Origin: a virus
Reading direction: 5' to 3' (one strand)
Length of the DNA: 35,354 bases
Virus genome (UHGV): UHGV-0125936
Shown here: positions 1-35,354 of the stretch, one piece after another
Position numbering within the stretch: position 1 is the first letter of the stretch
How the letters are laid out: every line of letters begins with the position of its first letter
Notes under the pieces: generated by a model
What the model saw: the letters and a program-made list of their open reading frames with translations, nothing else
The model's database searches: none
Told to the model about the DNA's origin: nothing
Program-made: the position numbers and the translations under genes

Positions 1-3000
1 AACCGTAGTTCTCAAACGTACCGCCCTTATCCAGCCTCCACCCGACTGAGCCAGCGACATAGTTATTGGACTGGATGTAGTTGCCGATCTTGGCGTTGCT
101 GATGGTGCCATCACCTATCAGCGCGTCTCTGATGAACACCTGCCCGTTCTGAATAACGAAAGGAAGGGTCACCGTGGCTCCGGCCTGGTGCGTTACGGCG
201 AAGCGGTCAGCCAGGAAGATGACCTGTGACTGCATGCCGGATGGCGTGTTCTCGACGCCGATCCCCATCCCTGCGGCGTAATACTGTCCATTGCTGGCGA
301 CGCCAACCTTGATGTTATACATCGCTTTCAGATCACCATTAACGTTCGCTATGGCCTGAGCGTTGGTTGTGATGGCTGATGTGTGTCCGTTGACGGTCGC
401 CGTGATACCGTTTATCTGCGTGGCCGTGGCCTGCTGATAATCGGAGAACGTCTGGTTCAGGCTGTTGATGGATGCCTTGTTGCCGTTCACGTCAGTCTGC
501 AAACTCAGTAGCGAACGCGCCGTTGCCTCCTTCTCGTTGACGATCACCTCATCAATGCGGTCCAGCTGCGCGCTGTTACCGGCGACGGATGCAGACAGCG
601 TTTTGCGCGCGGCCACCTGCGCCAGGTTGCCCTGAATAATCGCGATAGCGGAGTTCTTCACTCCCCCCGTCATGCCGTCCACAGACACGCTGATATTATC
701 GATACGCTGACCCAGTGCGGTATCAGCAGTCGCCACTGTCTGCTCAAGTTCGTTCAGAGAAGAAGACACATCTCCGACCGTGCTCGACAGGTTTGTAACG
801 CTGGTCTGAACCTTCCCGATATCCTGGGCGTTTTTGGCGATTTCCTGCGCCTGTTGCGCCAGTTCGTCGTTGGCCTGTTTGATGTCGTCAGCCATGCCAG
901 CAATTTTTTCATTGCTGTCTACCGCGTTCTCGATCAGGTCTTTGAACGTATCGGAGCCTTTCATGTCCTCCAGGATTGCATCGGTGATGTCGGATACATC
1001 GATGCTGGCCTGCCCGCGCACAAAGTCTGTATACCCTGACTCGTTTCCGCTGCGGTCCACCAGCTGCGCGCGGTACCAGAAAATTTGCCCTGCCTTAAGG
1101 CCCATCTGCTGATACTTGCGCTGCGGATAGGGTACGTCTGCCAGCAGCATCGCATCGTCTTCCGTCCCGGTCAGGCTGTACTGAATTTCCGTCTTCAGCG
1201 TGTCGTCGGTGTTCGCCGGGAATCCCCAGCTCAGCTCGATACCGAAAACCACATTATCAGAAGCGATGAAGCCGACCGGTTTCGGCGGATTGCCCACTTT
1301 ACCCGTAAGATTTACTTCTGATGATGTCGCCCATACTGATGAAACGTCGCTGGCGTTCACCGCCCTGACACGGACCAGATAGCGACCCGAGTAGATGCCC
1401 TGCACTTCAAAGCCGAGAGAAGACGTTCGGGGCACACTAATCCAGTTGCCGCTGTCACGCCGCCATTCCGCCTCGTAAGCAACTGCACCCTGAACAGAAT
1501 CCCAGGCAACGCGCATAGTGGTAATCGCAATGTTCTGGTTAACCGTAGAGTAACTGTCTACGACAATATTTCCTGGGGGAGCCTGAACCCCTGGCGGAAT
1601 GACACTGACTGGCCGCTCGTCCAGTCTTGCGCCGGTATCAACAGCGGAATAGATATCAGGGTTGTAAGTCGTCCCGGTGACCTCGAAAGTACCGTCGTTG
1701 TTGTCCCGCGTTCCCGTAACACGGAAAAGCGCTATAAACAGATCGTCAGAGTCCACACCCCAGTTACATTCAGCCTCCGGCGTTTCGCTGTAGGGTGTGG
1801 TGACAGTGACTGTGTTTCCGTTAACGGCCTGGACCGTTCTGGCCTGAGCTGTGCCTGACGGAAGATTCAAAAACAGCCGGTTCCCGGCCTTCACATCAGC
1901 GGCTCGATCGAGGGTTATGTTGCGGCCGTTAACCGCACTCACCCTGCCACCGATAGTTCTTCCGGCCAGCTCGTTAGCTGCCACGCCGATCACCTCACCA
2001 ACGGGGGGAACGTCCATGCCCGTGCTGAAGGTCACCACCTCGCCGATACCGTTAGTGAGCAGCGCCCAGCGCCCCCGCCGGTTTGCCTCTGACTGCCTGG
2101 TGCAGCCGATCGCAGTCATTTCGAGCTGACGATAATCGAAGCGCATGGCCAGATCGTTATCGTAAACAGGCTCAGGCGTGTCTTTATAGTGGTTGGCTGG
2201 GTCTGACCAGTTCACCAGCGCGGCAGTGTTTCGGGTGGTTTCACTCGGATCCGCAAAGGTAAATTTTCCTTCAACAACGCTGGCGTGGTTATAGATGTGC
2301 CACACATCCCGTGGCATATCAGCCAGGACATACATCTTATTGTCGCCCCAGTACGTCATGCCGCGAAATATACCCGCCAGGTCACGAAGTACGGTCCAGG
2401 CGTCATTACGGTCCTGGATATAAACGTTGCAACGAAAACGAGGCTCCGTCCCGCTGCCGCCCTTGCCGTCTGGTACCAGTTGATCGCAATACTGGGCGAT
2501 GCGATAAAGTTCCCATTTGTCTATCTGAGTCGCATCGATTCTTTGACCCAGCCCGAAGCGCTCGTTCAGAATGATGTCGTAATAAATCCAGGCAGGGTTA
2601 TCCGTCCACGCCCATTTAAATACGCCCTCCCATGTACCAGAATAAGTGCGGGTTTCGGGATCATAAGTATCAGGTACACGGATGATTCGCCCTTTCGGAT
2701 TGCACACAACCTGAGGAATGCCATTAGGGAACTGCTTTGCGTCAAACTCTACATACAGCAGCGCTGTGTTAACGTAGCGAAGTTTGGCGTCAATAATTTC
2801 AGTAACGGCCACAACGCGCATGGTGTCGACGATATTCACGCTCGTGGAATCCGGCGTGATTCTGCGAACCCGCAACTGCCATCCAGTCGAGGCTTTCGGA
2901 AGATTGACGCGGTGACTGCGCTCATAAAGCGACGTGGTTTTGTCATCAACAGCACCGTTAACCACCGTTTCATACGGCCCGCCATCGACCGACAGATCGA

Positions 3001-3451
3001 TAGCATACTCGACGCGGGTGCCGACTTTATCACCGTTGTTTTTCTGGAGTAAAAGAGTTGGCCATCCCAGGCGAATTCGCAGCGCAGAGAGCTGCGTGTT
3101 GGATACCGCCCGAACATACGGCACAGCCTGTTTCAGCTCGTATGAAACCTGAAGTTCGTTTTCAATGCCGGGGAAGCCCTGAATGTAGTCCTGGTCCTGA
3201 GTACCGGAACGGAACTCATATTTCACATTATTGAAGTTATAACTTCCGTCGGCGTTCTGAAGAGGCGTGTACGAAGATGAGTCACCAAGAAAAATGTTTT
3301 TACCATCAAGCCCGCCAGCGAACTCACCCTCTCCAAGCGCAATCAGCACCTTTGCCCTTGCAATGGACTGAATGCTGTCCGGTGCTTCAACGGGTGTTCG
3401 GGTCTGATTGCTGCCACCTTTACCGCGGCCTTTGATGATCGTCGTCGTCAT
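1..3451 (-). CDS. J: Host specificity / central tail fibre protein J (partial; C-terminus beyond window)
   Basis: Open frame from ATG at 3451 to window edge (MTTTIIKGRG...); segments such as GTWEGVFKWAWTDNPAWIYYDI...YRIAQYCDQLVPDGKGGSGTEPRF resemble lambda J as recalled; follows I/K/L/M homologs. Confidence 0.85.
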   Translation of the reverse strand, partial: MTTTIIKGRGKGGSNQTRTPVEAPDSIQSIARAKVLIALGEGEFAGGLDGKNIFLGDSSSYTPLQNADGSYNFNNVKYEFRSGTQDQDYIQGFPGIENELQVSYELKQAVPYVRAVSNTQLSALRIRLGWPTLLLQKNNGDKVGTRVEYAIDLSVDGGPYETVVNGAVDDKTTSLYERSHRVNLPKASTGWQLRVRRITPDSTSVNIVDTMRVVAVTEIIDAKLRYVNTALLYVEFDAKQFPNGIPQVVCNPKGRIIRVPDTYDPETRTYSGTWEGVFKWAWTDNPAWIYYDIILNERFGLGQRIDATQIDKWELYRIAQYCDQLVPDGKGGSGTEPRFRCNVYIQDRNDAWTVLRDLAGIFRGMTYWGDNKMYVLADMPRDVWHIYNHASVVEGKFTFADPSETTRNTAALVNWSDPANHYKDTPEPVYDNDLAMRFDYRQLEMTAIGCTRQSEANRRGRWALLTNGIGEVVTFSTGMDVPPVGEVIGVAANELAGRTIGGRVSAVNGRNITLDRAADVKAGNRLFLNLPSGTAQARTVQAVNGNTVTVTTPYSETPEAECNWGVDSDDLFIALFRVTGTRDNNDGTFEVTGTTYNPDIYSAVDTGARLDERPVSVIPPGVQAPPGNIVVDSYSTVNQNIAITTMRVAWDSVQGAVAYEAEWRRDSGNWISVPRTSSLGFEVQGIYSGRYLVRVRAVNASDVSSVWATSSEVNLTGKVGNPPKPVGFIASDNVVFGIELSWGFPANTDDTLKTEIQYSLTGTEDDAMLLADVPYPQRKYQQMGLKAGQIFWYRAQLVDRSGNESGYTDFVRGQASIDVSDITDAILEDMKGSDTFKDLIENAVDSNEKIAGMADDIKQANDELAQQAQEIAKNAQDIGKVQTSVTNLSSTVGDVSSSLNELEQTVATADTALGQRIDNISVSVDGMTGGVKNSAIAIIQGNLAQVAARKTLSASVAGNSAQLDRIDEVIVNEKEATARSLLSLQTDVNGNKASINSLNQTFSDYQQATATQINGITATVNGHTSAITTNAQAIANVNGDLKAMYNIKVGVASNGQYYAAGMGIGVENTPSGMQSQVIFLADRFAVTHQAGATVTLPFVIQNGQVFIRDALIGDGTISNAKIGNYIQSNNYVAGSVGWRLDKGGTFENYG

Positions 3452-3467
3452 ATCGCGTCCATAAAAG

Positions 3468-3487
3468 AAGCCACCGTCAGGTGGCTT
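3468..3487 (-). terminator. Terminator-like 8-bp hairpin (aagccacc/ggtggctt) followed by U-rich tract, between I and J
   Basis: Inverted repeat read directly; on - strand followed by CUUUUA. Confidence 0.35.
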
Positions 3488-3504
3488 GAAATGGGTAGTT
3501 TGGT

Positions 3505-4092
3505 TTATTGCTGATCTTCTGCATAAATCCCGGCTGAGATAATCGCACCGCCTATTTCCCTCTGTCCGTAAAGCAAAGGAACGGGGTTACCGGATGCCGT
3601 AGTATTGACGGGTCCGCCAAACGCATAGGAAGGCTTATTATCTGGGTCCTGTCGCATCCTCAGACCAGCAACCTGAGGGGAAAGCATTTGCACTACACCA
3701 CCCACAGCCATAGAACCAGCTGCGGCATATAGCGCCATTTGTGTACCTGCTGCCCATCCTATTGGGTTCCACCAGGTAAAAGCCGCAATTGCGGCGGCAG
3801 TAACAATTTGAAAGAGGCCAGCCCTTTTACTGCCGCGTATTACAGGGATAATGCGAAGTTCATCGCCAGGTCCAAGAAGATCAAACTCTTCCTTTCCTAT
3901 GTTTATTTGGTTTCGGAAGATGACAAAGTCCAGCCCCTTCGCTCTGGTCTCACGCAGGTAGGCATCAAATCCATCAATTGTGTTAGATAGCGCCCTGAAT
4001 ACCTCACTGGCAGACGTTAACGCGCGGCGGTGGGTCCTGCCAAATCGCTGAGCCATTGAACCACTGAGTTTAATGACGGTTTTTCTTTCCAT
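3505..4092 (-). CDS. I: Tail assembly protein I-like
   Basis: 195 aa; position between K and J; hydrophobic Gly/Ala-rich C-terminal half typical of gpI. Confidence 0.7.
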   Translation of the reverse strand: MERKTVIKLSGSMAQRFGRTHRRALTSASEVFRALSNTIDGFDAYLRETRAKGLDFVIFRNQINIGKEEFDLLGPGDELRIIPVIRGSKRAGLFQIVTAAAIAAFTWWNPIGWAAGTQMALYAAAGSMAVGGVVQMLSPQVAGLRMRQDPDNKPSYAFGGPVNTTASGNPVPLLYGQREIGGAIISAGIYAEDQQ

Positions 4093-4802
4093 TACATCAA
4101 ATCCTTATAGCGCAGAATTTTGATGGTACGGTCACGATAATAGCCACCGTATGGAATGCGCTGACTTAGCTGGCCATACATGTGGTGAAGGAGCACATTA
4201 CCCTCAAGCAAAATACCCGCGTGGTTTGGGACTGCGGACTGTACCTGCATGATCACCATGTCACCTGGCTGGGAAGGCCCGTCGAACTCCCTGAATCCAC
4301 ACTCATACCAGTTGTCCATGTAGAGGTTTTCGCCCTGCTCCCACCAGTGACGATCCACGCTGTAATTCGGTAACGTAATACCGTGCTCAGTACGGAAGTA
4401 ATCCATGATGAGAGACCAGCAGTCGGCGTGACCGAGCACAAACTGGCGACCAGTTAACGGGCGATCACCACGAGGCATGACGGTACGAATATCCCCTTCA
4501 GGCCAGGATGCAATTACCCAGGGCAATTCAGTGGCATCGCACATCAGCATGTCGAGTTCACTGGGCTGGGTTGTCGCGCCGTCACCAGGATGGCTGTGCA
4601 CGATAGCAACTACTGTGCCCTGCTCTTCAGCCGCTGCATAATCTTCAGGAGACAATTCAAACTGCTCAGTCGGGGATTCAGCCTGATTTCTGCAAGGGAT
4701 GTATTTCTCTACTCGCCCCTTCTGTATGACAACGCCACAGCATTCGTCTGGACACGATGCGGCCGCGTGCGCCAGTATGGCGCTGACTGTTTTGTCGCGC
4801 AT
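4092..4802 (-). CDS. K: Tail assembly protein K-like (JAMM/MPN + NlpC/P60 domains)
   Basis: VVAIVHSHPG...SELD JAMM-like motif; C-terminal NlpC/P60-like region with Cys/His; start overlaps L stop. Confidence 0.8.
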   Translation of the reverse strand: MRDKTVSAILAHAAASCPDECCGVVIQKGRVEKYIPCRNQAESPTEQFELSPEDYAAAEEQGTVVAIVHSHPGDGATTQPSELDMLMCDATELPWVIASWPEGDIRTVMPRGDRPLTGRQFVLGHADCWSLIMDYFRTEHGITLPNYSVDRHWWEQGENLYMDNWYECGFREFDGPSQPGDMVIMQVQSAVPNHAGILLEGNVLLHHMYGQLSQRIPYGGYYRDRTIKILRYKDLM

Positions 4803-4804
4803 GA

Positions 4805-5563
4805 TTATCCTCTCAGAAGTGAAGCGCCGGGGAACCCGCCATAATCCAGCTGTTCATTCTCTCCGAAGCGAGGTTTACAGCCCGTTGACAGCAATCCGGA
4901 GCAAACATCCTGTGAAGGATCGTCCACCCGATTGCCGTCTTTATCGAACCAGCCGTTTTGCCCGGCGTAGGTGCAGCCGTTCCCCGTTTTGTACCAGCCC
5001 CGCATGCACCACGTGCACATTGGCTGAATTTGCCGGGTCGGAATGAGTTGCCCGCGCAAATCGGCTGGACTGGAAAGCTCAAACTCTACGGTTTCATCGT
5101 CTGATCCTGATTTACGGTCGATGTAATAAACCTGTTTGCGCTCCTCGTTGGGATTTGCAGTCGGATTCCCGTCAGGAAAATTTCTTGCGTCCAGATAGTG
5201 GGCGAAAGTGTCATGGATGATCACCTTTGCTTTAGCCATCCCCTGAAATCTTCGGCACAGTGCGCCAATCGTGCCGCTGATGTTTGCCACGGTGAGAGAC
5301 GGCCGTGAACTCTGCCCGTCACTGCTGACAGATATGCCGGTCAGTTCATACGGCCACGCGCCATACTCCTGCCCCTGCCACCACACCGACTTCGGCTCAA
5401 GTTTTGACTCGTCGCCGCCTGCGGCGATGATTTCCGCCTCGGTATGCGGGATTGTCTCGTTGTGAAAGCGAAGAATACCGGCACCGAAAGCTGAGCCGTC
5501 CACCTCGATCAGGCGGACGCGCTTACCCGGCTCCAGTTTCTGGACATCAGATGAAATGCTCAT
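4805..5563 (-). CDS. L: Tail tip protein L-like
   Basis: C-terminal Cys cluster (CTWCMRGW...CTYAG...CSGLLSTGC); start chosen at MSISSDV (ATG 5563), overlapping M stop as ATGA; ORF track start 5647 has no better support. Confidence 0.75.
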   Translation of the reverse strand: MSISSDVQKLEPGKRVRLIEVDGSAFGAGILRFHNETIPHTEAEIIAAGGDESKLEPKSVWWQGQEYGAWPYELTGISVSSDGQSSRPSLTVANISGTIGALCRRFQGMAKAKVIIHDTFAHYLDARNFPDGNPTANPNEERKQVYYIDRKSGSDDETVEFELSSPADLRGQLIPTRQIQPMCTWCMRGWYKTGNGCTYAGQNGWFDKDGNRVDDPSQDVCSGLLSTGCKPRFGENEQLDYGGFPGASLLRG

Positions 5564-5898
5564 GGATGGTATGCCTGTATGAATGTGCTGCTGAGGGTGT
5601 ATTTTTTGTTGCCGTGGGTAGATATCTGGAAGGATTCCGCGCGCCATAAACCTGAAGGCTCAAGCGGCGGCTTCCAGATAAATGACTTCCACCCGGCATT
5701 TCTGTTCAGAAAGTTTTTAATGGCCTGAATGTAAGCCTCGTCGCCGGTAAAGCTCACGCTCCACTGAGGTGTTACCGGGTTGATGCCGTCCCCGGCCACC
5801 TGTGTATAGCCATCGCCAAACTGCGCCTTTCGGGTACGAAAACTTGTATCAACCTGAGAGGCAACCTTTGGGCACCAGCTGAAGGTTTCGACTGCCAT
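5560..5898 (-). CDS. M: Tail tip protein M-like
   Basis: RFGDGY and GWKSF motifs as in lambda gpM; RBS AAGGGAG 7 nt upstream of ATG 5898. Confidence 0.75.
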   Translation of the reverse strand: MAVETFSWCPKVASQVDTSFRTRKAQFGDGYTQVAGDGINPVTPQWSVSFTGDEAYIQAIKNFLNRNAGWKSFIWKPPLEPSGLWRAESFQISTHGNKKYTLSSTFIQAYHP

Positions 5899-5900
5899 GG

Positions 5901-8900
5901 TTAAACTCCCTTGATTAATCGCCACAGAGGCGAGCCCGGCATGCTGGCCTGTTCGTTAATGACGCCAGTGATGGCATCTTTCAGTTGTCTGCCAGCGGCG
6001 CCGGCGGTTCCCTGACTTGCTGCCTGTGGTGATCCACCCTGAATATTGATATCGCCGAAGTTAACTGAAGGCACACCGCCGGAGACCTGCGGAGTACCAA
6101 CTGCCCGAACGCCCAGCGAACCATCAGCGGCGCGCGTAAGCGGCATAATGGCTTCCGGACCAGCCTCGGCAAAAACGCCTGCGCCTTTGGCAAAAGCAAA
6201 CAGCTGAGGCGTCTGAAAAACGCCATTGCTGTAAGCGCTCAGGGACGGAGAGTCGTAAACATTACCCTTCGCATTAAAGGTAAAGTTCGCGCCGGCATTC
6301 TGAATAGCGGTACCGCTGCTGGCGGTTGCGGCTGACGAGGCGCCAAAACTGAACAGTGATCCAATTGAGCTGACGCCATTAGCAACAGCCATATTCACCA
6401 GGACGTTCTGGATAATCTTCAGTACGCTGACGCCCCAGTCCTTCCAGCTGTCAACGTTGCCATTGAGCATGTCGGTGATCGTGGTGACCGCGCCACCCAT
6501 GGCCTGCTTCATGCCGTCAGCGGCCATGGAAGAATAATCAGTAGCTTCGTCCACCCAGTTCGCATAACCCTCAGACAGTCCCGTCATCCAGTCGTCACGC
6601 TGCGCATCAGAAGCTGCGTAATATCCCTCCTGGTCGAGCAGGCGCTCTTCGAGGTAGCGCTTATTAAGTGCCAGCCCCTGCTGATAGAACGTCTCGTCGA
6701 TTTCACCAGCCTGACGCTGGCGGAGAAGATCGGTATTCTTCTGCTCAAACTCCTTACGCAGATTGAACTGCTCCTGAAGTCTTTCACGGAACCTGGTTCC
6801 CTGCCCGTATCCCAGCAGTTGCGCTTCATTGGCTGCGCGGGCGCTGGCGTTACTGTCGGCAAGGTTGGCTTCGTAATTTCGCAGTTGCTCACGTAATTTA
6901 ACCTGGTCAATCAGCGTAGCATTCTGCAATACCGTCTTTTTCTGGGCTTCTGTCAGAGAAGCAAGTTCGCCCTGGCTGACCTGGTATTTAACCTTCGCCA
7001 GTTCAGTATTCTGGCCTTGCAGGGCAATCTGCTCTTTTTGCTGTTTGATCAGCTTGTCATAGGCATCAGCTGTTTTTTCCGCCTCGGATTTCCCGCCCTT
7101 ATGGCGGCTTGAGTCACGAATAGCTTGCAACTGCCTGGCTGACTCAACTTCCATGCTGACATACTTCTCACGCCAACCAGCAGGGAGATTAAGGTCAGAT
7201 GCATCGAATTCCGCCTGCTTGCGGGTTTTGTCCAATCCCTTAAGACCGGACAACTCAAGCTGTCGCTGCGCCTTGTCTATAGCTTGCTGCTGCTTATTAT
7301 CAAGTGCAGGAAGTACAGGCCCTGCATATTTTGGTGGGGACACTGCTGTAGACTGTCTGGAAACCTTGTTCAGACGGTCATACATCTCTGTAAGAGAACT
7401 TACGGCGCCAGCCATTTCTACTGTTTTATTTATAGCCTGATCAGTTATGTCGTTTATTAACTGTTGTGTTTGCTTTCTTTTATTGAGCATTTGCTCAAGT
7501 CGGCCTTCTTCAACCGCAAGTTCTGAAGCAAACTCTGCTGCTTTCTCAACCGCATCGTTATACAGCCATGTTCCCTCTGAAGCAGAATTGGCTGCTAATT
7601 TTGCGTTATAAAGTTGATTGGATAATTCAGCAACTTTCTGCTTCTGCTGTTCAATCGCACTATTTTGAGCATCCAGTGAAATATTCGCCTGTCCAAGGTT
7701 GGCGGATATCTGCGTCTGAGACATTGATTTCAGATTATCTCGTACCTGCTCGATTGTGTCCGCATATTGGATTGCAGATTCCCTGGCTTGTTCTTGGCGT
7801 TGATACATCATGTACCACGCCCCAGCACCCAACATTAAAATTCCTGGCAAACCACCAACTAACGACAAAAGCCCCGTAGCGCCAGACTTGAATAAATTCA
7901 TTACCGATGTTGATCGGTTGAGTGCTTCTTGCGACGCTGATACTGCTTTATTTGACTGAACGAGAGTGGCATTGGCGGCTATCATTTCGCGCCGTTTGGC
8001 AATAGAATTTTGTGTAGCTGTCGCTTCTGCATTTGTGTTTTTTGCAAGTTCCAACTCGGATAGCGAGAGCTGATAAGCACGCTCGGCAGCAATCGCATCT
8101 GCTGCCGCCTTTCGTTGTGATTGGGTAGCAGATTCAGCCCTTGCAGATGCGAGCGCAATTTCGTTCTTTCTGGCATCTATTAATTGCGCCGTTTGGTTCC
8201 CAAGATCGCCAAACATCCCTCCAAGATAGCGAGCTCCACCTATTGCAGCCAAAGCTCCGGCAGCCGTAGCCACAGTGTCGATATTGTCAGAAACTGTATT
8301 CAATACAGCAACAAGAGCACTTGTCGCACCAGTAGCTTCATTAGCTCCACCTACCCATGCCATGAAAGCATTTTCGACTTTCGTCGTGGCAGCAGAAACG
8401 GTCTGCGGCATTGCCTCAAATTCACCACGCATAGTGCCAAGTTGACTTATCAGGGCCGGGACAACTTTATCTGCGGTTAGCATCCCCTGATCGGCCATTG
8501 CCTTCAGATCTTTACGAGCTACACCCATCCCAGCGGCCAGCGCACGGATAACTCGATCACCGTTTTCGTTAACAGAGTTGAATTCCTCGCCCCGCAGAAC
8601 GCCCTGAGCTAATGCCTGACTAAACTGGGTGATAACAGAACTTGCCTCTGCCGTGCTGGCGCCGGATAGCTTTAGTCCAGTAGAAATGGCCTCGGTTACA
8701 TCCAGAACTTGCTGCGAACTGTATCCGTATTCACGCATTGATGCGGCGGAACGCGCAAAAAGACTCGCATTATCAGAGAAGGCGGTTCCGGTTCGTTGGC
8801 TAATATCCATCAGCGCCCGCTGAGACTCCGTGAAATCATCAGACGATTGGGAAGCCTGCTTTAGCCTGGCATTAACAGAGCTCCATTCATCGGCCAGCGA

Positions 8901-9167
8901 TATAAGATGACCAGTCGCAAATGCTCCAGCAAATGCACCTGCCATTCCCAGCGCTGAGGCCTTCGCGGTGTTTATTTGACTAGTTACCTCAGCTAAGGCA
9001 CGCTGAGTTTCACGCGAAGCTGCGGCCGCTTGGCGTCCTCCAGTCTGCATTACCCGGTAATAGTCATTCCCCATTCTTGAAGCACGAGAAATTTCAGACT
9101 GAAATGACTGAGAGTTTGCAGATATTTTGATGATCAGTTCGCGCAACGTAGCCATATTTTCACCCAT
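5901..9167 (-). CDS. H: Tail tape measure protein
   Basis: 1088 aa, Ala/Gln-rich coiled-coil-like sequence, located between chaperone G/T and M; alternative start at 9155 (MATLREL). Confidence 0.9.
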   Translation of the reverse strand: MGENMATLRELIIKISANSQSFQSEISRASRMGNDYYRVMQTGGRQAAAASRETQRALAEVTSQINTAKASALGMAGAFAGAFATGHLISLADEWSSVNARLKQASQSSDDFTESQRALMDISQRTGTAFSDNASLFARSAASMREYGYSSQQVLDVTEAISTGLKLSGASTAEASSVITQFSQALAQGVLRGEEFNSVNENGDRVIRALAAGMGVARKDLKAMADQGMLTADKVVPALISQLGTMRGEFEAMPQTVSAATTKVENAFMAWVGGANEATGATSALVAVLNTVSDNIDTVATAAGALAAIGGARYLGGMFGDLGNQTAQLIDARKNEIALASARAESATQSQRKAAADAIAAERAYQLSLSELELAKNTNAEATATQNSIAKRREMIAANATLVQSNKAVSASQEALNRSTSVMNLFKSGATGLLSLVGGLPGILMLGAGAWYMMYQRQEQARESAIQYADTIEQVRDNLKSMSQTQISANLGQANISLDAQNSAIEQQKQKVAELSNQLYNAKLAANSASEGTWLYNDAVEKAAEFASELAVEEGRLEQMLNKRKQTQQLINDITDQAINKTVEMAGAVSSLTEMYDRLNKVSRQSTAVSPPKYAGPVLPALDNKQQQAIDKAQRQLELSGLKGLDKTRKQAEFDASDLNLPAGWREKYVSMEVESARQLQAIRDSSRHKGGKSEAEKTADAYDKLIKQQKEQIALQGQNTELAKVKYQVSQGELASLTEAQKKTVLQNATLIDQVKLREQLRNYEANLADSNASARAANEAQLLGYGQGTRFRERLQEQFNLRKEFEQKNTDLLRQRQAGEIDETFYQQGLALNKRYLEERLLDQEGYYAASDAQRDDWMTGLSEGYANWVDEATDYSSMAADGMKQAMGGAVTTITDMLNGNVDSWKDWGVSVLKIIQNVLVNMAVANGVSSIGSLFSFGASSAATASSGTAIQNAGANFTFNAKGNVYDSPSLSAYSNGVFQTPQLFAFAKGAGVFAEAGPEAIMPLTRAADGSLGVRAVGTPQVSGGVPSVNFGDINIQGGSPQAASQGTAGAAGRQLKDAITGVINEQASMPGSPLWRLIKGV

Positions 9168-9192
9168 AAAAAAAACCCGCTTGATAGCGGGT
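9168..9192 (-). terminator. Rho-independent terminator downstream of the small moron gene, immediately upstream of tape measure start
   Basis: 6-bp perfect stem acccgc/gcgggt with 6-nt loop, followed on - strand by an 8-U tract. Confidence 0.6.
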
Positions 9193-9198
9193 CGTGAG

Positions 9199-9387
9199 TT
9201 ATAAACTGTCTTTTCTTTTGTGAGCGACTTGTATTAATAAATCTATTTGCGCATCTTGTTTTTTATTTATCTCTTTAAGGGCTTCAACTTGTTCATTTGC
9301 CCTTGTGCTAAACCGTATTACATAAAAAATCACAATTAGATTTATCAACCAGCCGAATATTCCAAACACTACTACCAGTGGTTCCAT
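9199..9387 (-). CDS. Small single-pass membrane protein, YebO / HK97 gp15-like moron (candidate superinfection exclusion)
   Basis: 62 aa from ATG 9387 with RBS AAGGAGG; N-terminal hydrophobic helix (VVVFGIFGWLINLIVIFYVI) then RANEQVEALKE...; AT-rich; sits between G/T and tape measure where HK97 gene 15 lies. Confidence 0.55.
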   Translation of the reverse strand: MEPLVVVFGIFGWLINLIVIFYVIRFSTRANEQVEALKEINKKQDAQIDLLIQVAHKRKDSL

Positions 9388-9444
9388 AACGCCTCCTTTT
9401 CTTAAGGAAAGAGCGTATCGCCACATTGATGACATGTGAAGCAA

Positions 9445-9723
9445 TTATTGTGTCGCAGCTGTTAGCGCCGCTTCAAGCCCTGCAAACGGGTCATTCGGTT
9501 CTGATTGCTCCTCACCACCCCAGCGCAGGATCGCATCGTCCAGCGGTACTTTTGCCCCCTGCGAACCGTAGATGGCAGAGACGATCTGGGCGGCCTGAAT
9601 GTCACCGCGAATATCGCCAACCGGACTTTGCCTGTCGTACTCAATCCACATCAGAAGCTCGCTTGCCGTCATATTCTGCCGAAGCTCTGAGAGCGTGCGC
9701 CCCATCCGGAGCGCAAGCGACAT
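9445..9723 (-). CDS. T: T segment of the G-T tail assembly chaperone (expressed by -1 frameshift from G; no independent start assumed)
   Basis: ORF open in -1 frame relative to G from about 22 codons upstream of G stop; GGGAAAAG heptamer-like motif 18 nt before G stop. Confidence 0.55.
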   Translation of the reverse strand: MSLALRMGRTLSELRQNMTASELLMWIEYDRQSPVGDIRGDIQAAQIVSAIYGSQGAKVPLDDAILRWGGEEQSEPNDPFAGLEAALTAATQ

Positions 9724-9731
9724 CAGAAACT

Positions 9732-10115
9732 TTACGCCGGGGGTTGAGACTTTTCCCGCGCTTCGTCCGCGTTGTTGATCAGGTCAAGCGCCTGTTTGAG
9801 CAGGCGTGAATGGACGGGGCCGTAGATTTCACGCACCTGCTCTTCTTCGTCTACGCTGAATACCGGTTGCTTATCGGTGTCGCACAGGACGTCAATGAAG
9901 AGCACCACGTCAGCGCAAAGATTACGGTGTGCCTTTTCCGATACCGACACATTTTCATCATCAGCACCCGCTTTCACCACCTCCTGCCAGCGCAGCCAGG
10001 CTTCTCCAGACGGCTCACGGAGAACCACTTTGACGCCTTCCCACTCAGGAACGGCGACCATCTTATGACGAAATCCCGACATCTTAGCCAGGGCGAGATT
10101 TTTAATATTCTTCAT
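9732..10115 (-). CDS. G: Tail assembly chaperone G
   Basis: 127 aa acidic protein directly downstream of major tail gene and upstream of overlapping T frame. Confidence 0.7.
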   Translation of the reverse strand: MKNIKNLALAKMSGFRHKMVAVPEWEGVKVVLREPSGEAWLRWQEVVKAGADDENVSVSEKAHRNLCADVVLFIDVLCDTDKQPVFSVDEEEQVREIYGPVHSRLLKQALDLINNADEAREKSQPPA

Positions 10116-10123
10116 GCGACCTC

Positions 10124-10567
10124 TCAGGAGCCAGACTCGATGTTTTCAGGCTTACCTTTCAGGCGCAGGGAGAACGTTGCCGCCACTACGCCGTTGGTAC
10201 CTGAAGACCAGGTGTGCTGGCGGATTTCAGCCAGGAACTTAAAGCCCTTGCCGGACGGGAAGATAACCTGGAAAGCGTAGGTCGTATCGTTGTCATAGGC
10301 CTCACGCAAGGCGTCCTGCGCCGGATTCTTGTAGAAGTTGCCGGACAGAGAGATTTCTGACGGAGAAGGCAGGCCGTTGATGTTCTCCTGCTCGGTAGAG
10401 CAAAGTGTTGTTACGTCGATATCCTGCTTCTGACCACCGGTGAACTGAATTTCTTTGATGGTGCAACTCAGATCGAGGAAGGTTGCGGAATCCATCGTTT
10501 CTTTGGTGGCTGGCAGGGAGGAAATAAGGATCTTCGTCAGCTGCGATTTTTCATAAAGTGCAGACAT
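10124..10567 (-). CDS. Major tail protein
   Basis: 147 aa; RBS AGGAGA; position immediately upstream of G/T chaperone. Confidence 0.65.
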   Translation of the reverse strand: MSALYEKSQLTKILISSLPATKETMDSATFLDLSCTIKEIQFTGGQKQDIDVTTLCSTEQENINGLPSPSEISLSGNFYKNPAQDALREAYDNDTTYAFQVIFPSGKGFKFLAEIRQHTWSSGTNGVVAATFSLRLKGKPENIESGS

Positions 10568-10580
10568 AGCTGTCTCCTGG

Positions 10581-10608
10581 AAAAAGAAAACCCGCCATCA
10601 GGCGGGTT
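10581..10608 (-). terminator. Terminator-like hairpin upstream of the major tail gene
   Basis: 8-bp stem aacccgcc/ggcgggtt, loop atca, followed on - strand by UUCUUUUU. Confidence 0.4.
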
Positions 10609-10626
10609 CGTTGGGTGAATTAATTG

Positions 10627-10974
10627 TCAGGGGGTAACTTTAAAATCCAGGGTGGCACGGTAGAGCCGATAATCTGGCTCGTAACCGGGGATTTTTACCA
10701 CCTCTGTAGGGTTTAAGGGCTTCAGCGAAGCGAGCGCCAAATCTCTCAGGGTGCGTGATTCAGTGATCGTAGTGGAATACACATCTACCTGAATGGAAAC
10801 CCTGCTCTCTGCCTGGCCGCACAGCACGTCAGCGGAAACATCATCGACGATGGAAAAAATAATCCAGGGCGGAGAGACTGAAGGCTTTCCGTCACTGCCG
10901 AGAGGCGCAACGTAGGGATAAACCTGCCCTCCGGCCAGCGGCGCCAGCAGAGGATAGAGATCGTCTTCCGTCAT
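10627..10974 (-). CDS. Tail completion / tail terminator-like protein
   Basis: 115 aa; synteny between head-tail joining genes and major tail gene. Confidence 0.5.
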   Translation of the reverse strand: MTEDDLYPLLAPLAGGQVYPYVAPLGSDGKPSVSPPWIIFSIVDDVSADVLCGQAESRVSIQVDVYSTTITESRTLRDLALASLKPLNPTEVVKIPGYEPDYRLYRATLDFKVTP

Positions 10975-11420
10975 TTGCTTAATGCCTCGTCAATGGCCTG
11001 GTTCATGCGCCTGATTGCGACCTCCGTCGCCTGCTCCTGGCGTACATCGAACGCGGGACGAATGAACGGGTGCGGCGGCATGTTGGCAGTTCCCATTTCA
11101 ACGAATCGCCAGTAAAAGGCGTTTCTCGGGTTATTCGCCTTCATCGTGTTATCGCTGTTACCGGTGCGCGGATTAACGCCACGAATATGGACGCCGGAAG
11201 AAACCTCCCCGCGGCGGCGGCTTTTTTGGGTCACCACCACCACGTTTTTTTTCAGTTTTCCGGTGCGTACCGGTGCACGTGCGATCACTTCTTCCTTAAG
11301 CACTTCCGCGCCGGCGCGCGTGGCATCACGAAGAACCTTATTGTTTTCAGCGCGGCTAAGGGACTCCAGATCCTTTGCGATGTCATTTAACCCGGAAAAA
11401 TCGAGGCTCGTGTCTATCAT
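10971..11420 (-). CDS. Head-tail joining (neck) protein, HK97 gp10-like
   Basis: 149 aa; synteny; start overlaps upstream gene. Confidence 0.5.
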   Translation of the reverse strand: MIDTSLDFSGLNDIAKDLESLSRAENNKVLRDATRAGAEVLKEEVIARAPVRTGKLKKNVVVVTQKSRRRGEVSSGVHIRGVNPRTGNSDNTMKANNPRNAFYWRFVEMGTANMPPHPFIRPAFDVRQEQATEVAIRRMNQAIDEALSK

Positions 11421-11755
11421 TTTTCAGCTCCCGTTTTGCAAAGGATTTCCAGACGAGTGCCGGTCGAATTTGCTACCGGAGGACCGATGATATTTAGCAC
11501 CTGGCCTTTATACGGCCCGCTTAGCACTTCCAGACGAGAAGAGGCGTTCAGGTCAGCCCTGAAGCGCATCCAGACGCGAATAGTTGCCTGCGCCGTCTCC
11601 GCGCCGCCTGACAGCTGCTCTCTGCCGCTGATCCCCTTCACCTCGGCAGAAATCGAGCTGCCACCTTTCCACGATTCAACCGGCTGGCCAGATGGATCAC
11701 GCGAGGTTGTGAAGGTGAGAATTTTTACCCGGTGCCTGAATCGTCCCGGTTCCAT
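11417..11755 (-). CDS. Head closure / head-tail adaptor protein
   Basis: 112 aa; synteny; overlapping stop/start with neighbours. Confidence 0.5.
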   Translation of the reverse strand: MEPGRFRHRVKILTFTTSRDPSGQPVESWKGGSSISAEVKGISGREQLSGGAETAQATIRVWMRFRADLNASSRLEVLSGPYKGQVLNIIGPPVANSTGTRLEILCKTGAEK

Positions 11756-12081
11756 CAGGAGCCCTCCTCTGATTCGGCTTTACCGCGCCAGTTGCGATGA
11801 ATGAACATCATGCGTTCGGCGGCTGCATTCTCATAAAGCTGCACTTCGCTTTGTGCCGTCCGGTGTTCAAACATGTCTGCAAAGACAAGCAGAACGGCGC
11901 CCTTAACGGCGGCAGGAATATCAGCCGCAACCTTCCATGCTGGTTCATCGCACCAGCGTATGCAGTAGTCAAAAGCGGCCTGGGCGTACAGCGTGATCAG
12001 CTCGTCCCTGTCGTCTTCCTCAAACTCAATCTGCTGCTTAAACAGACTGAGGGAAATTACATCCAGAACATCTATCGCCAT
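11755..12081 (-). CDS. Head-tail connector protein (gp6-like)
   Basis: 108 aa acidic protein immediately downstream of major capsid gene. Confidence 0.5.
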   Translation of the reverse strand: MAIDVLDVISLSLFKQQIEFEEDDRDELITLYAQAAFDYCIRWCDEPAWKVAADIPAAVKGAVLLVFADMFEHRTAQSEVQLYENAAAERMMFIHRNWRGKAESEEGS

Positions 12082-12114
12082 AAGTTAAAAGGGCGGGTCA
12101 CCCCGCCCCCTCCA

Positions 12115-13272
12115 TCATGAGCCAGAAGAGAAGCTGCCCTTGATGATTGCCGTCGGGCGATAGTGCGCCAGCGCCAGGCGTTCTTCGCACAGGATGGTCA
12201 GCATGTTTTTCACGAAGTTATCGCGGTCTTCACGGCTGACTTCCACGGTGGCATCCATGCGATCCCACACCTGTGAGGCCATATCAAAACCGCCTACGGT
12301 AAAGGTACCGGCGGCCTGCGCCTTAGTCGGAACCACTGGCAGGCCCCACATGATGTTGCTGGTAAACGCCTGAGGACCACCGAAGAGGTAACGACCTTCG
12401 TTGTCTTTCAGCAGCGCGATGTTGTGCCAGTCGCGCGGGTTCAGGACGATACCGGAAGCGCTAAACTCAGACTCGGTCACCTGGTAAATAGCATGAGCGA
12501 TGATGTCAGCGCGGGTGTCACCGGAAACGTTCAGCGAGGTGTCGTAGGCGGTAGCCACTTTGTTCAGCCCCTCCAGGTTATCCCCGGTGCCGTCGCCATT
12601 CAGCAGCTGGTTTTCCTCCTTCAGTGCCAGACCATACATCAGACGGCCGTTGACGTATGACTGCAACATTGGTGCATCGTCCATAACCTGACGTGACGCC
12701 TGTACCCAGTGCGCGATGGTTTTCACGTTCGCGGTCTGCTTGCTGAAGGTGATATCCGATTCTGGCTTAAGCGCTTTCTCAGCCACCACATCGGCGTTAT
12801 TGGTAAACACCTCTTCACGCACATATTCCAGAGCGTTGCTGGAAATGCGGCCCTGAGCCAGCAGGTCACGGATGGTCAGACGGCGCAGGCCAGGCATGAT
12901 GATGCCAGGCATCTGCATAGGTTGGATCAGTGATCCAGCAGAATCAGCGTCACTGCCGAGAGACTTGTTAAACGTCTTCGCGTCGAAGGTGCCCTGTTTA
13001 CCGTCCCATGACTTAATAAGCTCTTCAGCAGCCCGTTCAGAGAAGGATTTCTTCTCACCAGGATTCTCAGCGCCGGATGCCAGTTTCTGCTCCAGATCGA
13101 AGAGACGAGTGCCGGATTTGGTCAGCTCTTCCTGTACTTTCATCAGATCGGACTGCAACTGTTTGGAAACCTGGCCCGTGCTTTCGATTTCTGCTTTCTG
13201 CGCATCGAAAAGCTGGGTCATTTTCTGCTGGGATTCTTCGATAGCTTTTTGAATGAGAGCGAGTTCAGACAT
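12115..13272 (-). CDS. Major capsid protein, HK97 fold
   Basis: 385 aa; N-terminal coiled-coil delta-like region then capsid domain; follows prohead protease. Confidence 0.85.
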   Translation of the reverse strand: MSELALIQKAIEESQQKMTQLFDAQKAEIESTGQVSKQLQSDLMKVQEELTKSGTRLFDLEQKLASGAENPGEKKSFSERAAEELIKSWDGKQGTFDAKTFNKSLGSDADSAGSLIQPMQMPGIIMPGLRRLTIRDLLAQGRISSNALEYVREEVFTNNADVVAEKALKPESDITFSKQTANVKTIAHWVQASRQVMDDAPMLQSYVNGRLMYGLALKEENQLLNGDGTGDNLEGLNKVATAYDTSLNVSGDTRADIIAHAIYQVTESEFSASGIVLNPRDWHNIALLKDNEGRYLFGGPQAFTSNIMWGLPVVPTKAQAAGTFTVGGFDMASQVWDRMDATVEVSREDRDNFVKNMLTILCEERLALAHYRPTAIIKGSFSSGS

Positions 13273-13274
13273 AA

Positions 13275-13964
13275 TTATTTACCTAAGTTAGAAGGGAAAG
13301 ATTGGATGCTCTGAAGCAGAGCTTTGATTTGTGCTTCGTTTCCGTCGCCCTCGGACTCGCTCCGAATCGCTGACTTAAACCGGGCAATTAGCCCAACTGC
13401 CTGTGATTTGGTGAGGCCGACTGAATCCCTCAGCCAGTTCTCCACATCACGGATCGTTTCAATGCCGTCGACACTTTTCATGGCTGCAATGCCAGCCTGT
13501 TCGTTGGCCGGGAAGGTGCAGACGCTTATTTCGCGCAGTGCCTGGACATTCTTGAAAATTCGACCGGTGGGAATGGTGGTGTAATCATCTTTTGCAACGG
13601 AAAAGCCAACCGACATGCCCTCAACCGTACCGTGCTGCATTGCAGCTTTCAGATCAGTGGCCCCGCTGTGCCCTGGCGTTAGCTGTCCGCGCACATACAG
13701 CCCTTTTTGGTCTTCTTCCAGGTTGTCCCATTTTCCAACCGGCAATTCCCAAGTCCTGTGGTTGAAAAACATCGCCACTTTTCGGGTCTGGTTTGCCAGT
13801 GCGTTTTTAAACGCCCCGGGAAGAATGATGTCGCCATCGGAATCAGTGTTATTAAAGACAGAGGCATATCCTTCAAAGATCCCCTGCTTTCCGTCACCAG
13901 TGAATTTGATTTCTGTCTCGTCGAAAGAGAGCGTTTTTACAATTTCAGGCATTACGGCCCCCAT
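13275..13964 (-). CDS. Prohead protease, HK97 family
   Basis: GYASVFNNTDSDGDIILPGAF motif; 229 aa; between portal and capsid; start 13964 or 13952 unresolved. Confidence 0.8.
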   Translation of the reverse strand: MGAVMPEIVKTLSFDETEIKFTGDGKQGIFEGYASVFNNTDSDGDIILPGAFKNALANQTRKVAMFFNHRTWELPVGKWDNLEEDQKGLYVRGQLTPGHSGATDLKAAMQHGTVEGMSVGFSVAKDDYTTIPTGRIFKNVQALREISVCTFPANEQAGIAAMKSVDGIETIRDVENWLRDSVGLTKSQAVGLIARFKSAIRSESEGDGNEAQIKALLQSIQSFPSNLGK

Positions 13965-13969
13965 AAAAA

Positions 13970-15247
13970 TTAAGCCCCGTCATTACGGGGCTCTTTGTTG
14001 GTTCCTAAGTCGGTGATCGGCACGTATTGCGCCTGTCGCATTGCCACATCGCCACCAGGTAATGGAGGCATGTTGTCAGTGCGGCGCATCTCGTTAATGG
14101 TGCGGAGCCCAGATTCGCCCATTGCCTTCATAAAGGCTGCGCGGGATGCAGAATCGCCCCTTAACAGACCATCAAGATTATGCTCAGCGTGAATCCGGCC
14201 AACATCCTTAGCCGGGATAAGCCAACGCTGAATGCTGTTTTCCCACCGGGAGATATAGGGCTGTAGGGTGTACTGTAGAAACCCGAGATTTTGCTGCTCG
14301 ATGCCTGAGCCCCAGCTCGTTGACTTCTCAACATCGCCGACAAGGTGAGGCGGTACGCCAAAGAATCGCGCCAGTTCGCTAACCTGGAATTTTCGGGACG
14401 CCATCATCTCGGCATCCTGTGGCGTTACGCCGATAGGTGAGGTGGTAAATCCCGCTTCCAGAATCCAGAGGCGTTTTTTTACAGGCCCGCCGGCGATCTC
14501 TTTAAAGTTCTCTTCAAGCTGGTTTCGCTGTGGTTCGGTTAGAACTCTGTCTCCGGTCATGAGAATTTGCGGAGACTTGGCGCCATTAGCAAAGAAATCA
14601 CGTTGCTGATCCTCCATCGCCACCGCCACCCCTGCCGATTTACAGGCAAAAGCAATTGGTGACAGGCCGACCAGCCCCGTGAATCCGAAGCCTTTAAGGT
14701 GAAAAATCTCTCTCTGCGAAAAGTCGGCGTATTCGCTGTCTCGCTGATAGCGATAAACCACTTTTTTTCCGACAAGTTTCACATCCATACTGGCTGACTG
14801 AAGCGGGAGAAGGCTGATCACGTCACCCGCGCTGTTGCGGTCAATCAGTGCATACGCGTTACCGAAGAAACAGAGCTGCATTGTCATGGCCTCCCTGAAT
14901 TCCTGGGCGGTCATGTACTGATTCGGTGAGTAGCGCAGCAGTCGTGCCAGCGGATTGCTCAAATCCACTTTTTTACGGTTGTCATTCTGATCTGTTTCGA
15001 AGACATCAAGCGGTAAGCATGCCGTGAGCGTTGAAATCAGGCTCACGCAGCGCCACACAGTCGAAATTTGCAGTATCCGTTCATCGTTAATGGATGAATC
15101 GCCCAGGTGTCCGTGGGCCGAAACAGGCCCCGTCTGTGAGCCCTGATTTGGGGTCACTAAACGCCCGCCGACAAACCAGGACTGAAGCTTTGCCCACCAG
15201 CCGTTATTGGTTCGAAGGTCAATTGTGTATTTAGGTTCTTCCATCAC
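13970..15247 (-). CDS. Portal protein
   Basis: 425 aa; between TerL and protease; start overlaps TerL stop. Confidence 0.85.
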   Translation of the reverse strand: MMEEPKYTIDLRTNNGWWAKLQSWFVGGRLVTPNQGSQTGPVSAHGHLGDSSINDERILQISTVWRCVSLISTLTACLPLDVFETDQNDNRKKVDLSNPLARLLRYSPNQYMTAQEFREAMTMQLCFFGNAYALIDRNSAGDVISLLPLQSASMDVKLVGKKVVYRYQRDSEYADFSQREIFHLKGFGFTGLVGLSPIAFACKSAGVAVAMEDQQRDFFANGAKSPQILMTGDRVLTEPQRNQLEENFKEIAGGPVKKRLWILEAGFTTSPIGVTPQDAEMMASRKFQVSELARFFGVPPHLVGDVEKSTSWGSGIEQQNLGFLQYTLQPYISRWENSIQRWLIPAKDVGRIHAEHNLDGLLRGDSASRAAFMKAMGESGLRTINEMRRTDNMPPLPGGDVAMRQAQYVPITDLGTNKEPRNDGA

Positions 15248-16758
15248 ATGCTCAGCGGTCGGAAAATGAAGTCATCGAAGTCACCACCTTGTTCGGTAAC
15301 TTCCCCATTAGCAGCACCAACGGACATCGTCATTGCGACCATGCCATCAATACGGCCCGTTGCTTTGGATTTATCCAGCTTACGGTTGCCGGCAGCATCT
15401 TTAACGATCACCGCGTTCCCGGCGCACATGGTTAATACCGGGTGCATGCCGTGCCTTACCCGCCCGTTAAGCATCAGCGATTCAAGGGTGTCCACTGCCG
15501 GGCCCATATCCTTGAAGCCCTGGCCGAACTCAACCAAAGGAAGGCTCAGGCCTATGTCATCAGCCTCTTTCCTGAACTGGTCAATGCGCCACCGGTCGAA
15601 CGCCATTGAGGTAAGATCGAAATCACCGATTATTTCGGCAATATCGGCAACCACGAATGAGTAATCGACCGATGCGCCGGGCGTGGTGCGCAAAAGCCCC
15701 TCTCTGGCCCATACGTCATATGGCGCTCGGTCTGTTTTGGACCGTGCCTCCAGCGTTTTTTGAGGCGTCCAGAAGAACGGGAAGATATCCCAGACGCCAT
15801 CCTCTGCTTCACCAGCGATAACCAGCGCCGTTAAGTCATTCCTGGCTGACAGGTCCAGCCCTGCATACCACTTCCTCGGCGTATTAACCGGCATGTCGCC
15901 GCACAGCTCCCACACGCTACGTGAGATAAACGGGGATACGGTGGAAACGCGCTGGTTCAGGTTGAGGTTGCGGAAGGTGTTCTCGAAGCTCGGCATTCGC
16001 GCGGCCATTTCTGCCTGGCGCGCCATGTCTTTTTCGGATCTGAAGGTTCCTAACGCCGGGTTCGCGGCAAGCCAGGATTCCCGCTTACCGATATCAGCGT
16101 CTTTTGGCGCTTCGTAAACGTGGCAGACAATGTGCGGATCTTTCGATTTGACCGCATCATCAATCCAGATGCTTAACAGATCGGCATCATTCGCCGCCTG
16201 AGTGCTGATAACTATCAGCAGCGGATTTTCATGCGCGCCCTGGGCTGTGGTGATCGCATCGATAAAATCATCCTGCGGCCCCCTTACCTGCCCGGTTTCG
16301 TCCAGAATCGCCAGAACAGGCGACAGTCCGTGTGTGGTTTTACCCTCAGCAGATAACGCCTTATATTCGACATTACACGGCAGCCCGATCAGCTTTTTGC
16401 CGCTGGGCGTGATGTGCACAATCTCCTGCAATTTTGGGTTCAGGTTGACCATCTTCACCGCGAGGTTGAAAACGATAGATGCCTGCTCCCGGCTCAGAGC
16501 ACCGCTGACGATCTGGGTATTCTGTACCGCTTCTGGCCCCACCAGGTGCGCCAGCAGGATGCCGGCTATCAGCCCCGTCTTGCCGTTTTTGCGGGCGATG
16601 CTCAGTATCGCTTTATCGGTACCGACTGGATTGTCGTAAACCGCCAGGATGAACTCTTTCTGAAATGGGTCAAGCCGCATGGCCTTACCGAGAAGCTTGC
16701 CTTCCGGCACAATGCAAAAGCGCTCAATGAACGCTATTACACGCTCACCTCGCGTCAT
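15244..16758 (-). CDS. Terminase large subunit
   Basis: 504 aa; ATPase-like N-terminal region (GKTGLIAGIL Walker A-like) and nuclease C-terminal region; synteny. Confidence 0.9.
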   Translation of the reverse strand: MTRGERVIAFIERFCIVPEGKLLGKAMRLDPFQKEFILAVYDNPVGTDKAILSIARKNGKTGLIAGILLAHLVGPEAVQNTQIVSGALSREQASIVFNLAVKMVNLNPKLQEIVHITPSGKKLIGLPCNVEYKALSAEGKTTHGLSPVLAILDETGQVRGPQDDFIDAITTAQGAHENPLLIVISTQAANDADLLSIWIDDAVKSKDPHIVCHVYEAPKDADIGKRESWLAANPALGTFRSEKDMARQAEMAARMPSFENTFRNLNLNQRVSTVSPFISRSVWELCGDMPVNTPRKWYAGLDLSARNDLTALVIAGEAEDGVWDIFPFFWTPQKTLEARSKTDRAPYDVWAREGLLRTTPGASVDYSFVVADIAEIIGDFDLTSMAFDRWRIDQFRKEADDIGLSLPLVEFGQGFKDMGPAVDTLESLMLNGRVRHGMHPVLTMCAGNAVIVKDAAGNRKLDKSKATGRIDGMVAMTMSVGAANGEVTEQGGDFDDFIFRPLSM

Positions 16759-16764
16759 AGTCGT

Positions 16765-17250
16765 TTATCCGTGTTTGGGAAAGGCGATCAGGTTGTCGTC
16801 CTGGTCCTGATGTCCGTTTTTGGTATTCCGTGCATCACGATCGTTCTGATTACGTTTCTTCTGGTCGCGACTTTCGCCGTTGGTTGCGTGTGAATGGATC
16901 TGGAGGTCGCGGCGCTGAGCCAGGATAGTTCGTTGTAGCTCAACAATTTGCTTGCGGAGGTCTTTGATAAGGCCTTCGTCTCGCTCCTCCCCGCGTATAC
17001 GCTCTTCTTTGCGTAAATCCTTGCGTAAAACGGTGATATAGAGCTGATTATTTGCCAGTTCTACGGCGGCCAGCAGGTCGGCAGGCGTCCAGCTGTCCAG
17101 AGCTTTCGATCTGATATTGTCATGCCAGAATGGTTCGGCTTTTTTCTCCAAACCTGCATGGGACGGCGGATCGATGGTGTCCACAGCTGCATTTTTCATG
17201 GCCTGAACCGCTGCCGCCGAACTGTCGGAACGGGTTCGTTTATCTGCCAT
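16765..17250 (-). CDS. Terminase small subunit
   Basis: 161 aa charged protein immediately upstream of TerL; RBS AAGGTG. Confidence 0.6.
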   Translation of the reverse strand: MADKRTRSDSSAAAVQAMKNAAVDTIDPPSHAGLEKKAEPFWHDNIRSKALDSWTPADLLAAVELANNQLYITVLRKDLRKEERIRGEERDEGLIKDLRKQIVELQRTILAQRRDLQIHSHATNGESRDQKKRNQNDRDARNTKNGHQDQDDNLIAFPKHG

Positions 17251-17433
17251 ATGTCAACACCTTAAAACTAAAAAAATCGGGTTAGCGTTAAAATCAAACT
17301 TTGGCGGCGGTCATTTGGGGCAAAGGTTTTGAAGATTTGATCCCCCCCCTGCCCTGATGCGATTCATTCTCATTTGATATCGTTGCATTTGAAATGATTT
17401 CACATGATAGGTAATCGACTTGCCGCCGCCGCG
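17251..17433. other. Candidate cos / terminase recognition region
   Basis: Non-coding gap between HNH-linked small ORF and TerS; GGCGGCGG at 17303-17310 with its inverse at 17423-17432; C8 run at 17342-17349. Confidence 0.35.
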
Positions 17434-17637
17434 CTATGCCGAATGTTTGTCTACCTGTTCGAGTTTCTGATCGCCTTTCCGATGCCCGGAGACAACATGA
17501 CCTGAAATGGTCACCGTCGGCATCTCCTGCCCTACAGCGTGCGAGAACTGAATGGATGTCACGTCCTTCATCTCCACGCCATCAATCACCAGGCGAACGA
17601 ATTTTCCATTGCGGTATTCAATGCTGAGGTCTTTCAT
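17434..17637 (-). CDS. Hypothetical small protein translationally coupled to HNH gene
   Basis: 67-aa ORF whose start overlaps the HNH stop. Confidence 0.3.
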   Translation of the reverse strand: MKDLSIEYRNGKFVRLVIDGVEMKDVTSIQFSHAVGQEMPTVTISGHVVSGHRKGDQKLEQVDKHSA

Positions 17638-17990
17638 TACGTGCTCCAGTGAGACGCAGGATCGAGCGGGTAGCCATTGGCATCACAGCCTATTACCGCG
17701 CCGCTCTTCTCCATCCTCTGTTTCGTTGAGTCATGATGCGCTTTACACAGTGGCTGCCAGTTCTCTTTACTCCAGAACAGGAGCTGTGCTTTCGATATGG
17801 CCAGCGGGTTACCTGACTTAAGCGCATCTTTGAGTTTGTGGGGCTCGATATGGTCAACCACCGTTGCTGGGGTAATCCGCCCCTGCTGCTCGCACATCAC
17901 ACATAGTGGGTGCTGCTGCAGGAAACGCAGACGGGCCTTATCCCATCGGCTGCCATATACGCGGGGCTCTTTGTTCATGACAGTCTCCAT
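17637..17990 (-). CDS. HNH endonuclease (terminase-associated)
   Basis: CVMCEQQGR...VDHIEPH...CKAHHDSTKQ HNH zinc-finger motif; located just upstream of cos/TerS as in HK97 gp74. Confidence 0.85.
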   Translation of the reverse strand: METVMNKEPRVYGSRWDKARLRFLQQHPLCVMCEQQGRITPATVVDHIEPHKLKDALKSGNPLAISKAQLLFWSKENWQPLCKAHHDSTKQRMEKSGAVIGCDANGYPLDPASHWST

Positions 17991-18034
17991 GCGTAACGGT
18001 GCTCAAAGTGAGGAAGGATGGGATAAACAACAGC

Positions 18035-18615
18035 TTATGCCAGCCTCCATGCGCGGCGGCGTTCTGTCCTCGGCTCGTTGTCAGGGTGACGCTCAACCGT
18101 CTGGAGGTCAGCGTGATCCACCAGCGAGTAACACGGATAAATCACCCGACCACCGAATGCCTCACCGACAGCGTAATCAGCTGCCAGCGTTTTGTTCCAT
18201 GTACTGAGCATGCGCGCCAAACTTCCCCGAGGAGGGCTATAACATACGCCGTGAATCAGTTTGCTTAATACGATGTGGTCACCACAGACGCGATCCGCAT
18301 CCACCAGCATTCCGGCAATCTCTTTCTGATACTGCGGCGGTCGGCCGGTACCGAGATAAAAGCTCAGCATGTCGTCAGGGAAGCGCACCAGCCATTCAGT
18401 TACCTTATCGGTGAAGCCCTGCACAGGAAGCGCGTCTTCTTCCAACACCACTACCCGGCAAGGTTGCTCAGCAGCCCATTCGATAGCGCGACGATGATTC
18501 CAGTTCGCGCCGCGGTTACCGTCATCAATAAGCAGATGAGCATCCAGCAGCGCGGCAAGTCGTTGCGCATGACCTATGCGAGAGTGATGGCCAACCACAA
18601 CAAACTTAATCTCTG
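18035..18615 (-). CDS. Putative nucleotide-sugar transferase-like (GT-A-like) protein
   Basis: 193 aa from ATGATG at 18615 (RBS GAGG upstream); KFVVVGHHSRIGHAQRLAALLDAHLLIDDG...VVVLEEDALP resembles GT-A/GT25-type N-terminus by eye only. Confidence 0.35.
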
Positions 18616-19115
18616 TCTGCATCATTATGGGTAAACACCTCATTACGGGCTCGTCGTGCAACCTCAGCAGCTTCATGCTTACAGTCAAAGTAACCAAGGT
18701 GATGCCGGGTACCATGCTCTTTATAATGAGCACACCATTTCTTCATATCCCGATTCCAAGTAACTCCACGAAATCCTGACGCAGAGGAGTGACGTTGCCT
18801 GTTTTCAGCGTTTTGTTTTGGTGTTGCTATTCGAAGATGTTTTGGGTTGACGCAAAGAGTGTTATGGCAGGTATGGTCAATCAAATATCCGTCTGGGATA
18901 GGTCCGTTGCTAAGTTCCCATGAAGCTCTGTGTGCAAGAATCATTTTTCCAGGCCCGCCAGCAGTAACTCCAGCTTTCAAATGCCCGTAAAATAAATACC
19001 TCCCACCGCCTATAGGACTCTTTCTCTTAGCCGCATTCCAGATCCAGCATTCATCTGGAGAAGCAACAACGACCTTTTCCCAGAATCTTTCACTGAAAGT
19101 TCTGGTCTTTTTCAT
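18606..19115 (-). CDS. HNH homing endonuclease with AP2 DNA-binding domain
   Basis: LIDHTCHNTLCVNPKHL HNH_3-like motif; C-terminal SGFRGVTWNRDMKKWCAHY...GYFDCKHEAA AP2-like. Confidence 0.75.
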   Translation of the reverse strand: MKKTRTFSERFWEKVVVASPDECWIWNAAKRKSPIGGGRYLFYGHLKAGVTAGGPGKMILAHRASWELSNGPIPDGYLIDHTCHNTLCVNPKHLRIATPKQNAENRQRHSSASGFRGVTWNRDMKKWCAHYKEHGTRHHLGYFDCKHEAAEVARRARNEVFTHNDADRD

Positions 19116-19121
19116 ATCAGC

Positions 19122-20579
19122 CTATTTGTGTTTAAACCAGGCGCATTCTTTGCCAATACCATCAGTCTTAAAAACTGTGTGGATACGCGGGCCGGTGACA
19201 ATGCGATCGCCAAGCGATTTAGCAACAATGCCAAAAGCGATCATATCCCCCACCGCGGCGCCAGCCTGTTCTTTCTTCCAGAATCGATAACTTTCGATCC
19301 GGTAGTAAAGACGGATGATGCCGTGAGCGAACGCCATTACATCAGCGCGGGTGCCACCCAGCAGGCCAGCGTTAAGCATCACATCGCCGCGGTGCGCTTC
19401 AATGAATTCCTGATAGATACGCTCAGGATGATTCTGTTTCGCCCAGGTGTCGGCGTATGTCTTCGGTTCAGAACCGACGTAAACATTCCCGGGCTGCATT
19501 TCTTCCCACGGTGCGCGGAGCATTTCGACATCGGTACCATCAGTACACCAGACGAACCGGTATTCAGGGTGATCTCGCAGGTGCTGCCAGATATGCAGCC
19601 AGCGCCGGAAGTAGACATTCATCTTCACCTCAGGAACGCGGTACAACTCAACATCTGCCGGTGGCGTCTGCAGTTCATCCACCAGCGCGATACGTCCACA
19701 CTGCCGGAGTGATGCGGCCCATTTAGCCAGCATCTCAGGCGAGGCCGCCATTTTCGTACCGCGCTGCGGGTCAGGCTGGCTGGTGAGCAACGTTGTGATT
19801 ACCACGTCGCGCTGCTTCCGGTATTCAACGTAACCGGTAAAGCCGGTATCACGTCGTTCGTTGTGGATCTTCACGTTACGTTCCACCAGCGCCTGGCGGT
19901 CGGGCCTCGGCACTGAACGCTCTACGGCCTCATGCTCATCGAGAGAATGGATCAGCTTTTCTGAACCGACGACATCAGCGTACGCCCACGTAGTCAGTCC
20001 TGCGTTATGGATGCGCAAGGCGAGGTCGCTGTGCTCGTACATGCCGCGACCATAAACCGGATCGAATCCGCCTACCTTCTCGATGGCGCTGCGGTGGTAA
20101 TAAAGCATCACGCCGCGCTGCCCGGTGTACGCCACATGCTGATCGTCACGGTAAAGCACCGAAAGGTCATTCAGCTTGTTCGTGCCAGCAAGATCGAGAA
20201 ACTGGTAAGCCAGGTGCGGCTCTGGTGATTCGATGTAAGGGAGGTGCCAGTTATCAGCGATAGGCCAGGCGTCATCATCCCATAAAAACAGATGCTCACA
20301 CCCGGCATCCATCAGGGCTGTCAGGCTGGCGTTCTTCGACGCAACAATGCCGAGTGATGTTTCATGGCGAAGCAGCTGCACGCCGTGTGGAACTACCGCT
20401 GCAGGTTTTGAACCATCATCGACTACCACCACCAGCGCACCGGCGGGAAGATGCTTCATGTGCTGTTCGAGTGCTCGCTTTAAAACGTCTGCGCGCTGAT
20501 GCGTCGAAATGGCAATGCCGATCCGTGATGAAACGACGCTGGCGGGAGCGTATGGGACACCATCAATAGTGACCTGCAT
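19122..20579 (-). CDS. Two-domain glycosyltransferase (N-terminal family-2-like GT-A domain; C-terminal second transferase-like domain)
   Basis: VVVVDDGS and LWDDDAW (DXD) motifs in N-terminal half; C-terminal half has CTDGTDV and NAGLLGG; RBS GGGAGG. Confidence 0.6.
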   Translation of the reverse strand: MQVTIDGVPYAPASVVSSRIGIAISTHQRADVLKRALEQHMKHLPAGALVVVVDDGSKPAAVVPHGVQLLRHETSLGIVASKNASLTALMDAGCEHLFLWDDDAWPIADNWHLPYIESPEPHLAYQFLDLAGTNKLNDLSVLYRDDQHVAYTGQRGVMLYYHRSAIEKVGGFDPVYGRGMYEHSDLALRIHNAGLTTWAYADVVGSEKLIHSLDEHEAVERSVPRPDRQALVERNVKIHNERRDTGFTGYVEYRKQRDVVITTLLTSQPDPQRGTKMAASPEMLAKWAASLRQCGRIALVDELQTPPADVELYRVPEVKMNVYFRRWLHIWQHLRDHPEYRFVWCTDGTDVEMLRAPWEEMQPGNVYVGSEPKTYADTWAKQNHPERIYQEFIEAHRGDVMLNAGLLGGTRADVMAFAHGIIRLYYRIESYRFWKKEQAGAAVGDMIAFGIVAKSLGDRIVTGPRIHTVFKTDGIGKECAWFKHK

Positions 20580-20590
20580 AAAACCTCCCG

Positions 20591-21469
20591 TCAGATTCCT
20601 CGCGACCGTGTATTCCAGAGGATGCCGCCTGGCTTGAGCGCATTGCGAAGAGCATCGTTCACCGCTTCGTGCATCGCCTGTTGCAAGCCAACTACTGAAG
20701 CTGTTTGCGCATCAATCTTTGCCTGGAGGGCTGCGAACAAATCGCTTTCGCGTACGGCGGAGATAATGGCTTCGCACATCTCATCATTGAGGCTGGTTTT
20801 GGTGGCATTATTACCATCAGCGGGATTAGCCTTATCATGACTAATTGCTCCAGGGAAGCCACCAAAAGACAAACCAACATTGAATGTCGTCTTTTCATTA
20901 TTGCTGGCTGATTGAGCGGCTTCATGCACCTTATAGCGATCAGCCATAAACTCAACGTTGCTCTGGCCATCTTCAACTCCGATGGTCATGCCAGCTGCGT
21001 ACCGTTTGCCACCATAATCCACGTTCATCTTCACGCTGTAGTTCGTAGACAATGTGCCATTGCCGATCAGCGCCTCGTGGATGTAAGCCTTGCCGGTTTT
21101 ATCAACAAACCAGCCACCTTTAAGGCCATGAAGTGCGCAGCTGTTACGGATCTCTTCGTCCAGCGCCTCAATAATCTCTTCGGTATCGACAGAAGAAACC
21201 CCTTCGATCCAGTCACCGGCTCGCCAATCTCGTGCTGAGCCATCTTCTGCAATTGGACGCAGGCGCACCTGCAATCTCTCACCAGCTTTGAGGCCGGAAA
21301 TAAGGCATACGGTAGCTGGCCAGAAGATGCGTTTTTTCATAAGTCGGCCATCTTCATGAAGGCATTGCAGTTCTAGCACCGCGCAGCCACCCGGCCATTT
21401 CCATTCGACGTCCACACCAAAAGGTTTGGGAGTGGTTTTTACGTAAGGGACGATTGAAGGTTCTGACAT
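20591..21469 (-). CDS. FN3-like + J-fibre-motif protein (paralog of a distal segment of the tail-tip J protein)
   Basis: 293 aa from MSEPSIV (RBS AAGGAAAA); KRYAAGMTIGVEDGQSNVEFMADRYKV and IHEALIGNGTLS match J in this window (QYYAAGMGIGVEN...FLADRFAV; IRDALIGDGTIS); N-terminal beta-rich FN3-like region. Confidence 0.5.
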   Translation of the reverse strand: MSEPSIVPYVKTTPKPFGVDVEWKWPGGCAVLELQCLHEDGRLMKKRIFWPATVCLISGLKAGERLQVRLRPIAEDGSARDWRAGDWIEGVSSVDTEEIIEALDEEIRNSCALHGLKGGWFVDKTGKAYIHEALIGNGTLSTNYSVKMNVDYGGKRYAAGMTIGVEDGQSNVEFMADRYKVHEAAQSASNNEKTTFNVGLSFGGFPGAISHDKANPADGNNATKTSLNDEMCEAIISAVRESDLFAALQAKIDAQTASVVGLQQAMHEAVNDALRNALKPGGILWNTRSRGI

Positions 21470-21729
21470 TTTAATTTTCCTTTTAGACGTGAGCCTGTCG
21501 CACGGCAAAGCCGCCGAAAGTAATCGGTTTGCCCAGGCTCACAGCTGAAAGACTTTCTTTGATGTGCGCGTGCGATGCGCATAAATGCCGCGCTATGCGG
21601 TTACTGTCTGAATATCAGGGTATTACTTCGTTCTAACCCCGGGTAAGGTAAGCATTCAGCCCGTCAGTGGTGGGACACTGATTCACGCAAAGAGGAGGAA
21701 TGGCTGAATAACTCTTCGAAGGAAAAAGG

Positions 21730-22194
21730 ATGATCACCAAAGTAAAAATCAAGTTTATTTCCCCTATTGATGGATCGGTATCAGATACCCCCACGGAGCA
21801 TGCAATTCCCGTAGTTCCATTGACAGTATGGCCAAGTAGCTCAAAAGATATAAACGTTTATAAACCAAATGGATTGAAGGCTGGTGCCTACGCACTTATA
21901 GATACCGGAGCAGATATTTGCTATGTGGATTCAGACTTTGCTGACGATTTAAAACTCCCAATCGCGGAAAAAACAACTGTGAGCGGAGCCACCTCAACAA
22001 TAGAAACTACAGTTCGGCATGCGGTAATATCGTTCACTGAGGACGAAAGAGTTTTTTCAACAGAATTGACTTCAGTGCCATTGGTAAGTAACGGGAGAAA
22101 ATTCCAGGTCGTTTTCGGAATGCAACTAATTAAAATGGGCGCCCTTACGATGGATTTTTCCAATCAAGTATTTGAGTTAACATTTTTTAACTAA
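21730..22194 (+). CDS. Retropepsin-like (clan AA) aspartic protease, moron on opposite strand
   Basis: ALIDTGAD active-site motif and downstream VVFGMQLIKMGALTMDF flap-like motif; RBS AAGGA; AT-rich relative to flanks. Confidence 0.65.
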   Translation: MITKVKIKFISPIDGSVSDTPTEHAIPVVPLTVWPSSSKDINVYKPNGLKAGAYALIDTGADICYVDSDFADDLKLPIAEKTTVSGATSTIETTVRHAVISFTEDERVFSTELTSVPLVSNGRKFQVVFGMQLIKMGALTMDFSNQVFELTFFN

Positions 22195-22338
22195 CCCCCC
22201 AGGGATACCTCCCTCTTTTGCAAGACTGGATAAGGGCATTGCTTTTGCTGTTTTCCTAAAATCGGTACCAGAATTGAGTTGCGATTTAATATCTTTTAAT
22301 TCGCTCTCAATTCTCTTTACACGTTCAGCTAAAGTCAT
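22177..22338 (-). CDS. Hypothetical 53-aa protein, convergent with and overlapping the 3' end of the protease gene
   Basis: ATG 22338 with RBS AAGAGG; MTLAERVKRIESELKDIKSQL...; below ORF-track size cutoff. Confidence 0.25.
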   Translation of the reverse strand: MTLAERVKRIESELKDIKSQLNSGTDFRKTAKAMPLSSLAKEGGIPGGLVKKC

Positions 22339-22432
22339 GATTGCCTCTTAATAATCGCTTAACATCTACAAAGCCTGCCCGAAGACAATACATACCATTA
22401 TCAAGCCCACCAGCAGGTGAGCTTTGTAATGG

Positions 22433-22690
22433 CTAACAGTCGTCATCTGGACGTGCTACAGCTCGACATGCGGCCATGCATGCGCGCTTCATATCGAGCT
22501 CTGCCTGGCGTATCCACTCAACAGCTTCCCAGTCGTGAGGAGTGCGTTGTACATCACCTACATGCTCACGCAGCAACTTAATAAACTGGCGGCTGAGATC
22601 CTTAAACTGGTTCATCTTGCCGATTTCACCGTAAGAGAGTTCGCGGTAGCCCTTAACGGTGCTTCCGTCCTGTGGTTTAGCTTCGCTCAT
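22433..22690 (-). CDS. Hypothetical protein downstream of spanins
   Basis: 85 aa from MSEAKPQ; no recognisable motif. Confidence 0.35.
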   Translation of the reverse strand: MSEAKPQDGSTVKGYRELSYGEIGKMNQFKDLSRQFIKLLREHVGDVQRTPHDWEAVEWIRQAELDMKRACMAACRAVARPDDDC

Positions 22691-22756
22691 CGGATTCTCT
22701 ATTTTTGGTGGGTATGGAAACTTACCCGCGATTGAATGTGAACACAGCAGCATGCT

Positions 22757-22972
22757 TCACTCCTGTTTCTGGCAGTTCGCCTGCCACGCTTTGTTATGCG
22801 CCAGGATGTCTTTCTTCGTCTGGCGGTCCAGAACGTCAATATCGTGGTTTGTCAGATAGATAATCCGGCTCCACAGGCAGCCCGTATCAATCACCACCGG
22901 GGCGGGTGAAGTTTTCGCGCAGCTCGCGATCAACATCGTCATCAGGCATGTGATTAACAGTCTGCTGGACAT
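22757..22972 (-). CDS. Rz1: Outer-membrane spanin Rz1 (lipoprotein), embedded/overlapping with Rz
   Basis: MSSRLLITCLMTMLIASC lipobox-like signal in alternative frame overlapping Rz 3' region. Confidence 0.55.
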   Translation of the reverse strand: MSSRLLITCLMTMLIASCAKTSPAPVVIDTGCLWSRIIYLTNHDIDVLDRQTKKDILAHNKAWQANCQKQE

Positions 22973-23162
22973 TACTGGCCTCTTTAGTGACTTCCGCTTT
23001 ACGTTCTGCCGCCGCAACGGTCGCCGCTGCATTCTCTTCGGTGCGCTGCTGGTTGGCTTTAGCCTCTGCTTTACTGGTGCCGCGAATATGGCCCAGGCCG
23101 AAAGCGCCAGCGATGGCGGCAATGACTGCTGCAGCAATACCAAATAAAGTTTCAAACCCCAT
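22887..23162 (-). CDS. Rz: Inner-membrane spanin Rz
   Basis: MGFETLFGIAAAVIAAIAGAFGL N-terminal TM then charged coiled-coil; immediately downstream of endolysin. Confidence 0.6.
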   Translation of the reverse strand: MGFETLFGIAAAVIAAIAGAFGLGHIRGTSKAEAKANQQRTEENAAATVAAAERKAEVTKEASNVQQTVNHMPDDDVDRELRENFTRPGGD

Positions 23163-23169
23163 AGTGACC

Positions 23170-23799
23170 TCACACCAGGACAGATTTCGCCAGGTTAAAC
23201 AGCGCGCGGCGTTTATCCAGCCCGTTACGTCCGCCATTGATAAGCAGCGTGACGCGCTCCACGTCGCCGGAATGGAGCAGGCATCCGTGCGAGACATAGA
23301 ACCATGCAGCTGAGCGAGCAGCATATTCATCCTGTTCCAGCAATTCAGGCTGGGTTACAAGGTCCAACTTCAGCGCGTGGCCACAGTTGCGGTAATTGCT
23401 GAGCCCGGTGATTTGCTTCAGGCCGCGACCGCGATATTTCCAGCCATCACCAGAAACCTGGTTGCCCAGGTTCTTTTTGCCCCACTCACCGCCGTAAACC
23501 AGATTGGCAATCGCTTTCTGATTTGCCGGCTGTGTTGCCGTTCTGCCAAGCGCGGCGGCCTGCTGTGCAGTAATGCGATGCTTGCCGAACGTAGGTACCA
23601 GGTTTTCTGCCGCATAGTTCAGGTTTTCCACCAGCCGGGTGAAACCGCCGGACTCATGGCCCATCTGCGCGATAAACATGGCCTGATCGAGCGGCGCGGT
23701 TATGCCGAATTCCTTCATTGCAGCATCGATATAGTGAAACCAGCGCACGGCTAGACCGGCGCTTATACCTGCCGCCTTTTCAAATTGTGTTTGGTTCAT
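23170..23799 (-). CDS. Endolysin, glycoside hydrolase family 19-like
   Basis: 209 aa; FIAQMGHESGGF...YGGEWGKKNLGNQ...GRGLKQITG motifs typical of GH19-type phage lysozymes. Confidence 0.8.
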   Translation of the reverse strand: MNQTQFEKAAGISAGLAVRWFHYIDAAMKEFGITAPLDQAMFIAQMGHESGGFTRLVENLNYAAENLVPTFGKHRITAQQAAALGRTATQPANQKAIANLVYGGEWGKKNLGNQVSGDGWKYRGRGLKQITGLSNYRNCGHALKLDLVTQPELLEQDEYAARSAAWFYVSHGCLLHSGDVERVTLLINGGRNGLDKRRALFNLAKSVLV

Positions 23800-24077
23800 T
23801 AGTGCCTCAGATGATCTACCAGACGTGCCAGATTTCCCCGGGCCCTCATAACGGCGGCGCAGATAAGGAGGTTTGCCACCACCACCAGCCAGCTGGAGTC
23901 ACGATAGAGACCGAAGATAAACTGCAACGGGATAACGGCATAAACCAGTACGGTTACATACGCCATGATAGAGATGAAAGGACGATGCCGGGCGCCATGT
24001 CGCTGGTAGAACATCAGAACGACAACAATTACCGCGCAGATAAATGCATTAAAGAATGCAGTCAGCTCACCTGCCAT
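23799..24077 (-). CDS. Holin-like membrane protein
   Basis: 92 aa with about 3 hydrophobic segments and basic C-terminus; immediately upstream of endolysin. Confidence 0.55.
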   Translation of the reverse strand: MAGELTAFFNAFICAVIVVVLMFYQRHGARHRPFISIMAYVTVLVYAVIPLQFIFGLYRDSSWLVVVANLLICAAVMRARGNLARLVDHLRH

Positions 24078-24456
24078 TTCCCCCTCCTCCGCGTAAACGC
24101 GAGAAAAAGCTGAACAGGCTGTTCAGATCCTGGTTATTAAGATAAGTTAGGATTTTGATACACAGGGCAGACAGAATCACTGCTCCGAGTGCATCCAACG
24201 GTTTTTCATATCGCGATGCGGCATTTAGCAGTGAGCCAACAAATCCAGCCCCAAGCACCCCAACGATAAACGACGTCAGAAAATACCCAGCCAGTCGTGC
24301 ACGAGACAGGTTCGTTGCTGTTGCGACGTAGAACACCGCACCACCAAACGCCCCAAACACCACACCGAAATCTGTATGAGTAAAGACGCCGTACAGGACT
24401 GAACCCAGCAGGCCGCCGCCGAGAACTGCGCCGGTGCCGGTTAATGGATCGGACAT
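24067..24456 (-). CDS. Putative holin / lysis-associated multi-pass membrane protein
   Basis: 129 aa from MSDPLTG (RBS AAGAGGGGG), Gly-rich TM segments; ORF-track start 24507 would lie inside a terminator hairpin. Confidence 0.45.
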   Translation of the reverse strand: MSDPLTGTGAVLGGGLLGSVLYGVFTHTDFGVVFGAFGGAVFYVATATNLSRARLAGYFLTSFIVGVLGAGFVGSLLNAASRYEKPLDALGAVILSALCIKILTYLNNQDLNSLFSFFSRLRGGGGNGR

Positions 24457-24502
24457 TTTGCCCCCTCTTATTGCTGTTGATCCTCTCAGAAGGTTGAGGG
24501 GA

Positions 24503-24530
24503 AACAAAAAAGGCCACCGTGAGGTGGCCT
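24503..24530 (-). terminator. Rho-independent terminator downstream of small moron gene
   Basis: 8-bp perfect stem aggccacc/ggtggcct, loop gtga, then U-run on - strand. Confidence 0.55.
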
Positions 24531-24566
24531 ATATATGATTGAAATTTTTGATTTGGTAAGGCTTGA

Positions 24567-24761
24567 TCAGACCGGCAATGCCTTCGGCTTGCCCATGTGA
24601 TATGTAACAAGGCTGCTTTTGCTGCCATCTTCCCAGACTGTAGAGCTCTCGGTGATCATCAAAATCACCCAGCCTTTAGAAAGGCCCAAATTGACTTGCT
24701 CCACATCCTCTACCGTCCGTACTTCCTGAATTTTACTCAACAAGTTTTCATCTGCGCTCAT
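24567..24761 (-). CDS. Hypothetical small protein (moron between tR' and lysis genes)
   Basis: 64 aa from MSADENLL; AT-rich; bracketed by two terminators. Confidence 0.4.
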   Translation of the reverse strand: MSADENLLSKIQEVRTVEDVEQVNLGLSKGWVILMITESSTVWEDGSKSSLVTYHMGKPKALPV

Positions 24762-24823
24762 CAACTGACCCTCAGTTAAAAAACACAACATAACAAACGC
24801 AATGAAGAAAAACCTTGCTGGAA

Positions 24824-24848
24824 ATAAAAAAACCCGCAACGTGGCGGG
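24824..24848 (-). terminator. tR'-like terminator downstream of pR'
   Basis: Stem cccgc/gcggg with 6-nt loop followed by 7-U tract on - strand, about 45-70 nt downstream of candidate pR'. Confidence 0.55.
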
Positions 24849-24892
24849 CTTTTAGAGGTTAATTATCTACAGGCGTTATACTCCATAATCAG

Positions 24893-24922
24893 AAGCATAC
24901 AGGACAGTTTTATGCAAAGTCA
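24893..24922 (-). promoter_or_regulatory. Candidate late promoter pR' (-35 TTGACT, 18-nt spacer, -10 TATGCT) with qut-type region
   Basis: Hexamers read on - strand immediately downstream of Q stop. Confidence 0.4.
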
Positions 24923-24964
24923 ACACTAACGTGCAAAAAAGTGTCGCCATTTGCTCCGATCATA

Positions 24965-25747
24965 TTAATAAGTTGTCGCCTTCTCAAACTCTACTGCCGC
25001 GTGACGCTCCCCCTGGCGCAGCGTGTCCACCAGCATTTCATAAAAGGGTTTCCAGTTGCGTGACCATGAGGACTGATGGAGGTCCGGGAGACGCTTCAGA
25101 ATGGCACGGTGTACCGTCGCCGAGGAGATTGCAGAGAAGCCATTACCAGAGCAACGTTCACACGTTTTGAAAACCGGTGCGCCGCGGTCTTTAGTCGCTT
25201 TGCGGTCCAACACTTCTCCTTTACCGCCACACCTGCACCGGGCAAGGATCACTTTCTTTCCTCCGCATGTTTCGCAAACTCTTTTCACCAGCTCATTTTT
25301 AATCTTTGGGGCCACTACTTCGGCACCGTCGGCGTCGAAAATACCAGGATGTTTAACCACATCCTCATTCCCGGAGATAAACCCGGTACCGCTGCAACTG
25401 TGGCATGTCACGCTGGTAGCCGCCGAACGGGAGTAATCAGCAAAGGCAAATTGCGCCAACATCTGCATGCACCATCCAAAATGCCCACCAGCTGCTTTGC
25501 GAACATTCTTTGGTGCCGTTTCCATCGCGTAACGAGCCAGCGCCTGAACTGCGAGCTGTTCATCTGTTTTGCTGATGCCGGCCTTGCCAAAGAAAGCAGC
25601 CAGGCCGAAGCGCGCACGGCTGCTGGTGGTGCCAATCGCCGCCATTACATCTGTTCCTGTAAGGCGGTCCGGAGAAGTTCCCTTCACGTCATCGCTGATG
25701 TGCATTCCCTGAGGACTAAAATGTTTGAGTGACGCTTCCAGTTTCAT
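24965..25747 (-). CDS. Q: Late antiterminator Q (phage 82/933W-like Q family)
   Basis: LTGTDVMAAIG, LAQFAFADYSRSAAT, multiple CxxCxGxG zinc-finger motifs, SWSRNWKPFYEMLV, matching recalled Q-family pattern; position between replication and lysis. Confidence 0.7.
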   Translation of the reverse strand: MKLEASLKHFSPQGMHISDDVKGTSPDRLTGTDVMAAIGTTSSRARFGLAAFFGKAGISKTDEQLAVQALARYAMETAPKNVRKAAGGHFGWCMQMLAQFAFADYSRSAATSVTCHSCSGTGFISGNEDVVKHPGIFDADGAEVVAPKIKNELVKRVCETCGGKKVILARCRCGGKGEVLDRKATKDRGAPVFKTCERCSGNGFSAISSATVHRAILKRLPDLHQSSWSRNWKPFYEMLVDTLRQGERHAAVEFEKATTY

Positions 25748-25774
25748 GCGCTTGCCCCCGCTGTTTTAATGGTT

Positions 25775-27154
25775 TTAATAGTCTGCATTGCTGGATTGCC
25801 TATCTTTTGCGTATCGTCTGGTTTGAGTTTTCTGCTGTGGCGCCGAACGCTGCTTTGCTAACTCCTGGTCAATTGGCAGGAAGTGCCCGTTATAGAATCG
25901 ACGGTAAATCGTGCCTAGTTCACCGTTTCGCTGTTTGGTCACGTTAATTTCCGCGATCCCTTTCGCTGGAGACTCAGGGTTATAAACTTCGTCGCGGTAA
26001 AGCATCATGATCAGATCAGCATCTGCCTCGATCTCACCCGAGTTTTTGAGGTCTGAGTTCATCGGTCGCTTATTGGGCCGCGACTCAACGCCACGAGAAA
26101 GCTGGCTCAGGGCAAGCACTGGCGTTTTATTAGATTTAGCCAGACGTTTTAGTCCTTTTGACACCTCGCCGACGGCAAGGTCATATCGTGCAGTGCTTTC
26201 GATTTTGATGAGTGCCAGATAATCCACCACCACCAGCGCTATTTCCGGATGCGCCAGTTGCAGGCGGGTAGCTATCTGTTGAATCTGATCTACTGTCAGA
26301 TCGGTGGAATCAACCATCCAGATGCTACGACCAGTCAGCCGTTCTACACCGTTTGTCAGCCTGGCCCAGTCCTCATTCTCAAAATCAGCAGCCTTTTTCA
26401 GGCGTGAAACAGACATACCACCCGCAGCAGATACCATTCGCTCACCGATCTGGATATTTGGCATTTCCATGCTGAAGAACAGCACACCGCGGCCCTGCTC
26501 AGAAACTTTGTCGATGATATCCAGCGCCAATTCAGTTTTACCCACCGACGGCCGCGCAGCGATAAACACCAGGTCTGTTGGTTCAATGCCTCCAGTCTTT
26601 GCATCAAGCTCTTCAATGCCCGTCATGAGGCTTCTGGCTTCTTCGAGGCCGCGGTTGCGTGCATCTACCCGATCCACTACAGCAGGAAGAATGTCGTCGA
26701 TATGAACTGGCTGAACGGTCTTTTCTTCGAGAGAAATTGCGGCAATGCTGTTCTGTGCAGCCCTGAATGCCGATAAAGCCGCATCACCATTGTGAGCACT
26801 CCGGAGATCAGCCAGCGCCCTTTCAATCACAGCTTCGGCATCACGAACAGCTGCATTACGCTCAAGCGTGGCAACGTATGACACAAGCGCCGACTTGGCC
26901 CATGCGATACGGCTCGAATCCATAATGATTGCGCTGTGCTTTGGCATGTTTTCGCAGAGCAGTACAGGGTCAATAACGCCAGCTCCACGCGCCTGACGGC
27001 AGATCCCAGTATATATTTCCCGATACTGCGGTACCGAGAAAGCGGTGGCCGGCACCCTGGAAAGAATATCCAGTACCTCAGGGTCGGCTCCACGCAGAAA
27101 AATTGCGCCGATCACCGCACCTTCCAGATCTTCATTTTTCCAGACAGGAGTCAT
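25775..27154 (-). CDS. Replicative DNA helicase, DnaB-like
   Basis: 459 aa; Walker A IAARPSVGKT; N-terminal DnaB-like helical domain. Confidence 0.9.
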   Translation of the reverse strand: MTPVWKNEDLEGAVIGAIFLRGADPEVLDILSRVPATAFSVPQYREIYTGICRQARGAGVIDPVLLCENMPKHSAIIMDSSRIAWAKSALVSYVATLERNAAVRDAEAVIERALADLRSAHNGDAALSAFRAAQNSIAAISLEEKTVQPVHIDDILPAVVDRVDARNRGLEEARSLMTGIEELDAKTGGIEPTDLVFIAARPSVGKTELALDIIDKVSEQGRGVLFFSMEMPNIQIGERMVSAAGGMSVSRLKKAADFENEDWARLTNGVERLTGRSIWMVDSTDLTVDQIQQIATRLQLAHPEIALVVVDYLALIKIESTARYDLAVGEVSKGLKRLAKSNKTPVLALSQLSRGVESRPNKRPMNSDLKNSGEIEADADLIMMLYRDEVYNPESPAKGIAEINVTKQRNGELGTIYRRFYNGHFLPIDQELAKQRSAPQQKTQTRRYAKDRQSSNADY

Positions 27155-28032
27155 GCTACAACTCCTGACGCGATGGCACGGAAACTTCCCCAGCCAAATG
27201 CCAGACGGTTGCGGCCACCATCTGTAACCCGGTCCACGATTCGCTCACCAATAGTCTCTTTCAGCTGGTCAAATGTGAGATTGCTGATCAGGATGGTTGG
27301 CAAAATGCTTTCGTACCGAGCATTGATAATTTCCTGCAGGATGGTCATTTCAGTCGGGCTGCCGAACTGAACACCAACTTCGTCGATAATCAGCAGATCC
27401 AGTGAAGCAAAGCGTTCAATGACGTCTTCCTCGGTCATTTCGGCATTGTGGCGCCATGTGCTTTTTACCGCTCGGGTGAGGCGCATGACATCGGTGATTT
27501 CCACATTCGCAAGGTGATCGCGGATGATGCTCTTTGCCATAGCCACTGCCAGGTGGTTTTTGCCGGTGCCGCAATTGCCGGTCATAACAAGCCCGGTACC
27601 GGCATTAAGTCGCTCAGGCCAGCTGCTGGCATAACGCTGACAAGCCGCGAGATTTTTGGCGGCATCCTGATTGATGGCCTGGTAGTTATCGAATTCACAT
27701 GCTTCGAACCGTCGTGCAATCCCGGCATTGTCTATCAGGTCGGCTACTCGTAATGCGCGCAGACTGGCTTCAATGTCAGCAAGTTCCGCTTTCACACACT
27801 CCGGGCACTGGGAGTGCTTAACATTTTCAACGCCACGATACGCTTTTCCAATGAGGGTAATACGCTCAAAATCGCCATGCTTCTCGCAGGTGGAGGTGCT
27901 GACTTCGCCTGACTCCCAGCTTCCCCATTGCCACGGTTTTTTATGCTCTACAGCGAAAGCCAGTTCTTCACTAAGCCCTTCACGTTTCGCCACCAGAGCT
28001 TCCCTTTCTTCACGTTGTTTGATACTCAGCAT
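27151..28032 (-). CDS. Helicase loader, DnaC/IstB-like AAA+ ATPase
   Basis: Walker A GNCGTGKNH and Walker B LLIIDEVG; overlaps DnaB-like start. Confidence 0.85.
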   Translation of the reverse strand: MLSIKQREEREALVAKREGLSEELAFAVEHKKPWQWGSWESGEVSTSTCEKHGDFERITLIGKAYRGVENVKHSQCPECVKAELADIEASLRALRVADLIDNAGIARRFEACEFDNYQAINQDAAKNLAACQRYASSWPERLNAGTGLVMTGNCGTGKNHLAVAMAKSIIRDHLANVEITDVMRLTRAVKSTWRHNAEMTEEDVIERFASLDLLIIDEVGVQFGSPTEMTILQEIINARYESILPTILISNLTFDQLKETIGERIVDRVTDGGRNRLAFGWGSFRAIASGVVA

Positions 28033-28047
28033 TGTGATTTCTCCTGC

Positions 28048-28857
28048 TTACCAGTTGCAGTCTGACTGGCCATAATCTTGCTCACTGAACCCGGACACCG
28101 GCAAACCTCCAGACCTTCCGTTTGTTGGGCCAGACGGTGCCTGCCATGCCTCTTCGAAATGCCGATCGGGACCAAAGAAAGTCGCCGCCTGTTTCACGTA
28201 CTGTGTTCCAGCACTACCTGTAGCACGGACATAACCGGCATAACGGTTTACGCCAGCCAGCATTGCCTCAGTGGTAACACCGTCTTTAATTCGAGCTTTC
28301 CAGGCTTTCCAGGCAGCGGCCTTGGAATTACCACCAGCACGTTTTGGGTATGCCTGCCATGCCTGCTCGAACTCGTTGGAATAGTTTCCCTTGGAAGAGC
28401 GATTTTCAGAATCGTTGTCAGATGAACCGTTATATTTAGGTTCTATGACTGATTCATTGACTGGTTCAAAAGAGTGACTGATTCTGGGTGCAGCTCCTGC
28501 ACTACCCCCTAGTGAATCTCCTGCACTATGGGGTGAATCTCCTGCACCAGGTAGTGAACTATTTGCACTACCCCCTAGTGAATCTCCTGCACTACTGAAA
28601 TCAAGGCGATAAACATTACTTGAGTTACCTTTTGGCCCCGGGCGAAGTTCTTTTTTTACCAAGCCGCATTCACACAAAGCATCAATGTGATTCATCACAG
28701 ATCGCTTACTGATTTCACACTGATCCGCTATGTGTTGATAGCTCGGCCAGCACTCACCGCGATCACTTGCGTTATCGGCCAACTTCAGGAGGACGAGCTT
28801 ACGAAGTGGATTACCTACCCTTACCTTCATTGCCTTAACCATCAATTCCATGCTCAT
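28048..28857 (-). CDS. Replication initiator (lambda O-like function) with internal ori iterons
   Basis: N-terminal winged-helix-like region (IADQCEISKRSVMNHIDAL); central repeated SAGDSLGGSA peptide encoded by DNA iterons; Trp/Lys-rich C-terminal domain. Confidence 0.65.
   Translation of the reverse strand: MSMELMVKAMKVRVGNPLRKLVLLKLADNASDRGECWPSYQHIADQCEISKRSVMNHIDALCECGLVKKELRPGPKGNSSNVYRLDFSSAGDSLGGSANSSLPGAGDSPHSAGDSLGGSAGAAPRISHSFEPVNESVIEPKYNGSSDNDSENRSSKGNYSNEFEQAWQAYPKRAGGNSKAAAWKAWKARIKDGVTTEAMLAGVNRYAGYVRATGSAGTQYVKQAATFFGPDRHFEEAWQAPSGPTNGRSGGLPVSGFSEQDYGQSDCNW
28498..28593. repeat. Origin iterons: 30-bp perfect direct repeat at 28498-28527 and 28564-28593 with a third 15-bp core copy between
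   Basis: Direct repeats read in sequence inside the initiator gene, as lambda ori lies within O. Confidence 0.6.
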
Positions 28858-28935
28858 GCGACACCCGCCAACACATTTTCGTTACTGAATTCAGCAAACA
28901 GCAAAGGCTCGCTGACGCAATAATGCCGTGACATG

Positions 28936-29148
28936 TCACACTCCTGAGGATGGGGGGAAAATATCCTCGATAGATAAGTTCTTACCGTTTTTTCTCAATA
29001 CTTCTACCAACTGATGGCATGTTTTAATATCAGGAGTTCGCCTTCCTGATTCGTAATGGCCAATAGAACTAATAGTCTGACCAATTTCCTCAGCCAGACC
29101 ACGCTGGGTAAGGTGAAGCGATAGTCTTAATTTTCTAAGATTGTTCAT
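28936..29148 (-). CDS. cro: Cro-like HTH repressor
   Basis: 70 aa; HTH LTQRGLAEEIGQTISSIGHYESG; divergent from cI; RBS GAGGAGG. Confidence 0.75.
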   Translation of the reverse strand: MNNLRKLRLSLHLTQRGLAEEIGQTISSIGHYESGRRTPDIKTCHQLVEVLRKNGKNLSIEDIFPPSSGV

Positions 29149-29256
29149 GGGTCCTCCTCATAGGAGAATCAAATGTACATTATGTAGTTTACATAATCAA
29201 ACAAATTGTACATATTGTGCATTGAGGAAAACTACACAAGGTGTATCATTTAGACC
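29149..29256. promoter_or_regulatory. OR-like region: divergent pR/pRM with TGTAC-core operators
   Basis: Palindromes aatgtacatt (29172-29181), tatgta-gtt-tacata (29181-29195), aattgtacat (29204-29213); candidate pR TTGATT/TACATT on - strand; candidate pRM TTGAGG/TATCAT ending about 7 nt before cI ATG. Confidence 0.55.
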
Positions 29257-29922
29257 ATGAAAAAACACTGGAACGAACTGGCTAAAACCAGACTGGCTGC
29301 GCTTGGAATGACCCAAGCAGAACTCTCTGAGAAGATGGGTGTAACTCAGGGTGCAATGGGCCATTGGCTTAACGGGCGAAGAAGTCCATCGCTAGCAGAC
29401 GTTGGCTCTATATTCCAGATCCTTGGAATATCTGGGGCTTCCATAAATCCAGACGGGACTTTCACTGTCTCGGAGGATCTAACCCTACCCCCTGTTAAAC
29501 AGCAGTATGAGTACCCCCTATTTACAACAGTGCAAGCTGGTCAGTTTGCTGATGTTGGAACGTTTACTGAGCGTGATGCTCTCCAGTGGATTCCTACAAC
29601 CAGAAAAGCTGGGCCGGACTCGTTTTGGCTTGAGGTAAGCGGGCATTCAATGACAGCCCCGCCAGGAACAAGACCAAGCTTCCCAGAAGGTATGTTGATT
29701 TTAGTTGATCCATCTGAGGATGTTGAACCAGGGGATTTTTGTGTTGCCGGCATACACAACGATTCAGAGGTTACTTTTAAGCGTTTCGTTCGAGAAGATG
29801 GTCAACCATGGCTGGAACCGCTAAACCCAAACCCTCGCTACCAAAGCATACCCTGTAATGAAAACTGCAGGATCATAGGCAAAGTAGTAAAAGCCCAATG
29901 GCCAGAAGATACTTTTGATTAA
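29257..29922 (+). CDS. cI: CI repressor (HTH + S24 LexA-like autopeptidase)
   Basis: N-terminal HTH ([23 protein letters not shown]); QAG candidate cleavage site; C-terminal GHSM...FKRF Ser-Lys dyad. Confidence 0.9.
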
Positions 29923-29939
29923 CCCTACCCACCCTTGAA

Positions 29940-29966
29940 GGCCGCAAATTATGCGGCCTTTTTTTT
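29940..29966 (+). terminator. Intrinsic terminator after cI
   Basis: 7-bp stem ggccgca/tgcggcc, loop aatta, followed by 8 T. Confidence 0.7.
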
Positions 29967-29982
29967 ATCTAGTGGTTACTAA

Positions 29983-30117
29983 AATTACATGATGTAATTT
30001 ATTTCCTCTTAATATTCATACACTTTGTACAAAAAGATGAAAATAATGTACGTTGCGTATAGACACAGGCATGTACGTTTTGTAGTATTCATTCATCGGC
30101 AAATAACGGAGCCTAAA
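29983..30117 (+). promoter_or_regulatory. OL/pL-like operator-promoter region
   Basis: 17-bp palindrome aattacat-g-atgtaatt (29983-29999), 10-bp palindrome tttgtacaaa (30024-30033), direct repeats atgtacgtt at 30046-30054 and 30071-30079; exact promoter hexamers not resolved. Confidence 0.5.
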
Positions 30118-30333
30118 ATGAATACTGAAACACTTAAATCAGAAAACGGTACGATTCATCAATTAGCTATGGATATTGATCGCGTCATTAACGCGCTTGA
30201 ATATGCTGAGTCAGATCCTGAGGTAGCATACAAACCCGCAGCACTCATTAAAATCTGTATCAATCAGCTCAAAAAAAATCTATCAGTTTTAAATAACGAT
30301 CTTGGGCACGATTGGCCGGAGAATAAGTCATGA
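30118..30333 (+). CDS. Hypothetical early protein
   Basis: 71 aa from MNTETLK with RBS GGAG; AT-rich. Confidence 0.45.
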   Translation: MNTETLKSENGTIHQLAMDIDRVINALEYAESDPEVAYKPAALIKICINQLKKNLSVLNNDLGHDWPENKS

Positions 30334-30548
30334 ATAATGAAATGGTTACTTTGAATAAAGAAGAAACTAGCAGAACAATTCTCGACTGGTCACATGATTT
30401 GCGTTGCTGCTCATGTTCATTATGGCTTCTTCTTGAGAATATGACGAGTATTGAAGAAGAACGAGAGCACGCACTTATTACTCTAGTAGTTCAAACACTA
30501 GATAAATTGAATAAAAGTGTCTCTGACTTCGACCCATATAAACTTTAA
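30330..30548 (+). CDS. Hypothetical early protein
   Basis: 72 aa; ATGA-overlap coupling with upstream gene. Confidence 0.45.
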   Translation: MNNEMVTLNKEETSRTILDWSHDLRCCSCSLWLLLENMTSIEEEREHALITLVVQTLDKLNKSVSDFDPYKL

Positions 30549-30619
30549 ACACTTAAGAATTTAATTAACGCCTTCACTTGTGTGGCTTCCTGCAACCTGA
30601 AAACAGGGTTAGGTTAAAA

Positions 30620-30736
30620 ATGACTTTCATCAAAGATAAAGCGGCATACAAAACAGCATGTCTTTTCTTTATGGTCTATGGCGACGAGTACCGCCATATA
30701 TCTGACCTTTTCATGCGTAAAGCTTACGGAGTCTGA
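30620..30736 (+). CDS. Hypothetical 38-aa micro-protein
   Basis: Short ORF MTFIKDKAAYKTACLFFMVYGDEYRHISDLFMRKAYGV ending 2 nt before next gene; weak RBS. Confidence 0.2.
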   Translation: MTFIKDKAAYKTACLFFMVYGDEYRHISDLFMRKAYGV

Positions 30737-30738
30737 AT

Positions 30739-30942
30739 ATGCTCAGTAGAGACAGTTCTCTAGAAACCGCAAAAAATACAGCAGATAACCTTTATCAATT
30801 AATGGAGTTAATCAACTCCAATATTATTGATATGGATATCGAGCAAATAATTTCCCTGTCTGGCCTCTGCCTTGACTTGTCGGCTCAGGTCTCAATGTGG
30901 ATGGATTCGGAGTTTGAACGTCGTGAAAAACAACGTAATTGA
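30739..30942 (+). CDS. Hypothetical early protein
   Basis: 67 aa; RBS GGAG. Confidence 0.4.
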   Translation: MLSRDSSLETAKNTADNLYQLMELINSNIIDMDIEQIISLSGLCLDLSAQVSMWMDSEFERREKQRN

Positions 30943-31333
30943 AACCTACCGCCGCCGAATTTTAAAGGCAGCGTTATTACGCCACCAGCGTAAAACGGGC
31001 AGTAACTGCCTTGTTATTAAGCTCAATAAAGGCGGTATTAACACGGTCGAGTTAACAGAGATTCTTCTCGATGGATTATTGAGAAAATTCGAAAGGCTTG
31101 CGATCAGTGAGTACGGGAATGTCGAAGGCGTAAAAGCTATCAAGGGAATTTACAGCAGCGCTGTTGATGTTAATGGCAGCGGTGAATTCCTTACGGATTG
31201 CGGGAAGGAATTAATCGACGAGCTCATTTCTGAGCTGGTTGAGTTCGTCAAAAAACAAAAAGTAGAGGCTCCGAAAACGGAGGGTCATGAAATGGGGGGA
31301 TCTGATGGCACTGACAGCGATACGAATTCCTGA
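30923..31333 (+). CDS. Hypothetical early protein (start uncertain: GTG 30923 or ATG 30872)
   Basis: 136-153 aa ORF; acidic C-terminus. Confidence 0.4.
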   Translation: MKNNVIETYRRRILKAALLRHQRKTGSNCLVIKLNKGGINTVELTEILLDGLLRKFERLAISEYGNVEGVKAIKGIYSSAVDVNGSGEFLTDCGKELIDELISELVEFVKKQKVEAPKTEGHEMGGSDGTDSDTNS

Positions 31334-31526
31334 GTGGGTTCACCTCAAAGCAGCACACGTTTTAAGCCAGTTCAGAGCAAGGCGCATTCACCCCTGCCGT
31401 ATGCACGGCTCCGGTAATTTGAGCCTCAAGGTTAACCACCGCTGGCGGCTACTCTCCCGCGATGGCGGCAAGAACTGGGAAGTAATGTCCCATGAGCGTT
31501 ATTCAAAAGTTAAGGATCGGAAATGA
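31305..31526 (+). CDS. Putative HigB/RelE-like toxin-fold protein
   Basis: 73 aa from MALTAIR (RBS GGGGGGA); C-terminal SGNLSLKVNHRWRLLSRDGGKNWEVMSHERY resembles recalled HigB core; stop overlaps next ATG. Confidence 0.35.
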   Translation: MALTAIRIPEWVHLKAAHVLSQFRARRIHPCRMHGSGNLSLKVNHRWRLLSRDGGKNWEVMSHERYSKVKDRK

Positions 31527-31936
31527 ACGATAAACGCACCGTAAGCACAATTGATCTGGCATTGCAGAAACACGATACGCCAGTTGGCCCGCTTTTCGTG
31601 GCAGTACGCCACGGACGCATTAAAAAATGCTTCACTCGAGACACAGCGATCCGCTATCTGGCGTTCTTCATGACCACCGAGGCTTTTGAGCGTTCAGGTT
31701 TTCCACAGCGTCACCCGCGGGTGCGTATTGATCGCGATGATATGGAGGTATGGCGAGACGGGGAAACAAAGGCGGAGTATCTGGCCGCCCACCAGCGTTG
31801 TATTCGCCGTCTGCGTCGTATCCTGGCGCGCAAGCGAGAAATGGAGAAATGGTGTGAAAAATGGGACGCAATGCACGAGCGCTACGTCAAAGAGGTGGAT
31901 GCATTGCAAGCCATCAAACCAGCAGGAGTGTATTGA
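31523..31936 (+). CDS. Hypothetical protein, translationally coupled to upstream toxin-like gene
   Basis: 137 aa basic protein; ATGA overlap with upstream gene. Confidence 0.45.
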   Translation: MNDKRTVSTIDLALQKHDTPVGPLFVAVRHGRIKKCFTRDTAIRYLAFFMTTEAFERSGFPQRHPRVRIDRDDMEVWRDGETKAEYLAAHQRCIRRLRRILARKREMEKWCEKWDAMHERYVKEVDALQAIKPAGVY

Positions 31937-32514
31937 TGGTTGATTCAACGTTTAACCCAGAGCCGACATCAACCGGCATCCGTTTTGGTAACCGCGTTAT
32001 TGGCTATTCCGTTGCGGTTCGCCAGCTCGACAACGGTAATTATGACAAACGAATTCCGGATGGATTAGATCTGCTGGCTTGCATCATGGAAGCGATTGAA
32101 AGCGGCTGGTTTACCCCGGGCATCGAGAAAGAAATCATCATTTGGCGCTGGATGCTGGTTGCCGTCTTCATTGCCGAGGAGCAGGAAAAGAACGGCACGG
32201 TTGAGGTTGCCAACGATTCTGGAGGGTTTGACACCGCAGTTATCTACTCCGGACAGCACGGTTCAATCAGTGTTTATCCTGCGCCAGAGCGGTTCGCACT
32301 CGCAAGCCATGTGGAAGGGTTAGCCATTGAGAAATACGGTCAGGAACTCGGCCAGCAGATGGCGCTGCGCATGTACCGGGACATGTTAGATACGGACGCT
32401 GAGAACGGGCTTCAACTCTCAAAAATGGGCCGGGAAGGTTTTAATCTCCTTCATGACAGCTTCATTGAACAGATTCAGAAAGAAGGTATGCCTGACAAGC
32501 CGGTTATGCACTGA
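31936..32514 (+). CDS. Hypothetical protein
   Basis: 192 aa from MVDSTFN (RBS AGGAG; 1-nt overlap with upstream stop). Confidence 0.45.
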   Translation: MVDSTFNPEPTSTGIRFGNRVIGYSVAVRQLDNGNYDKRIPDGLDLLACIMEAIESGWFTPGIEKEIIIWRWMLVAVFIAEEQEKNGTVEVANDSGGFDTAVIYSGQHGSISVYPAPERFALASHVEGLAIEKYGQELGQQMALRMYRDMLDTDAENGLQLSKMGREGFNLLHDSFIEQIQKEGMPDKPVMH

Positions 32515-32525
32515 GGAGGACGAAA

Positions 32526-33269
32526 ATGAACACAGTAACGATCAATAACAAACAGCTGCCGGCAGTCGAATATCGCGGTCAGCGCGTTGTGACATTCGCA
32601 ATGATTGACGAAGCTCACCAACGACCAGATGGAACAGCAGGACGTAATTTTCGTGAAAACAGGAACTACTTTGTCGAGGGGGTAGATTACGTTGAATTAG
32701 GTTCCGACGCTATACGCCGGGACCTTCCGGAAGGTGTGTTTTCTAAGTTTGCGCCCTCTGGAATTGTGCTTTTCGAATCTGGATATCTGATGGTGGCGAA
32801 GTCACTCACGGACGATCTGGCCTGGCAGGTTCAGCGTGAGCTGGTTAACAGCTATTTTCGCACTCGCGCACCGCTGACGGAAATCGAGATGATCGCCGTA
32901 ATGGCCGCCGATGCCGTTCGCCAGCAGAAGCGCCTGAATCATGTTGAAGAGCAGATCGAAACAGTCACAGAAGCTGTGGAGAACATCAAACGCGGGACCA
33001 TGCGCGCCGGATATGTTGGTTACCGCCAGGTGGTAGCTAAAAGCGGAATGAGTGACGCCAAGTGCCGGAATTTGGTCAATGCCTACCGCATCCCGACAGA
33101 CACGCACGAATTTATGACTCCAGACGGGCTTTTGTCACGTAGGGCCATCGTCGAACTGGAGCCGTTTATGGCCGCGTTTCGCCAGATGATGTCAGAAGCT
33201 GAGCCGCGCGGCACCCGCTGGTATCACCCTAAAATGGGCTTGTTCCAAGCGATCGGCTGGGAGGGGTAA
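32526..33269 (+). CDS. ORF6N-domain protein (antirepressor-like / DNA-binding)
   Basis: N-terminal VVTFAMIDEAHQRPDGTAGRNFRENRNYFVEGVDY resembles ORF6N/KilA-N-type domain by eye. Confidence 0.5.
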   Translation: MNTVTINNKQLPAVEYRGQRVVTFAMIDEAHQRPDGTAGRNFRENRNYFVEGVDYVELGSDAIRRDLPEGVFSKFAPSGIVLFESGYLMVAKSLTDDLAWQVQRELVNSYFRTRAPLTEIEMIAVMAADAVRQQKRLNHVEEQIETVTEAVENIKRGTMRAGYVGYRQVVAKSGMSDAKCRNLVNAYRIPTDTHEFMTPDGLLSRRAIVELEPFMAAFRQMMSEAEPRGTRWYHPKMGLFQAIGWEG

Positions 33270-33271
33270 CG

Positions 33272-33697
33272 GTGAAAAATAATGAAATATGGAATCCGGC
33301 TGGCTCTGTTGAGCTGGCCCACCAGCAAGCTCTGACATGGGTATCTGATGCCTACTTATTCCATCTGGTGAGTCTGCATCGTCGCCCGGTGTACCGCCAC
33401 CAGTACGGCGACATTTCGCTTAATCAGCCAGCATTGCAGGCATTCATCGATTCGTATCTGGAAGACAAGGGCTGGGATATGGAAAAACGCCGTGCCCATT
33501 ACATCAACATTCTGGACCTCATCAAATATATGCATCGCAGCAATTCGGACTTCATCGACTGGGGAACCGTGCCATCACTAACGCCCCGCGGGTTGCGCTG
33601 GATGAACGCCTGTTTCTCTAGGTTGGGAGACATGGTCAACAGCTGCGGTGGTTGGGAAAACTGCGTCGAGAAAAAAATGGAGGGTACTAATGCGTGA
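33272..33697 (+). CDS. Hypothetical protein
   Basis: 141 aa ORF upstream of excisionase. Confidence 0.45.
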   Translation: MKNNEIWNPAGSVELAHQQALTWVSDAYLFHLVSLHRRPVYRHQYGDISLNQPALQAFIDSYLEDKGWDMEKRRAHYINILDLIKYMHRSNSDFIDWGTVPSLTPRGLRWMNACFSRLGDMVNSCGGWENCVEKKMEGTNA

Positions 33698-33935
33698 TAC
33701 TGCCGATGTCGTTTTGCTGGTACCGAATGACTGGGTTAGCGAAAAGGTTCTGATTGCGGTTACCGGGCTCAAGCCCGGAACCATCCTCCGGGCCAGAAAA
33801 GAATGCTGGCTGGTTGGGCGGGAATATGTGCATGTTTCACCTGACGGAAATCCGAAACCTTCCAGCGAGTGCATGTATAACCGTAAAGCGGTCGATGCGT
33901 GGGTGGCCTCAATGAAAAACAAACAGCCTGGGTGA
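33690..33935 (+). CDS. xis: Putative excisionase
   Basis: 81 aa small basic protein immediately upstream of integrase; RBS GGAGGG; start at MRDTADV rather than ORF-track 33648. Confidence 0.5.
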   Translation: MRDTADVVLLVPNDWVSEKVLIAVTGLKPGTILRARKECWLVGREYVHVSPDGNPKPSSECMYNRKAVDAWVASMKNKQPG

Positions 33936-33990
33936 TCTGAGGCCATGAAAAAGGTAATCTCATATCGCTCTTGGGCGTCTGGAGGAATCA

Positions 33991-35304
33991 ATGGATAAAG
34001 TTACATATCCAACAGGCGTCGAAAACCACGGTGGCACATTGCGCATCTGGTTTAATTTCAAAGGTAAGCGTGTCAGGGAGAGCCTCGGTGTCCCTGACAC
34101 CGCTAAGAACAGGAAGATCGCCGGGGAACTGCGGACATCGGTATGCTTTGCCATCAGAACAGGCACATTTGAGTACGCGGCACAGTTTCCGGACTCCCCT
34201 AACCTCAAGACTTTTGGGGTGGGTAAGAAAGAAATTACAGTGTCAGAGCTTGCCGAAAAGTGGCTGGATCTGAAGAGAATGGAAATCTGCGCGAACGCAC
34301 TCAACCGTTATGAGTCGGTCACAAGGAATATGGTGCCAAGGATCGGGGGGAATCGGCTGGTATCGGCGGTGACTAAAGAGGAATTACTGTATATCAGGAA
34401 AGATTTACTGATCGGTCACCAGATGCCAATGAAGGGGAAGGTCCCGGCAAAAGGACGAAGTGTTGTCACCGTAAATTATTACATGACAACTATTGCCGGA
34501 ATGTTTCAGTTTGCCGCAGATCACGGTTATTTAGAGGTGAACCCATTCGACGGGATAAAGCCTCTTAAAAAAGCCAGGGCAGAGCCAGATCCGCTAACTC
34601 GTGACGAATTTATTCGCCTGATTGATGCATGCCGGCATCAGCAGACGAAAAACCTGTGGTCACTCGCATTATACACAGGGGTCCGTCATGGGGAGCTGAC
34701 CTCCCTGGCCTGGGAGGATATCGATCTTGAAGCTGGAACAATAACAATCAGGCGTAATTATACAAAACTGGGTGAATTCACTCTACCGAAAACTGAGGCC
34801 AGTACCAACAGAGTGATACACCTCATTCAGCCTGCGATCAGCGTCCTGAGGAATCAGGCGGAAATGACCAGGCTTGGAAAAAAGCATCAGATCGATGTTC
34901 AGCTGCGCGAATACGGCAGAACTGAGAGCCACGAGTGTACATTTGTTTTCAACCCTCAACTGGTCAGAAGATGTCAGCAGGTGGGGATCATCTACAAAGT
35001 CGACTCGATAGGTGATTTATGGGACGCAGCGATGAAGCGAGCAGGGATAAGGCACAGGAAAGCATATCAGTCGCGTCACACGTATGCATGCTGGTCACTG
35101 TCAGCTGGCGCTAACCCCAGCTTCATTGCCAGTCAGATGGGCCATGCGAGCGCCCAGATGGTCTTCAACGTATATGGTGCGTGGATGGCAGACAGCAGTA
35201 GTGAGCAGATCGCAATGCTGAATCAGAGGCTCGCGGATTTTGCCCCACAGATGCCCCAAAGCATACCTAGCGGCACCAGAGCATTATTGAAATCAGTAAG
35301 TTAG
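33991..35304 (+). CDS. int: Tyrosine integrase
   Basis: 437 aa; C-terminal catalytic region with R...HxxR...Y pattern (RHTYACWSL, GHASAQMVFNVYGAW); terminal position. Confidence 0.9.
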   Translation: MDKVTYPTGVENHGGTLRIWFNFKGKRVRESLGVPDTAKNRKIAGELRTSVCFAIRTGTFEYAAQFPDSPNLKTFGVGKKEITVSELAEKWLDLKRMEICANALNRYESVTRNMVPRIGGNRLVSAVTKEELLYIRKDLLIGHQMPMKGKVPAKGRSVVTVNYYMTTIAGMFQFAADHGYLEVNPFDGIKPLKKARAEPDPLTRDEFIRLIDACRHQQTKNLWSLALYTGVRHGELTSLAWEDIDLEAGTITIRRNYTKLGEFTLPKTEASTNRVIHLIQPAISVLRNQAEMTRLGKKHQIDVQLREYGRTESHECTFVFNPQLVRRCQQVGIIYKVDSIGDLWDAAMKRAGIRHRKAYQSRHTYACWSLSAGANPSFIASQMGHASAQMVFNVYGAWMADSSSEQIAMLNQRLADFAPQMPQSIPSGTRALLKSVS

Positions 35305-35354
35305 TTAATAACGCCCGACATGTTAACTGCGTGGAGGGCAATACCACGCTGTAC

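What the first reader, a model, noticed from the sequence alone, without database searches (positions are those of the whole stretch)
9168..9387. YebO / HK97 gp15-like membrane moron with its own terminator between G/T chaperone and tape measure
A 62-aa single-TM protein (hydrophobic helix then RANEQVEALKE) resembles the small inner-membrane protein family of E. coli YebO and HK97 gp15, which lies at this position in HK97 and blocks DNA entry of related phages. The gene is AT-rich and followed by a strong intrinsic terminator.
Basis: partly seen in the sequence, partly recalled or inferred. Interest (0 to 1): 0.55.

Follow-up and report, generated by a model that had tools for sequence, protein, structure and literature searches.

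The report
Known HK97 gp15 exclusion gene copy
This small gene is a near-identical copy (58 of 62 residues) of the well-studied phage HK97 gene 15, whose inner-membrane protein lets a resident prophage stop related phages from injecting their DNA, so it is real but already known.

Summary
On the minus strand, 9199-9387 encodes a 62-aa protein with one N-terminal hydrophobic helix followed by RANEQVEALKE. It has a strong Shine-Dalgarno site and 32% GC against 51-58% in its neighbours. A hairpin plus T8 terminator (9168-9193) abuts the tape-measure start. The gene lies between the tail chaperone G/T genes (Pfam Phage_TAC_1, Phage_tail_T) and an HK97-type tape measure.

The protein is 94% identical to HK97 Gp15 ("moron product"). 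A 400-nt stretch covering the ribosome site, gene, terminator and tape-measure start is 98% identical to HK97 DNA. It passes Pfam's YebO cut-off (40.2 vs 27 bits) and is 38% identical to E. coli K-12 YebO over its N-terminal 48 residues.

The exact protein is already in RefSeq as "YebO family protein", seen on 216 contigs, mostly Enterobacter and other Enterobacteriaceae prophages. Related phages LAU1 and AsXd-1 carry unrelated AT-rich lipoprotein cassettes in the same slot, which confirms its moron nature.

The function, superinfection exclusion by blocking DNA injection of phages with HK97-type tails, is inferred by orthology and was not tested here. A promoter could not be shown from sequence.

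Verdict: already known, low interest.

The parts
9199..9387 (-). gp15/YebO-like CDS, 62 aa: N-terminal TM helix (about residues 3-24), then a polar helical tail that starts with R25 and R29
   Evidence: ORF and translation. Pfam YebO 40.2 bits > GA 27. phrog_5031 at 2.5e-28. 94% identity to HK97 Gp15. AF2 single-sequence model gives one helix over 2-61, pLDDT 94.
9392..9399 (-). Shine-Dalgarno AAAGGAGG, 4 nt upstream of the ATG
   Evidence: Read from the sequence. Identical in HK97.
9412..9440 (-). Candidate weak sigma-70 promoter TTCACA-N17-TACGCT (8 of 12) in the T/gp15 spacer. Inferred, not shown.
   Evidence: Relaxed scan. Both hexamers are identical in HK97 while the spacer has 3 changes. 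The stricter consensus scan found no promoter.
9168..9193 (-). Intrinsic terminator: 8-pair G+C-rich hairpin plus T8, ending directly at the tape-measure start region
   Evidence: Identical to the 'terminator, putative' feature of HK97.
9168..9444 (-). Whole AT-rich moron cassette, from just after the T stop codon to the T-run before the tape-measure gene
   Evidence: GC trough of 0.32-0.38. Similarity to LAU1 and AsXd-1 stops near the T stop codon and resumes at the T-run/TMP start.
9445..9723 (-). T part of the G-T tail assembly chaperone (upstream neighbour)
   Evidence: PF06223 at 2e-20. HK97 gene 14 is annotated as a -1 frameshift product.
9732..10115 (-). Tail assembly chaperone G
   Evidence: PF06222 at 4.9e-59.
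5901..9155 (-). Tape measure protein (downstream neighbour). The start is taken at the ATG equivalent to HK97's annotated start; the ORF's first ATG is at 9167.
   Evidence: Pfam TMP_3, Phage_HK97_TLTM and Tape_meas_lam_C. 90% identity to HK97 gp16, with the last ~90 residues LAU1-like.
24965..25747 (-). Q antiterminator, the likely reason the cassette's terminator does not block tape-measure expression in lytic growth
   Evidence: PF03589 at 2.9e-52. The read-through role is inferred from lambdoid late-operon biology.

Best explanation
This is an orthologue of the phage HK97 gene 15 moron, carried by an HK97-like (Hendrixvirinae) prophage of an enterobacterium, most likely of the Enterobacter group. 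The cassette is a self-contained, horizontally acquired unit derived from yebO. It comprises a weak promoter (inferred), a strong ribosome site, a 62-aa ORF and a terminator, inserted between the tail chaperone T and the tape-measure gene. In the lysogen it is expected to be transcribed independently of the repressed late operon, with its transcript ending at the hairpin/T8. The protein inserts in the inner membrane through its N-terminal helix. By the positive-inside rule, about 3 residues face the periplasm and the helical tail carrying R25/R29 faces the cytoplasm; this topology is my inference. There it blocks genome injection, after normal adsorption, by incoming siphophages whose tail tube and tape measure are of the HK97 type, including the phage's own kin. 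In lytic growth, Q-modified polymerase reads through the terminator, so the tape measure is still made. Shown here: orthology, synteny, cassette anatomy, and replacement of the cassette in relatives. Inferred from HK97 work: expression in the lysogen, membrane location, and the exclusion phenotype with its tail/TMP dependence.
For: 58/62 identity to HK97 Gp15. 98% nucleotide identity over 400 nt spanning the RBS, ORF, terminator and TMP start. Same gene order as in HK97: 13/14, 15, terminator, H. Pfam YebO above threshold, phrog_5031, and 38% identity to K-12 YebO at E = 4e-7. One TM segment and a GC trough. Terminator. The exact protein is found in chromosomal prophages, always as T-YebO-TMP, on 216 contigs. 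The protein is nearly invariant across Enterobacter, E. coli, Citrobacter and Salmonella copies. Its neighbouring TMP is 90% identical to HK97 gp16. A Q antiterminator is present. The slot holds unrelated AT-rich cassettes with their own hairpin/T-run in LAU1 and AsXd-1. Function of HK97 gp15: it is expressed from the prophage, inserts in the inner membrane, and excludes HK97 and HK75 without blocking receptors; sensitivity depends on the phage tail region (PMC3594210; PMC10883804).
Against: No experiment was done on this copy. Four substitutions relative to HK97 (L14M, V23L, I24L, K57Q in HK97), three of them in the TM helix, could in principle shift specificity, though all are conservative. 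No sigma-70 promoter reaches 9 of 12; the best candidates score 8 of 12. No NCBIfam or PADLOC model matches. The molecular mechanism of gp15 is itself unresolved in the literature: 'unknown mechanisms' in PMC10883804, while a secondary review speaks of a TMP-PtsG complex (PMC12939059). The host appears to be Enterobacter-like rather than E. coli, so the phages it excludes there are unknown.
Confidence: 0.88

Rival explanations
1. It acts like chromosomal YebO (function unknown, possibly envelope-stress related). It would then be a lysogenic-conversion factor that changes host physiology, and would not exclude phages in this host.
For: It meets the Pfam YebO threshold and shares the TM helix and the R-x-S-x-R-x-N-E-Q motif with K-12 YebO.
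Against: It is 94% identical to HK97 gp15 but only 31-38% identical to YebO, and it lacks YebO's C-terminal ~35 residues. The review reports that over-expressing or deleting E. coli yebO has no effect on HK97, whereas gp15 excludes it (PMC3594210).
Confidence: 0.06
2. It is a phage-cycle gene, such as a tail-assembly accessory or a holin-like membrane protein, needed for lytic growth rather than a prophage-expressed accessory gene.
For: It lies inside the tail operon, in the same orientation, and is a small TM protein.
Against: Close relatives with the same G/T genes and a homologous, partly diverged tape measure carry unrelated cargo in this slot, so it is dispensable. Its GC is 20 points lower than its neighbours, and it has its own terminator. 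The lysis genes lie elsewhere, around 23.2-24.5 kb.
Confidence: 0.03
3. It excludes phages by acting on a host inner-membrane entry factor, for instance by masking PtsG, rather than on the incoming tape measure or tail. This would be a different mechanism with the same phenotype.
For: HK97 needs PtsG and FkpA, and its TMP interacts with PtsG (bioRxiv 10.1101/2025.12.01.691526). One review describes gp15 acting via a TMP-PtsG complex (PMC12939059). The predicted topology leaves almost nothing in the periplasm, which favours intramembrane or cytoplasmic-face contacts.
Against: [quoted passage not shown]
Confidence: 0.2

Closest known systems
Escherichia phage HK97 Gp15 (AAF31105; the first described 'moron' product and a superinfection exclusion protein; Cumby et al. 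2012 as cited in PMC3594210)
   Same: 62 aa in both, 58 identical. Same slot between gene 14 (T) and the tape measure. Same RBS and terminator. AT-rich. Next to an HK97-type tape measure.
   Different: Four conservative substitutions. The carrier prophage is a different mosaic: the major tail protein lacks HK97's C-terminal Ig-like domain, the last ~90 aa of the TMP are LAU1-like, and the early region differs. The host is probably Enterobacter or another enterobacterium rather than E. coli K-12.
E. coli K-12 YebO (b1825, NP_416339; Pfam PF13974), a chromosomal small inner-membrane protein of unknown function
   Same: Single N-terminal TM helix followed by R-x-S-x-R-x-N-E-Q and a helical stretch. 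38% identity over 48 aa.
   Different: YebO is 95 aa, with a longer N-terminus and an acidic C-terminal tail that are absent here. It is chromosomal, next to mgrB, not in a prophage. It is reported to have no effect on HK97 (PMC3594210).
YebO-like genes of Klebsiella phages (e.g. ST147-VIM1phi7.2 QBP28426; VLCpiS11a gp44), phrog_5031
   Same: Same PHROG family. The ST147-VIM1phi7.2 copy lies directly upstream of the tape-measure gene.
   Different: Only 33-47% identical and 77-84 aa long. The VLCpiS11a copy is on the opposite strand, between the major tail gene and the chaperone. Neither has been characterised.
Other injection-blocking exclusion proteins of prophages: P22 SieA, TP-J34 Ltp, Tuc2009 Sie2009
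   Same: They work alike: envelope-located, prophage-expressed, and they block DNA entry after adsorption. For Ltp the target is the tape measure (PMC10883804).
   Different: No sequence relationship. Ltp is a lipoprotein and SieA is a larger polytopic protein.
Lipoprotein cassettes in the same T|TMP slot of Enterobacter phage LAU1 (121-aa ORF, phrog_27124) and Aeromonas phage AsXd-1 (AXC33169)
   Same: Same insertion point, AT-rich (0.32-0.34 GC in LAU1), each with its own hairpin/T-run just before the TMP start, and envelope-targeted.
   Different: Unrelated sequences with lipoprotein signal peptides and unknown function. In the LAU1 record only a 55-aa fragment is annotated.

Membership tests
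HK97 gp15 orthologous group (superinfection exclusion moron) | Full-length, high sequence identity to HK97 Gp15 | tested here: met
   58/62 identical with no gaps. tblastn E = 2e-32.
HK97 gp15 orthologous group (superinfection exclusion moron) | Located between the G/T tail chaperone genes and the tape-measure gene | tested here: met
   Pfam on the neighbours, the HK97 annotation, and the same order in 6 chromosomal prophages.
HK97 gp15 orthologous group (superinfection exclusion moron) | Single transmembrane helix (small inner-membrane protein) | tested here: met
   Hydropathy of 2.5-2.6 over residues 3-24 and an all-helical model. Membrane location itself was not tested.
HK97 gp15 orthologous group (superinfection exclusion moron) | Expressed from the repressed prophage | not testable with these tools
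   Reported for HK97 (PMC3594210). Testing it here needs RNA or protein data from a lysogen.
HK97 gp15 orthologous group (superinfection exclusion moron) | Blocks DNA injection of HK97/HK75-type phages without blocking adsorption | not testable with these tools
   Literature only.
Pfam YebO (PF13974) | Score at or above the curated gathering threshold | tested here: met
   40.2 bits against 27. HK97 Gp15 itself scores 35.4 and K-12 YebO 124.5.
Pfam YebO (PF13974) | Coverage of the whole 80-position model, including the C-terminal tail | tested here: not met
   Only model positions 8-52 are matched, and the protein ends where YebO's tail begins. It is therefore a truncated, diverged family member and not a yebO orthologue.
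Chromosomal yebO orthologue | Chromosomal context next to mgrB / yobF-cspC | tested here: not met
   K-12 context shown. Here the gene lies inside a prophage tail operon.
Moron (as defined in PMC3594210) | Extra DNA between two genes that are adjacent, or hold other cargo, in related phages | tested here: met
   LAU1 and AsXd-1 share the T and TMP flanks but hold unrelated cassettes.
Moron (as defined in PMC3594210) | Base composition different from the surrounding genes | tested here: met
   32% GC against 51-58%.
Moron (as defined in PMC3594210) | Own factor-independent terminator | tested here: met
   Annotated in HK97.
Moron (as defined in PMC3594210) | Own sigma-70 promoter | tested here: inconclusive
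   No site reaches 9 of 12 or better. The best candidates are TTCACA-N17-TACGCT at 9440-9412 and TTGAAG-N18-CACAAT at 9476-9447, both 8 of 12. The hexamers of the first are conserved in HK97.

The most novel reading that the evidence does not exclude
The T|TMP junction of HK97-like phages may be a dedicated exchange slot for alternative envelope-located exclusion cassettes that are matched to the tape measure encoded immediately downstream. A YebO-like TM protein travels with the HK97-type tape-measure core in the window and in HK97. Unrelated lipoproteins travel with the divergent LAU1/AsXd-1-type core. The window TMP is 82-100% identical to HK97 in every 60-column block of alignment columns 241-780, against 12-58% identical to LAU1 there. 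Each phage would thus carry, next to its TMP, the inhibitor of its own kind of TMP. Alternatively, the V23/I24/K57 variant seen here may have a shifted exclusion spectrum in Enterobacter.
Probability: 0.15. Interest if true: 0.4.

Novelty: already known. Interest (0 to 1): 0.08.

Why it matters
It adds little new. It is one more copy of the founding example of a phage moron, already catalogued in RefSeq as 'YebO family protein' and seen on hundreds of contigs. Its practical value is for annotation: the gene should be labelled 'HK97 gp15-like superinfection exclusion protein', and a lysogen carrying this prophage can be expected to resist HK97-type siphophages at the DNA-injection step. That is relevant when choosing phages against Enterobacter, E. 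coli or Citrobacter strains. The side observation that the same slot holds unrelated lipoprotein cassettes in close relatives is a modest lead for finding further exclusion genes.

Tried and rejected
- NCBIfam: no model matches the 62-aa protein.
- PADLOC: no defence-system model matches it or the LAU1 lipoprotein.
- The strict sigma-70 consensus scan found no promoter in 8800-10200. A relaxed scan gave only 8-of-12 candidates, so an own promoter is inferred from HK97, not shown.
- Rfam at gathering threshold found nothing in the window, so no known RNA overlaps the cassette. ARAGORN found no tRNA or tmRNA.
- The primary paper (Cumby et al. 2012, PMC3430355) is not held in the library. The function therefore rests on the authors' own commentary (PMC3594210) and on later papers that cite it.
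- A literature search for 'YebO' plus 'small membrane protein' returned nothing useful on YebO function.
- The 81-aa TTG-initiated ORF (9199-9444) was rejected as the start, because the SD/ATG pair and the HK97 annotation both point to 9387.
- A chance ORF was rejected because of the family hits and conservation across genera.
- The large homology searches (search for homologous proteins, the search of protein representatives) were deliberately not run, because the answer was already decisive.
- The AF2 single-sequence model only says 'one long helix' and was not used for fold searches.

Full report
**1. What is in the sequence**

The feature lies on the minus strand. An ATG at 9387 opens a 62-codon ORF that ends at 9199: MEPLVVVFGIFGWLINLIVIFYVIRFSTRANEQVEALKEINKKQDAQIDLLIQVAHKRKDSL. 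AAAGGAGG (9392-9399) lies 4 nt upstream of this ATG.

Kyte-Doolittle 19-residue means are 2.5-2.6 over residues 3-24 and fall below zero from residue 21 onward. That indicates one hydrophobic helix followed by a polar tail. A single-sequence AlphaFold2 model gives one continuous helix over residues 2-61 at pLDDT 94. That is unsurprising for such a sequence and is used only as a consistency check.

The CDS is 32.3% GC (GC3 27%). Its neighbours are T at 58%, G at 54% and the tape measure at 51%, and the window as a whole is 52%.

Five bases after the stop codon begins a hairpin, GACCCGCT-ATCA-AGCGGGTT, whose last two T belong to the T8 run; hairpin and run together span 9168-9193. It folds at -14.7 kcal/mol, z = -3.6 to -4.5, and none of 200 shuffles folds as well. 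The T-run abuts the first ATG of the tape-measure ORF (9167). The ATG that corresponds to HK97's annotated tape-measure start is at 9155.

**2. Surroundings**

Upstream on the coding strand are a Phage_TAC_1 chaperone (9732-10115, 4.9e-59) and a Phage_tail_T ORF (9445-9723, 2e-20). Downstream is a protein of about 1084 aa carrying TMP_3, Phage_HK97_TLTM and Tape_meas_lam_C.

The window as a whole is a lambdoid, HK97-like prophage read in reverse:
- integrase at 33991-35304
- CI-like S24 repressor at 29257-29922
- replication genes
- Q antiterminator at 24965-25747
- lysis genes
- terminase, head and tail genes, down to J at the left end

**3. Identity**

tblastn against 50,697 phage records finds the protein at 93.5-95.2% identity in HK97, HK75, HK106, HK446, HK544, HK633, mEp234 and mEpX1. 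In HK97 the matching gene is '15: Gp15, moron product'. It is flanked by gene 14 (T, made by a -1 frameshift), a 'putative terminator' and the tape measure H/gp16.

The pairwise protein alignment is 58/62 identical without gaps. HK97 differs at four positions: M14, L23, L24 and Q57. At the DNA level, 400 nt covering the end of T, the spacer, RBS, ORF, terminator and TMP start are 98% identical. The terminator and RBS are invariant.

Other family evidence:
- Pfam YebO (PF13974) scores 40.2 bits, above its gathering cut-off of 27, covering model positions 8-52 of 80.
- HK97 Gp15 itself scores 35.4 bits and E. coli K-12 YebO 124.5 bits.
- BLASTP against K-12 YebO, taken from the annotated genome, gives 38% identity over 48 residues at E = 4e-7.
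- The shared core is the TM helix plus R-x-S-x-R-x-N-E-Q. YebO's longer N-terminus and acidic C-terminal tail are absent.
- PHROGs places the protein in phrog_5031 at 2.5e-28, with unknown function.

The exact 62-aa sequence is already public, on 216 contigs. It is named 'YebO family protein [Enterobacter hormaechei]' and 'MULTISPECIES ... [Enterobacteriaceae]'. In the six chromosomal places inspected it is always T - YebO - TMP, and those loci are 96-97% identical to the window over the aligned stretches (5.3-8.2 kb of the 8.2 kb compared).

Among 15 cluster members from Enterobacter, E. coli, Citrobacter and Salmonella, 47 of 62 positions are invariant. Only 6 of 5,426 complete E. coli genomes carry the locus, and RefSeq calls the gene 'YebO family protein' there.

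**4. Is it a moron?**

The megablast matches of AsXd-1 and SaltyDalty begin just beyond the T stop codon (window 9449) and cover G/T and the major tail gene, but not the cassette. LAU1 is among the unlisted rows of that search. A direct alignment shows that LAU1, like AsXd-1, loses similarity to the window near the T stop codon and regains it at the T-run/TMP start.

In the same slot, LAU1 has a 121-aa ORF with a lipoprotein signal peptide (MVKILILIIFLIAGC...). It falls in phrog_27124, and the record annotates only its last 55 codons. AsXd-1 has an unrelated 116-aa ORF that begins MKKLVLICIIFFGFSC....

Both cassettes end in their own hairpin/T-run just before the TMP start, and the LAU1 cassette is AT-rich at 0.32-0.34 GC. 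The slot is therefore a cassette exchange point. The window's cargo meets three of the four features given for morons in PMC3594210: extra DNA relative to relatives, deviant composition, and its own terminator.

The fourth feature, an own promoter, could not be shown. No site reaches 9 of 12. The best candidates are TTCACA-N17-TACGCT (9440-9412) and TTGAAG-N18-CACAAT (9476-9447), both 8 of 12. The hexamers of the first are identical in HK97 while its spacer differs at three positions, which is only a hint.

**5. How it most likely works**

According to the authors' own account (PMC3594210):
- HK97 gp15 is expressed from the prophage and inserts in the inner membrane.
- It acts independently of repressor immunity.
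- It does not inhibit other phages that use the same periplasmic and inner-membrane entry factors.
- It is escaped when the tail region is swapped for that of HK022.
- E. coli yebO over-expression or deletion has no effect on HK97.

[quoted passage not shown] HK97 entry needs LamB, FkpA and PtsG, and its TMP interacts with PtsG (bioRxiv 10.1101/2025.12.01.691526). One review words gp15's action as being on a 'TMP-PtsG complex' (PMC12939059).

The window's protein is 94% identical to HK97 gp15, and the TMP encoded next to it is 90% identical to HK97 gp16, differing mainly in the last ~90 residues. I therefore infer the same function: a prophage-expressed inner-membrane protein that blocks the tape-measure-dependent step of DNA translocation by HK97-type siphophages, including the phage's own kin.

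My own inferences beyond the literature are two.
- By the positive-inside rule (M-E-P before the helix, R25 and R29 immediately after it), only about 3 residues would face the periplasm. The inhibitory contact is then likely within the membrane or at its cytoplasmic face.
- The strong terminator placed directly in front of the essential TMP gene is tolerated because the late operon is transcribed by Q-modified, terminator-resistant polymerase. A Q gene is present in the window.

**6. Rivals**

- A host-physiology role like YebO is unlikely, given the truncation, the 94% versus 31-38% identities, and the reported lack of any YebO effect on HK97.
- A role in the lytic cycle is unlikely, because relatives replace the cassette with unrelated cargo and because of its composition and terminator.
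- A host-factor-directed mechanism (masking PtsG) cannot be excluded with these tools and remains a mechanistic sub-rival.
- A chance ORF is excluded by the family scores and cross-genus conservation.

**7. Verdict**

Both the observation and the interpretation are correct. The feature is an orthologue of the founding moron gene, HK97 gene 15, and is already described experimentally in HK97 and catalogued in RefSeq. It is not novel, and interest is low.

The only mildly new angle is comparative. The T|TMP slot carries alternative envelope-protein cassettes that co-occur with different tape-measure cores. Simple linkage explains this as well as any functional matching does.

Noticed in passing
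L003 (Enterobacter phage LAU1) 9711-10076(-); L004 (Aeromonas phage AsXd-1) 1150-1500(-): In the same T|TMP slot these close relatives carry unrelated AT-rich cassettes that encode lipoprotein-like proteins. LAU1 has a 121-aa ORF with lipobox LIAGC (phrog_27124), of which the GenBank record annotates only a 55-aa fragment. Each cassette has its own hairpin/T-run before the TMP start. They are candidate alternative exclusion genes.
   Followed up: partly
window 22433-22753 (-): A 106-aa ORF between the lysis region and the late genes matches the Pfam Acb2/Tad1 hairpin domain (PF24729, 2.1e-10, above threshold). This suggests a cyclic-nucleotide sponge type anti-CBASS/anti-Thoeris protein.
   Followed up: no
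window 10124-10567 (-): The major tail protein is 147 aa. It matches the N-terminal domain of HK97 gp12 almost residue for residue but lacks HK97's ~90-aa C-terminal Ig-like extension.
   Followed up: partly
window 5901-9155 (-): The tape measure is a mosaic. It is 82-100% identical to HK97 gp16 over most of its length, but its last ~90 residues are identical to LAU1's and only 19-65% identical to HK97's. Its middle (alignment columns 241-780) is only 12-58% identical to LAU1.
   Followed up: partly
window 17637-17990 (-) and 18606-19115 (-): Two HNH endonuclease ORFs lie just upstream of the small terminase gene. The second has HNH_3 plus an AP2 DNA-binding domain, which is typical of homing or cos-cleavage accessory HNH genes in HK97-like phages.
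   Followed up: no
window 19122-22194: An accessory block lies between the lysis genes and the terminase. It holds a 485-aa ORF with a sub-threshold GT2 glycosyltransferase hit, a 305-aa ORF with a Phage_Tail_Tip fibre domain, and an aspartyl-protease-like ORF on the opposite strand (21730-22194, +). Relatives annotate glycosyl/glucosyltransferases here, so this may be O-antigen-modifying lysogenic conversion.
   Followed up: no
L005 (Klebsiella phage ST147-VIM1phi7.2) 850-2716; L006 (Klebsiella phage VLCpiS11a) 2489-2743: More distant YebO-like genes (33-47% identity, phrog_5031) also sit beside tail chaperone and tape-measure genes. In ST147-VIM1phi7.2 an IS21 element lies immediately upstream, where the chaperone genes would be expected. 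In VLCpiS11a the gene is on the opposite strand.
   Followed up: partly
window 9720-9760 (-): The G to T -1 frameshift site appears to be CGG GAA AAG (an A-AAG lysine slip) near the end of G. After it, the -1 frame reads into the T ORF. HK97 annotates the equivalent join. It was read by eye only.
   Followed up: no

Follow-up and report, generated by a model that had tools for sequence, protein, structure and literature searches.

A late glycosyltransferase pair in an HK97-like phage as a candidate system for glycosylating virion proteins at C-terminal Gly-Ser

Why should the late operon of a phage carry two glycosyltransferase genes beside a fibre-like gene and a homing endonuclease? The window, by which we mean the whole 35,354-nt stretch of DNA analysed here, contains at 18035-21469 four intact minus-strand late genes, confirmed by an ORF check. 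All four had been recognised in a preliminary description made from the sequence, which gave their function as unknown and offered the glycosylation of a virion protein as one option. We conclude that this option is the best-supported reading. The genes, and the other features of the window that bear on them, are as follows.

20591..21469, minus strand: J-fragment ("mini-J") protein, 292 aa from ATG (Pfam Phage_Tail_Tip, PF09327, 1.8e-10; phrog_13555, 5e-114)
19122..20579, minus strand: GT485, tandem GT-A glycosyltransferase, 485 aa (phrog_1579, "glycosyltransferase", 3e-252)
18606..19115, minus strand: HNH-AP2 homing endonuclease (putative), 169 aa (Pfam HNH_3, 1.9e-14, 53.4 bits; AP2, 1.4e-8, 35.3 bits; both above cut-off)
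18035..18625, minus strand: GT196, minimal GT-A glycosyltransferase, 196 aa (phrog_854, 2e-70)
17975..18052, minus strand: duplicated junction (sequence comparison with HK542)
17637..17990, minus strand: gp74-like HNH endonuclease, terminase-associated (Pfam HNH, 2.5e-5; phrog_2323, 6.5e-53)
12115..13272, minus strand: major capsid protein, HK97 gp5 type (Pfam Phage_capsid, 1.7e-56), ending ...FSSGS
11755..12081, minus strand: gp6-like head-tail connector (Pfam Phage_connect_1), ending ...SEEGS
10124..10567, minus strand: tail tube protein (Pfam tail tube families), ending ...IESGS
24828..24923, minus strand: late promoter-like site (24923-24894) and strong terminator-like hairpin (24853-24828), from a consensus scan
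24965-25747: Q-like antiterminator
22433-22753: Acb2/Tad1-hairpin gene
21730-22194, plus strand: Asp-protease-like ORF

The length first given for the large glycosyltransferase, 485 aa, is correct; the small one has 196 aa and not 193, since its start is the ATGATG at 18625, as in its 196-aa homologues, and falls within the 3' end of the HNH-AP2 gene. The J-fragment protein, given as 293 aa, has 292 when counted from its ATG. The cassette does lie between the spanins and the terminase-associated HNH gene, but it makes no direct contact with the spanins, as the Acb2/Tad1-hairpin gene and the plus-strand Asp-protease-like ORF intervene. Its membership of the late operon was rightly recognised. 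The promoter-like site and hairpin are homologous to a unit annotated in HK542, and this PR'/tR' unit downstream of the Q gene likely controls the late operon as a whole, with the cassette in it; a consensus scan of the cassette found no promoter or terminator of its own above chance. The GT485 and GT196 genes are part of this Q-dependent operon, and most relatives show translational coupling between the two and with the gp74-like HNH gene downstream of GT196, which is annotated in mEp390 as "similar to Gp74 HK97".

Both glycosyltransferases belong to the GT-A type, are soluble and have their metal-site motifs intact. Neither has a transmembrane segment, the maximal 19-residue hydropathy being 1.32 for GT485 and 0.92 for GT196 against 2.64 for the holin. 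For GT485, Pfam gives generic GT-A support only (GT2 at 19.7 bits, below cut-off), and the assignment is based on PHROGs, the structure model and homologues. The model (pLDDT 95.8) comprises two GT-A domains, in agreement with the two-domain enzyme originally described: an N domain (about 18-254) with DDGS and DDD motifs and a C domain (about 255-485) with DPQRG and D347-x-x-D350, motifs that are kept across 100 diverse homologues. The Foldseek comparison suggested in the preliminary description returned GT-A matches for both proteins. The best solved structures for GT485 are PmHS2 (6e-12), K4CP and the collagen galactosyltransferase COLGALT1; all are likewise enzymes with two GT-A domains per chain, but TM-scores are low (about 0.3), identity is about 11% and the domains are arranged differently. 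PmHS2 and K4CP are bifunctional glycosaminoglycan synthases, and a polymerase role for GT485 is without support. GT196 also has a GT-A fold (pLDDT 91), matches mimivirus R655, GnT-I, POMGnT1 and ppGalNAc-T2, and carries a metal-site motif, E62-x-D64, whose two acidic residues are invariant in 28 sequences. We predict that GT196 is the initiating enzyme, placing the first sugar onto the C-terminal Gly-Ser of virion proteins, and that GT485 extends the glycan.

The clearest precedent for the pair comes from mycobacteriophages, whose virion glycosylation cassettes include Che8 gp108-110, Corndog gp35-38 and the pair of other Cluster F phages such as Girr (gp100/gp102). GT485 and GT196 form a conserved cassette, being full-length homologues of the right-end glycosyltransferase pair of Cluster F mycobacteriophages. 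GT485 has its orthologue in Girr gp100 (41.9% identity across the full 485 aa, E 9e-129) and full-length matches in several hundred mycobacteriophage records. GT196 is orthologous to Che8 gp110 (31.8% identity over 192 aa, E 9e-21), Corndog gp38 (31% over 195 aa, E 8e-15) and Girr gp102 (31%), and it was found in 659 mycobacteriophage records by tblastn; GT196, gp110 and gp38 have the motifs LEDDAxP, SLYLG, SLVDHxD and RRAWR in common along their whole length. In place of a GT485 orthologue, Che8 uses two separate glycosyltransferases, gp108 and gp109, which are not specifically related to it. Gene order is the same as well: gp108-110, gp111, the HNH gene gp112 and the genome end in Che8; gp100, gp101, gp102, the HNH gene gp103 and the end in Girr, where gp100 and gp102 are the glycosyltransferases; and a glycosyltransferase, two small genes, HNH and terS in prophiGD22-1. 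The cassette described here has the Cluster F order of two glycosyltransferases, HNH, cos and terminase, the late expression, and the Gly-Ser ending on capsid and tube. It differs in its Gram-negative enterobacterial host, in its HK97 gp5-type capsid, in a gp6-like connector that also ends in Gly-Ser, and in having no counterpart of the methyltransferase of Corndog. Prophages with the pair number in the hundreds across Enterobacter, Citrobacter, Cronobacter and Klebsiella.

Work by Freeman et al. in Cell Host Microbe in 2023 is said to have located mycobacteriophage glycans at the C-terminus of the capsid and tube subunits. The mycobacteriophage cassettes are tied to glycosylation by published reports; for the cassette described here the role is predicted from its genes. 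Che8 gp110 and Corndog gp38 are reported to be the two glycosyltransferases essential for capsid glycosylation (PMC12363180), and the Che8 capsid protein bears covalently attached glycans (PMC11256854). Given these mycobacteriophage counterparts, the pair is less novel than the verdict of unknown function implies. The possibility that this is a conserved module of known function, raised in the preliminary description, has proved partly true: the glycosyltransferase pair is conserved, and Che8 gp110 and Corndog gp38 are its counterparts.

What would these enzymes act on? Only three of the 32 genes in the window encode proteins that end in Gly-Ser, namely the major capsid protein, the tail tube and the gp6-like connector. 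Among 80 loci retrieved by a search with GT196, the ending is found in all 47 capsid proteins, which belong to two architectures, and in 39 of 41 tubes, which belong to three families; the homologues of the gp6-like connector have it in 31 of 31 cases. Residues -5 to -3 before it vary freely in the 80 loci. The codons of the terminal dipeptide vary too (GGC TCA, GGT AGC, GGC AGC, GGT TCC and others), and the constraint therefore acts on the protein and not on a ribosome-binding site. The Gly-Ser ending is under protein-level selection, and in tail tubes it tracks the presence of the glycosyltransferases. In a sample of loci centred on the major capsid protein, to which one E. coli prophage was added, the tube ends in Gly-Ser in 41 loci with the glycosyltransferases and in another way in four, against none and six in loci that lack them (Fisher p = 1.2e-5, a test that overstates independence since the loci are kin). 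Within a single tube family, members from loci with the glycosyltransferases end in ...WIPKEQPGS and those of HK022, HK140 and mEpX2, which lack them, in ...WVPKVVTP. Those of the four exceptional tubes that were inspected bear an extra C-terminal Ig-type extension.

The same association is seen beyond the enterobacterial phages. Capsid and tube both end in Gly-Ser in Che8, Pringar and prophiGD22-1, which carry glycosyltransferases; the Corndog capsid does so too, its tail tube ending in ...KGDS, and no further structural protein in these four has the ending. Two controls that lack the glycosyltransferases, L5 and E. coli ABWA45, have Gly-Ser on neither capsid nor tube. HK022, HK140, mEpX2 and the PEC389 prophage, also without the enzymes, retain it on the capsid and the gp6-like connector; for these two proteins the ending does not discriminate glycosyltransferase status and could serve another purpose. 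We predict that the capsid and the tail tube are glycosylation targets, with the gp6-like connector as a possible third, and this replaces the receptor-binding protein or fibre that had been suggested as the target.

Our preferred reading, to which we assign a probability of about 0.7 on the strength of these sequence comparisons, is that GT485 and GT196 are a phage-encoded system for the O-glycosylation of virion proteins, late and cytoplasmic, acting on C-terminal Gly-Ser. In the cytoplasm, late in infection, GT196 would recognise capsid, tube and perhaps connector subunits by their free C-terminal -Gly-Ser and, with a nucleotide sugar as donor, would attach a first sugar to the terminal serine. 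Further sugars may then be added by the two GT485 domains, and the head and tail of the finished particle would be coated with glycan, its surface thereby shielded or modified. Since the pair matches the mycobacteriophage cassette and the same Gly-Ser tag is present here, the wild kin of the model phage HK97 probably make virions coated with sugar. A similar arrangement exists in chlorovirus PBCV-1, whose soluble, multi-domain GT-A enzymes glycosylate the virus's own major capsid protein. Capsid glycosylation in PBCV-1 (for example by A064R) takes place in the cytoplasm, independently of host machinery. Its glycans are N-linked at atypical sites within the protein, in contrast to the C-terminal Gly-Ser proposed here. 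It is tempting to extend the proposal, though at somewhat less than even odds: GT196 may need only a free C-terminal Gly-Ser, and with the tandem enzyme may give most HK97-like enterobacterial phages in the wild a coat of glycan on both heads and tails; the same two-gene system would be common to phages of Actinobacteria and Proteobacteria, and a glycan tag or an Ig-like C-terminal domain on the tube would be alternative surface decorations. If so, Gly-Ser would serve as a glyco-tag of two residues, genetically portable and active in the E. coli cytoplasm.

The fourth gene, mini-J, had been linked to the glycosyltransferases as a co-transcribed tail-fibre paralog, and that link fails. It lies alongside the pair in only six of 76 related loci, and a homologue stands alone in the tail module of an unrelated E. 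coli prophage, ABWA45, between the tube and chaperone genes. The J fibre motifs and the FN3-like domain noted at the outset are real: the protein comprises an FN3-like domain, a Phage_Tail_Tip segment and a helical C-terminal part of about 100 aa. In BLASTP, residues 4-116 align with 723-839 of the resident J, its last FN3-like part, and 137-189 with J 1038-1095; the N-terminal 115 aa or so also match the F2-pyocin tail fibre (2.9e-8). The last FN3-like domain and the Phage_Tail_Tip segment are what mini-J has in common with the J proteins of lambda and HK97 and with the F-type pyocin fibre; it lacks the N-terminal hub part of J, of about 720 aa, and has a C-terminal stretch of its own. A J protein runs from a tail-tip hub through FN3 and coiled coil to a receptor-binding end; with neither hub nor long coiled coil, mini-J was rejected as a J orthologue, and at only 22-45% identity to the resident J it is not a recent duplicate. 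Mini-J is an independent passenger, not part of the glycosyltransferase module; it is a mobile late gene in its own right, probably coding for an accessory virion fibre.

This bears on the idea that the Gly-Ser ending is unrelated to the enzymes, being for example an HK97-type assembly or stability signal, and that the true substrate is another virion component, for instance the J-fragment fibre. Capsid and connector do keep the ending in phages without glycosyltransferases, and a fibre target is conceivable for the few phages with mini-J. Nevertheless, mini-J is missing from 70 of 76 loci with the enzymes and does not itself end in Gly-Ser, tube endings switch with glycosyltransferase status inside one family, and unrelated capsid and tube families of mycobacteriophages with the enzymes have the ending when L5, without them, does not; we consider this explanation unlikely. 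The enzymes might instead glycosylate LPS core, O-antigen or another host surface polysaccharide, causing serotype change or a block to superinfection as in lysogenic conversion. Phages are known to carry cargo between the lysis genes and cos, the Acb2-like gene is a neighbour, and polysaccharide synthases are the best solved-structure matches of GT485. Such modules, of which gtrABC of P22-like and Shigella phages is the type, also use phage glycosyltransferases, but they need membrane proteins and expression in the lysogen. Here neither of the two glycosyltransferases is embedded in the membrane, and Pfam and PHROGs searches of the window's ORFs show no flippase or membrane partner. Having no detected promoter or terminator of their own and being coupled to the late HNH gene, they would be absent from the lysogen and appear only in the last minutes before lysis. 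Moreover, both have orthologues in a cassette of mycobacterial phages, whose hosts have a wholly different envelope, and the Gly-Ser pattern is left unexplained, so envelope modification seems improbable.

A takeover or anti-defence role, with host proteins glycosylated as by GT-A toxins and effectors, could draw on the several protein-glycosylating enzymes among the structural neighbours of GT196 and on the nearby anti-CBASS-type Acb2/Tad1-hairpin gene. Late expression, a cassette kept across hosts as unlike as Enterobacter and Mycobacterium, and an acceptor-like motif on the phage's own most abundant virion proteins make this very improbable. Least probable of all is glycosylation of the phage genome's bases before packaging to evade restriction. 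The cassette adjoins the packaging genes (HNH and terminase), and phage GT-A enzymes that glycosylate 5hmC are documented (bioRxiv 10.1101/2023.12.21.572611). However, the DNA glucosyltransferases of T-even and 5mYOX phages, although likewise phage enzymes, need a hydroxymethyl-base pathway, and no cytosine methyltransferase, TET/5mYOX dioxygenase, hydroxymethylase or deazaguanine gene was found among those ORFs of the window that were scanned with Pfam or PHROGs (the prophage extends past J, outside the window), in line with the earlier remark that no DNA-modification partner is visible. The mycobacteriophage homologues have been linked to protein glycosylation (PMC12363180), and base modification, too, leaves the Gly-Ser pattern unaccounted for.

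The gene that separates the two glycosyltransferases is an insertion of about 500 bp into their overlapping stop/start junction. HK542, Fostie and UMNK88 lack it at this junction, where mEp390 and AsXd-1 bear different versions; inserts of 165-1118 bp are found there in 34 of 76 related loci, the other 42 being uninterrupted. Its HNH_3 and AP2 domains and its presence or absence at one junction bear out the description of a cassette split by a homing endonuclease, and by sequence we regard it as a homing-endonuclease insertion at a hotspot. The selfish gene would have entered the junction with neither glycosyltransferase broken, its 3' end giving GT196 a start. In its domains, intergenic position, presence/absence polymorphism and the alternative endonuclease genes at its site it resembles the free-standing HNH_3/AP2 homing endonucleases of phages; unlike those, it lends its 3' end to the downstream glycosyltransferase gene as the start codon region. 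A smaller change is seen at the next junction, where two 18-nt copies (18052-18035 and 17992-17975, identical at 15 of 18 positions) flank a 60-nt insertion that, by comparison with HK542, parts the GT196 stop from the gp74 start. The two genes overlap at this point in most relatives: the overlap is 15 nt in 36 loci of the 76-locus survey, and the +45 spacing is common to six.

Virion glycosylation, one of the options offered in the preliminary description, is the best reading of the two glycosyltransferase genes carried here, and it is suggested jointly by homology to a mycobacteriophage cassette and by the pattern of C-terminal Gly-Ser endings on virion proteins. The prophage that carries them is HK97-like (Hendrixvirinae-type); it is described here along the minus strand, and its proteins are closest to those of the Enterobacter cloacae complex. 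Integrase and repressor, replication genes and a Q-like antiterminator (24965-25747) come early. Past the PR'-like site the order is holin, GH19 endolysin, spanins, cassette region, gp74-like HNH, terS and terL, and then portal, protease, major capsid protein, head-tail genes, tail tube, tape measure and J. The resident tail-fibre gene J (1-3451, minus strand) leaves the window at its left end, with at least 1150 aa visible and the receptor-binding end and any side-fibre genes outside.

Features of the late region
24923-24828: PR'-like promoter and strong terminator hairpin, 3' of the Q-like antiterminator
22433-22753, minus strand: Acb2/Tad1-hairpin protein, 106 aa (Pfam 2.1e-10; 41 bits, cut-off 27)
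21730-22194, plus strand: Asp-protease-like ORF, 154 aa (Asp_protease_2, 6.9e-6, weak but above threshold)
20591-21469, minus strand: mini-J, a J-fragment protein, 292 aa (Pfam Phage_Tail_Tip, 1.8e-10)
19122-20579, minus strand: GT485, the large glycosyltransferase
18606-19115, minus strand: HNH-AP2 endonuclease, 169 aa (HNH_3 and AP2 domains)
18035-18625, minus strand: GT196, the small glycosyltransferase
17637-17990, minus strand: gp74-like HNH

All four genes originally described at 18035-21469 are present and intact. The small glycosyltransferase is a real gene, but with its start at 18625 it encodes 196 aa rather than 193. These genes lie between the spanins and the terminase-side HNH as described, with two further ORFs intervening on the spanin side.

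Both glycosyltransferases prove to be GT-A enzymes of soluble type. GT485 belongs to phrog_1579 (3e-252), and its AlphaFold model (pLDDT 95.8) contains two GT-A domains, both of which keep their acidic motifs (DD 54-55, DDD 101-103, D347/D350) among 100 homologues of 30-55% identity. Its closest solved structures, PmHS2, K4CP and COLGALT1, are other two-GT-A enzymes. GT196 belongs to phrog_854 (2e-70) and has a GT-A fold in its model (pLDDT 91). A sequence search of solved structures with the two proteins gave nothing useful, the matches above noise being chance ones (APOBEC3G, proteasome).

The pair of glycosyltransferase genes is, on comparison of related loci, the conserved core of the region. 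In HK542, Fostie, E. coli UMNK88, ENT39118 and ECP1, GT485 and GT196 lie directly 5' of a gp74-type HNH gene, and in all five the stop of GT485 and the start of GT196 share nucleotides (ATGGTGGAAACACAAGTGA), as do the stop of GT196 and the start of gp74; these overlapping stop/start pairs indicate that the three genes are translationally coupled. The cassette is coupled in this way to the packaging HNH gene, and both glycosyltransferases belong to the late operon. Consensus scans found 3 promoter-like sites (8.3 expected by chance) and 14 terminator-like sites (9.3 expected), and those inside the cassette are weak.

The closest functional precedent comes from mycobacteriophages. With GT196 as query, a translated search across phage genomes returned 716 records, 659 of them from mycobacteriophages; in Cluster F genomes the match is typically found at the far right end. 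GT196 aligns to Che8 gp110 (31.8% identity over 192 aa, E 9e-21) and Corndog gp38 (31% identity, E 8e-15) with motifs kept along the full length. For GT485, several hundred mycobacteriophages have a match over the whole protein at 42-44% identity, and the alignment to Girr gp100 has 41.9% identity over 485 aa (E 9e-129). Kinship with Che8 gp108/gp109 was also considered, but a profile search gave generic GT-A similarity only; the true counterpart of GT485 is the ~478-aa glycosyltransferase of other Cluster F phages. The gene order is the same as well: Girr has a glycosyltransferase (gp100), gp101, a second glycosyltransferase (gp102), an HNH (gp103) and the genome end; Che8 has glycosyltransferases gp108-110, gp111, an HNH (gp112) and the genome end; and prophiGD22-1 has a glycosyltransferase, two small genes, an HNH and terS. 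The cassette thus corresponds, in enterobacterial phages, to a system known from mycobacteriophages. According to PMC12363180, which cites Freeman et al. 2023, Che8, Corndog and Myrna have glycosylated proteins, the two glycosyltransferases essential for capsid glycosylation are Che8 gp110 and Corndog gp38, and the glycan coat shields particles from antibodies. The Che8 capsid protein is stated to carry covalently attached glycans (PMC11256854).

Glycosyltransferase homologues extend beyond these two groups of phages. Klebsiella/Serratia jumbo phages (Serratia phage KpZh_LPS_45, 299 kb, and KpYy_2_45) carry homologues of both enzymes, with identities of 42% for GT196 and 55% for GT485. Of 5426 complete E. 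coli genomes, just 2 (UMNK88 and ETEC1749) have the full pair. Enterobacter, Citrobacter, Cronobacter and Klebsiella yield many protein matches, so the cassette is common in genera close to E. coli but rare in prophages of E. coli itself.

A shared C-terminal dipeptide singles out the candidate acceptors. Only 3 of the 32 genes in the window end in Gly-Ser, and they encode the capsid protein, the tail tube and a gp6-like connector (...SEEGS). The same ending is found on capsid and tail-tube proteins of mycobacteriophages with the cassette, and on none of the other structural proteins examined in them.

C-terminal residues of capsid and tail-tube proteins in phages with and without the glycosyltransferase cassette
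Che8, with cassette: capsid ...NKTGS; tail tube ...YSDGS
Corndog, with cassette: capsid ...PLVGS; tail tube ...KGDS (exception)
Pringar, with cassette: capsid ...LPQGS; tail tube ...GFGGS
prophiGD22-1, with cassette: capsid ...NRAGS; tail tube ...RIAGS
window prophage, with cassette: capsid ...FSSGS; tail tube ...IESGS
L5, without cassette: capsid ...DATEA; tail tube ...EVPEG
E. coli ABWA45 prophage, without cassette: capsid ...IIMG; tail tube ...TVTIS

Across 80 related loci retrieved by a search with GT196, Gly-Ser ends 47/47 capsid proteins (including two protease-capsid fusions), 31/31 connectors and 39/41 tail tubes, the last from three different Pfam tube families; on neighbouring head-tail proteins of these loci it was never found. 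Residues -5 to -3 before the chain end vary freely (IESGS, YASGS, IDPGS, ANPGS, TAAGS). The codons of the dipeptide vary too (GGC TCA, GGT AGC, GGC AGC, GGT TCC and others), which argues for selection on the protein rather than on an overlapping ribosome-binding site. A ribosome-binding-site by-product was rejected on the same grounds, both Ser codon families and several Gly codons being used at differing distances to the next start. Elsewhere in these loci, Gly-Ser ends some lysis-region ORFs 5' of the glycosyltransferase genes (L042 2823-3173, L052 6642-6992, L062 6806-7105), whose C-termini (...RPGGS) resemble that of the window i-spanin (...PGGD), and one portal (L025 13274-14551, ...NNGS; window portal ...NDGA); these occurrences are probably due to chance.

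The tail-tube ending tracks the presence of the glycosyltransferases. Tubes from loci with the cassette end in Gly-Ser in 41 cases and do not in 4, against 0 and 6 in loci without it (Fisher p = 1.2e-5, indicative only, as the loci are related). Within the TTP_11 tube family, proteins accompanied by the cassette end ...WIPKEQPGS and those of HK022, HK140 and mEpX2, which lack it, end ...WVPKVVTP. The cassette-associated tubes without Gly-Ser that were inspected have an extra C-terminal Ig-type extension. Two tube forms can be distinguished when L011, L075, L133 and L179 are compared with the window tube (10124-10567): a short form with Gly-Ser, which accompanies the cassette, and a 234-aa form with an Ig-type C-terminal extension, which ends ...TLTIS or ...TLTVN and mostly occurs without it. 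The glycan and the Ig domain may be alternative decorations of the tube surface. The cassette is present in 52 of 55 scorable loci, so the laboratory phages that lack it look like the minority state, albeit in a sample biased towards relatives of the window.

Gly-Ser persists on capsid and connector proteins of phages that lack the enzymes, and in these two proteins it may have a role independent of the glycosyltransferases. Among HK97-like loci without the cassette, only three could be classified for the capsid ending, too few to be informative, and two keep Gly-Ser. One locus without the cassette, L133 (IMGVR_UViG_2663762948_000001), has a capsid protein 96% identical to that of the window which ends ...TFSAD instead of ...FSSGS, the sole capsid in the set to have lost the dipeptide; its tube is of the Ig type, without Gly-Ser. 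As far as we have checked, the Gly-Ser rule and its switch with glycosyltransferase status are new observations, and Freeman et al. may already describe the site.

Other substrates fit less well. Glycosylation of DNA is rejected, as neither an acceptor-base pathway nor partner enzymes were found among the window ORFs scanned with Pfam or PHROGs; the preliminary description had likewise seen no DNA-modification enzyme, and none was found. Envelope modification or lysogenic conversion is also rejected: it is hard to reconcile with coupled, late-only expression from a cassette with no promoter of its own, with enzymes that lack membrane segments, or with a cassette common to phages of mycobacteria. 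Glycosylation of host proteins is improbable and would account for none of the Gly-Ser data.

In virion glycosylation as we envisage it, GT196 would grip the free -Gly-Ser end of new capsid, tube and perhaps connector subunits and move a first sugar onto the terminal serine, with the invariant Arg16 and Arg190 as candidates for holding the terminal carboxylate. Both domains of GT485 would add further sugars. In mycobacteriophages, Freeman et al. reportedly locate the glycans to the C-terminal end of the capsid and tail-tube subunits. Encapsulins and other shell proteins of the HK97 fold have their C-terminus outside, as lambda-type tubes have their C-terminal Ig domains, and glycans at these ends would therefore be exposed on the particle.

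Capsid assembly is taught on HK97, and the general assumption is that tailed phages of enterobacteria carry no glycans; in the literature searched, no report of glycosylated particles of HK97-like or other enterobacterial phages was found. The cassette shows a whole functional module common to phages of two bacterial phyla. If our reading is true, glycan-coated particles are made by most wild HK97 relatives in Enterobacter, Citrobacter, Cronobacter and Klebsiella, and the coats bear on antibody recognition, behaviour in gut and mucus, and phage therapy, implications already argued for mycobacteriophages. The idea is directly testable, since the cassette carriers HK542, mEp390 and ECP1 are laboratory phages that grow on E. 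coli K-12. The C-terminal Gly-Ser makes the hypothesis on the acceptor site concrete and might serve as a minimal tag for glycosylating proteins in the cytoplasm.

The junctions around the glycosyltransferase genes attract insertions. In the window, ~500 bp with the HNH-AP2 gene sit exactly in the GT485/GT196 overlap, and GT196 now begins at an ATGATG contributed by the 3' end of this insert. Over 76 IMG/VR loci with both glycosyltransferases, this junction is an overlap in 42 and is interrupted in 34 by inserts of many size classes, from 165 to 1118 bp; 16 of the 34 inserts encode an HNH-AP2-like ORF, and mEp390 and AsXd-1 carry other endonuclease genes there. The pattern is that expected of a homing-endonuclease hotspot, and the earlier view that such an endonuclease splits the glycosyltransferase genes is borne out by an insert that is absent or varied in relatives. 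Inserts of 350-400 nt at the GT196/gp74 junction in ~9 loci mark a second insertion hotspot. The GT196 stop and gp74 start overlap in most relatives; in the window they are parted by an insertion of 60 nt that includes an imperfect direct repeat of 18 nt (15/18; 17975-18052), a spacing found in 6 other loci.

The proposed link between the glycosyltransferases and a tail-fibre paralog did not survive comparison, as mini-J accompanies the pair in only 6 of the 76 loci; on this rarity and the lack of a Gly-Ser ending it was rejected as their partner or target. Residues 4-116 and 137-189 of mini-J align to 723-839 and 1038-1095 of the resident J at 22-45% identity, and an F2-pyocin fibre matches at 2.9e-8. 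A 263-aa homologue, named 'phage tail tip fiber protein' in RefSeq, is found in E. coli ABWA45, in an unrelated prophage with a P22-type capsid, where the tail tube gene precedes or follows it on one side and the tail chaperone gene on the other (L004 5982-6773), a location that suggests a mobile accessory tail component. Mini-J is a separate mobile late gene, most likely one encoding an accessory virion fibre.

Two neighbouring ORFs deserve mention. The 154-aa Asp-protease-like ORF had no match in PHROG and has a GC content of 0.42-0.46 against ~0.52-0.56 nearby; it may be a cargo or defence gene that was inserted here. The 106-aa Acb2/Tad1-hairpin protein, whose late gene separates the spanins from the cassette, is a candidate sponge for cyclic nucleotides, of the anti-CBASS/Thoeris type.

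Follow-up and report, generated by a model that had tools for sequence, protein, structure and literature searches.

The 196-aa protein encoded at the end of a transferase cassette in an enterobacterial phage genome probably glycosylates virion proteins, and the modification would be an O-glycosylation at their C-terminal serines. The gene is part of the window, which here denotes the whole 35,354-nucleotide stretch of the UHGV virus genome UHGV-0125936 that was analysed; it represents an enterobacterial phage or prophage, temperate and lambdoid, that belongs to the HK97 group (Hendrixvirinae). Judging from its predicted structure, the protein is very probably a GT-A transferase, and it is minimal, soluble and distantly GT25-like, yet outside the curated GT25 model. 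As a bare annotation, 'glucosyltransferase' is already known for it from RefSeq and PHROGs, where the sugar is named without evidence. What appears to be new is a specific and testable predicted function, namely virion O-glycosylation at C-terminal serines in an HK97-like enterobacterial phage, together with a 485-aa partner enzyme.

The gene is located on the minus strand and runs from an ATG at 18625 to a stop at 18035, with a second ATG at 18622 as an alternative start. A GAGGTG Shine-Dalgarno sequence was found 10 nt 5' of the start, and the first 20 nt of the gene are shared with the 3' end of the upstream HNH-AP2 ORF. The sequence-only reading had described a 193-aa ORF at 18035-18615. 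The ORF itself is real, but these limits had to be corrected to 18035-18625 and 196 aa because 581 nt is not a multiple of three and runs into stops on translation. Both peptides quoted in that reading were recovered from the ORF, where KFVVVGHHSRIGHAQRLAALLDAHLLIDDG spans residues 7-36 and VVVLEEDALP spans 58-67. The database clustered at 90% identity contained 1,768 homologues (E<=1e-3), and 472 clusters were found at the 50% level, numbers well beyond what chance would give. Nearly all homologues were 195-196 aa long. The isolated phages carrying the gene include HK542, ECP1, ENT39118 and mEp390.

The closest isolated phages to the window were Fostie, LMessi, mEp390, HK542, ENT39118 and ECP1. 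Along the minus strand, the Q antiterminator gene (24965-25747) is followed by the lysis genes, a variable region, the gene of the 485-aa partner glycosyltransferase (19122-20579; PHROG 1579, GT2-like in its N-terminal half), the gene of the HNH-AP2 homing endonuclease (18606-19115; Pfam HNH_3 1.9e-14, AP2 1.4e-8), the 196-aa transferase gene, and the gene of an HK97 gp74-like HNH endonuclease (17637-17990), which separates the transferase genes from the terminase genes. Beyond this endonuclease, the same strand carries TerS, TerL, the portal, the protease, the capsid, the connectors, the major tail protein, the tape measure and the tip proteins, and at the opposite end of the window are the genes for the integrase, the repressor and replication. 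The 196-aa gene is located in the late operon beside the packaging genes. A search of the cassette strand beyond the Q antiterminator gene, in the downstream direction, gave no sigma-70-like promoter, and the lack of a promoter of its own on this strand is consistent with late co-transcription of the transferases.

Other ORFs around the cassette were also noted. A 106-aa ORF at 22433-22753 (minus strand), just downstream of the lysis genes, matched the Pfam Acb2/Tad1 hairpin domain (E 2.1e-10), which makes its product a candidate sponge for the cyclic nucleotides that carry defence signals (anti-CBASS or anti-Thoeris). The 154-aa ORF at 21730-22194 is on the plus strand, against the late operon, and matched retropepsin-like aspartyl protease families (PF13650, E 6.9e-6), as a reverse-oriented moron. 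Directly upstream of the 485-aa transferase gene, a 305-aa ORF at 20591-21508 (minus strand) carries a J-like tail-tip fibre domain (PF09327, E 2e-10; PHROG 13555). This ORF is far from the tail genes, is present in a minority of the related loci, and has no terminal Ser.

The 196-aa protein matched no entry of Pfam (even at E<=1) or NCBIfam, which explains why the sequence-only reading, having recognised a small GT-A-like nucleotide-sugar transferase, could name no family. The protein was found to be a member of phrog_854 (E 2e-70, residues 5-195), for which PHROGs gives the annotation 'glucosyltransferase'. Its predicted structure is a single Rossmann-like alpha/beta/alpha domain of GT-A topology, and an acidic DXD-type motif, L61-E-E-D-A65, follows a strand predicted at residues 57-62. 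The assignment to GT-A-like transferases was borne out by the PHROG 854 membership, the predicted fold and the motifs. In the Foldseek search against viral models, proposed as a check in that reading, Mycobacterium phage Ardmore gp87 (TM 0.90) was matched first, and a long series of proteins from giant viruses and phages, annotated as GT25, followed.

Conservation was determined from an alignment of 75 diverse relatives with 29-53% identity. R16, D64, Y90, G92, D150, H171 and R190 were invariant in the family, D/E63 was conserved in at least 90%, and the consensus motifs were VLEDDAxPV, SLYLGTxRP and PSLVDHxD. When PDB sequences were searched with a profile, GxxGC..SH-like, EDD and LPxDE motifs aligned with R655 and COLGALT1, both of them GT25 proteins, and the E-values were marginal (0.047 and 0.42). 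The L-E-E-D-A motif was aligned with the EDD of both proteins, and D150, at the same marginal E-values, with the Asp of LPVDEF in COLGALT1. The single-sequence search of PDB sequences returned chance matches to proteasome subunits only. Pfam GT25 was weakly matched by 25 of the 75 relatives (best value 8.6e-8) and a few relatives carry a precomputed PF01755 match; the curated Pfam threshold for Glyco_transf_25 was not reached by the 196-aa protein. Both the predicted structure and the motifs of the protein resemble those of solved GT25 enzymes. In view of the intact catalytic motifs and the full-length conservation of the family, a decayed remnant was rejected as unlikely. Moreover, the maximum 19-residue Kyte-Doolittle hydropathy reached 0.92 in the 196-aa protein and 1.32 in its 485-aa partner, and these low values indicate that neither transferase has a membrane segment.

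The virion-glycosylation transferases of Che8 and Corndog were reportedly treated by Freeman et al. 2023 (Cell Host Microbe). This work, one experimental study of phage virion glycosylation, is said to have found little evidence for such glycosylation outside actinobacteriophages. Using BLASTP, the 196-aa protein was aligned over its full length with Che8 gp110 (32% identity, E 9e-22) and Corndog gp38 (31% identity, E 1e-15). A tblastn search of 50,697 phage genomes located the gene in 13 different enterobacterial phages, and further matches came from jumbo phages of Klebsiella (one group), Gordonia phages (21 records) and Mycobacterium phages (662 records). The mycobacteriophage matches include Corndog gp38 and Che9d gp111, the last transferase gene of the cluster F right-end cassette. 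Che8 gp110 and Corndog gp38 are named in a passage of a citing paper as essential transferases for mycobacteriophage capsid glycosylation, and a passage of PMC12619734 places the glycans at the C-termini of capsid and tail tube subunits. As the window enzyme is related to an enzyme that glycosylates mycobacteriophage capsids and tails, this virus probably also glycosylates its own particle.

The position of the transferase genes in other phages was compared with that in the window. In Che8, the order is gp108, gp109 and gp110 (the transferases), gp111, gp112 (HNH), the genome end with cos, and the terminase. The transferase pair was found directly after the capsid gene in L224 and inside the head-tail module in L140, L142 and L225. 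In the case of the Cronobacter phage ENT47670 (L223), the pair lies directly after the major tail (tube) gene, and a complete gtrABC module is present beside the integrase (gtrABC module and transferase pair at 4622-7334 and 40111-42143). The transferase cassette adjoins virion structural or packaging genes in the window, Che8, Corndog and the other lineages, and at least six different phage architectures have the transferase gene bordering structural modules or lying within them.

Since the glycans of Che8 and Corndog are C-terminal, the C-termini of virion proteins were compared across the transferase-bearing phages. In the window, a GS ending was found in just three of the 198 ORFs of at least 50 aa, all on the minus strand. 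These are the HK97 gp5-type major capsid protein (12115-13272, 385 aa, ending ...KGSFSSGS), the major tail (tube) protein (10124-10567, 147 aa, ending ...PENIESGS), and the HK97 gp6-type head-tail adaptor Ad1 (11755-12081, 108 aa, ending ...AESEEGS). The capsid and tail tube proteins are the predicted acceptors, and the adaptor is a possible third one. For background, 0.9% of the 2,255 ORFs of at least 100 aa in transferase-negative loci ended in GS and 9% in Ser. The motif was noticed post hoc by inspecting the sequences, and related loci are not independent samples.

The comparison was extended to lineages whose capsid and tail tube families differ. The capsid and tail tube end in ..NKTGS and ..YSDGS in Che8, ..PLVGS and ..IKGDS in Corndog, PGS and LGS in L139 (with AGS on the product of the gene after the capsid gene), SGS and SGS in L140, AGS and SGS in L142, AGS and TGS in L224 (with SGS on the adaptor and AGS on the chaperone), and ATS (GEATS) and PSS (SEPSS) in ENT47670. 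In L141 and L143, the capsid ends in AGS and the portal in DGS, the tail tube being outside the locus. In L225, the capsid ends in SGS, and the tail tube, ending in AEV, is an exception. The major capsid protein has a terminal Ser, usually as Gly-Ser, in every transferase-bearing lineage examined, and the tail tube ends in Ser in all but one of them. At the level of sequence, a candidate C-terminal acceptor is present on both capsid and tail tube, and such an ending is mostly absent from close relatives that have no transferase. The Gly-Ser motif at the C-terminus may already have been described by Freeman et al.

Two further endings were observed. The portal of the Mycolicibacterium prophages L141 (13443-14786) and L143 (13419-14774), both of which have a Che8-like cassette, ends in ..ADGS, and the tail assembly chaperone of L224 ends in ..LAGS. 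The portal and the chaperone are possible additional acceptors.

A control set of 52 prophages was fetched by capsid homology. The capsid ended in Ser (SGS, QTS or QNS) in 7/7 transferase-positive prophages compared with 5/43 transferase-negative ones (Fisher p ~8e-6, with related loci that are not independent). When duplicates were collapsed, as three of the five Ser-ending negatives were one genome, p was 2e-6. The adaptor ended in GS or TS in all seven transferase-positive prophages, and transferase-negative capsids with 83-84% identity ended in SSK, AGG or PTK. Similarly, 80 close-relative loci were fetched by capsid homology, 61 of which were transferase-positive. Both the capsid and the adaptor ended in GS in 61/61 of these, and so did the tail tube in 53 of the 54 in which a tail tube gene was detectable. 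The GS-ending tail tubes were of at least four diverged types, ending in NIESGS, KIDPGS, IYASGS and RIVAGS. Part of the correlation among close relatives could be due to co-inheritance of gene modules.

HK97, HK544, HK75 and L211 lack the transferase and have a 234-aa gp12-type tail tube ending in TLTIS; the capsid of L211 ends in FSAD. One transferase-positive relative, seen as both L007 and L200, is an exception with a gp12-type tail tube ending in TLTVN. HK97 (L138) has no transferases and carries a KilA-N gene in the transferase slot (4028-5545), yet its capsid gp5 ends in ..SSGS and its adaptor gp6 in ..EEGS. These GS endings can be explained if the signature outlives the enzyme or if the cassette was lost recently. 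As a separate observation on tail tube length, the transferase-bearing HK97-like phages (L145-L222) have short tail tubes of 147 or 156 aa ending in Gly-Ser, and the 234-aa gp12-type tail tube is found in the transferase-lacking L138 (HK97), L173, L183 and L211. The gp12-type protein is one that we take to have an Ig-like C-terminal domain. This domain may have been lost in transferase-bearing phages, and a glycan coat and an Ig-like decoration may be alternative surface strategies.

The sequence-only reading had suggested that the small enzyme may partner with the 485-aa one and had proposed a co-occurrence analysis. The two genes did co-occur in the related loci. With the 196-aa protein as query, 80 IMG/VR loci were fetched, and in 78 of them (78 of the 79 informative loci) the 196-aa gene had a homologue of the 485-aa gene upstream. 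The exceptions were one truncated locus and HK633, which has the 196-aa gene alone. Both transferase genes were also present in 7/7 transferase-positive prophages of a separate genome set. In the decayed prophage L088, the 485-aa gene is kept, and the 196-aa gene is only a fragment. The lone 196-aa gene of HK633 (L144, 3525-4091) is beside a truncated KilA-N gene, in a phage with a gp12-type tail tube. HK633 is a natural single-enzyme variant, useful for telling which enzyme initiates.

The N-terminal half of the 485-aa protein matched PF00535 at an E-value of 8.5e-4, which is below the Pfam threshold, and the protein matched PHROG 1579 at 2.9e-252. No Pfam or PDB match was obtained for the C-terminal half (approximately residues 260-485). 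A second transferase-like domain had been suspected there by eye, and this impression was dropped as unsupported by any such match. The AlphaFold2 model of the 485-aa protein reached a pLDDT of 49 with a shallow alignment of 81-92% identity, and no significant similarity to Che8 gp108 or gp109 was detected. Regarding the HNH-AP2 gene between the two transferase genes, a near-identical copy (97%) was found only in L076 among the 80 related loci. L063 has a copy with 53% identity, approximately 14 loci have copies with 26-39%, and the rest showed no match; the gene is also present in mEp390. Because of this patchy distribution, the HNH-AP2 gene is regarded as a mobile element that seems to have inserted recently and that plays no part in the working of the system.

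A mechanism is proposed on this basis. The 196-aa transferase would be made late in infection alongside the virion proteins, and its sugar would most likely be drawn from the host nucleotide-sugar pool. The L-E-E-D-A motif and His171 are predicted to hold a divalent metal and the diphosphate, with Asp150 as the putative base. The hydroxyl of the C-terminal serine would receive the sugar, on the capsid protein and the tail tube and probably on the head-tail adaptor too. The 485-aa transferase may then extend the glycan, giving a sugar-coated virion as in Che8 and Corndog. We infer the enzymatic activity, the donor sugar, the residue roles and the biological benefit of the 196-aa protein, as well as its taking the first, protein-directed transfer rather than the 485-aa enzyme. 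No biochemical or mass-spectrometry data on enterobacterial phages with the 196-aa gene were found in the searchable literature. As a tentative extension, somewhat short of an even chance in our estimate, the 196-aa enzyme could be the tag-reading initiating enzyme of a portable protein O-glycosylation system. The tag read would be a small residue, Ser and the free carboxylate, displayed on the unrelated capsid, tail tube and adaptor and even on the portal or chaperone, and variable partner enzymes would build lineage-specific glycans on the initiating sugar.

Other targets of the cassette have to be weighed against virion proteins. The cassette occupies a variable 'moron' slot between the lysis and packaging genes, the slot in which HK97 has KilA-N, and an integrase and a repressor mark the phage as temperate. 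These features would suit lysogenic conversion, in which both transferases act on a glycan of the host envelope (O-antigen, LPS core or capsule), thereby changing the lysogen surface and blocking superinfection. Many temperate-phage transferases act in this manner, and bacterial GT25 and GT2 relatives mostly build LPS or exopolysaccharide. However, Gtr-type O-antigen modules consist of a membrane GtrA flippase, the bactoprenol transferase GtrB and the serotype-specific transferase GtrC, whereas the cassette includes no GtrA-, GtrB- or GtrC-like flippase or membrane transferase, neither enzyme has a membrane segment, and no promoter-like site of its own is present on the cassette strand. ENT47670 has a separate gtrABC module by the integrase and the same pair after its tail tube gene, and other lineages have the pair inside the head or head-tail module. 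Moreover, the nearest characterised homologues glycosylate virions, as described in the passages of the citing papers, and lysogenic conversion does not predict the link between the transferase and C-terminal Ser on capsid and tail proteins. Lysogenic conversion is considered unlikely.

A different infection-time target, for instance a protein of the host, a small molecule or a signal of a defence system, modified for host takeover or counter-defence, is also rather unlikely, slightly more so than conversion of the lysogen surface. It gains from the very diverse acceptors of small GT-A enzymes, from the Acb2/Tad1-like candidate counter-defence gene nearby at 22433-22753, and from the fact that the function is deduced from homology at ~32% identity. 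It does not fit the location of the gene beside or inside structural modules in at least six architectures, nor the C-terminal Ser on exactly the proteins that are glycosylated in Che8 and Corndog according to the cited passages. Finally, the public family annotation 'glucosyltransferase' brings to mind glycosylation of modified bases in phage DNA to evade restriction, as in T-even phages, and phage transferases are classically tied to DNA glucosylation in a passage of PMC12619734. In the window, which is part of a prophage, the replication set is an ordinary lambdoid one, and no hydroxymethylase or base-hypermodification gene was found. The T4 alpha- and beta-glucosyltransferases have a GT-B fold, whereas the model of the 196-aa protein is GT-A, and T-even DNA glucosyltransferases are accompanied by genes that make hydroxymethylated bases. 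DNA modification is considered highly improbable, and glycosylation of virion proteins is the preferred explanation.

If such a portable system exists, virion glycosylation is no peculiarity of actinobacteriophages. Common temperate phages of enterobacteria, HK542, mEp390, ECP1 and ENT39118 among them, would use it as well, as would numerous prophages of Enterobacter, Citrobacter and Cronobacter. In a familiar group of temperate phages that infect E. coli and Enterobacter, a clear homologue of an essential mycobacteriophage enzyme is present, and the capsid and tail proteins bear the same C-terminal serine signature. HK542, mEp390 and ECP1 can be grown on E. coli K-12, so that a check of the prediction would be quick. 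Confirmation would provide a genetically tractable Gram-negative model for virion glycosylation and would allow the modified virion proteins to be predicted by a simple rule from sequence. A C-terminal tag of very few residues might also be gained for O-glycosylation of cytoplasmic proteins in E. coli, and glycan shielding of particles from antibodies is of relevance to phage therapy.

Compared with known enzymes, the 196-aa protein is small. The domain of CAZy GT25 or Pfam PF01755 (human COLGALT1, Mimivirus R655 and bacterial LPS beta-1,4-galactosyltransferases) is roughly 240-310 aa long, and the identity to it is ~12%. STIV A197 of a Sulfolobus virus (PDB 2c0n) is likewise a minimal viral GT-A transferase of 197 aa; it belongs to an archaeal virus and shows 10% identity, and common descent beyond the fold is unsupported. 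GnT-I (GT13) and POMGnT1, with 14-15% identity to the 196-aa protein, are much larger eukaryotic Golgi enzymes that act on glycan acceptors.

The Che8 and Corndog systems differ from the window in host, which is a Gram-negative enterobacterium for this HK97-like lambdoid phage and mycobacteria for the other two. The partner enzymes are unrelated, being one 485-aa two-domain protein here and the gp108 transferase and the GT2 protein gp109 in Che8. The C-terminal half of Che8 gp108 appeared methyltransferase-like by eye in an alignment, whereas no methyltransferase is present here. Virion glycosylation in the phage group of the window is a prediction from sequence, and the particles of Che8 and Corndog are glycosylated according to passages of citing papers. 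The transferases, HNH and terminase occur in the same order in the window and in Che8, where the order extends across the cos site. In all three phages, the transferase is encoded by the last gene of a multi-transferase cassette beside HNH and packaging or head genes. Che8 gp110 and Corndog gp38 are 206-211 aa in length compared with 196 aa here, and the VLEDDA, YLG and LVDH motifs are common to all. Both the capsid and the tail tube terminate in Gly-Ser in the window, and in Che8 and Corndog the ending is either Gly-Ser or Asp-Ser.

Follow-up and report, generated by a model that had tools for sequence, protein, structure and literature searches.

A Retropepsin-Like Aspartic Protease Gene Carried Backwards in the Late Operon of an Enterobacter Prophage, Behind a Leader Shared with Many Other Cargo Genes

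Introduction

The ORF at positions 21730-22194 of virus genome UHGV-0125936, a stretch of 35,354 nucleotides referred to below as the window, is a real gene, and its product is a small HIV-protease-like enzyme carried by an Enterobacter prophage backwards in the late operon. The protein is an uncharacterized addition to two known kinds, the bacterial retropepsins and the phage morons. Considered jointly, the data presented here point, with a probability of roughly 0.6, to a homodimeric endopeptidase encoded by a moron that would be expressed independently in the lysogen and that may take part in conflict between phages. The identity of the protein is already annotated, since its exact sequence is present in NCBI, on 160 contigs (a close variant is found on 487), and is named in a RefSeq entry from Enterobacter hormaechei as a "retropepsin-like aspartic protease"; its biology is what has not been annotated. 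A more unusual by-product of the analysis is the leader that precedes the gene, which the protease shares with many other families of cargo. The features on which the following sections draw are collected in Table 1.

Table 1. Location of the protease gene, its motifs, its leader, and neighboring features in the window.
Feature	Position (nt)	Strand	Remarks
HNH-AP2 homing-type endonuclease	18606-19115	-	Overlaps the start of the glucosyltransferase ORF
292-aa protein with tail-tip-fiber domain	within 18035-21508	-	PF09327
485-aa glycosyltransferase	within 18035-21508	-	phrog_1579
232-aa glucosyltransferase	within 18035-21508	-	phrog_854
Mobile cassette of 0.96 kb (leader, protease gene, and 53-aa ORF)	21476-22436		97-98% nucleotide identity in L001-L008
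Terminator-type hairpin at left edge of leader	21587-21601	-	Weak in the window; elsewhere GCCGC...GCGGC followed by a minus-strand T-run
Conserved non-coding leader, ~130 nt	21587-21729	+	75-85% nucleotide identity to lambdoid phage/prophage copies
Candidate weak promoter	TTACTT 21623-21628, 15-nt spacer, TAAGGT 21644-21649	+	Putative; short spacer
Mini-ORF ATGGCTGAATAA, 3' arm of leader stem P1	21700-21711	+	Probably untranslated; GGCTGA forms the body of the mini-ORF
Shine-Dalgarno-like GAAGGA	21718-21723	+	6 nt ahead of the protease ATG; read from sequence
Retropepsin-like aspartic protease gene	21730-22194	+	154 aa, 16.8 kDa, pI 4.9, predicted soluble
Catalytic D58-T59-G60-A61	21901-21912	+	D, T, and G invariant and A nearly so in 40 homologs
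Probable flap, beta-hairpin of residues 78-101 with tip G86-A-T-S-T90 (nt 21985-21999)	21961-22032	+	From model and conservation
F129-G130-M131, hydrophobic-hydrophobic-Gly motif	22114-22122	+	Equivalent to retroviral I-I-G-R-D/N; G130 invariant
Convergent 53-aa ORF, start MTLAERVKRIESEL	22177-22338	-	18-nt overlap with the 3' end of the protease gene; putative coding
Weak terminator-like hairpin AGGGA-TACC-TCCCT, then CTTTT	22201-22219	+	Just past the protease stop; below scan threshold
106-aa ORF with Acb2/Tad1 hairpin domain	22433-22753	-	PF24729, E 2e-10, 41.1 bits against a cut-off of 27
Rz-type spanin	22887-23330	-	Lysis side of the protease
GH19 endolysin	23170-23799	-	Lysis side of the protease

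Identity and Predicted Fold of the Protease

The protease ORF runs from an ATG to a TAA on the plus strand, and the minus strand is the coding strand of every gene that neighbors it. GC content falls to 0.38-0.43 over 21650-22400, as compared with about 0.50-0.58 in the flanks, such that an initial description of this gene, made from the sequence alone, as AT-rich and transcribed against its surroundings was accurate. Comparison with copies 94% identical to it yields a dN/dS of 0.029/0.243 = 0.12; the protease is under purifying selection.

The sequence-only reading had proposed, from a DTGA motif and a presumed flap, that the product is a clan AA retropepsin-like protein, and had named two profile families as a check. 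Of these, Pfam PF13650 (Asp_protease_2) matches residues 54-131 with 27.1 bits against a gathering score of 24.3, while PF13975 (gag-asp_proteas) scores 25.1, just under its cut-off of 28.2. A word-indexed search for homologs recovered four clusters only; a profile search of 1.84 billion representatives returned 201 relatives at E ≤ 1e-3, with 39 at E ≤ 1e-10, nearly all of them 140-170 aa in length and matching the query from end to end. PF13650 is matched by 32 of the 40 sequences that were aligned to represent the family. Given a Pfam score above the gathering level and a set of relatives of this size, the ORF is real and its DTGA motif is more than a chance occurrence.

The sequences of the 40-member alignment are 23-53% identical to the window protein, except for one copy at 96%. 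Across this range P27, D58, T59, G60, and G130 are invariant, A55, L56, A61, D67, L139, and D142 are nearly so, and the motifs GATST (86-90) and NGR (121-123) are conserved. The hydrophobic-hydrophobic-D-T/S-G-A signature is present as A-L-I-D58-T-G-A, aligning with D25TGA of HIV-1 PR and with LLDTGAD of HTLV-1 PR, and the catalytic aspartate motif is thereby kept in the homologs of the window protein.

Structural prediction gives the same picture. Specifically, an AlphaFold2 model built upon the 40-sequence alignment, and representing a monomer, reached a pLDDT of 93.5 and a pTM of 0.87, superseding a poor model (pLDDT 63) built upon five sequences, and it displays the single-lobe beta-barrel of the retropepsin fold. 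A shallow profile compared with PDB sequences produced noise only. The family profile, when compared with HTLV-1 PR, matches the whole core (E 8e-5) and pairs P-V-V with the PVIPL N-terminus of the viral enzyme, and hhalign against HIV-1 PR maps the DTGA and flap motifs in the same manner. Matches in BFVD add uncharacterized retropepsin-like proteins of metagenomic phages. The fold assignment of the sequence-only reading is therefore supported by both the model and the whole-core match to HTLV-1 PR.

Its placement of the flap is not. The segment GMQLIKMG, originally taken to be flap-like, belongs to residues 130-143 (GMQLIKMGALTMDF) and aligns with IIGRD of HTLV-1 PR rather than with the VLGAGGQT flap; it was accordingly rejected as the flap and, on the basis of motif mapping by the family profile and by hhalign, corresponds to the retropepsin "ILG-R-D" motif (ILG-R-D/N), the profile segment iLGmsfl lying opposite IIGRDAL of HTLV-1 PR. 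The probable flap is instead a hairpin whose strands span residues 78-85 and 90-101 of the model, with a GATST tip that aligns with VLGAGGQT of HTLV-1 and with the HIV-1 flap IGGIGG. Thus, on each point open to testing, namely Pfam match, catalytic motif, fold, and flap together with the ILG-type motif, the protein has the properties of a clan AA retropepsin-like peptidase.

A Kyte-Doolittle scan of the protein found neither an N-terminal hydrophobic stretch nor any other hydrophobic segment (the top 19-mer, at residues 125-143, scores 1.08), and the protein should therefore be cytoplasmic. Its first ~25 residues extend beyond the retroviral core, the start of which is marked by the invariant P27-V-V.

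In Rickettsia conorii, the protease APRc is tethered to the membrane through transmembrane helices at its N-terminus and carries out the processing of surface autotransporters. The window protein is, like APRc (PDB 5c9b/5c9f), a retropepsin-like protease of bacterial provenance, but it is borne by a prophage and lacks an N-terminal transmembrane anchor. Similarly, while it shares 12-19% identity with retroviral proteases (HTLV-1, EIAV, RSV, and HIV-1 PR; MEROPS A2), it differs from them in being encoded by a bacterial prophage, in being free-standing rather than cut from a polyprotein, and in possessing, in addition to its N-terminal extension of ~25 residues, a longer loop (37-50) before the active-site strand. 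The RVP domain of Ddi1 resides in a eukaryotic multidomain shuttle with UBL and UBA domains, whereas the window protein carries no accessory domains. Among the known proteins that it resembles is RimB of Pseudomonas, a small, soluble, cytoplasmic aspartic endopeptidase with a DTG motif and a modeled homodimer, described in a study that calls free-standing retropepsin-like proteases rare in bacteria, with APRc, RimB, and few others having been studied (PMC11957791). In contrast to RimB, the window gene has no association with rimK or rimA and is found among phage lysis, glycosyltransferase, HNH, and terminase genes.

A Leader Shared by Unrelated Cargo Genes

The leader upstream of the protease recurs in phages mEp213, mEp043, HK633, ES18 (L104 1782-1934), vB_SosS_Oslo, 29485, HK022 (L105 1784-1936), SaltyDalty, and CharmingMan; the loci of the comparison set that hold copies include L021, L022, L106-L108, and L109-L188. 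It sits upstream of HK022 gp23, ES18 gp25, mEp213 gp72, and HK633 gp65, and every copy inspected is followed, after a few tens of nucleotides, by the start of a gene that runs opposite to the neighboring late genes. Within the leader, an invariant 25-mer (TCAGCCCGYCRGTGGTGGGACACTG) occupies 21656-21680, ahead of the protease ATG at 21730; this 25-mer is found on at least 120 IMG/VR contigs, and in 88 of the 89 copies analyzed an ORF starts ~50 nt past it.

The genes in this position comprise, in IMG/VR, at least 21 families that are unrelated by BLAST, most of them encoding proteins of 62-98 aa. One leader thus stands before a large number of unrelated small lambdoid genes, and the slot occupied by the protease gene is a widely shared one. 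Aligned leader copies show a mean column identity of 85% and the cargo proteins share only 15-28%, such that the leader is, as judged by alignment, better conserved than any of its cargo proteins. The protease accounts for nine of 88 cargo genes behind the leader, and a second protease subfamily (36-40% identity; L051, L056, L057, and L062) lies behind a diverged copy of it. Scans of the other cargo families with PHROG and Pfam models returned only families of unknown function, plus one DUF1883. As these other cargo families are all of unknown function, location in the cargo slot says nothing about the role of the protease. A PADLOC scan of neighboring genes and of the other cargo genes was negative, save for an OLD/Gabija-like ATPase beside one homolog. 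The DUF1883 cargo is an 87-aa protein at L113 (start about 7585; PF08980, E 4e-27), and the cargo at L179 is a 169-aa protein that belongs to no family.

Alignments of the leader suggest a structured RNA. An invariant 6-bp stem, P1 (TCAGCC...GGCTGA), appears stacked on an 8-bp hairpin, P2 (CGTCAGTG-GTGGGA-CACTG), one pair of which occurs as A-U, U.G, C-G, and G-C, giving three compensatory variants. Because several U.G pairs of the leader become mismatches on the opposite strand, a plus-strand RNA is favored. When folded as a single sequence, on either strand, the leader gained no stability over shuffled controls, and the structural argument consequently rests on the alignments; an Rfam search of 21300-22600 gave no match. 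The terminator-type hairpin that bounds the leader on its left likewise displays a compensatory change, from GCCGC/GCGGC to GCCAC/GTGGC, in ES18, Oslo, and HK022, and the ES18 annotation designates it 'gene 24 terminator'.

The sequence-only reading had also noted a three-codon mini-ORF preceded by a perfect AGGAGG ribosome-binding site. Both elements are present, the AGGAGG lying at 21693-21698, with only 1 nt separating it from the ATG. Among leader copies the length of the mini-ORF varies, ATA replaces ATG in one, and GGAGG is always located 1-2 nt from the ATG. For these reasons the mini-ORF is better read as leader structure than as a translated ORF, and the possibility that it is a regulatory upstream ORF was rejected.

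With regard to expression, a TAAKGT element is kept in 14 of 14 copies, spaced 15 nt from a preceding TTGCTT or TTACTT, and could represent a weak promoter from which transcription would start near 21656. Scans for sigma-70 promoters and terminators found no consensus promoter and no canonical terminator at the gene or at three homologs. An AAGGA-type purine block is found at the site of the Shine-Dalgarno-like element in 10-14 leader copies. The leader is a practical handle for studying the expression and exchange of morons.

A Mobile Cassette of the Moron Type

The term moron, in the usage of Juhala and Hendrix, denotes an insert that is expressed on its own within a phage operon. In keeping with the designation of the protease gene as a moron by the sequence-only reading, the gene is present or absent between conserved genes and differs in base composition from its surroundings, GC content being 0.40 as compared with 0.52. 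Specifically, by blastn, 21476-22436 keeps 97-98% identity across eight Enterobacter loci (L001-L008), in which the flanks are 73-92% identical or unrelated. The lysis cassette beside it may be of the GH19, GH108, or lysozyme kind, three in all, and several differing neighbors are found downstream; the occurrence of near-identical copies in such varied settings identifies it as a mobile unit. In mEp213 and HK633 the same slot is occupied by other genes.

The cassette shares its leader, its antisense cargo, a putative convergent small gene on the late strand, and a left-edge terminator hairpin with the HK022 gp22/gp23 and ES18 gp24/gp25 pairs, of which gp23 is annotated as a 'moron gene product' and gp25 as a 'possible moron'; on these sequence features it belongs to the HK022 gp23/ES18 gp25 type of moron. 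It differs from both in cargo, a 154-aa protease as opposed to a helical protein of 65-95 aa, and in location, the lysis/terminase junction as opposed to the tail cluster. In the latter respect the positional analog is bor of phage lambda, an opposite-strand gene that is located just after Rz and expressed in the lysogen: the window cassette, in an HK97/lambda-like Enterobacter hormaechei prophage, has the lysis genes on one side and the glycosyltransferase/terminase genes on the other.

Directly after the spanins, the window carries the 106-aa ORF with an Acb2/Tad1 hairpin domain, the fold of the anti-CBASS/anti-Thoeris nucleotide sponges, at a place where L001-L008 have 80-aa and 206-aa genes. 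On the other side of the protease lie genes for a tail-tip-like protein, glycosyltransferases, two HNH proteins, TerS, and TerL. The minus-strand accessory genes of 18035-21508 sit between the lysis genes and the terminase.

Relatives of the protease are numerous in IMG/VR (at least 86, of which 80 loci were kept). In contrast, tblastn found no homolog in 50,697 GenBank phage records, a collection of isolated phage genomes that under-samples prophages; a PHROGs search returned no family, and the protease family was not found in the literature searched. Species-representative genomes, one per species, contain a single weak relative. Such a distribution, rich in IMG/VR, absent from GenBank phages, and represented once among species genomes, fits a strain-variable prophage gene. 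The gene has a lower GC content than its flanks in 54 of 54 IMG/VR loci analyzed, and in 22 loci both flanks run counter to it, whereas in five both run with it (binomial 8e-4, for loci that are not independent and were surveyed by crude ORF calling). The family amounts to about 40-200 sequence clusters, encoded almost exclusively by low-GC genes that run counter to the late operons of temperate phages.

The settings of individual relatives vary. Those at 26-40% identity include some that lie antisense in tail clusters, either beside J or where K-like and I-like genes of the lambda type meet, one in a Pseudomonas prophage that lies antisense between a Q-like regulator and holins, and another that adjoins an IS element. 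In the region L012 1821-9288 (also in L013 and L014), a 155-aa homolog (38% identity) is located 380 nt upstream of a gene for a 622-aa ABC-type ATPase, which matches OLD, Gabija GajA, PARIS AriA, and Septu PtuA models and is followed by an HNH_2 protein and an HATPase_c_3 protein. This neighborhood, on metagenomic contigs, looks like a defense island.

Proposed Mechanism and Role

By analogy with every characterized retropepsin, the active form of the enzyme would be a homodimer to which each subunit contributes D58 from its DTGA loop. The hairpin of residues 78-101, with GATST at its tip, would close over the substrate as a flap, and the FGM motif, together with a helix, would support the active site. 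For its expression, the gene would depend upon the weak promoter and structured 5' UTR that the leader is predicted to supply, and would be transcribed independently of late transcription, which, being convergent, would oppose it. Since transcription from its own leader would be opposed by late transcription in this manner, the gene is expected to be expressed mainly in the lysogen, where the enzyme may cut a specific protein. If the protease is indeed produced in lysogens, finding what it cuts would uncover a novel type of interaction between prophage and host or between phages.

Such an activity would most plausibly serve competition with other phages, whether through exclusion or through abortive infection, or benefit the lysogen in some other way. 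A function in conflict is weakly suggested, by analogy, by three lines of evidence: the way in which opposite-strand morons such as lambda bor generally behave, the one neighborhood resembling a defense island, and the matches of relatives to PDC-M08B, a PADLOC candidate. Of the 40 family sequences, 11 to 16 match the PDC-M08B models at E ≤ 0.01 (best E 2e-6), and the window protein itself reaches only E 0.015; protein B of PDC-M08 is presumably retropepsin-like as well, the PDC entries being candidates rather than validated defenses. No PDC-M08A partner is present among the neighbors in the window, L012, L017, L019, L064, or L069, and the literature search yielded no link between retropepsins and prophages or phage defense and nothing relevant on PDC-M08. 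A stronger version of this idea, in which the family is a single-gene prophage weapon against competing phages and the structured-RNA-leader slot, along with convergent late transcription, switches cargo between lysogeny and the lytic cycle, is doubtful. Were it true, the protease would be the first aspartic-protease immune effector in bacteria, delivered by way of a hypervariable cargo slot.

Alternative Functions

An unlikely explanation is that the protease acts for the phage during infection or induction, as a counter-defense or host-takeover enzyme cutting a host immune or housekeeping protein. The Acb2-like gene that comes next in the window fits an anti-defense setting equally well, and the lysis-terminase region is, in the window, a cargo-rich accessory region. 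The Acb2-like neighbor is, however, peculiar to the window among the Enterobacter loci, and the protease gene is oriented against the late operon in most of its contexts. Moreover, the lack of a homolog in GenBank phages and of a PHROG family would be unexpected for a tool of the lytic cycle, although prophages are under-sampled among such isolates.

More improbable still is a two-gene module in which the convergent 53-aa ORF encodes a small protein that inhibits the protease, serves as its antitoxin, or directs its specificity, the two genes being coupled through their convergent transcription. Such an arrangement is suggested by the presence of this ORF beside the protease in every Enterobacter copy (L001-L008), by the overlap of the two reading frames, and by its AAGAGG Shine-Dalgarno site. 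It is further suggested by other cassettes, which have a convergent small ORF on the late strand with a MTLEQRVEALEK-like start, to which the N-terminus of the 53-aa ORF is similar; these ORFs have in common a MTL(E/A)(Q/E)RV..LEK start and have C-termini that differ with the cargo (for example, L021 1147-1305, as well as L109, L121, L131, L159, and L187). The start of the 53-aa ORF shares six of 11 residues with that of mEp213 gp71 (E 0.012). Nevertheless, with a dN/dS of about 0.6-1, selection on the 53-aa ORF appears weak, its C-terminal codons lie on the strand complementary to the protease gene's 3' end and terminator hairpin, and it has no match among PHROG, Pfam, or PADLOC families, nor by tblastn among GenBank phages. 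Relatives of the protease at 34-40% identity have no partner of this type, and a convergent ORF was seen, by a crude scan, in 34 of 88 cassettes. A family-wide partner gene, as a toxin-antitoxin pair would have, is thus not found, the 53-aa ORF being confined to the Enterobacter cassette. In view of the shared start and the cargo-dependent C-termini of the small ORFs, the right-hand boundary of recombination seems to fall inside them.

The chances are slimmer again that the protein serves in the assembly or maturation of virions, with tail or head proteins as its targets. Many relatives do sit inside tail gene clusters, flanked by lambda K-like and I-like genes or beside a J-like gene; their orientation, however, is opposite to that of the structural genes, their GC content is lower, and they are present in some and absent from others among similar prophages, and the window gene itself is at the lysis/terminase junction, away from the tail genes.

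Inactive retropepsin homologs usually lose catalytic or flap residues, and a catalytically dead fold serving as a binding or scaffold protein, an idea that draws on the model being that of a monomer and on activity being predicted from sequence, is the least credible reading of all, given that neither D-T-G nor the ILG-type glycine varies among sequences only 23-53% identical, in which the flap motif and the last residue of DTGA also show strong conservation.

Separate from the function of the protease is an observation concerning the left side of the cassette, where a long inverted repeat (GTGAGCCTG...CAGGCTCAC) lies at 21480-21585, just left of the leader. This repeat is 95% identical in HK639, in which it is annotated as a terminator, as well as in mEp390, mEp213, and several E. 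coli chromosomes.

Follow-up and report, generated by a model that had tools for sequence, protein, structure and literature searches.

Do the two short frames that close the lysis cassette of virus genome UHGV-0125936 encode a two-component spanin pair, and how are the two genes laid out? We analyzed positions 22757..23162 (minus strand) of the window, which is the whole 35,354-nt stretch of DNA, where the initial annotation had proposed an Rz/Rz1 pair with the lipoprotein gene embedded in Rz. The locus is very probably a two-component spanin pair of the overlapped type and the last functional unit of the lysis cassette of a lambdoid prophage. Profile matches, a lipobox, and the cassette context bear out the pair as such, and the limits given for it run exactly from the start of Rz to the stop of Rz1.

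The cassette lies on one strand in the order holin, holin, GH19 endolysin, Rz, Rz1. On the minus strand, the genes preceding the pair are a holin (Phage_holin_3_7; 23799..24077; PF05449, E 3.6e-20; phrog_217, E 9.5e-33), a second holin-family gene (Phage_holin_8; 24067..24456; PF16931, E 8.5e-33; phrog_198, E 1.2e-39), and an endolysin of glycoside hydrolase family 19 (23170..23799; PF00182, E 4.3e-07; phrog_181, E 3e-86), with a gap of 7 nt from the endolysin stop to the Rz start. A gene for a Q-like antiterminator is found directly upstream of the cassette, and the window also carries lambdoid replication genes and a repressor. This gene order recurs in 14 related loci, and both order and overlap are alike in HK639, mEp390, Fostie, KPP5665-2, AsXd-1, Chris1, and Yersinia phages. 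The design of a short Rz with an overlapping lipoprotein gene extends to distant Pantoea, Pseudomonas (AF), Xanthomonas, and Serratia phages. Scanning the cassette for promoters and terminators gave nothing bearing on the spanin pair. Terminator-like hairpins inside the locus are on the plus strand, the wrong one for the spanin genes, and the hairpin total is ~1.7 sd above the shuffle mean (8 versus 4.5, sd 2.1).

The Rz-like (i-spanin) gene (22887..23162, minus strand) begins with ATG, encodes 91 aa, and ends with the stop codon 22889..22887. Its Shine-Dalgarno-like GAGGT (23167..23171, minus strand) overlaps the endolysin stop codon and is likewise marked for HK639_70 in Table S1 of Kongari et al. 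2018 (PMC6139136). The protein consists of an N-terminal tail, MGFE, one transmembrane helix, and an Ala/Glu/Lys-rich helical domain of 67-68 aa, the C-terminal end of which is the conserved motif DDDVDRELRENFTRPGGD. The transmembrane segment, LFGIAAAVIAAIAGAFGLG (23091..23147, minus strand), corresponds to residues 6-24, the single strongly hydrophobic segment of the protein (Kyte-Doolittle 19-residue mean, 2.21). Family membership is apparent from a match to the phrog_1026 profile "Rz-like spanin" (E 1.5e-32, residues 1-88 on profile positions 5-84 of 85), and 2520 protein clusters are homologous to the protein, most of them with 91 aa. A profile search against solved structures returned nothing meaningful, the best match being a designed helical protein (E 5e-4). 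AlphaFold2 (AF2) places helices at residues 3-26, 31-70, and 74-85 with low confidence (pLDDT 58); we rely only on the all-helical character of this model and based no fold search on it. Cysteines are absent from the protein and its homologues, and the i-spanins of HK639 and mEp390 are listed without a coiled coil (Kongari et al. 2018, supplementary file 4; PMC6139136). Across 117 homologues, the N-terminal tail has a net charge of -1 and the 15-residue stretch that follows the helix one of +1 to +2. This distribution is contrary to the positive-inside rule for an N-in/C-out anchor, and the same doubt about topology was flagged by the SpaninDB curators (Kongari et al. 2018; PMC6139136).

The o-spanin (Rz1-like) lipoprotein gene (22757..22972, minus strand) runs from an ATG at 22972 to the stop codon 22759..22757 and encodes a precursor of 71 aa, of which 54 aa would form the mature protein. 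A Shine-Dalgarno-like AAAGAGG (22979..22985, minus strand) is located 6 nt 5' of the ATG, within the Rz coding sequence. The N-terminus, MSSRLLITCLMTMLIAS followed by CAKT, is predicted to comprise a 17-residue signal peptide and then Cys18, with which the mature protein should begin and which is the predicted site of lipid modification. Both this signal peptide and the lipobox L-I-A-S-C (22919..22933, minus strand), which the initial annotation had correctly read as LIASC, were assigned by a single method, a PS51257-type rule. The lipoprotein signal that had been proposed as a check is predicted under that rule, with Cys18, with Arg4 in the n-region, and with an h-region devoid of charge. Residue +2 after the lipobox is Ala, and there is no Asp at +2, as sorting to the outer membrane demands. 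Of all ATG sites in the six frames of the 35-kb window, only 3 both comply with the rule and begin an open reading frame (ORF) of 40 aa or more, that of Rz1 among them. Later starts (Met78, Met80, and GTG93/94, as in RefSeq) were rejected because they lose the n- and h-regions or the lipobox itself, and they also lack a conserved Shine-Dalgarno sequence.

Rz1 matches the phrog_1275 profile "Rz-like spanin" (E 6.4e-32, residues 1-70 on profile positions 4-72 of 81). Its homologues form 349 protein clusters, and tblastn with the Rz1 frame retrieved 178 phage records. S17 and C18 are invariant, as are C18, C32, and C67 in 120 homologues, and the lipobox Ser-Cys, C32, and C67 are retained in homologues at 38-47% identity. 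The protein contains only 2 Pro, and AF2 predicts a small helical domain with a pLDDT of 86-95 for residues ~30-67. Fold matches of this model in BFVD are annotated O-spanins; in a profile search against solved structures nothing meaningful was found, the best E value being 0.033.

What the analysis shows is the structure of the two genes with their signals, the conservation of both frames, the families to which the products belong, and the place of the pair in the cassette. The spanin label itself draws on signals and synteny, from which we infer a spanin function for the HK639-type family, together with topology, lipidation, complex formation, and outer-membrane disruption. According to the mechanism that we propose, the single N-terminal helix of the 91-aa Rz-like protein would serve as its inner-membrane anchor, with the helical domain of ~67 residues projecting into the periplasm. 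Translation of the 71-aa Rz1 precursor would start from a separate ribosome-binding site within Rz, in the frame shifted by one base, and export, lipid modification of Cys18, and cleavage by signal peptidase II would follow. The two proteins would bind across the periplasm, the contact on the Rz side probably being the conserved C-terminal motif D-x-x-V/L-D-x-E/Q-L-R-x-x-F/W-x-R and that on the Rz1 side probably the small folded helical domain. After holin and endolysin have cleared the peptidoglycan, the complexes would fuse the outer with the inner membrane and disrupt the former, completing lysis. Periplasmic cysteines for intermolecular disulfides occur in ~96% of two-component spanins (PMC6139136), and here they would be C32 and C67 of Rz1, with none in Rz. 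These two invariant and presumably periplasmic residues may repeat the arrangement of T4 PseT.2/PseT.3.

There is a small chance that the HK639-type spanins depart from the lambda paradigm. On the side of the i-spanin, the grounds are its very short length, the lack of a recorded coiled coil, the lack of Cys, and charges favoring the opposite orientation; on the side of the o-spanin, a compact, disulfide-capable helical domain takes the place of a proline-rich unstructured chain. Two forms of departure are conceivable. The i-spanin may insert against the positive-inside rule, with the complex spanning the envelope in some other geometry. Alternatively, the membrane protein may face the cytoplasm, with the lipoprotein acting on the outer membrane or otherwise and having no trans-periplasmic partner.

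Quite improbable, in our view, is the explanation that the lipoprotein is not a spanin and acts alone as a prophage moron, the Rz-like C-terminal domain being cytoplasmic and having a different role. Such a lipoprotein would serve in superinfection or entry exclusion or in serum resistance, like Cor, Bor, or TrbK. The charge bias of the Rz-like protein, which favors N-out/C-in, fits this explanation, and a full-text literature search found no experimental work on the HK639-type i-spanin/o-spanin family. Rz1 also has a match to TrbK, an entry-exclusion lipoprotein, in NCBIfam (E 0.0039, 17.2 bits), but the match falls below the curated cutoff of 23 and covers residues 5-42, about half of it signal peptide and lipobox, so that we rejected TrbK identity. 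Against a solo lipoprotein, the pair always directly follows the endolysin, including in non-lambdoid phages (Pseudomonas phage AF, Xanthomonas Langgrundblatt1, and Serratia Swain), the two genes remain overlapped across 38-47% protein identity, and the cassette showed no further spanin candidate. Moreover, the C-terminal motif of Rz is kept even where the overlapping Rz1 signal peptide differs, pointing to selection that acts on Rz itself in its role as partner.

Returning to the spanin pair, we can place its layout among the known architectures. The lipoprotein frame does lie over the 3' part of Rz in another frame, as the initial annotation held, with an 86-nt dual-coding overlap (22887..22972, minus strand) in which the last 28 Rz codons and the stop cover the Rz1 signal peptide, the lipobox, and the first mature residues. 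The Rz1 start is offset by 190 nt from that of Rz (1 mod 3), that is, by one base. The pair is of the overlapped type (P2 lysB/lysC), not the embedded type (lambda), because Rz1 starts inside Rz in another frame and runs 130 nt past the Rz stop. A lambda-type layout, with the lipoprotein gene wholly within Rz, shares the internal start and the one-base offset and is nevertheless next to impossible here. The Rz stop (22889..22887) leaves 130 of the 216 nt of Rz1, which ends at 22759..22757, outside Rz; the definition of Kongari et al. 2018 (PMC6139136) assigns such a layout to the overlapped class; the homologues in HK639 and mEp390 are listed there as "ovl"; and the layout of P2 lysB/lysC is identical in kind. 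A sequencing error at the Rz stop (22887-22889) would be needed to rescue the embedded layout, yet the stop position is common to the 91-aa homologues.

The ORF list joins the Rz1 frame into an ORF of 138 aa with a GTG start (22757..23173, minus strand), which had been suspected of being a merged artefact. We reach the same conclusion, because 10/10 close homologues have in-frame stops in the upstream extension (22973..23173, minus strand), which is noncoding in this frame. For one real gene from GTG 23173 to 22757, with the 91-aa Rz or the internal start irrelevant, speaks that the frame is open for 138 codons in the window, but the likelihood of this is negligible: one to six stops lie 5' of the conserved ATG in the 10/10 homologues, GTG 23173 lacks a recognizable ribosome-binding site, the profile match covers residues 1-70 of the 71-aa product, beginning with the internal Met, and the upstream diversity peak falls on the third position of the Rz frame and not on that of the 138-aa frame.

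That peak is part of a pattern seen when diversity per codon position was computed over 11 related loci. Where only Rz is encoded, nucleotide diversity is highest at Rz codon position 3 (0.49 versus 0.16-0.18), and where only Rz1 is encoded, it is highest at Rz1 codon position 3 (0.39 versus 0.18-0.20). Within the overlap, wobble-position diversity is lowered in both frames, to 0.28 and 0.19, compared with 0.49 and 0.39 in the single-coding parts. Because the wobble peak switches from the Rz to the Rz1 frame, both frames are taken to be under selection. The Rz1 ATG and its Shine-Dalgarno sequence (AAAGAGG, AAAGGGG, or ACAGGGG) are kept in 11/11 close loci, so that conservation of the Rz1 frame, the lack of which was to count against the pair, is apparent in these signals and in the three Cys. 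Although alternative-frame ORFs are common in GC-balanced DNA and gene callers omitted or shortened Rz1 in many records, an unexpressed chance ORF with a chance lipobox is scarcely credible given the phage protein family match, the 178 phage records and 349 protein clusters, the frame-specific wobble signature 3' of the Rz stop, the conserved ATG, Shine-Dalgarno sequence, and three Cys, and the mere 3 sites in the window that pass the lipoprotein rule.

The suggestion that such a pair is easily missed in annotation also held. In a survey of 14 related GenBank/RefSeq loci, the position of Rz1 has no CDS in 3, an N-terminally truncated CDS in 7, and a full-length CDS in only 4. Five of the 7 truncated CDSs start after the lipobox Cys, and the other 2 keep the Cys with most of the signal peptide missing. 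The o-spanin gene of the HK639-type family is thus often overlooked or started after the lipobox, including in RefSeq HK639 and mEp390, where a truncated 49-50-aa product without a lipobox is at odds with the curated table of Kongari et al. 2018. That Rz-like protein clusters are ~7 times as numerous as lipoprotein clusters (2520 versus 349) suggests under-calling of the lipoprotein gene. Neither partner falls within a Pfam or NCBIfam family, NCBIfam matches being sub-threshold only, and many homologues in bacterial genomes are therefore named "hypothetical protein." The pair itself is already known, being ordinary and catalogued, with a close homologue curated in the spanin literature, and public data hold Rz-like proteins of 99% identity and a lipoprotein of 94%. 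As a routine end-of-cassette lysis function of a lambdoid prophage, the locus has little biological weight and is of practical value for annotation. The scientific interest left lies in the membrane topology and mechanism of short, apparently coiled-coil-less i-spanins.

Among known systems, the closest phage pair is HK639 gp70/gp71, with 89.8% nucleotide identity over the locus and 88% amino-acid identity between the o-spanins. A further curated pair is mEp390 gp51/gp52, and SpaninDB places the pairs in the HK639 i-spanin and "BcepNazgul" o-spanin families (Kongari et al. 2018; PMC6139136). The shared members HK639, mEp390, and AF suggest that phrog_1275 is this "BcepNazgul" family. For HK639 and mEp390, the same source records the class "ovl," lengths of 91 aa (i-spanin) and 75 aa (o-spanin), and an overlap of 86 bp, as well as an o-spanin signal MYSKLLTICLAMMLIAS, lipobox LIAS, and 2 periplasmic Cys (PMC6139136). 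The pair in the window shares with HK639 the 91-aa i-spanin with the same start context, the 86-nt overlap and one-base frame offset, the o-spanin with a 17-residue signal, lipobox (LIAS, then C), and two further Cys, and the order holin, holin, GH19 endolysin, Rz, Rz1, Acb2/Tad1-like gene. The differences are that Rz1 has 71 aa here and 75 in HK639, that its C-terminal tail is QKQE rather than QKPTEKKI, and that the Rz1 frame is open across the whole Rz gene here, whereas it contains stops there in HK639.

P2 LysB/LysC resembles the pair in that the o-spanin gene starts in the 3' portion of the i-spanin gene, in a different frame, extends past the i-spanin stop, and concludes the lysis cassette. 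LysB has 141 aa compared with 91 for the Rz-like protein, and no homology between them was detectable (BLASTP E 1.9). Rz1 has a weak match to LysC (24% identity, pairwise E 3e-05) that is dominated by the signal peptide, and it does not match the Pfam LysC model PF23793, which P2 LysC itself matches at 6.2e-18. With BLASTP and Pfam support absent or marginal, we rejected membership in the P2 family and regard the likeness as functional analogy only. In T4 PseT.3/PseT.2, the periplasmic domain of the i-spanin likewise has no Cys and the o-spanin has two conserved Cys, although the T4 genes are separated and those here overlap. Both Cys of the T4 o-spanin are required, and an intramolecular disulfide isomerizes into intermolecular links (PMC6139136).

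Lambda Rz/Rz1, to which the initial annotation had pointed for comparison, proved not to be homologous by BLASTP (E 0.25 and 0.018, meaningless segments) or Pfam, as neither Rz nor Rz1 of the window matches PF03245 or PF06085 at E<=1, while lambda Rz and Rz1 match these models at 2.6e-54 and 2.9e-20. We accordingly rejected membership in the lambda family, and the resemblance appears to be functional and topological only. It consists of an inner-membrane protein with a predicted N-terminal transmembrane helix paired with a predicted outer-membrane lipoprotein, a one-base frame offset, and spanin genes that close a lysis cassette preceded by a Q antiterminator. Lambda Rz1 (46186..46368) is fully nested in Rz (45966..46427), whereas the two genes overlap here. 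Lambda Rz1 is also predicted to be unstructured, with a proline-rich region that is functionally required, and lambda Rz has two coiled-coil domains (PMC6139136). Unlike these, the Rz1 described here has 2 Pro and a confidently predicted helical domain, and its Rz partner belongs to homologues with no recorded coiled coil.

The Rz/Rz1 spanin pair proposed in the initial annotation is real, as are both of its genes: PHROG matches, conservation and a lipobox point to a two-component spanin with its lipoprotein in another frame. The pair belongs to a cassette in which holin, holin, endolysin, Rz and Rz1 follow one another 5' to 3' on the minus strand, as seen from the ORF list and Pfam and PHROG matches. 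Preceding the pair are a Phage_holin_8 gene (24456..24067, -; PF16931, E 8.5e-33), a Phage_holin_3_7 gene (24077..23799, -; PF05449, E 3.6e-20) and a glycoside-hydrolase-19 endolysin (23799..23170, -; PF00182; phrog_181, E 3e-86), with a Q-like antiterminator gene (24965..25747; phrog_127, E 5e-102) upstream of the cassette and lambdoid replication genes and a repressor further upstream still. The tandem holin-family genes overlap by 11 nt (24067..24077, -), ahead of an endolysin that looks soluble. The interval between the Q-like gene and the first holin (24511..24987, -) contains two sites that resemble promoters and, at 24853..24828 and 24530..24511 (-), two strong terminator-like hairpins. 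It is reminiscent of the lambda pR'/tR' late-promoter region, and at its equivalent the phage HK639 record has three annotated terminators.

The Rz-like gene starts at an ATG at 23162, 7 nt past the endolysin stop, and its 91-codon frame runs to 22887 (-); a GAGGT upstream of this ATG overlaps the endolysin stop codon. The product consists of MGFE, the hydrophobic LFGIAAAVIAAIAGAFGLG (Kyte-Doolittle mean, 2.21) and an Ala/Glu/Lys-rich tail of 67-68 residues with the C-terminal end DDDVDRELRENFTRPGGD, for which AF2 predicts, at low confidence (pLDDT 58), helices 31-70 and 74-85. It matches phrog_1026 "Rz-like spanin" nearly end to end (E 1.5e-32), and its homologues, almost all of 89-92 aa, form 2520 protein clusters.

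The Rz1-like gene begins at an ATG at 22972, 190 nt 3' of the Rz start and therefore offset in frame by one base. An AAAGAGG lies upstream of this ATG across a 6-nt spacer, and the 71-codon frame runs to 22757 (-). The product begins MSSRLLITCLMTMLIAS followed by CAKTSPAP, with the lipobox LIASC present, as claimed initially, at 22933..22919 (-). Its lipoprotein signal satisfies a PROSITE PS51257-type rule, having Lys/Arg among residues 1-7, no charge in the h-region and an [AGS]-Cys whose Cys is at position 18, and residue +2 is Ala, not Asp, the inner-membrane retention residue. In six frames of the 35,354-nt window, only three ATG sites that open ORFs of 40 codons or more pass this rule, 22972 among them. 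The protein matches phrog_1275 "Rz-like spanin" nearly end to end (E 6.4e-32), and its frame is found in 178 phage records by tblastn and in 349 protein clusters. AF2 models mature Rz1 as a confident small helical domain (pLDDT 86-95 at residues about 30-67), and annotated O-spanins of Pectobacterium, Escherichia and Proteus phages are among the viral models that it matches best in fold.

Selection acts on both frames. We aligned the locus with those of 10 phages (HK639, mEp390, Fostie, KPP5665-2, vB_EcoS-716R3, AsXd-1, CharmingMan, Chris1, ST16-OXA48phi5.3 and vB_YpM_39) and calculated mean nucleotide diversity per codon position by segment. Diversity peaks at Rz position 3 in the Rz-only part (0.49, against 0.16-0.18 at the other two positions) and at Rz1 position 3 in the Rz1-only part (0.39, against 0.18-0.20), and in the 86-nt overlap position 3 is damped in both frames (0.28 for Rz and 0.19 for Rz1; other, 0.17). 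Conservation of the Rz1 frame is also apparent in its ATG, kept in 11/11 sequences, and in its purine-rich ribosome-binding site, kept as AAAGAGG, AAAGGGG or ACAGGGG. Across 120 Rz1 homologues, the lipobox Ser-Cys, C32, C67 and the motif VVxDTxCxW...IYLTxxD...D.QTK.DIL.HN.....NC show no or almost no variation. The three Cys are also kept in homologues from Pantoea, Pseudomonas, Xanthomonas and Serratia phages (38-47% identity), where the lipoprotein gene begins in the 3' part of a short Rz-like gene and ends beyond it. The Rz C-terminal motif D-x-x-V/L-D-x-E/Q-L-R-x-x-F/W-x-R is kept in distant homologues in which the Rz1 signal peptide encoded by the same DNA is not, arguing for selection on Rz itself, and this motif is likely to contact Rz1.

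The Rz1 frame does overlap the 3' part of Rz, with 86 nt in common (22972..22887), and it extends 130 nt past the Rz stop. An o-spanin gene is "embedded" when completely inside the i-spanin gene, as in lambda (Rz, 45966..46427; Rz1, 46186..46368), and "overlapped" when it extends past the i-spanin frame, as in P2 (lysB, 7922..8347; lysC, 8202..8492) (Kongari et al. 2018, PMC6139136). By this definition the pair is overlapped, not embedded as first titled; the initial interpretation was right in substance and wrong in its class label. It was also right to treat the 138-aa ORF as an artefact. In the ORF list, the Rz1 frame is extended in the 5' direction past the Rz start, as far as a GTG at 23173, an open stretch peculiar to the window: 10/10 close homologues have one to six in-frame stops there, several of them ≤25 nt from the conserved ATG. 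These stops, together with a codon-position diversity signature that is that of the Rz frame, mark the 138-aa ORF as an artefact.

That such a gene is easily missed is borne out by 14 related database loci, in 10 of which Rz1 is absent or N-terminally short. The gene is missing from three records (AsXd-1, vB_YpM_39 and Swain), starts after the lipobox Cys in five (HK639 RefSeq, mEp390 RefSeq, PdC23, Chris1 and ST16-OXA48phi5.3; products beginning V(V)IDT..., VKPIY... or VRIIY...), retains the lipobox without most of the signal peptide in two (Fostie and Langgrundblatt1) and is full length in four (KPP5665-2, 716R3, AF and CharmingMan). Deposited and RefSeq o-spanin CDSs named "Rz-like spanin" begin at a GTG past the lipobox Cys and so lack signal peptide and lipidation site (2157..2306 in retrieved locus L001, HK639 RefSeq; 2147..2299 in L002, mEp390 RefSeq; also L006, L012 and L013). 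The curated table has the longer, correct start, the curators remarking that HK639_71 "had a wrong start" (PMC6139136). For neither protein is there a Pfam or NCBIfam model, and nearly every named homologue of the two is a "hypothetical protein." Rz-like clusters outnumber Rz1-like ones seven to one (2520 versus 349), which fits systematic under-calling of Rz1.

Directly 3' of Rz1 on the same strand, an 85-aa protein (22433..22690, -; longest ORF to 22753) matches the Acb2/Tad1 hairpin domain PF24729 (E 1.1e-10; 41.9 bits, cutoff 27), a family of phage "sponge" proteins countering CBASS/Thoeris signalling, as well as phrog_717 (unknown function); the HK639 record labels its counterpart, HK639_72, hypothetical. 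A 154-aa ORF on the other strand (21730..22194, +), situated between the lysis cassette and the genes downstream of it, matches the retropepsin-like aspartyl protease family PF13650 (E 6.9e-06; 27.1 bits, cutoff 24.3) and, below cutoff, retropepsin-like PF13975; since no PHROG family matches it, this ORF may be a moron gene. Further downstream, 19122..21508 (-) codes for a glycosyltransferase of 485 aa (phrog_1579, E 3e-252) and, with tail-fibre-like segments, a 292-305-aa protein of unknown function (phrog_13555). In mEp390, Fostie and CharmingMan, too, the lysis genes are closely followed by a glycosyltransferase gene, and the window region is possibly an O-antigen-modifying conversion module.

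The spanin pair itself is already known through a near-identical catalogued homologue. At the nucleotide level the locus is closest to Escherichia phage HK639 (89.8% over 486 nt), and for HK639 and mEp390 the supplementary tables of PMC6139136 record "ovl" architecture, a 91-aa i-spanin, a 75-aa o-spanin, an 86-bp overlap, the o-spanin signal MYSKLLTICLAMMLIAS, lipobox LIAS, mature N terminus CAK and two periplasmic Cys. Apart from the o-spanin length, 71 aa in the window, these are the properties derived for the window pair. The HK639 and mEp390 o-spanins are placed in the "BcepNazgul" family, alongside phages 73, KL1, PY100, AF and others (PMC6139136).

Our analysis shows the gene structure, the translation, membrane and lipoprotein signals, the conservation and the cassette position; by inference, the pair would work like lambda Rz/Rz1. 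From known spanins (PMC6139136), the Rz-like protein would be anchored in the inner membrane and the Rz1-like lipoprotein in the inner leaflet of the outer membrane, the two would bind across the periplasm, and after holin and endolysin action they would disrupt the outer membrane via membrane fusion. In the window protein and 117 homologues, the Rz N-tail has a net charge of -1 and the 15 residues after the helix +1 to +2, a conserved distribution that opposes the positive-inside rule for the N-in/C-out anchor an i-spanin needs; the SpaninDB curators flagged the same doubt (PMC6139136). The predicted periplasmic part of Rz is short, no coiled coil is recorded for the HK639 and mEp390 i-spanins (PMC6139136), and a literature search found no experimental study of this spanin family. 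With these features a departure from the lambda model is conceivable, if improbable, and would leave the reading of the locus unchanged.

The comparison with lambda Rz/Rz1 suggested initially revealed no sequence relationship, BLASTP giving E 0.25 and a meaningless 25-residue match. Lambda Rz and Rz1 match PF03245 and PF06085 and P2 LysC matches PF23793, whereas the window proteins match none of these Pfam families. Against P2, Rz has no match to LysB, and Rz1 has a weak one to LysC, largely in the signal peptide. Rz has no Cys and Rz1 has two invariant ones, a pattern shared with T4 PseT.3/PseT.2, in which both Cys are required (PMC6139136). The window pair belongs to a third, separately catalogued sequence family and has the gene layout of P2.

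Follow-up and report, generated by a model that had tools for sequence, protein, structure and literature searches.

The window, by which we mean the whole analysed stretch of 35,354 nucleotides (UHGV virus genome UHGV-0125936), represents a temperate HK97/lambda-like phage with a CI-like repressor, an integrase, DnaB- and DnaC-like replication genes and late genes of the HK97 type. The records closest to it are Escherichia phage Fraca and Aeromonas phage AsXd-1, both members of the Hendrixvirinae. Downstream of the gene for a Q-like protein lie a promoter, two terminators and a small open reading frame, here called ORF64, all on the minus strand; in the GenBank records examined, this region is annotated with hypothetical proteins only. 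The original prediction had placed these elements at 24503-24922, an interval that holds them all apart from its end coordinate, which falls one base short of the -35 hexamer (24923). In the order in which they would be transcribed, the features are:

25747-24965, minus strand: Q gene, a 260-aa ORF of the lambda-Q family
24923-24894, minus strand: pR' promoter (TTGACT, 18 nt, TATGCT)
24918-24923, minus strand: -35 hexamer TTGACT of pR', assigned from sequence and conservation
24905-24917, minus strand: QBE-like 13-bp motif TTGCATAAAACTG inside the promoter spacer, assigned from similarity to lambda
24894-24899, minus strand: -10 hexamer TATGCT of pR', assigned from sequence and conservation
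24883-24890, minus strand: candidate sigma-dependent pause element, GATTAT and GG, 3 nt past the promoter -10
24874-24877, minus strand: predicted pause site AACG, element positions 14-17
24822-24853, minus strand: tR' intrinsic terminator, with its stem at 24853-24828 and its T-run at 24832-24826
24787-24795, minus strand: candidate extended -10 promoter TGtTATGTT, 25 nt ahead of the ORF64 ATG
24567-24761, minus strand: ORF64, 64 aa, with an ATG and a GAGGG Shine-Dalgarno sequence 7 nt upstream
24503-24530, minus strand: t2 intrinsic terminator, with an 8-bp stem, a 4-nt loop and a T6 run
24067-24502, minus strand: conserved late leader (TCTGAGAGGA) and first holin gene (Phage_holin_8)
down to 22757, minus strand: remaining lysis cassette (matches over holin genes and cassette together: PF16931, PF05449, GH19, Rz-like spanin)

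After t2, the lysis cassette runs from the Phage_holin_8 holin through a holin with three transmembrane segments and a GH19 endolysin to the Rz-like spanin.

The product of the upstream gene matches Pfam PF03589 (E=2.9e-52), which PMC9388147 gives as the lambda-Q family, and PHROG phrog_127 (E=5e-102). A phmmer comparison with lambda Q (PDB 7ubm, E=5e-35) aligned residues 1-122 and 169-245, and the GTDVMAA.G segment at the N terminus is conserved between the two proteins. The overall build is also that of lambda Q, with an N-terminal segment that engages RNA polymerase, a zinc ribbon and a C-terminal helix-turn-helix. The zinc-ribbon arm differs from that of lambda Q in being enlarged by about 50 residues, which add two further cysteine pairs. 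Judged by these sequence relationships, the upstream gene is a lambda-family Q antiterminator.

Directly downstream of Q, and facing the lysis genes, lies the candidate sigma-70 promoter that had been proposed, with TTGACT and TATGCT separated by 18 nt. A consensus scan of the window returned 2 promoter-like sites where shuffled sequences gave an expectation of 4.8, and a scan for terminator-like sites returned 9 where 6.9 were expected, so that neither count is above chance. The case therefore rests on the comparison with related sequences. Our comparison set comprised 112 loci, with 61 distinct sequences, in which this promoter is found downstream of a related Q gene. Throughout this set, the -35 bases TTGA.T and the A and T at the second and sixth positions of the -10 are 100% conserved. 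These invariant bases are the ones that matter most for recognition by sigma-70. A second promoter variant, TTGATT-TTGTCCGAAGTTGTCGTG-TATGCT, is associated with Q proteins of 64-78% identity; it retains the 18-nt spacing, has TTGATT and not TTGACT as its -35 hexamer, and its spacer and upstream sequence have been replaced. From the usual distance of 6-8 nt past the -10, transcription from pR' is predicted to start at about 24888-24886.

The spacer of this promoter contains a 13-bp motif, TTGCATAAAACTG, which is identical at 11 of 13 positions to TTGAATAAAATTG in lambda and is located at an equal distance from the pause element. Its bases T1, T2, G3, A8, A9, T12 and G13 are kept across lambda and both promoter variants, and where positions 4-7 and 10-11 of the motif differ, the C-terminal helix-turn-helix region of Q differs as well. 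The Q proteins belonging to the two variants are near-identical over residues 1-110 and differ in the arm and the C-terminal helix-turn-helix region; DNA-binding specificity and the spacer motif therefore appear to change together. In PMC9388147, a single lambda Q protomer is described as occupying an asymmetric 13-bp site, with contacts to positions 1-4 and 11-13. The conserved TTG (1-3) and TG (12-13) fit these contact positions, in a comparison based on the reported positions of contact. The motif at 24905-24917 would thus be a plausible binding site for Q. A different arrangement, in which two Q protomers occupy a direct repeat of TTG..TG spaced by 10 bp, was dropped in view of the monomeric binding described for lambda Q; the same article assigns direct-repeat binding to Q21 and not to lambda Q (PMC9388147).

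Three bases past the -10 begins a second -10-like hexamer, GATTAT in the window and N-A-T-N-N-T across the 61 distinct sequences. In this hexamer A2 and T6 are conserved at 100% and T3 at 98%, whereas positions 1, 4 and 5 vary freely; the two following guanines are conserved at 87% (G7) and 98% (G8). Further on, position 16 is always a pyrimidine (Y16, C or T, 100%) and position 17 is G in 92%. The sigma-dependent pause module of lambda reads AACGAT-GGG...TTCG, with the pause at T14 N15 Y16 G17 and the consensus TNYG (PMC9191641); the window has A at position 14, where the consensus has T. We searched for a -35 to the second hexamer at a spacing of 16-18 nt and found none. If lambda and the window are aligned on the 13-bp motif, the pause element and the C-G site at element positions 16-17 fall into identical columns. 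Among 81 offsets compared without gaps, this one scores highest (44 of 105 identities), by a modest margin over the next best (41). One distant Q locus (L116) has the classical lambda layout, with TAGGAT, 6 nt and AACGATGGG, followed by a terminator.

The window shares with lambda not only the Q family but also a promoter directly after Q with TTGACT as its -35, the letters of a candidate Q-binding motif in the spacer and of a candidate -10-like pause element with GG and a C-G site in the same register, and an intrinsic terminator ahead of the lysis genes. The differences concern the position of the promoter relative to this module. The spacer measures 18 nt here and 17 nt in lambda; compared with lambda, the distance from the Q-site motif is shorter by 2 bp for the -35 and longer by 3 bp for the -10, so that the pause element follows the -10 after 3 nt and not after 6 nt. 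In lambda, the element occupies +1 to +6, whereas in the window it is predicted to overlap the start (about -3 to +3), which would move the expected pause to about +12/+13, from +16/+17 in lambda. We found no documented instance of a pause element that overlaps the start site. Nor does the window have the -35-like TTGACT that immediately precedes the pause element in lambda.

About 110 nt past the Q stop codon lies the terminator tR'. It is formed by AAAAGCCCGC-cacgtt-GCGGGTTTTT followed by a T-rich stretch, with a centroid fold of -13.6 kcal/mol and a core stem of only 5 G-C pairs, and it is flanked by an A-run on its 5' side and a T-run on its 3' side. A hairpin with a T-run occurs 51-65 nt past the predicted start in 111 of the 112 loci. 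The stems fall into at least four classes related by compensatory changes (CCCGC/GCGGG, CCCGT/ACGGG, CCCTGCC/GGCGGGG, CCCTGCC/GGCAGGG, GCCCCGCCA/TGGTGGGGC), and relatives diverge in the stretch that separates the pause site from the terminator. In the window, termination is expected about 62 nt from the predicted start, which agrees with the 45-70 nt proposed from the sequence. The resulting pR' RNA is predicted to be about 62 nt long, from 24887 to 24826, and is not homologous to the 194-nt 6S RNA of lambda. The proposed likeness to the lambda layout for 6S RNA and Q antitermination is thus borne out for the Q family, the promoter and the register, but does not extend to the RNA itself. An Rfam search of the whole window yielded nothing at gathering score. 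The matches of a permissive search of 24400-25050 were all sub-threshold (at most 27 bits; isrK, Trp/Leu leaders, RyhB and others), and we rejected them as driven by the terminators.

Two other explanations of these elements deserve consideration. The late promoter might be a different one, TTGAGA, 17 nt, TATGAT at 24987-24959, over the Q stop codon, with TTGACT/TATGCT being incidental. This site is in fact nearer to the consensus (10 of 12 matches, against 9 of 12), has the optimal 17-nt spacer and occurs in most close relatives. Yet it is missing from the second promoter variant, whose sequence upstream of the -35 is unrelated, and in several close relatives the essential A of its -10 has become G (TGTGAT) or the hexamer reads TAGGAT; in CharmingMan its -35 is TCGAGA. 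This -35 moreover falls within coding sequence, and downstream of the site neither a -10-like pause element nor a QBE-like motif stands in register. Since the second variant is without the site and some close relatives carry disabling changes in it, we ruled it out on grounds of conservation, and we consider it very unlikely to be the late promoter.

It would be similarly far-fetched, in our estimation, to suppose that the hairpins mainly serve other ends, with tR' terminating the operon of early, replication and Q genes, perhaps in both directions, and the block after Q representing merely its 3' UTR. The A-run and T-run around tR' would permit bidirectional action, and a terminator this close to the Q stop codon would also halt unmodified readthrough from upstream. 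Ending upstream transcripts is, however, compatible with the role of tR' after pR' and not an alternative to it. A 3' UTR would leave unexplained why exactly the sigma-contact bases of the -35 and -10 are conserved, why a tandem -10-like element and a C-G site stand in the lambda register, and why the spacer co-varies with the DNA-binding region of Q. We therefore retain the assignment of these elements to a pR'-tR' unit.

Homology among the relatives ends at the T-run of tR', and the genes past it differ between phages. ORF64 occupies this position in the window and in Fraca, an HNH endonuclease and TerB in CharmingMan, TerB and a TciB-like gene in LMessi, Fostie and an E. coli UMNK88 prophage, and other ORFs in AsXd-1. 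Going by these sequences, tR' and t2 enclose a recombination slot whose cargo changes from phage to phage.

The slot is closed by t2, the second strong terminator that the original prediction had located at 24503-24530. It consists of AGGCCACC-tcac-GGTGGCCT and T6, with a centroid fold of -15.5 kcal/mol (z=-4.4); none of 200 shuffled sequences folded as well, and the hairpin is stronger than that of tR'. In a motif scan, t2 followed ORF64 in 15 of 16 ORF64 loci; the sixteenth (L020) has a point variant in the 3' arm, GGTGGCG for GGTGGCC, which the scan missed but which is visible in the sequence. Downstream of t2, the leader motif TCTGAGAGGA is common to 34 loci. Because t2 and this leader are also found in 29 loci without ORF64, in 10 of which t2 is directly tandem to tR', t2 belongs to the leader of the lysis genes and not to ORF64 alone. 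The general design, as read from the compared loci, is pR', tR', cargo slot, t2, leader and holin. We also looked for an anti-Shine-Dalgarno structure in the holin leader, where folding was no better than in shuffled sequences (z=-0.9). Lambda differs from this design in having no second terminator corresponding to t2.

The cargo of the window, ORF64, encodes an acidic, cytoplasmic protein of 64 residues. Like other cargo it is present in only part of the relatives, namely in 12 of 106 Q loci (about 11%), in 11 of which it directly follows tR'. Homologues with 75-98% identity are found in Enterobacter and Citrobacter prophages, after a lambda-type Q and ahead of three different lysis cassettes. 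Variants with 78% identity have diverged with a dN of 0.10 and a dS of 0.79, and from the resulting dN/dS of 0.13 we conclude that ORF64 is, by its pattern of substitutions, a real gene under purifying selection; the small ORF that had been predicted is thus conserved. Its description as AT-rich is accurate only in a mild sense, as the ORF at 24761-24567 has a GC content of 47.5%, compared to 51.6% for the window, 54% for Q and 52-56% for the neighboring genes, a small gap for 195 nt.

Searches of Pfam (E up to 10), PHROGs, NCBIfam and PADLOC gave no family match for ORF64, and the profile HMM search suggested for it at the outset retrieved only 11 proteins among 1.84 billion representative sequences. 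The AF2 model has moderate confidence (pLDDT 74.7) and shows helices at residues 3-8 and 20-24 and strands at residues 11-16, 32-42 and 48-57; a search for structural neighbors of this model returned no significant fold match. A 42%-identical homologue is encoded at L116, as the third cargo gene counted from another lambda-type Q, with terminators on both sides of it, the downstream one being similar to t2. One more distant homologue was observed among genes of mobile elements (RadC, resolvase, integrase). Lambda itself has an annotated 'orf-64' of the same length at the same genomic position, but its sequence is unrelated and we regard the shared name as a coincidence.

Upstream of ORF64 we noted the candidate extended -10 motif TGtTATGTT, which reads TGcTATGTT in the ORF64 variants with 75-78% identity. 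It suggests, on the basis of the motif and its recurrence, that ORF64 may have a promoter of its own. The motif TGNTATNNT is rare, with only 8 occurrences on both strands of the window, and at L116 an extended -10 of the form TGaTATCAT is found 26 nt ahead of the ATG, close to the 25 nt seen in the window, although the leader is otherwise unrelated and the gene is flanked by terminators. This recurrence favours an independent promoter without proving it, and the presence of ORF64 in some genomes and its absence from others is typical of morons. Conversely, ORF64 may not be an autonomous moron at all but simply the first late gene, reached only by Q-modified polymerase from pR', with TGnTATGTT being fortuitous or part of a translational leader. 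The gene lies downstream of tR' in the orientation of the late operon, and most of the contexts seen place it immediately behind a lambda-type Q gene; the motif is not accompanied by a -35, its predicted start falls within a T-run, and conservation extends over the entire 45-nt leader and is not confined to the motif. We treat this explanation as a serious contender, if a somewhat doubtful one. Our best guess for the product of ORF64 is an accessory protein that is produced late and perhaps in the lysogen as well.

Morons of HK97/HK022-type lambdoid phages are a concept credited to Juhala et al. (2000), and its definition requires that the gene have a promoter of its own. Like such morons, ORF64 is a small gene that some relatives lack although they are otherwise collinear; it sits between two conserved functional modules, is followed by an intrinsic terminator and has a candidate promoter upstream. 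It departs from them in its base composition, which is only slightly apart from that of its surroundings (47.5% and 51.6% GC), and in its flanking terminators, which are shared features of the late leader and were not brought in with the gene. The designation of ORF64 as a terminator-bracketed moron consequently needs qualification: its sporadic occurrence, its location in a swapped slot and the flanking tR' and t2 agree with it, while t2 is not specific to ORF64 and an own promoter is only suggested.

Stx phages carry their toxin genes at the position of this slot, and their pR'-tR' region has the same architecture: a constitutive late promoter, an early terminator, cargo that is dispensable for phage growth, and a lysis cassette, with expression of the cargo gated by Q, as it would be here. 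The likeness pointed out in the original prediction is positional only: the cargo here is a 64-aa protein and not a toxin, and we detected no sequence homology between this region and the pR'-tR' region of Stx phages. Stx phages also carry tRNAs at this position, but a tRNA scan of the window found none. In Stx phages, pR' and tR' are 258 nt apart, compared to about 62 nt here, and the transcript is processed to a 74-nt Hfq-binding RNA, StxS (PMC7547250). That the constitutive pR' RNA of about 62 nt acts as a regulatory small RNA of the StxS type seems rather unlikely.

Taken together, the region is very probably, as far as its sequence and that of its relatives can tell, the region that controls the late genes in a temperate lambda-like phage of the Hendrixvirinae type, built around a pR'-tR' unit for Q antitermination. 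Without Q, RNA polymerase with sigma-70 would start at pR' and the transcript would end about 62 nt on at tR', with t2 acting as a back-up terminator ahead of the lysis genes. Once the lambda-family Q has accumulated, it would bind the 13-bp motif in the promoter spacer and load onto polymerase held at the sigma-dependent pause, which would be set by GATTAT-GG and, 10-11 nt beyond it, the C-G pause site. Polymerase modified in this way would pass both tR' and t2 and go on to transcribe ORF64, the genes for the two holins, the endolysin and the spanins, and the structural genes. ORF64 would in any case be expressed late, and its own extended -10 promoter might in addition drive it in the lysogen. 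In this form the system is a textbook one of the lambda type and does not challenge current understanding. More far-reaching claims, namely that ORF64 is an autonomous moron with lysogen expression and a host-directed role, that the pR' RNA is StxS-like, or that Q is loaded on an unusually early paused complex, at about +13, owing to the overlap of the pause element with the start site, we consider rather unlikely.

For a large group of temperate phages of Enterobacter, Citrobacter and Escherichia, the late regulatory region can now be annotated on the basis of evidence. The analysis also offers natural variation for the study of Q antitermination, in the form of two variants of Q/QBE specificity that share an identical RNAP-engaging N terminus, and of a pause element whose distance from the promoter is 3 bp shorter than that in lambda. 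Further, it defines a cargo slot between two terminators, in which accessory genes are swapped, and brings to attention ORF64 as a conserved, selected and uncharacterised small protein. If ORF64 were indeed an autonomous moron, it would be transcribed in the lysogen from its own promoter, insulated by tR' and t2, and would be the founding member of a very small family with a role in, for example, lysogenic conversion or anti-defence.

The terminator t2, which separates the cargo gene ORF64 from the holins, combines a constant 3′ arm (GGTGGCCT) with a 5′ arm that varies with the type of cargo (AGGCCACC, AGGTCACC and AGGCTGCC), as seen when window positions 24511-24530 are compared with L004/L032 and with L116, a distant Q locus carrying a 42%-identical ORF64 homologue. 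Since the left junction of the cargo coincides with the T-run of the preceding terminator, tR′, this sequence pattern suggests that cargo cassettes are exchanged through recombination inside the terminator hairpins. Conserved blocks lie on both sides of this unit, and a gene in an equivalent position is annotated in phage lambda:

24457-24510, minus strand: leader from t2 to the holin start, with a conserved block also found in 34 related loci
24924-24964, minus strand: 41-nt interval from the Q stop to the -35 element, examined for conservation among variant-1 loci
44621-44815 of lambda J02459 (L008), between Q and S: 'orf-64', as annotated in the record

The leader block reads GTTTCCCCTC..TCTGAGAGGA..AAGAGGGGG and is common to phages with differing lysis cassettes. 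Its CCCCTC can pair with the holin Shine-Dalgarno sequence by complementarity; despite this complementarity, the predicted fold of the leader was no better than that of shuffled sequences (z=-0.9). Among the loci sharing the window's promoter class (variant 1), the 41 nt upstream of the -35 element are nearly invariant, exceeding the conservation at synonymous sites of Q. Within them, ATGGCGACA aligns without gaps to lambda ATGGCAACA, at an equal distance from the Q-binding-like motif of the promoter spacer in both phages. The interval could be an UP-like element or merely reflect common ancestry.

Lambda 'orf-64', which overlaps the 6S RNA/tR′ region, also has 64 codons, but was rejected as a counterpart of ORF64 because the sequences are unrelated; on this comparison, their equal length is a coincidence.

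The antiterminator gene itself differs from that of lambda:

24965-25747, minus strand: Q gene, with cysteine pairs at residues ~115-203

Four cysteine pairs (C115/C118, C158/C161, C171/C173, C196/C199) are present, compared to two in lambda Q, and DnaJ_CXXCXGXG matches weakly (E=7e-4). The DNA-contacting zinc-ribbon arm appears to have grown into a DnaJ-like finger with two zincs, through an insertion that differs among Q variants.

Further genes follow the lysis cassette:

22433-22753, minus strand: 106-aa ORF directly 3′ of the Rz spanin, matching the Acb2/Tad1 hairpin domain
21730-22194, plus strand: 154-aa ORF, retropepsin-like aspartyl protease
19122-21508, minus strand: 485-aa glycosyltransferase (phrog_1579) and 305-aa protein (phrog_13555), between the lysis region and terminase

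The 106-aa ORF matches the Acb2/Tad1 domain (PF24729, E=2.1e-10) and phrog_717, and may be an anti-CBASS/anti-Thoeris nucleotide-sponge-like gene of the late operon. The 154-aa ORF, encoded opposite to all its neighbors, matches retropepsin-like proteases (PF13650, E=6.9e-6), has a DTGA motif, and is weakly matched by PDC-M08B in PADLOC (E=0.015); it looks like a further inserted accessory gene. The glycosyltransferase matches its phrog, of the category 'moron/host takeover', with E=3e-252, recurs 3′ of the lysis cassette in Citrobacter loci L112 and L115, and may have a role in O-antigen modification.

What the first reader, a model, noticed from the sequence alone, without database searches (positions are those of the whole stretch)
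28498..28593. Replication origin iterons inside the initiator gene
A perfect 30-bp direct repeat occurs twice, with an additional 15-bp core copy (GTGAATCTCCTGCAC) and a degenerate copy nearby. These encode a repeated SAGDSLGGSA peptide, paralleling lambda ori lying within O.
Basis: partly seen in the sequence, partly recalled or inferred. Interest (0 to 1): 0.45.

Follow-up and report, generated by a model that had tools for sequence, protein, structure and literature searches.

The report
Prophage replication origin inside initiator gene
The repeats are very probably the replication origin of an Enterobacter lambda-like prophage, sitting inside the gene for the protein that binds them; this layout is well known from phage lambda, but this very common initiator family has apparently never been studied.

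Summary
Five 15-bp units (GTGAATCTCCTGCAC on the + strand), not four, lie at 28488-28592 with spacings of 24, 21, 21 and 24 bp. They include a perfect 31-bp pair and sit inside a 269-aa initiator gene (28048-28857, minus strand).

- About 190 related loci carry arrays at the same place in the gene.
- The same DNA motif is read in three coding contexts (xAGDSx, xESPAP, VQxIH), so the DNA is conserved, not the peptide.
- Iteron sequence co-varies with the recognition helix of the N-terminal winged-helix domain (Mantel r = 0.65).
- Copy number varies by whole units among near-identical relatives.
- Next to the array lies a roughly 42-bp constant element with three GAAYCAGTCA repeats. It is AT-rich, its synonymous sites are frozen (90% identical codons against 45% in the N-domain), and it is the least stable stretch of the gene.

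The layout mirrors lambda O/ori-lambda and P22 gene 18. The protein shows no detectable homology to either.

Verdict: a new member of a known kind, in a widespread family that is named only "helix-turn-helix protein". Interest is moderate to low.

The parts
28048..28857 (-). Initiator gene (269 aa). It encodes an N-terminal winged-helix domain, a disordered linker encoded by the origin, and a helical C-terminal domain.
   Evidence: ORF. Pfam HTH_36 at 1.6e-12. phrog_270 'replication initiation protein' at 1e-76. A 100% identical protein exists in Enterobacter asburiae, and 6040 homologue clusters were found.
28591..28857 (-). N-terminal winged-helix DNA-binding domain (residues 1-89). The predicted recognition helix is residues 51-63 (28669-28707).
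   Evidence: The AF2 model gives H-H-H-H-beta-beta with pLDDT 70-85. Foldseek returns weak generic winged-helix matches. The helix region co-varies with the iteron sequence.
28578..28592 (.). Iteron 1, first in gene order. Gene-sense sequence GTGCAGGAGATTCAC.
   Evidence: Exact core match.
28554..28568 (.). Iteron 2, a variant-centre copy. Gene-sense sequence GTGCAAATAGTTCAC: the outer half-sites are kept and the centre differs.
   Evidence: (family D9). The same variant sits at the same position in SfV, cdtI, mEp460 and L005.
28533..28547 (.). Iteron 3. Gene-sense sequence GTGCAGGAGATTCAC.
   Evidence: Exact core match.
28512..28526 (.). Iteron 4. Gene-sense sequence GTGCAGGAGATTCAC.
   Evidence: Exact core match.
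28488..28502 (.). Iteron 5, nearest the AT-rich element. GTGCAGGAGCTGCAC is a perfect dyad, GTGCAG-N3-CTGCAC.
   Evidence: It sits at a fixed distance from the constant element in all loci.
28446..28487 (.). Constant element. Gene-sense sequence CCCAGAATCAGTCACTCTTTTGAACCAGTCAATGAATCAGTCA, with three GAAYCAGTCA 10-mers (+ strand TGACTGRTTC at 28446, 28458, 28475). Proposed unwinding or helicase-entry element.
   Evidence: All three 10-mers lie here, against 0.09 expected. The element was found in 74 of the 75 scorable loci across all iteron classes. Identical-codon fraction is 0.90 against 0.45 in the N-domain. In Pseudomonas hosts GC3 is 0.32 against 0.73-0.76 for the rest of the gene.
28420..28470 (.). 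AT-rich, least stable duplex segment of the gene. It overlaps and extends the constant element.
   Evidence: GC is 0.33-0.38. The least stable 40-bp window of the gene starts at 28431 and is in the top 1% of the whole window.
28048..28389 (-). C-terminal domain of the initiator (residues 157-269). Presumed recruiter of the helicase or loader.
   Evidence: PHROG matches to 'DnaD-like helicase loader' and 'primosomal protein' families over residues 127-248. Helical in the AF2 model. This domain is swapped among relatives that share the N-domain and origin.
27151..28032 (-). DnaC-like helicase loader gene, immediately downstream.
   Evidence: Pfam IstB_IS21 at 9e-17. phrog_50 'DnaC-like helicase loader' at 2e-80. 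NCBIfam DnaC at 1e-40, below the curated cut-off.
25775..27154 (-). DnaB-family replicative helicase gene.
   Evidence: Pfam DnaB_C at 5e-75. TIGR00665 at 3e-95, below the curated cut-off.
28936..29148 (-). cro-like gene heading the early operon that transcribes through the origin.
   Evidence: HTH_3. Position next to the divergent cI-like gene 29257-29922 (HTH_3 plus Peptidase_S24).

Best explanation
The array is the iteron part of the prophage's replication origin, embedded in the linker-coding middle of its own initiator gene.

Inferred mechanism:
1. The early operon is transcribed from the cro side and the 269-aa initiator is made.
2. Dimers of its N-terminal winged-helix domain bind the five 15-bp dyad-like iterons (GTGCA-N5-TKCAC). 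These are spaced about two helical turns apart, so the bound proteins lie on roughly one face of the DNA and form a nucleoprotein complex like the lambda O-some.
3. Strain from this complex opens the adjacent AT-rich constant element with its three GAAYCAGTCA repeats (28420-28487).
4. The C-terminal domain recruits the phage's own DnaC-like loader and DnaB-like helicase, encoded just downstream, onto the opened DNA.

Shown here: the anatomy, DNA-level selection on the repeats and on the constant element, co-variation of helix and iteron, and the gene context.

Inferred only: binding, unwinding, helicase recruitment and origin activity.
For: - Gene identity and context.
- All motif copies in the window lie in this array, spaced 24/21/21/24 bp.
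- In 77 related sequences (72 from 185,579 species genomes, 4 phage records and the window itself), the same 15-mer occurs 3-7 times at nt 260-480 of the gene in about 50 of them.
- The motif appears in three coding contexts: 145 copies in sense frame 1 (xAGDSx), 53 antisense (xESPAP) and 33 in sense frame 0 (VQxIH). The DNA, not the peptide, is conserved.
- Loci with a different recognition helix have different dyad-symmetric repeats at the same place and spacing.
- Mantel r is 0.65 for helix against iteron (0 of 2000 permutations reach it). It is 0.10 for the constant N-terminal part against iteron.
- The helix-to-iteron mapping was replicated in 120 viral contigs seeded on the constant element alone; 111 carry the family N-domain and the other 9 are cut or disrupted.
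- Near-identical relatives differ by whole units, from 247 to 291 aa.
- The constant element has frozen synonymous sites (0.90 against 0.45). It resists the GC3 bias of Pseudomonas hosts (0.32 against 0.73-0.76) and is the least stable duplex segment in the gene.
- The encoded peptide 90-156 is predicted disordered with pLDDT about 31, like a linker that tolerates DNA-level constraints.
- The same layout is annotated in lambda (iterons 39034-39118 inside O) and in P22 (rep_origin inside gene 18). It is described in PMC7466680 and PMC8022706.
Against: - No experiment on any family member was found. The exact motif is absent from the searchable literature.
- Helix and iterons lie about 150 bp apart, so part of their co-variation could be simple linkage.
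- The AT-rich dip is modest (GC 0.33-0.38); the cI/cro intergenic region is more AT-rich.
- The structure model is low-confidence overall (mean pLDDT 56), and the fold matches are generic.
Confidence: 0.8

Rival explanations
1. The repeats are binding sites for the initiator, but they serve autoregulation, copy control or incompatibility (a roadblock or handcuffing array). They are not the site where replication starts, and the true origin lies elsewhere.
For: Iteron arrays in plasmids also act in copy control (established knowledge). Binding inside the gene could block transcription of the downstream loader and helicase genes (context). More AT-rich DNA exists in the cI/cro intergenic region.
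Against: The array is always joined at a fixed distance to a conserved AT-rich element under DNA-level selection. No other copy of the motif or of the 10-mer exists in the window. The layout matches origins annotated in the lambda and P22 records, and ori-lambda is experimentally established (PMC7466680).
Confidence: 0.1
2. The repeats are just a slippage-generated, low-complexity Gly/Ser/Ala/Pro linker. They were selected, if at all, for the flexibility of the peptide and have no DNA-level function.
For: The encoded segment is predicted disordered. Unit number varies freely among close relatives.
Against: The same 15-mer is kept in both orientations and in two frames, giving unrelated peptides. 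The repeat sequence tracks the recognition helix. The spacing is fixed at 21/21/24 bp.
Confidence: 0.03
3. This rival concerns the constant 42-bp element only. It is conserved because it is the recombination joint at which N-terminal (specificity) and C-terminal (helicase-recruiting) modules are shuffled. It is not conserved because it is an unwinding element.
For: Homology to the window protein ends at about residue 140, just after this element, in many Pseudomonas, Aeromonas and other loci with different C-terminal domains. The element is an island of identity between divergent flanks.
Against: Frequent exchange alone would not hold GC3 at 0.32 inside genes with GC3 of 0.73-0.76. The element has an internal 12-bp repeat structure and is the least stable segment of the gene. 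The two roles are not exclusive.
Confidence: 0.15

Closest known systems
Phage lambda O protein and ori-lambda (four 18-19-bp iterons plus an AT-rich tract in the middle of gene O)
   Same: - The origin lies inside the initiator gene, in the linker between a DNA-binding N-domain and a helicase-recruiting C-domain.
- There are four to five dyad-like iterons at about two-turn spacing: lambda 20/24/23 bp, here 24/21/21/24 bp.
- An AT-rich tract lies on the promoter-distal side.
- The gene sits in the early operon after cro.
- Iteron number varies among relatives, with matching insertions in the protein (Stx phages have 6 iterons and 13 extra aa, PMC7466680; here).
   Different: - No detectable sequence homology: there is no Pfam Phage_rep_O hit and hhalign probability is 0.7%.
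- The iteron sequence is different.
- The AT-rich part is a different, repeat-containing element.
- The partner genes are a DnaC-like AAA+ loader plus the phage's own DnaB-like helicase, instead of lambda P hijacking host DnaB.
- There is no cII gene between cro and the initiator.
Phage P22 genes 18 and 12, and phage L gene 18
   Same: The origin is annotated inside gene 18, followed by a phage-encoded DnaB-type helicase. Iterons are specific to each phage's initiator (PMC8022706).
   Different: There is no detectable homology to gp18 (hhalign probability 0.2%). P22 has no DnaC-like loader gene between initiator and helicase. The P22 AT-rich tract resembles lambda's (record note 'similar to phage lambda'; lambda tract compared from memory) and not this one.
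Bacillus phage SPP1 G38P, G39P and G40P
   Same: From general knowledge, not tested here: a three-gene module of origin-binding protein, helicase loader and DnaB-type helicase, with one origin (oriL) lying inside the initiator gene.
   Different: SPP1 infects a Gram-positive host. Its loader G39P is not a DnaC/IstB-type AAA+ protein, and its binding boxes are different. I made no sequence comparison.
Iteron plasmids (RK2 TrfA, pPS10 RepA, F RepE, R6K pi)
   Same: From general knowledge: winged-helix initiators bind phased 17-22-bp iterons next to an AT-rich unwinding element built of 11-13-mer repeats. The three GAAYCAGTCA repeats here have a comparable 12-bp period.
   Different: In plasmids the iterons lie outside the rep gene. 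The Rep fold has two winged-helix domains. Homology was not tested here.

Membership tests
Lambda O family (Pfam PF04492, Phage_rep_O) | Sequence match of the N-terminal domain to the Phage_rep_O profile or to lambda O itself | tested here: not met
   The Pfam scan at E <= 0.01 gives only HTH_36 and a sub-threshold DnaD_N hit. hhalign of alignment A2 against lambda O gives probability 0.7%.
Lambda-type in-gene origin (the architecture, not protein homology) | Four or more initiator-specific repeats inside the initiator gene, between the two domains | tested here: met
   Five units lie at gene nt 265-369 of 810, between the winged-helix domain (residues 1-89) and the C-terminal domain (from residue 157). 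For comparison, the lambda iterons lie at nt 348-432 of 900.
Lambda-type in-gene origin (the architecture, not protein homology) | AT-rich, easily unwound tract directly next to the last iteron | tested here: met
   GC is 0.33-0.38 at 28400-28480. The least stable 40-bp window of the gene starts at 28431.
Lambda-type in-gene origin (the architecture, not protein homology) | The initiator binds the repeats and replication starts there | not testable with these tools
   This needs EMSA or footprinting and an origin-cloning or marker-frequency experiment.
P22 gene 18 family | Sequence homology to gp18 | tested here: not met
   hhalign probability 0.2%.
Pfam HTH_36 (PF13730) and PHROG 270 'replication initiation protein' | Profile match above threshold | tested here: met
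   HTH_36 scores 47.5 bits against a cut-off of 25. phrog_270 gives 1e-76 over residues 2-265.
DnaD-like initiators and remodellers | DnaD_N winged-helix domain above the Pfam gathering score | tested here: inconclusive
   DnaD_N scores 21.1 bits against a cut-off of 27. DnaD-N (2v79) is among the weak Foldseek matches at E = 0.06. The C-terminal part matches PHROGs named 'DnaD-like helicase loader'.

The most novel reading that the evidence does not exclude
This initiator family (at least 6040 protein clusters, present in 862 of 5426 complete E. coli genomes and in Stx2c-converting phages) may carry a modular origin in two parts.
- The first part is a variable iteron array whose half-sites can be read off the recognition helix. 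About ten helix/iteron classes were seen here.
- The second part is a family-wide invariant 42-bp element with three GAAYCAGTCA repeats. It would be recognised sequence-specifically, for example as single strands by a conserved part of the initiator or by the loaded helicase complex, and would be more than simply AT-rich.

If so, replicon specificity and incompatibility of thousands of prophages could be predicted from sequence. The invariant element would be a new kind of conserved unwinding or loading site.
Probability: 0.3. Interest if true: 0.55.

Novelty: new member of a known kind. Interest (0 to 1): 0.35.

Why it matters
This initiator family is very common in prophages of Enterobacteriaceae, Pseudomonas, Aeromonas, Shewanella and Vibrio, including SfV, ST64B, cdtI and Stx2c-converting phages. 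Public annotation calls it only "helix-turn-helix domain-containing protein".

A recent survey notes that lambdoid phages encoding only an O-like gene are experimentally unstudied (PMC12315714). SfV, cdtI and mEp460 have that one-gene layout.

Placing the origin and its specificity determinant gives three things:
- a direct handle for building origin plasmids;
- a way to predict which co-resident prophages share initiator specificity;
- a starting point for studying toxin-phage replication.

It does not change the general picture of how lambdoid phages start replication.

Tried and rejected
- Rfam scan of the whole window at gathering thresholds: no family.
- Promoter and terminator consensus scan of 27900-29400: nothing inside the origin, and counts at shuffle level.
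- Folding the region as a single strand: z = -3.7. The dyad symmetry of individual iterons explains this. Most copies (GTGCAGGAGATTCAC) are not self-complementary, so I rejected a conserved hairpin or RNA element.
- PDB sequence search: no relative.
- Foldseek against PDB: only generic winged-helix matches at E = 0.01-0.06. These support the fold class only.
- hhalign against lambda O and P22 gp18: negative.
- Literature searches for the exact motif and for iterons in SfV, ST64B, ZF40, mEp460 and Stx2c phages: nothing specific.
- Vibrio phage 236O40-1 has the same record length as the window (35354). I checked it and it is an unrelated coincidence: 61% identity, opposite strand, different neighbouring genes.
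- Phage operators as the bound sites: rejected. The cI/cro intergenic repeats (AAATGTACATTATGT) are unrelated.

Full report
**What is there**

The + strand of 28488-28592 carries five 15-bp units at 28488, 28512, 28533, 28554 and 28578, with spacings of 24, 21, 21 and 24 bp.
- Three units are exactly GTGAATCTCCTGCAC.
- The unit at 28488 is the perfect dyad GTGCAGCTCCTGCAC.
- The unit at 28554 keeps both outer half-sites but has a different 5-bp centre.
- A perfect 31-bp pair (28498-28528 and 28564-28594) spans two units plus their spacer.

No other match with up to 3 mismatches exists in the 35-kb window; shuffles give a mean of 1.06 and a maximum of 3. The array lies in a 269-aa ORF on the minus strand (28048-28857). 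Its translation contains SAGDSLGGSA twice.

**Context**

- The ORF matches Pfam HTH_36 over residues 17-67 and phrog_270 'replication initiation protein' at 1e-76.
- Upstream in its operon is a cro-like gene (28936-29148), facing a cI-like repressor gene (29257-29922).
- Immediately downstream are a DnaC/IstB-like loader (27151-28032) and a DnaB-family helicase (25775-27154).
- The rest of the window is an HK97-like lambdoid prophage.
- The initiator is 100% identical to an Enterobacter asburiae protein. At least 6040 homologue clusters exist, named only 'helix-turn-helix domain-containing protein'.
- At nucleotide level the gene is 91% identical to 'Aeromonas' phage AsXd-1. It is 75-78% identical to SfV, cdtI, mEp460 and Stx2c-converting phages, and to prophages in 862 of 5426 complete E. 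coli genomes.

**Are the repeats selected as DNA or as peptide?**

I fetched 73 loci from one-genome-per-species contigs and four phage records.
- In about 50 of the 77 sequences compared (76 of these fetched loci plus the window; L076 is only 265 bases), the same 15-mer (gene sense GTGCAGGAGATTCAC) occurs 3-7 times at nt 260-480 of the gene and almost nowhere else in about 6 kb of flank.
- Across these loci the motif is used in three coding contexts: 145 copies in sense frame 1 (xAGDSx), 53 copies on the opposite strand (xESPAP) and 33 copies in sense frame 0 (VQxIH). Exact matches occur in each context, and orientations are mixed within single arrays.
- One DNA word giving three unrelated peptides means the DNA is the conserved object.
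- Near-identical relatives (99-100% identical outside the array) differ by whole units, from 247 aa (two units) to 291 aa. The same happens in lambda against Stx-phage origins (PMC7466680).

**Specificity**

Loci whose predicted recognition helix differs carry different repeats at the same place, all with dyad-like outer half-sites:

| Recognition helix | Repeat |
|---|---|
| CEIS(K/R)RSV(M/I)xH(I/V) | GTGCA-N5-T(G/T)CAC |
| CEIGRSTVK(L/S)H | GGGGCAGGAGCTG(C/A)CC |
| CEI(A/S)RSTVKVHI | GGGGCGG-N4-(T/A)(G/A)(C/A)CC(C) |
| CEIDRSTVRKHI | TGTAGGCCCAGAAAGCAC |
| CEIAKSTVRKHI | ATGCCGTCAGATAGCAC |

The spacing is almost always 21, 21, 24 bp.
- A Mantel test gives r = 0.65 between divergence of the helix region and divergence of the last iteron; 0 of 2000 permutations reach it. 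The more conserved N-terminal 40 residues give r = 0.10.
- Physical linkage could contribute to this figure. However, the pattern held in an independent sample.
- That sample was 120 viral contigs found by searching for the downstream constant element alone. Of these, 111 carry the family N-domain and the other nine are cut at a locus end or disrupted. Each helix type again has its own repeat, including new classes such as SKSAVRNHI with TGCCA-N5-TGGCA and SKSAVRDHI with TGCCG-N5-CGGCA.

**The constant element**

Directly after the last iteron, every class has CCCAGAAYCAGTCACTCTTTTGAACCAGTCAATGAACCAGTCA (window 28446-28487). It contains three GAAYCAGTCA 10-mers at 17- and 12-bp spacing.
- In the window, all three matches to TGACTGRTTC lie here, against 0.09 expected.
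- Among codons that encode the same amino acid in two loci, 90% are identical codons in this element, against 45% in the N-terminal domain.
- In 34 Pseudomonas loci, GC3 is 0.32 in the element against 0.73 and 0.76 in the gene parts on either side.
- It overlaps the least stable 40-bp duplex segment of the gene (start 28431, top 1% of the window) and a GC dip to 0.33-0.38.
- I read it as the unwinding or helicase-entry part of the origin. That reading is inference.
- Homology between relatives often ends right after this element, so it may also, or instead, act as a recombination joint for swapping C-terminal domains.

**Protein anatomy**

- An AlphaFold2 model from 15 close relatives is poor overall (mean pLDDT 56).
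- It gives a helix-helix-helix-helix-strand-strand domain for residues 1-89 at pLDDT 70-85. The fourth helix (51-63) is the segment that co-varies with the iterons.
- Residues 90-156, exactly the part encoded by the iterons and the constant element, have pLDDT about 31. This fits a linker that can absorb DNA-level constraints.
- Residues 157-228 are helical.
- Foldseek finds only generic winged-helix proteins (MarR, ArsR, PerR, DnaD-N) at E = 0.01-0.06. There is no relative in the PDB by sequence.

**Comparison with known systems**

- The lambda record annotates four iterons at 39034-39118 inside O (38686-39585) with spacings of 20, 24 and 23 bp.
- P22 has its rep_origin inside gene 18, followed by the DnaB-like gene 12.
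- The phage L paper states that lambda, P22 and L each have their own iterons within the initiator gene (PMC8022706).
- The architecture here is the same, but the protein is not a detectable homologue. There is no Phage_rep_O hit, and hhalign probabilities are 0.7% against lambda O and 0.2% against P22 gp18.
- The three-gene set of initiator, AAA+ loader and DnaB-like helicase differs from lambda O/P and from P22 18/12.
- SfV, cdtI and mEp460 carry the same initiator, C-terminal domain included, but no loader or helicase genes.
- That one-gene module type is said to be experimentally unstudied (PMC12315714).
- I found no paper describing these iterons.

**Verdict**

It is a new, widespread and uncharacterised member of a well-known kind of origin. 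The general mechanism is not surprising. The helix/iteron classes and the invariant 42-bp element are the parts worth an experiment.

Noticed in passing
L001 (MH178096.1) and window 1-29000: 'Aeromonas' phage AsXd-1 is 91-92% identical in nucleotide sequence to this Enterobacter prophage across both the structural and the replication genes. Its initiator sequence is also on record from Enterobacter hormaechei. The host label of that phage record looks doubtful.
   Followed up: no
L002-L004 (cdtI, SfV, mEp460): These phages share the same initiator, C-terminal domain included (67-68% aa identity). However, no DnaC-like or DnaB-like gene follows it; it is followed by a PerC-family regulator gene (absent in cdtI), dam and rusA. 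The same C-terminal domain therefore works with or without a phage-encoded loader and helicase.
   Followed up: partly
window 28858-28935: Only a 78-bp gap separates the cro-like gene from the initiator. There is no cII-like gene in the position it occupies in lambda and P22.
   Followed up: no
window 29171-29218: The cI/cro intergenic region holds operator-like repeats AAATGTACATTATGT and AATTGTACATATTGT (direct family D12, inverted pair I10). It also has the lowest GC of the neighbourhood, 0.23-0.30.
   Followed up: no
P0038 and P0040 (247 aa relatives): Some relatives that are otherwise about 90-100% identical keep only the last two units next to the constant element. For lambda, two iterons plus the AT-rich tract suffice in vitro (PMC7466680), so these copies may still be functional.
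   Followed up: no
L080 900-925 (P22 origin): The annotated P22 origin contains GAATCAGTCA at the junction between its iterons and its AT-rich tract. This is identical to the window's 10-mer. It overlaps an inverted P22 iteron, so it may be chance.
   Followed up: no
window 27151-28032 (minus strand), residues about 45-85: The DnaC-like loader has an N-terminal extension of about 80 aa containing C-x2-H and C-x2-C spaced about 30 residues apart (CEKHG...CPEC). This may be a zinc ribbon. The extension matches phrog_22964, of unknown function.
   Followed up: no
L125, L148: In two viral contigs the constant element and iterons persist but the N-terminal domain is truncated or out of frame. These may be decaying initiator genes or origin remnants.
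   Followed up: no
L078 (OX241425.1): Vibrio phage 236O40-1 has the same record length as the window (35354). It also has a family member at nearly the same coordinates, but on the other strand and at only 61% identity. This is a coincidence.
   Followed up: yes

Follow-up and report, generated by a model that had tools for sequence, protein, structure and literature searches.

The window, by which we mean the whole 35,354-nt stretch of viral DNA analyzed here (UHGV-0125936), covers most of a lambdoid prophage. A 108-bp gap at 29149-29256 separates a cro-like gene on the minus strand from a divergent cI gene on the plus strand. The first-pass annotation had placed its region of interest between cro and cI, and the limits it gave coincide exactly with the gap between a minus-strand HTH_3 open reading frame (ORF) and a plus-strand ORF encoding HTH_3 and Peptidase_S24 domains. 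The cro-like gene is followed, on its own strand, by those for a replication initiator, a DnaC-like protein, and DnaB, in that order, and other minus-strand content of the window includes a tape-measure-size ORF and head- and terminase-size ORFs. On the plus strand, cI is followed by a terminator and an early-left operon closed by a 437-aa ORF, which we take to be a possible integrase. The 78-bp gap between cro and the replication-initiator gene (28858-28935) lacks any cII-size ORF, and a search of Rfam returned zero family matches across the whole window. The coordinates of all features are collected in Table 1.

Table 1. Genes, operator sites, and candidate promoter elements in and around the cro-cI gap (window coordinates; distances are relative to the cI ATG).
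Feature	Positions	Strand	Sequence or basis
cro-like gene	28936-29148	-	70 aa; HTH_3 (Pfam, E = 2.6e-12); all-helical
Shine-Dalgarno of cro	29153-29159	-	GAGGAGG; read from the sequence
pR -10 candidate	29172-29177	-	TACATT; TTGATT-17-TACATT scores 8/12
OR1 (predicted)	29176-29186		TACAT-T-ATGTA, perfect 11-bp palindrome; exact TACRTNNYGTA match; centre 29181, -76
Palindrome	29179-29197		ATTATGTA-GTT-TACATAAT, perfect 8-3-8; overlaps OR1
pR -35 candidate	29195-29200	-	TTGATT; plus-strand CAA (TTG of the -35) invariant in 12 relatives
OR2 (predicted)	29209-29219		TACAT-A-TTGTG; one mismatch to TGTACRTNNYGTA; centre 29214, -43
pRM -35 candidate	29222-29227	+	TTGAGG; TTGAGG-16-TATCAT scores 9/12; TTGAG invariant in 12 relatives
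OR3 (predicted)	29235-29245		CACAAGGTGTA; minus strand TACACCTTGTG, TAC-ACCTT-GTG; centre 29240, -17
pRM -10 (predicted)	29244-29249	+	TATCAT; 7 nt before the cI ATG
cI gene	29257-29922	+	221 aa; HTH_3 + Peptidase_S24 (Pfam); lambda repressor match
Intrinsic terminator after cI	29937-29961	+	10-bp stem, 6 G-C pairs, T run; kept in relatives
OL4 (predicted, accessory)	29986-29996		TACAT-G-ATGTA; inside perfect 9-1-9 palindrome 29982-30000
OL3 (predicted)	30019-30029		TACAC-T-TTGTA; TGTAC half on minus strand; found in each of the 12 family members, at exactly 30 bp from OL2
OL2 (predicted)	30049-30059		TACGT-T-GCGTA; abuts pL -35
OL1 (predicted)	30074-30084		TACGT-T-TTGTA; in pL spacer, overlaps pL -10; in all 12 relatives, 25 bp from OL2
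pL candidate	30060-30088	+	TAGACA-17-TAGTAT; 9/12; conserved in relatives

Two further features of the minus-strand genes were observed. Within the replication-initiator ORF (28048-28857, minus strand), five direct repeats with core TGAATCTCCTGCAC are spaced 21-24 bp apart between 28474 and 28594, and they are probably origin iterons, like lambda ori inside gene O. In the cro leader, a CUCCU-AUG-AGGAG hairpin (29151-29167, minus strand) could cover the cro Shine-Dalgarno (SD) sequence. We rejected this hairpin as a meaningful structure, as its folding energy of -6.9 kcal/mol was no better than that of shuffles (z = -0.98).

The source prophage is one of the Enterobacter cloacae complex. Enterobacter sichuanensis WCHECL1597 encodes a protein with 100% identity to its cI, and the exact 221-aa sequence, which is found on 64 contigs, is listed in NCBI for this complex under the name 'LexA family transcriptional regulator'. 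The viral contig IMGVR_UViG_2765235946_000002 carries an identical right operator (OR) region. At 90% identity or more, cI belongs to a cluster of 45 members with names drawn from Enterobacter, Citrobacter, Klebsiella, Salmonella, Kluyvera, and Buttiauxella. Megablast of positions 28900-30120 returned only a 42-bp match inside cro from the phage collection and none from complete E. coli genomes, so the switch region is without a close nucleotide match in either collection. A contig labelled as a Bacillota MAG (JAEZIN010000021.1) has an enterobacterial cI/cro region of the type found in the Stx phage Nil2, with the same operator layout, and its label likely reflects mis-binning or contamination.

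Alignment to the lambda repressor structure 3bdn_A (E = 3.4e-60, residues 14-220) indicates that the repressor is a true lambda cI homologue. The linker and C-terminal domain are 58% identical to lambda and the N-terminal domain 24% identical. Motifs for self-cleavage are present (VQ-A94-G95, G-H-S131-M, and T-F-K175). In the same alignment, Gln31 of cI falls on lambda Gln44, where the recognition helix begins, and the acidic Glu25 falls on lambda Asp38, a residue that is part of the positive-control patch. Cro shares 34% identity with the N-terminal domain of cI (E = 8e-12), by which measure it is a paralogue of the cI DNA-binding domain.

The first-pass annotation had described three operator sites built on a TGTACA core. 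Three sites do lie in the gap, but TGTACA occurs there only twice (at 29174 and 29207) and the third site is not based on it. We rejected TGTACA as the recognized motif, since it is not enriched and occurs in the window at chance frequency (5 found versus 5.9 expected). In contrast, the extended motif TACRTNNYGTA has 8 strand-matches at 5 places where 0.47 would be expected, an enrichment of about 17-fold, and none of 100 shuffles reached 8 matches. Four of the five places fall in two control regions, being either in the cro-cI gap or just past the cI terminator, and permitting one mismatch adds 29207-19 and 30019-31. The operator core is better described as an 11-bp TAC-N5-GTA/G, usually with TGTAC as one half. 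Because TGTAC is the usual form of one half, the earlier wording of a TGTAC core was a fair description of a half-site. An exact match to the operator core, TACATCATGTA, also occurs at 7804-7814, within the tape-measure-size ORF of 1088 aa. It equals the OL4 core in reverse complement and may be due to chance given the 0.47 matches expected per window.

The three sites in the gap bear distinct relationships to the promoter candidates. OR1 lies inside the pR spacer and overlaps the pR -10, while OR2 is positioned between the -35 elements of pR and pRM and ends 2 bp before the latter. OR3 overlaps the pRM -10 TATCAT and matches the core only as TAC-N5-GTG. A 13-bp palindrome, TACAC-AAG-GTGTA (29233-45), was considered as the third site and replaced by the 11-bp register at 29235-45, which is preferred because it is kept in loci L021 and L023 and matches the spacing of all other sites.

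To place these sites in context, we retrieved 90 related loci, among which the close family comprised 12 non-identical members for comparison. Within this family, OR1 is near-invariant, TACATATTGT of OR2 and ACAAGGTGTAT of OR3 are invariant, and the OR3 register in L023 has the full consensus TACACCTTGTA. Conservation at this distance discriminates poorly because close relatives are 87% identical across OR, and the argument therefore rests on three or four more distant subfamilies. These include two sister subfamilies with cI 66-70% identical (L022 and L024) and the Stx phage Nil2, whose cI N-terminal domain is 54% identical. All three have sites that differ in sequence yet occupy the same positions, at -75/-76, -43, and -16/-17. 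A site of different sequence stands at the OR1 position in each, the middle site of Nil2 is also centred at -43, and the OR3 position is held by canonical palindromes (TACGCCGCGTA in L022, ATACGAATCGTAT in L024, and TACAGAGCGTA in Nil2). The complete Nil2 series reads TACAATATGTA, TACACATTGTG, and TACAGAGCGTA, centred at -75, -43, and -17. Positions kept with differing sequences provide the strongest support that the predicted operators are real.

The predicted switch extends past the cI terminator to a four-site left operator (OL) and pL promoter at 29986-30088. OL4 occurs as TAC-N5-GTA in 5 of 12 family members and in a degenerate CAC form in three more. The outer TAC and GTA of OL2 are kept in the 12 relatives (GTG in L023), with the central 5 bp taking 10 forms. 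Across the 12 members, the OL sites combine fixed 30- and 25-bp spacings with constant outer triplets and a freely varying central 5 bp, and this pattern of constant triplets around a free centre has the look of a dimeric HTH operator. A GGAG SD and then an ATG at 30118 follow downstream of pL. Separately, a perfect 10-bp inverted repeat (AGTATTCATT at 30084-30093 and AATGAATACT at 30117-30126) has one arm in the region of the pL -10 and the other at the start codon of the gene that comes first after pL, and it is partly kept in relatives that share this gene.

Both strands of six representatives were scanned for every -35/-10 pair. Only the plus-strand pRM and minus-strand pR candidates keep their positions across subfamilies. 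For pRM, the -35 begins at -35 and the -10 ends at -8 or -7 from the cI ATG, with equivalents of the -10 in relatives being TATTAT, AATAAT, or TATAAT located 6-7 nt from the ATG. At pRM of L024, the scan yields no -35, and only a TATAAT -10 is recognizable. The position of pR is kept in the window, L021, L023, L022, and L024 (-35 at -56 to -58 and the end of the -10 at -83 to -86 relative to the cI ATG), and the sole minus-strand candidate in Nil2 is elsewhere (-51/-79). Transcription from pR would be expected to begin near 29165 and that from pL near 30095. Two other candidates, TGCACA-17-GATTAT on the minus strand and ATCAAA-18-CATAAT on the plus strand, were rejected as promoters as they are unconserved outside the close family.

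The cI start codon at 29257 is secure in view of three observations taken together: an in-frame TAG at 29251-53, which means that there is no upstream start, coverage by the HTH_3 domain from residue 10, and an N-terminus (MKKHWNEL) that is conserved as far as Mannheimia. The first-pass annotation had reported a TATCAT ending about 7 nt before this ATG and a lack of SD. Both statements hold, as TATCAT is separated from the ATG by the 7-nt TTAGACC, and there is no GGAG, GAGG, or AGGA within 16 nt upstream. The sole SD-like string is AGGTG at 29239-43, which is 13 nt from the ATG. Comparison with the 32 other genes of the window underscores both features: an SD-like motif is present 4-16 nt upstream in 25 of them and no such tetramer precedes cI, and a -10-like hexamer at a distance of 6-7 nt upstream of the ATG is found in none of the 32. 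As a background for that geometry, 1.6% of ATG trinucleotides in the window have such a hexamer at a match of at least 4/6, and 0.3% at 5/6.

The same arrangement recurs among relatives. Of 19 representative cI relatives, 16 have a TAnnnT hexamer at a distance of 6-7 nt upstream of the ATG. Among these 16 are groups whose operators are of the lambda-like TATCACCGC type and whose layout is the lambda-type ...GGTGATAAATT-N6-ATG. The placement of the -10 at the ATG known from lambda cI is shared by many immunity groups within the clade to which this repressor belongs, which is a modestly useful comparative result. In the 12 close relatives, the gap between TATCAT and the ATG is constant in length at 7 nt even though its sequence differs at 5 positions, and pyrimidines always occupy the two positions just before the ATG. 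The lambda cI mRNA from pRM is leaderless (PMC10491246). The cI mRNA of the window is likewise predicted to be leaderless, a prediction that is well supported in silico, with transcription probably starting at or within ~4 nt upstream of A29257. The start could be G29253 or A29254, which would give a leader of 3-4 nt instead of none.

A homologue in Mannheimia indoligenes (locus L010, 2925-3003) represents a natural leadered counter-example with an acquired SD. It retains TAC-N5-GTA sites and an adjacent AATAAT, but a leader of ~25 nt lies between the AATAAT and the ATG, and GGAG occurs 7 nt before the ATG. Since sites and hexamer are both kept despite the inserted leader, the -10-like hexamer goes with the operator and promoter rather than with the ATG. 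We infer that in enteric phages it is the cI ATG that is placed at the transcription start.

A different origin for the cI message is conceivable, because a second plus-strand promoter candidate, TTTACA-17-CATATT (29188-29216), attains the same 9/12 score as the proximal pRM. Were cI transcribed mainly from this promoter, its mRNA would begin near 29223, with a leader of ~33 nt, and be translated by way of the weak SD-like AGGTG, and TATCAT would be no promoter element at all. The TTTACA is kept in 11 of 12 close relatives, and AGGTG is able to pair with the 3' end of 16S rRNA. Yet the candidate is absent in L022, L024, and Nil2, in which the matching -10 positions are without the key A (CGCATT, CGAATT), and AGGTG is both 13 nt from the ATG and without a counterpart in the sister subfamilies. 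Furthermore, the candidate overlaps OR1, OR2, and the palindrome at 29179-97, and its -10 is inside OR2, which means that in a lysogen it would be silenced by cI. We consider this origin for cI mRNA unlikely. At most, the upstream candidate could be an establishment promoter operating alongside pRM.

Slightly less likely still is that the operators are the two TGTACA sites with the palindrome at 29179-97 as the middle one, and that the sequence over TATCAT is no operator. The palindrome is a perfect 8-3-8 repeat, and 11 of 12 close relatives retain its TGTA-GTT-TACA core while the outer arms vary. It nevertheless overlaps OR1 by 8 bp, making simultaneous occupancy impossible, and its half-sites face outward (GTA-N3-TAC), an orientation that none of the other seven sites shares. 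The L022, L024, and Nil2 subfamilies lack an equivalent of it, whereas all three have a canonical palindrome over the -10, and every OL site is of the TAC-N5-GTA form. Given the overlap, orientation, and absence from sister subfamilies, the palindrome is probably not an operator of the TAC-N5-GTA type. Conservation of GTTTAC may instead reflect its position beside OR1 or within the pR spacer, or a role as the -35 of the upstream TTTACA candidate. That the repeats are chance features of AT-rich intergenic DNA with no regulatory role, as the chance frequency of TGTACA alone would allow, is very improbable given that the extended motif is ~17-fold enriched and clustered in two promoter regions, with its positions conserved in relatives having different sequences.

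Every computational test that we ran agrees with the proposal in the first-pass annotation of an OR-type region with a pRM-like promoter and leaderless cI mRNA. We therefore favor the reading of 29149-29256 as the right operator of a lambda-type immunity switch with a leaderless pRM transcript of cI, to which we assign a probability of roughly 0.72 on sequence evidence. At the sequence level, the locus combines the elements of such a switch: a repressor whose N-terminal part is an HTH domain and whose C-terminal S24 domain is of the self-cleaving kind (Ala-Gly site and Ser/Lys dyad), a small divergent Cro-type regulator heading the replication operon, three related sites between these genes over two divergent promoters, and a second operator cluster at a pL-type promoter.

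By analogy with lambda and 434, dimers of cI would fill OR1 and OR2 to turn off pR, and cI at OR2 would stimulate pRM, in keeping with the centre of this site at -43 and with the acidic Glu25 at the position of lambda Asp38. The imperfect OR3 over TATCAT would be filled by Cro or by excess cI, switching pRM off and resulting in negative autoregulation. RecA-stimulated cleavage at Ala94-Gly95 would lead to prophage induction, and OL and OR, separated by ~0.85 kb, may loop via the lambda-like C-terminal domain. Transcription from pRM would start at the A of the cI ATG or no more than ~4 nt ahead of it, and translation would proceed without an SD, as with lambda cI. The maintenance mRNA is considered leaderless because of this inferred position of the pRM start at or near the A of the ATG.

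The resemblance to lambda encompasses a repressor homologous over nearly its full length with a C-terminal domain that is 58% identical, divergent cI and cro genes with three operators between them, a middle site centred near -42/-43 of pRM, and a third site over the pRM -10. It further includes a -10 located 6-7 nt from a cI ATG that has no SD, a second operator cluster at pL, and a terminator after cI. Unlike lambda, the operators are TAC-N5-GTA rather than of the 17-bp TATCACCGC type, the N-terminal domain of cI is only 24% identical and is without the first ~13 residues of lambda repressor, and Cro is an all-helical HTH_3 paralogue of cI rather than having the lambda Cro fold. OR1 and OR2 are 33 bp apart (32 in L024) as compared with 24 bp in lambda, OR2 does not overlap the pR -35, and the pRM hexamers are stronger and nearer to consensus. 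The OR-OL distance of ~0.85 kb and the absence of a cII-size ORF between cro and the replication gene also belong among the differences.

Owing to the 33-bp spacing and the displacement of OR2 from the pR -35, cooperativity and repression geometry may differ from those of lambda. A bolder version of the lambda-type reading would hold that the switch has no CII/pRE pathway, relies on cooperativity across three helical turns, and uses a four-site OL, making it a structurally distinct variant of the lambda switch. The CII/pRE-free part derives from the missing cII-size ORF, the near-consensus pRM, and the second, cI-repressible promoter candidate. We regard this version as doubtful, if less so than the alternatives weighed above. 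In our preferred reading, the region appears to be an ordinary lambda-type switch with an uncharacterized specificity. It adds one uncharacterized immunity specificity to a well-known kind of switch, leaving general understanding unchanged, and gives experimenters precise coordinates for the sites.

Among annotated phage modules, the closest is that of Stx2 phages of the Nil2, 2851, YYZ-2008, and CP-933H type, in which cI and cro are annotated, and Stx phages of E. coli O157 carry a related module. Shared with this type are a cI N-terminal domain that is 54% identical and a Cro that is 54.5% identical, as well as TAC-N5-GTA/G sites at -75, -43, and -17 from the first ATG and, in Nil2, an AATAAT located 6 nt ahead of this start codon. 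The operators differ in their central and flanking bases, and Nil2 has an annotated cII. Our literature search found no operator study for the Nil2/2851 type or for the Enterobacter type described here. As in phages 434 and P22, the repressor and Cro have an HTH_3-type fold in common and presumably read the same operators, and Cro of the window resembles those of 434 and P22, rather than lambda Cro, in being a paralogue of the cI N-terminal domain. Unlike 434 and P22, the C-terminal domain of cI is lambda-like here, and the operator sequences are unrelated.

The start of cI in Nil2 (locus L091, AJ413274.1, 890-910) takes a different form. Two ATGs occur two codons apart, the first being 6 nt after the AATAAT and the second, which is the annotated start, being preceded by AAGGA at SD distance. 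Translation from the first ATG would be leaderless, and the pair suggests two modes of initiation, on leaderless and leadered transcripts.

Gene calling is also affected by the start of cI. Several Enterobacter hormaechei records contain a 188-aa version of cI named 'P22 repressor protein c2', which would lose part of the HTH. The lack of an SD ahead of the true cI ATG is the probable reason for this wrong start, and genes of this kind are usually annotated in truncated form. The predicted leaderless start would thus explain why some pipelines shorten cI to 188 aa.
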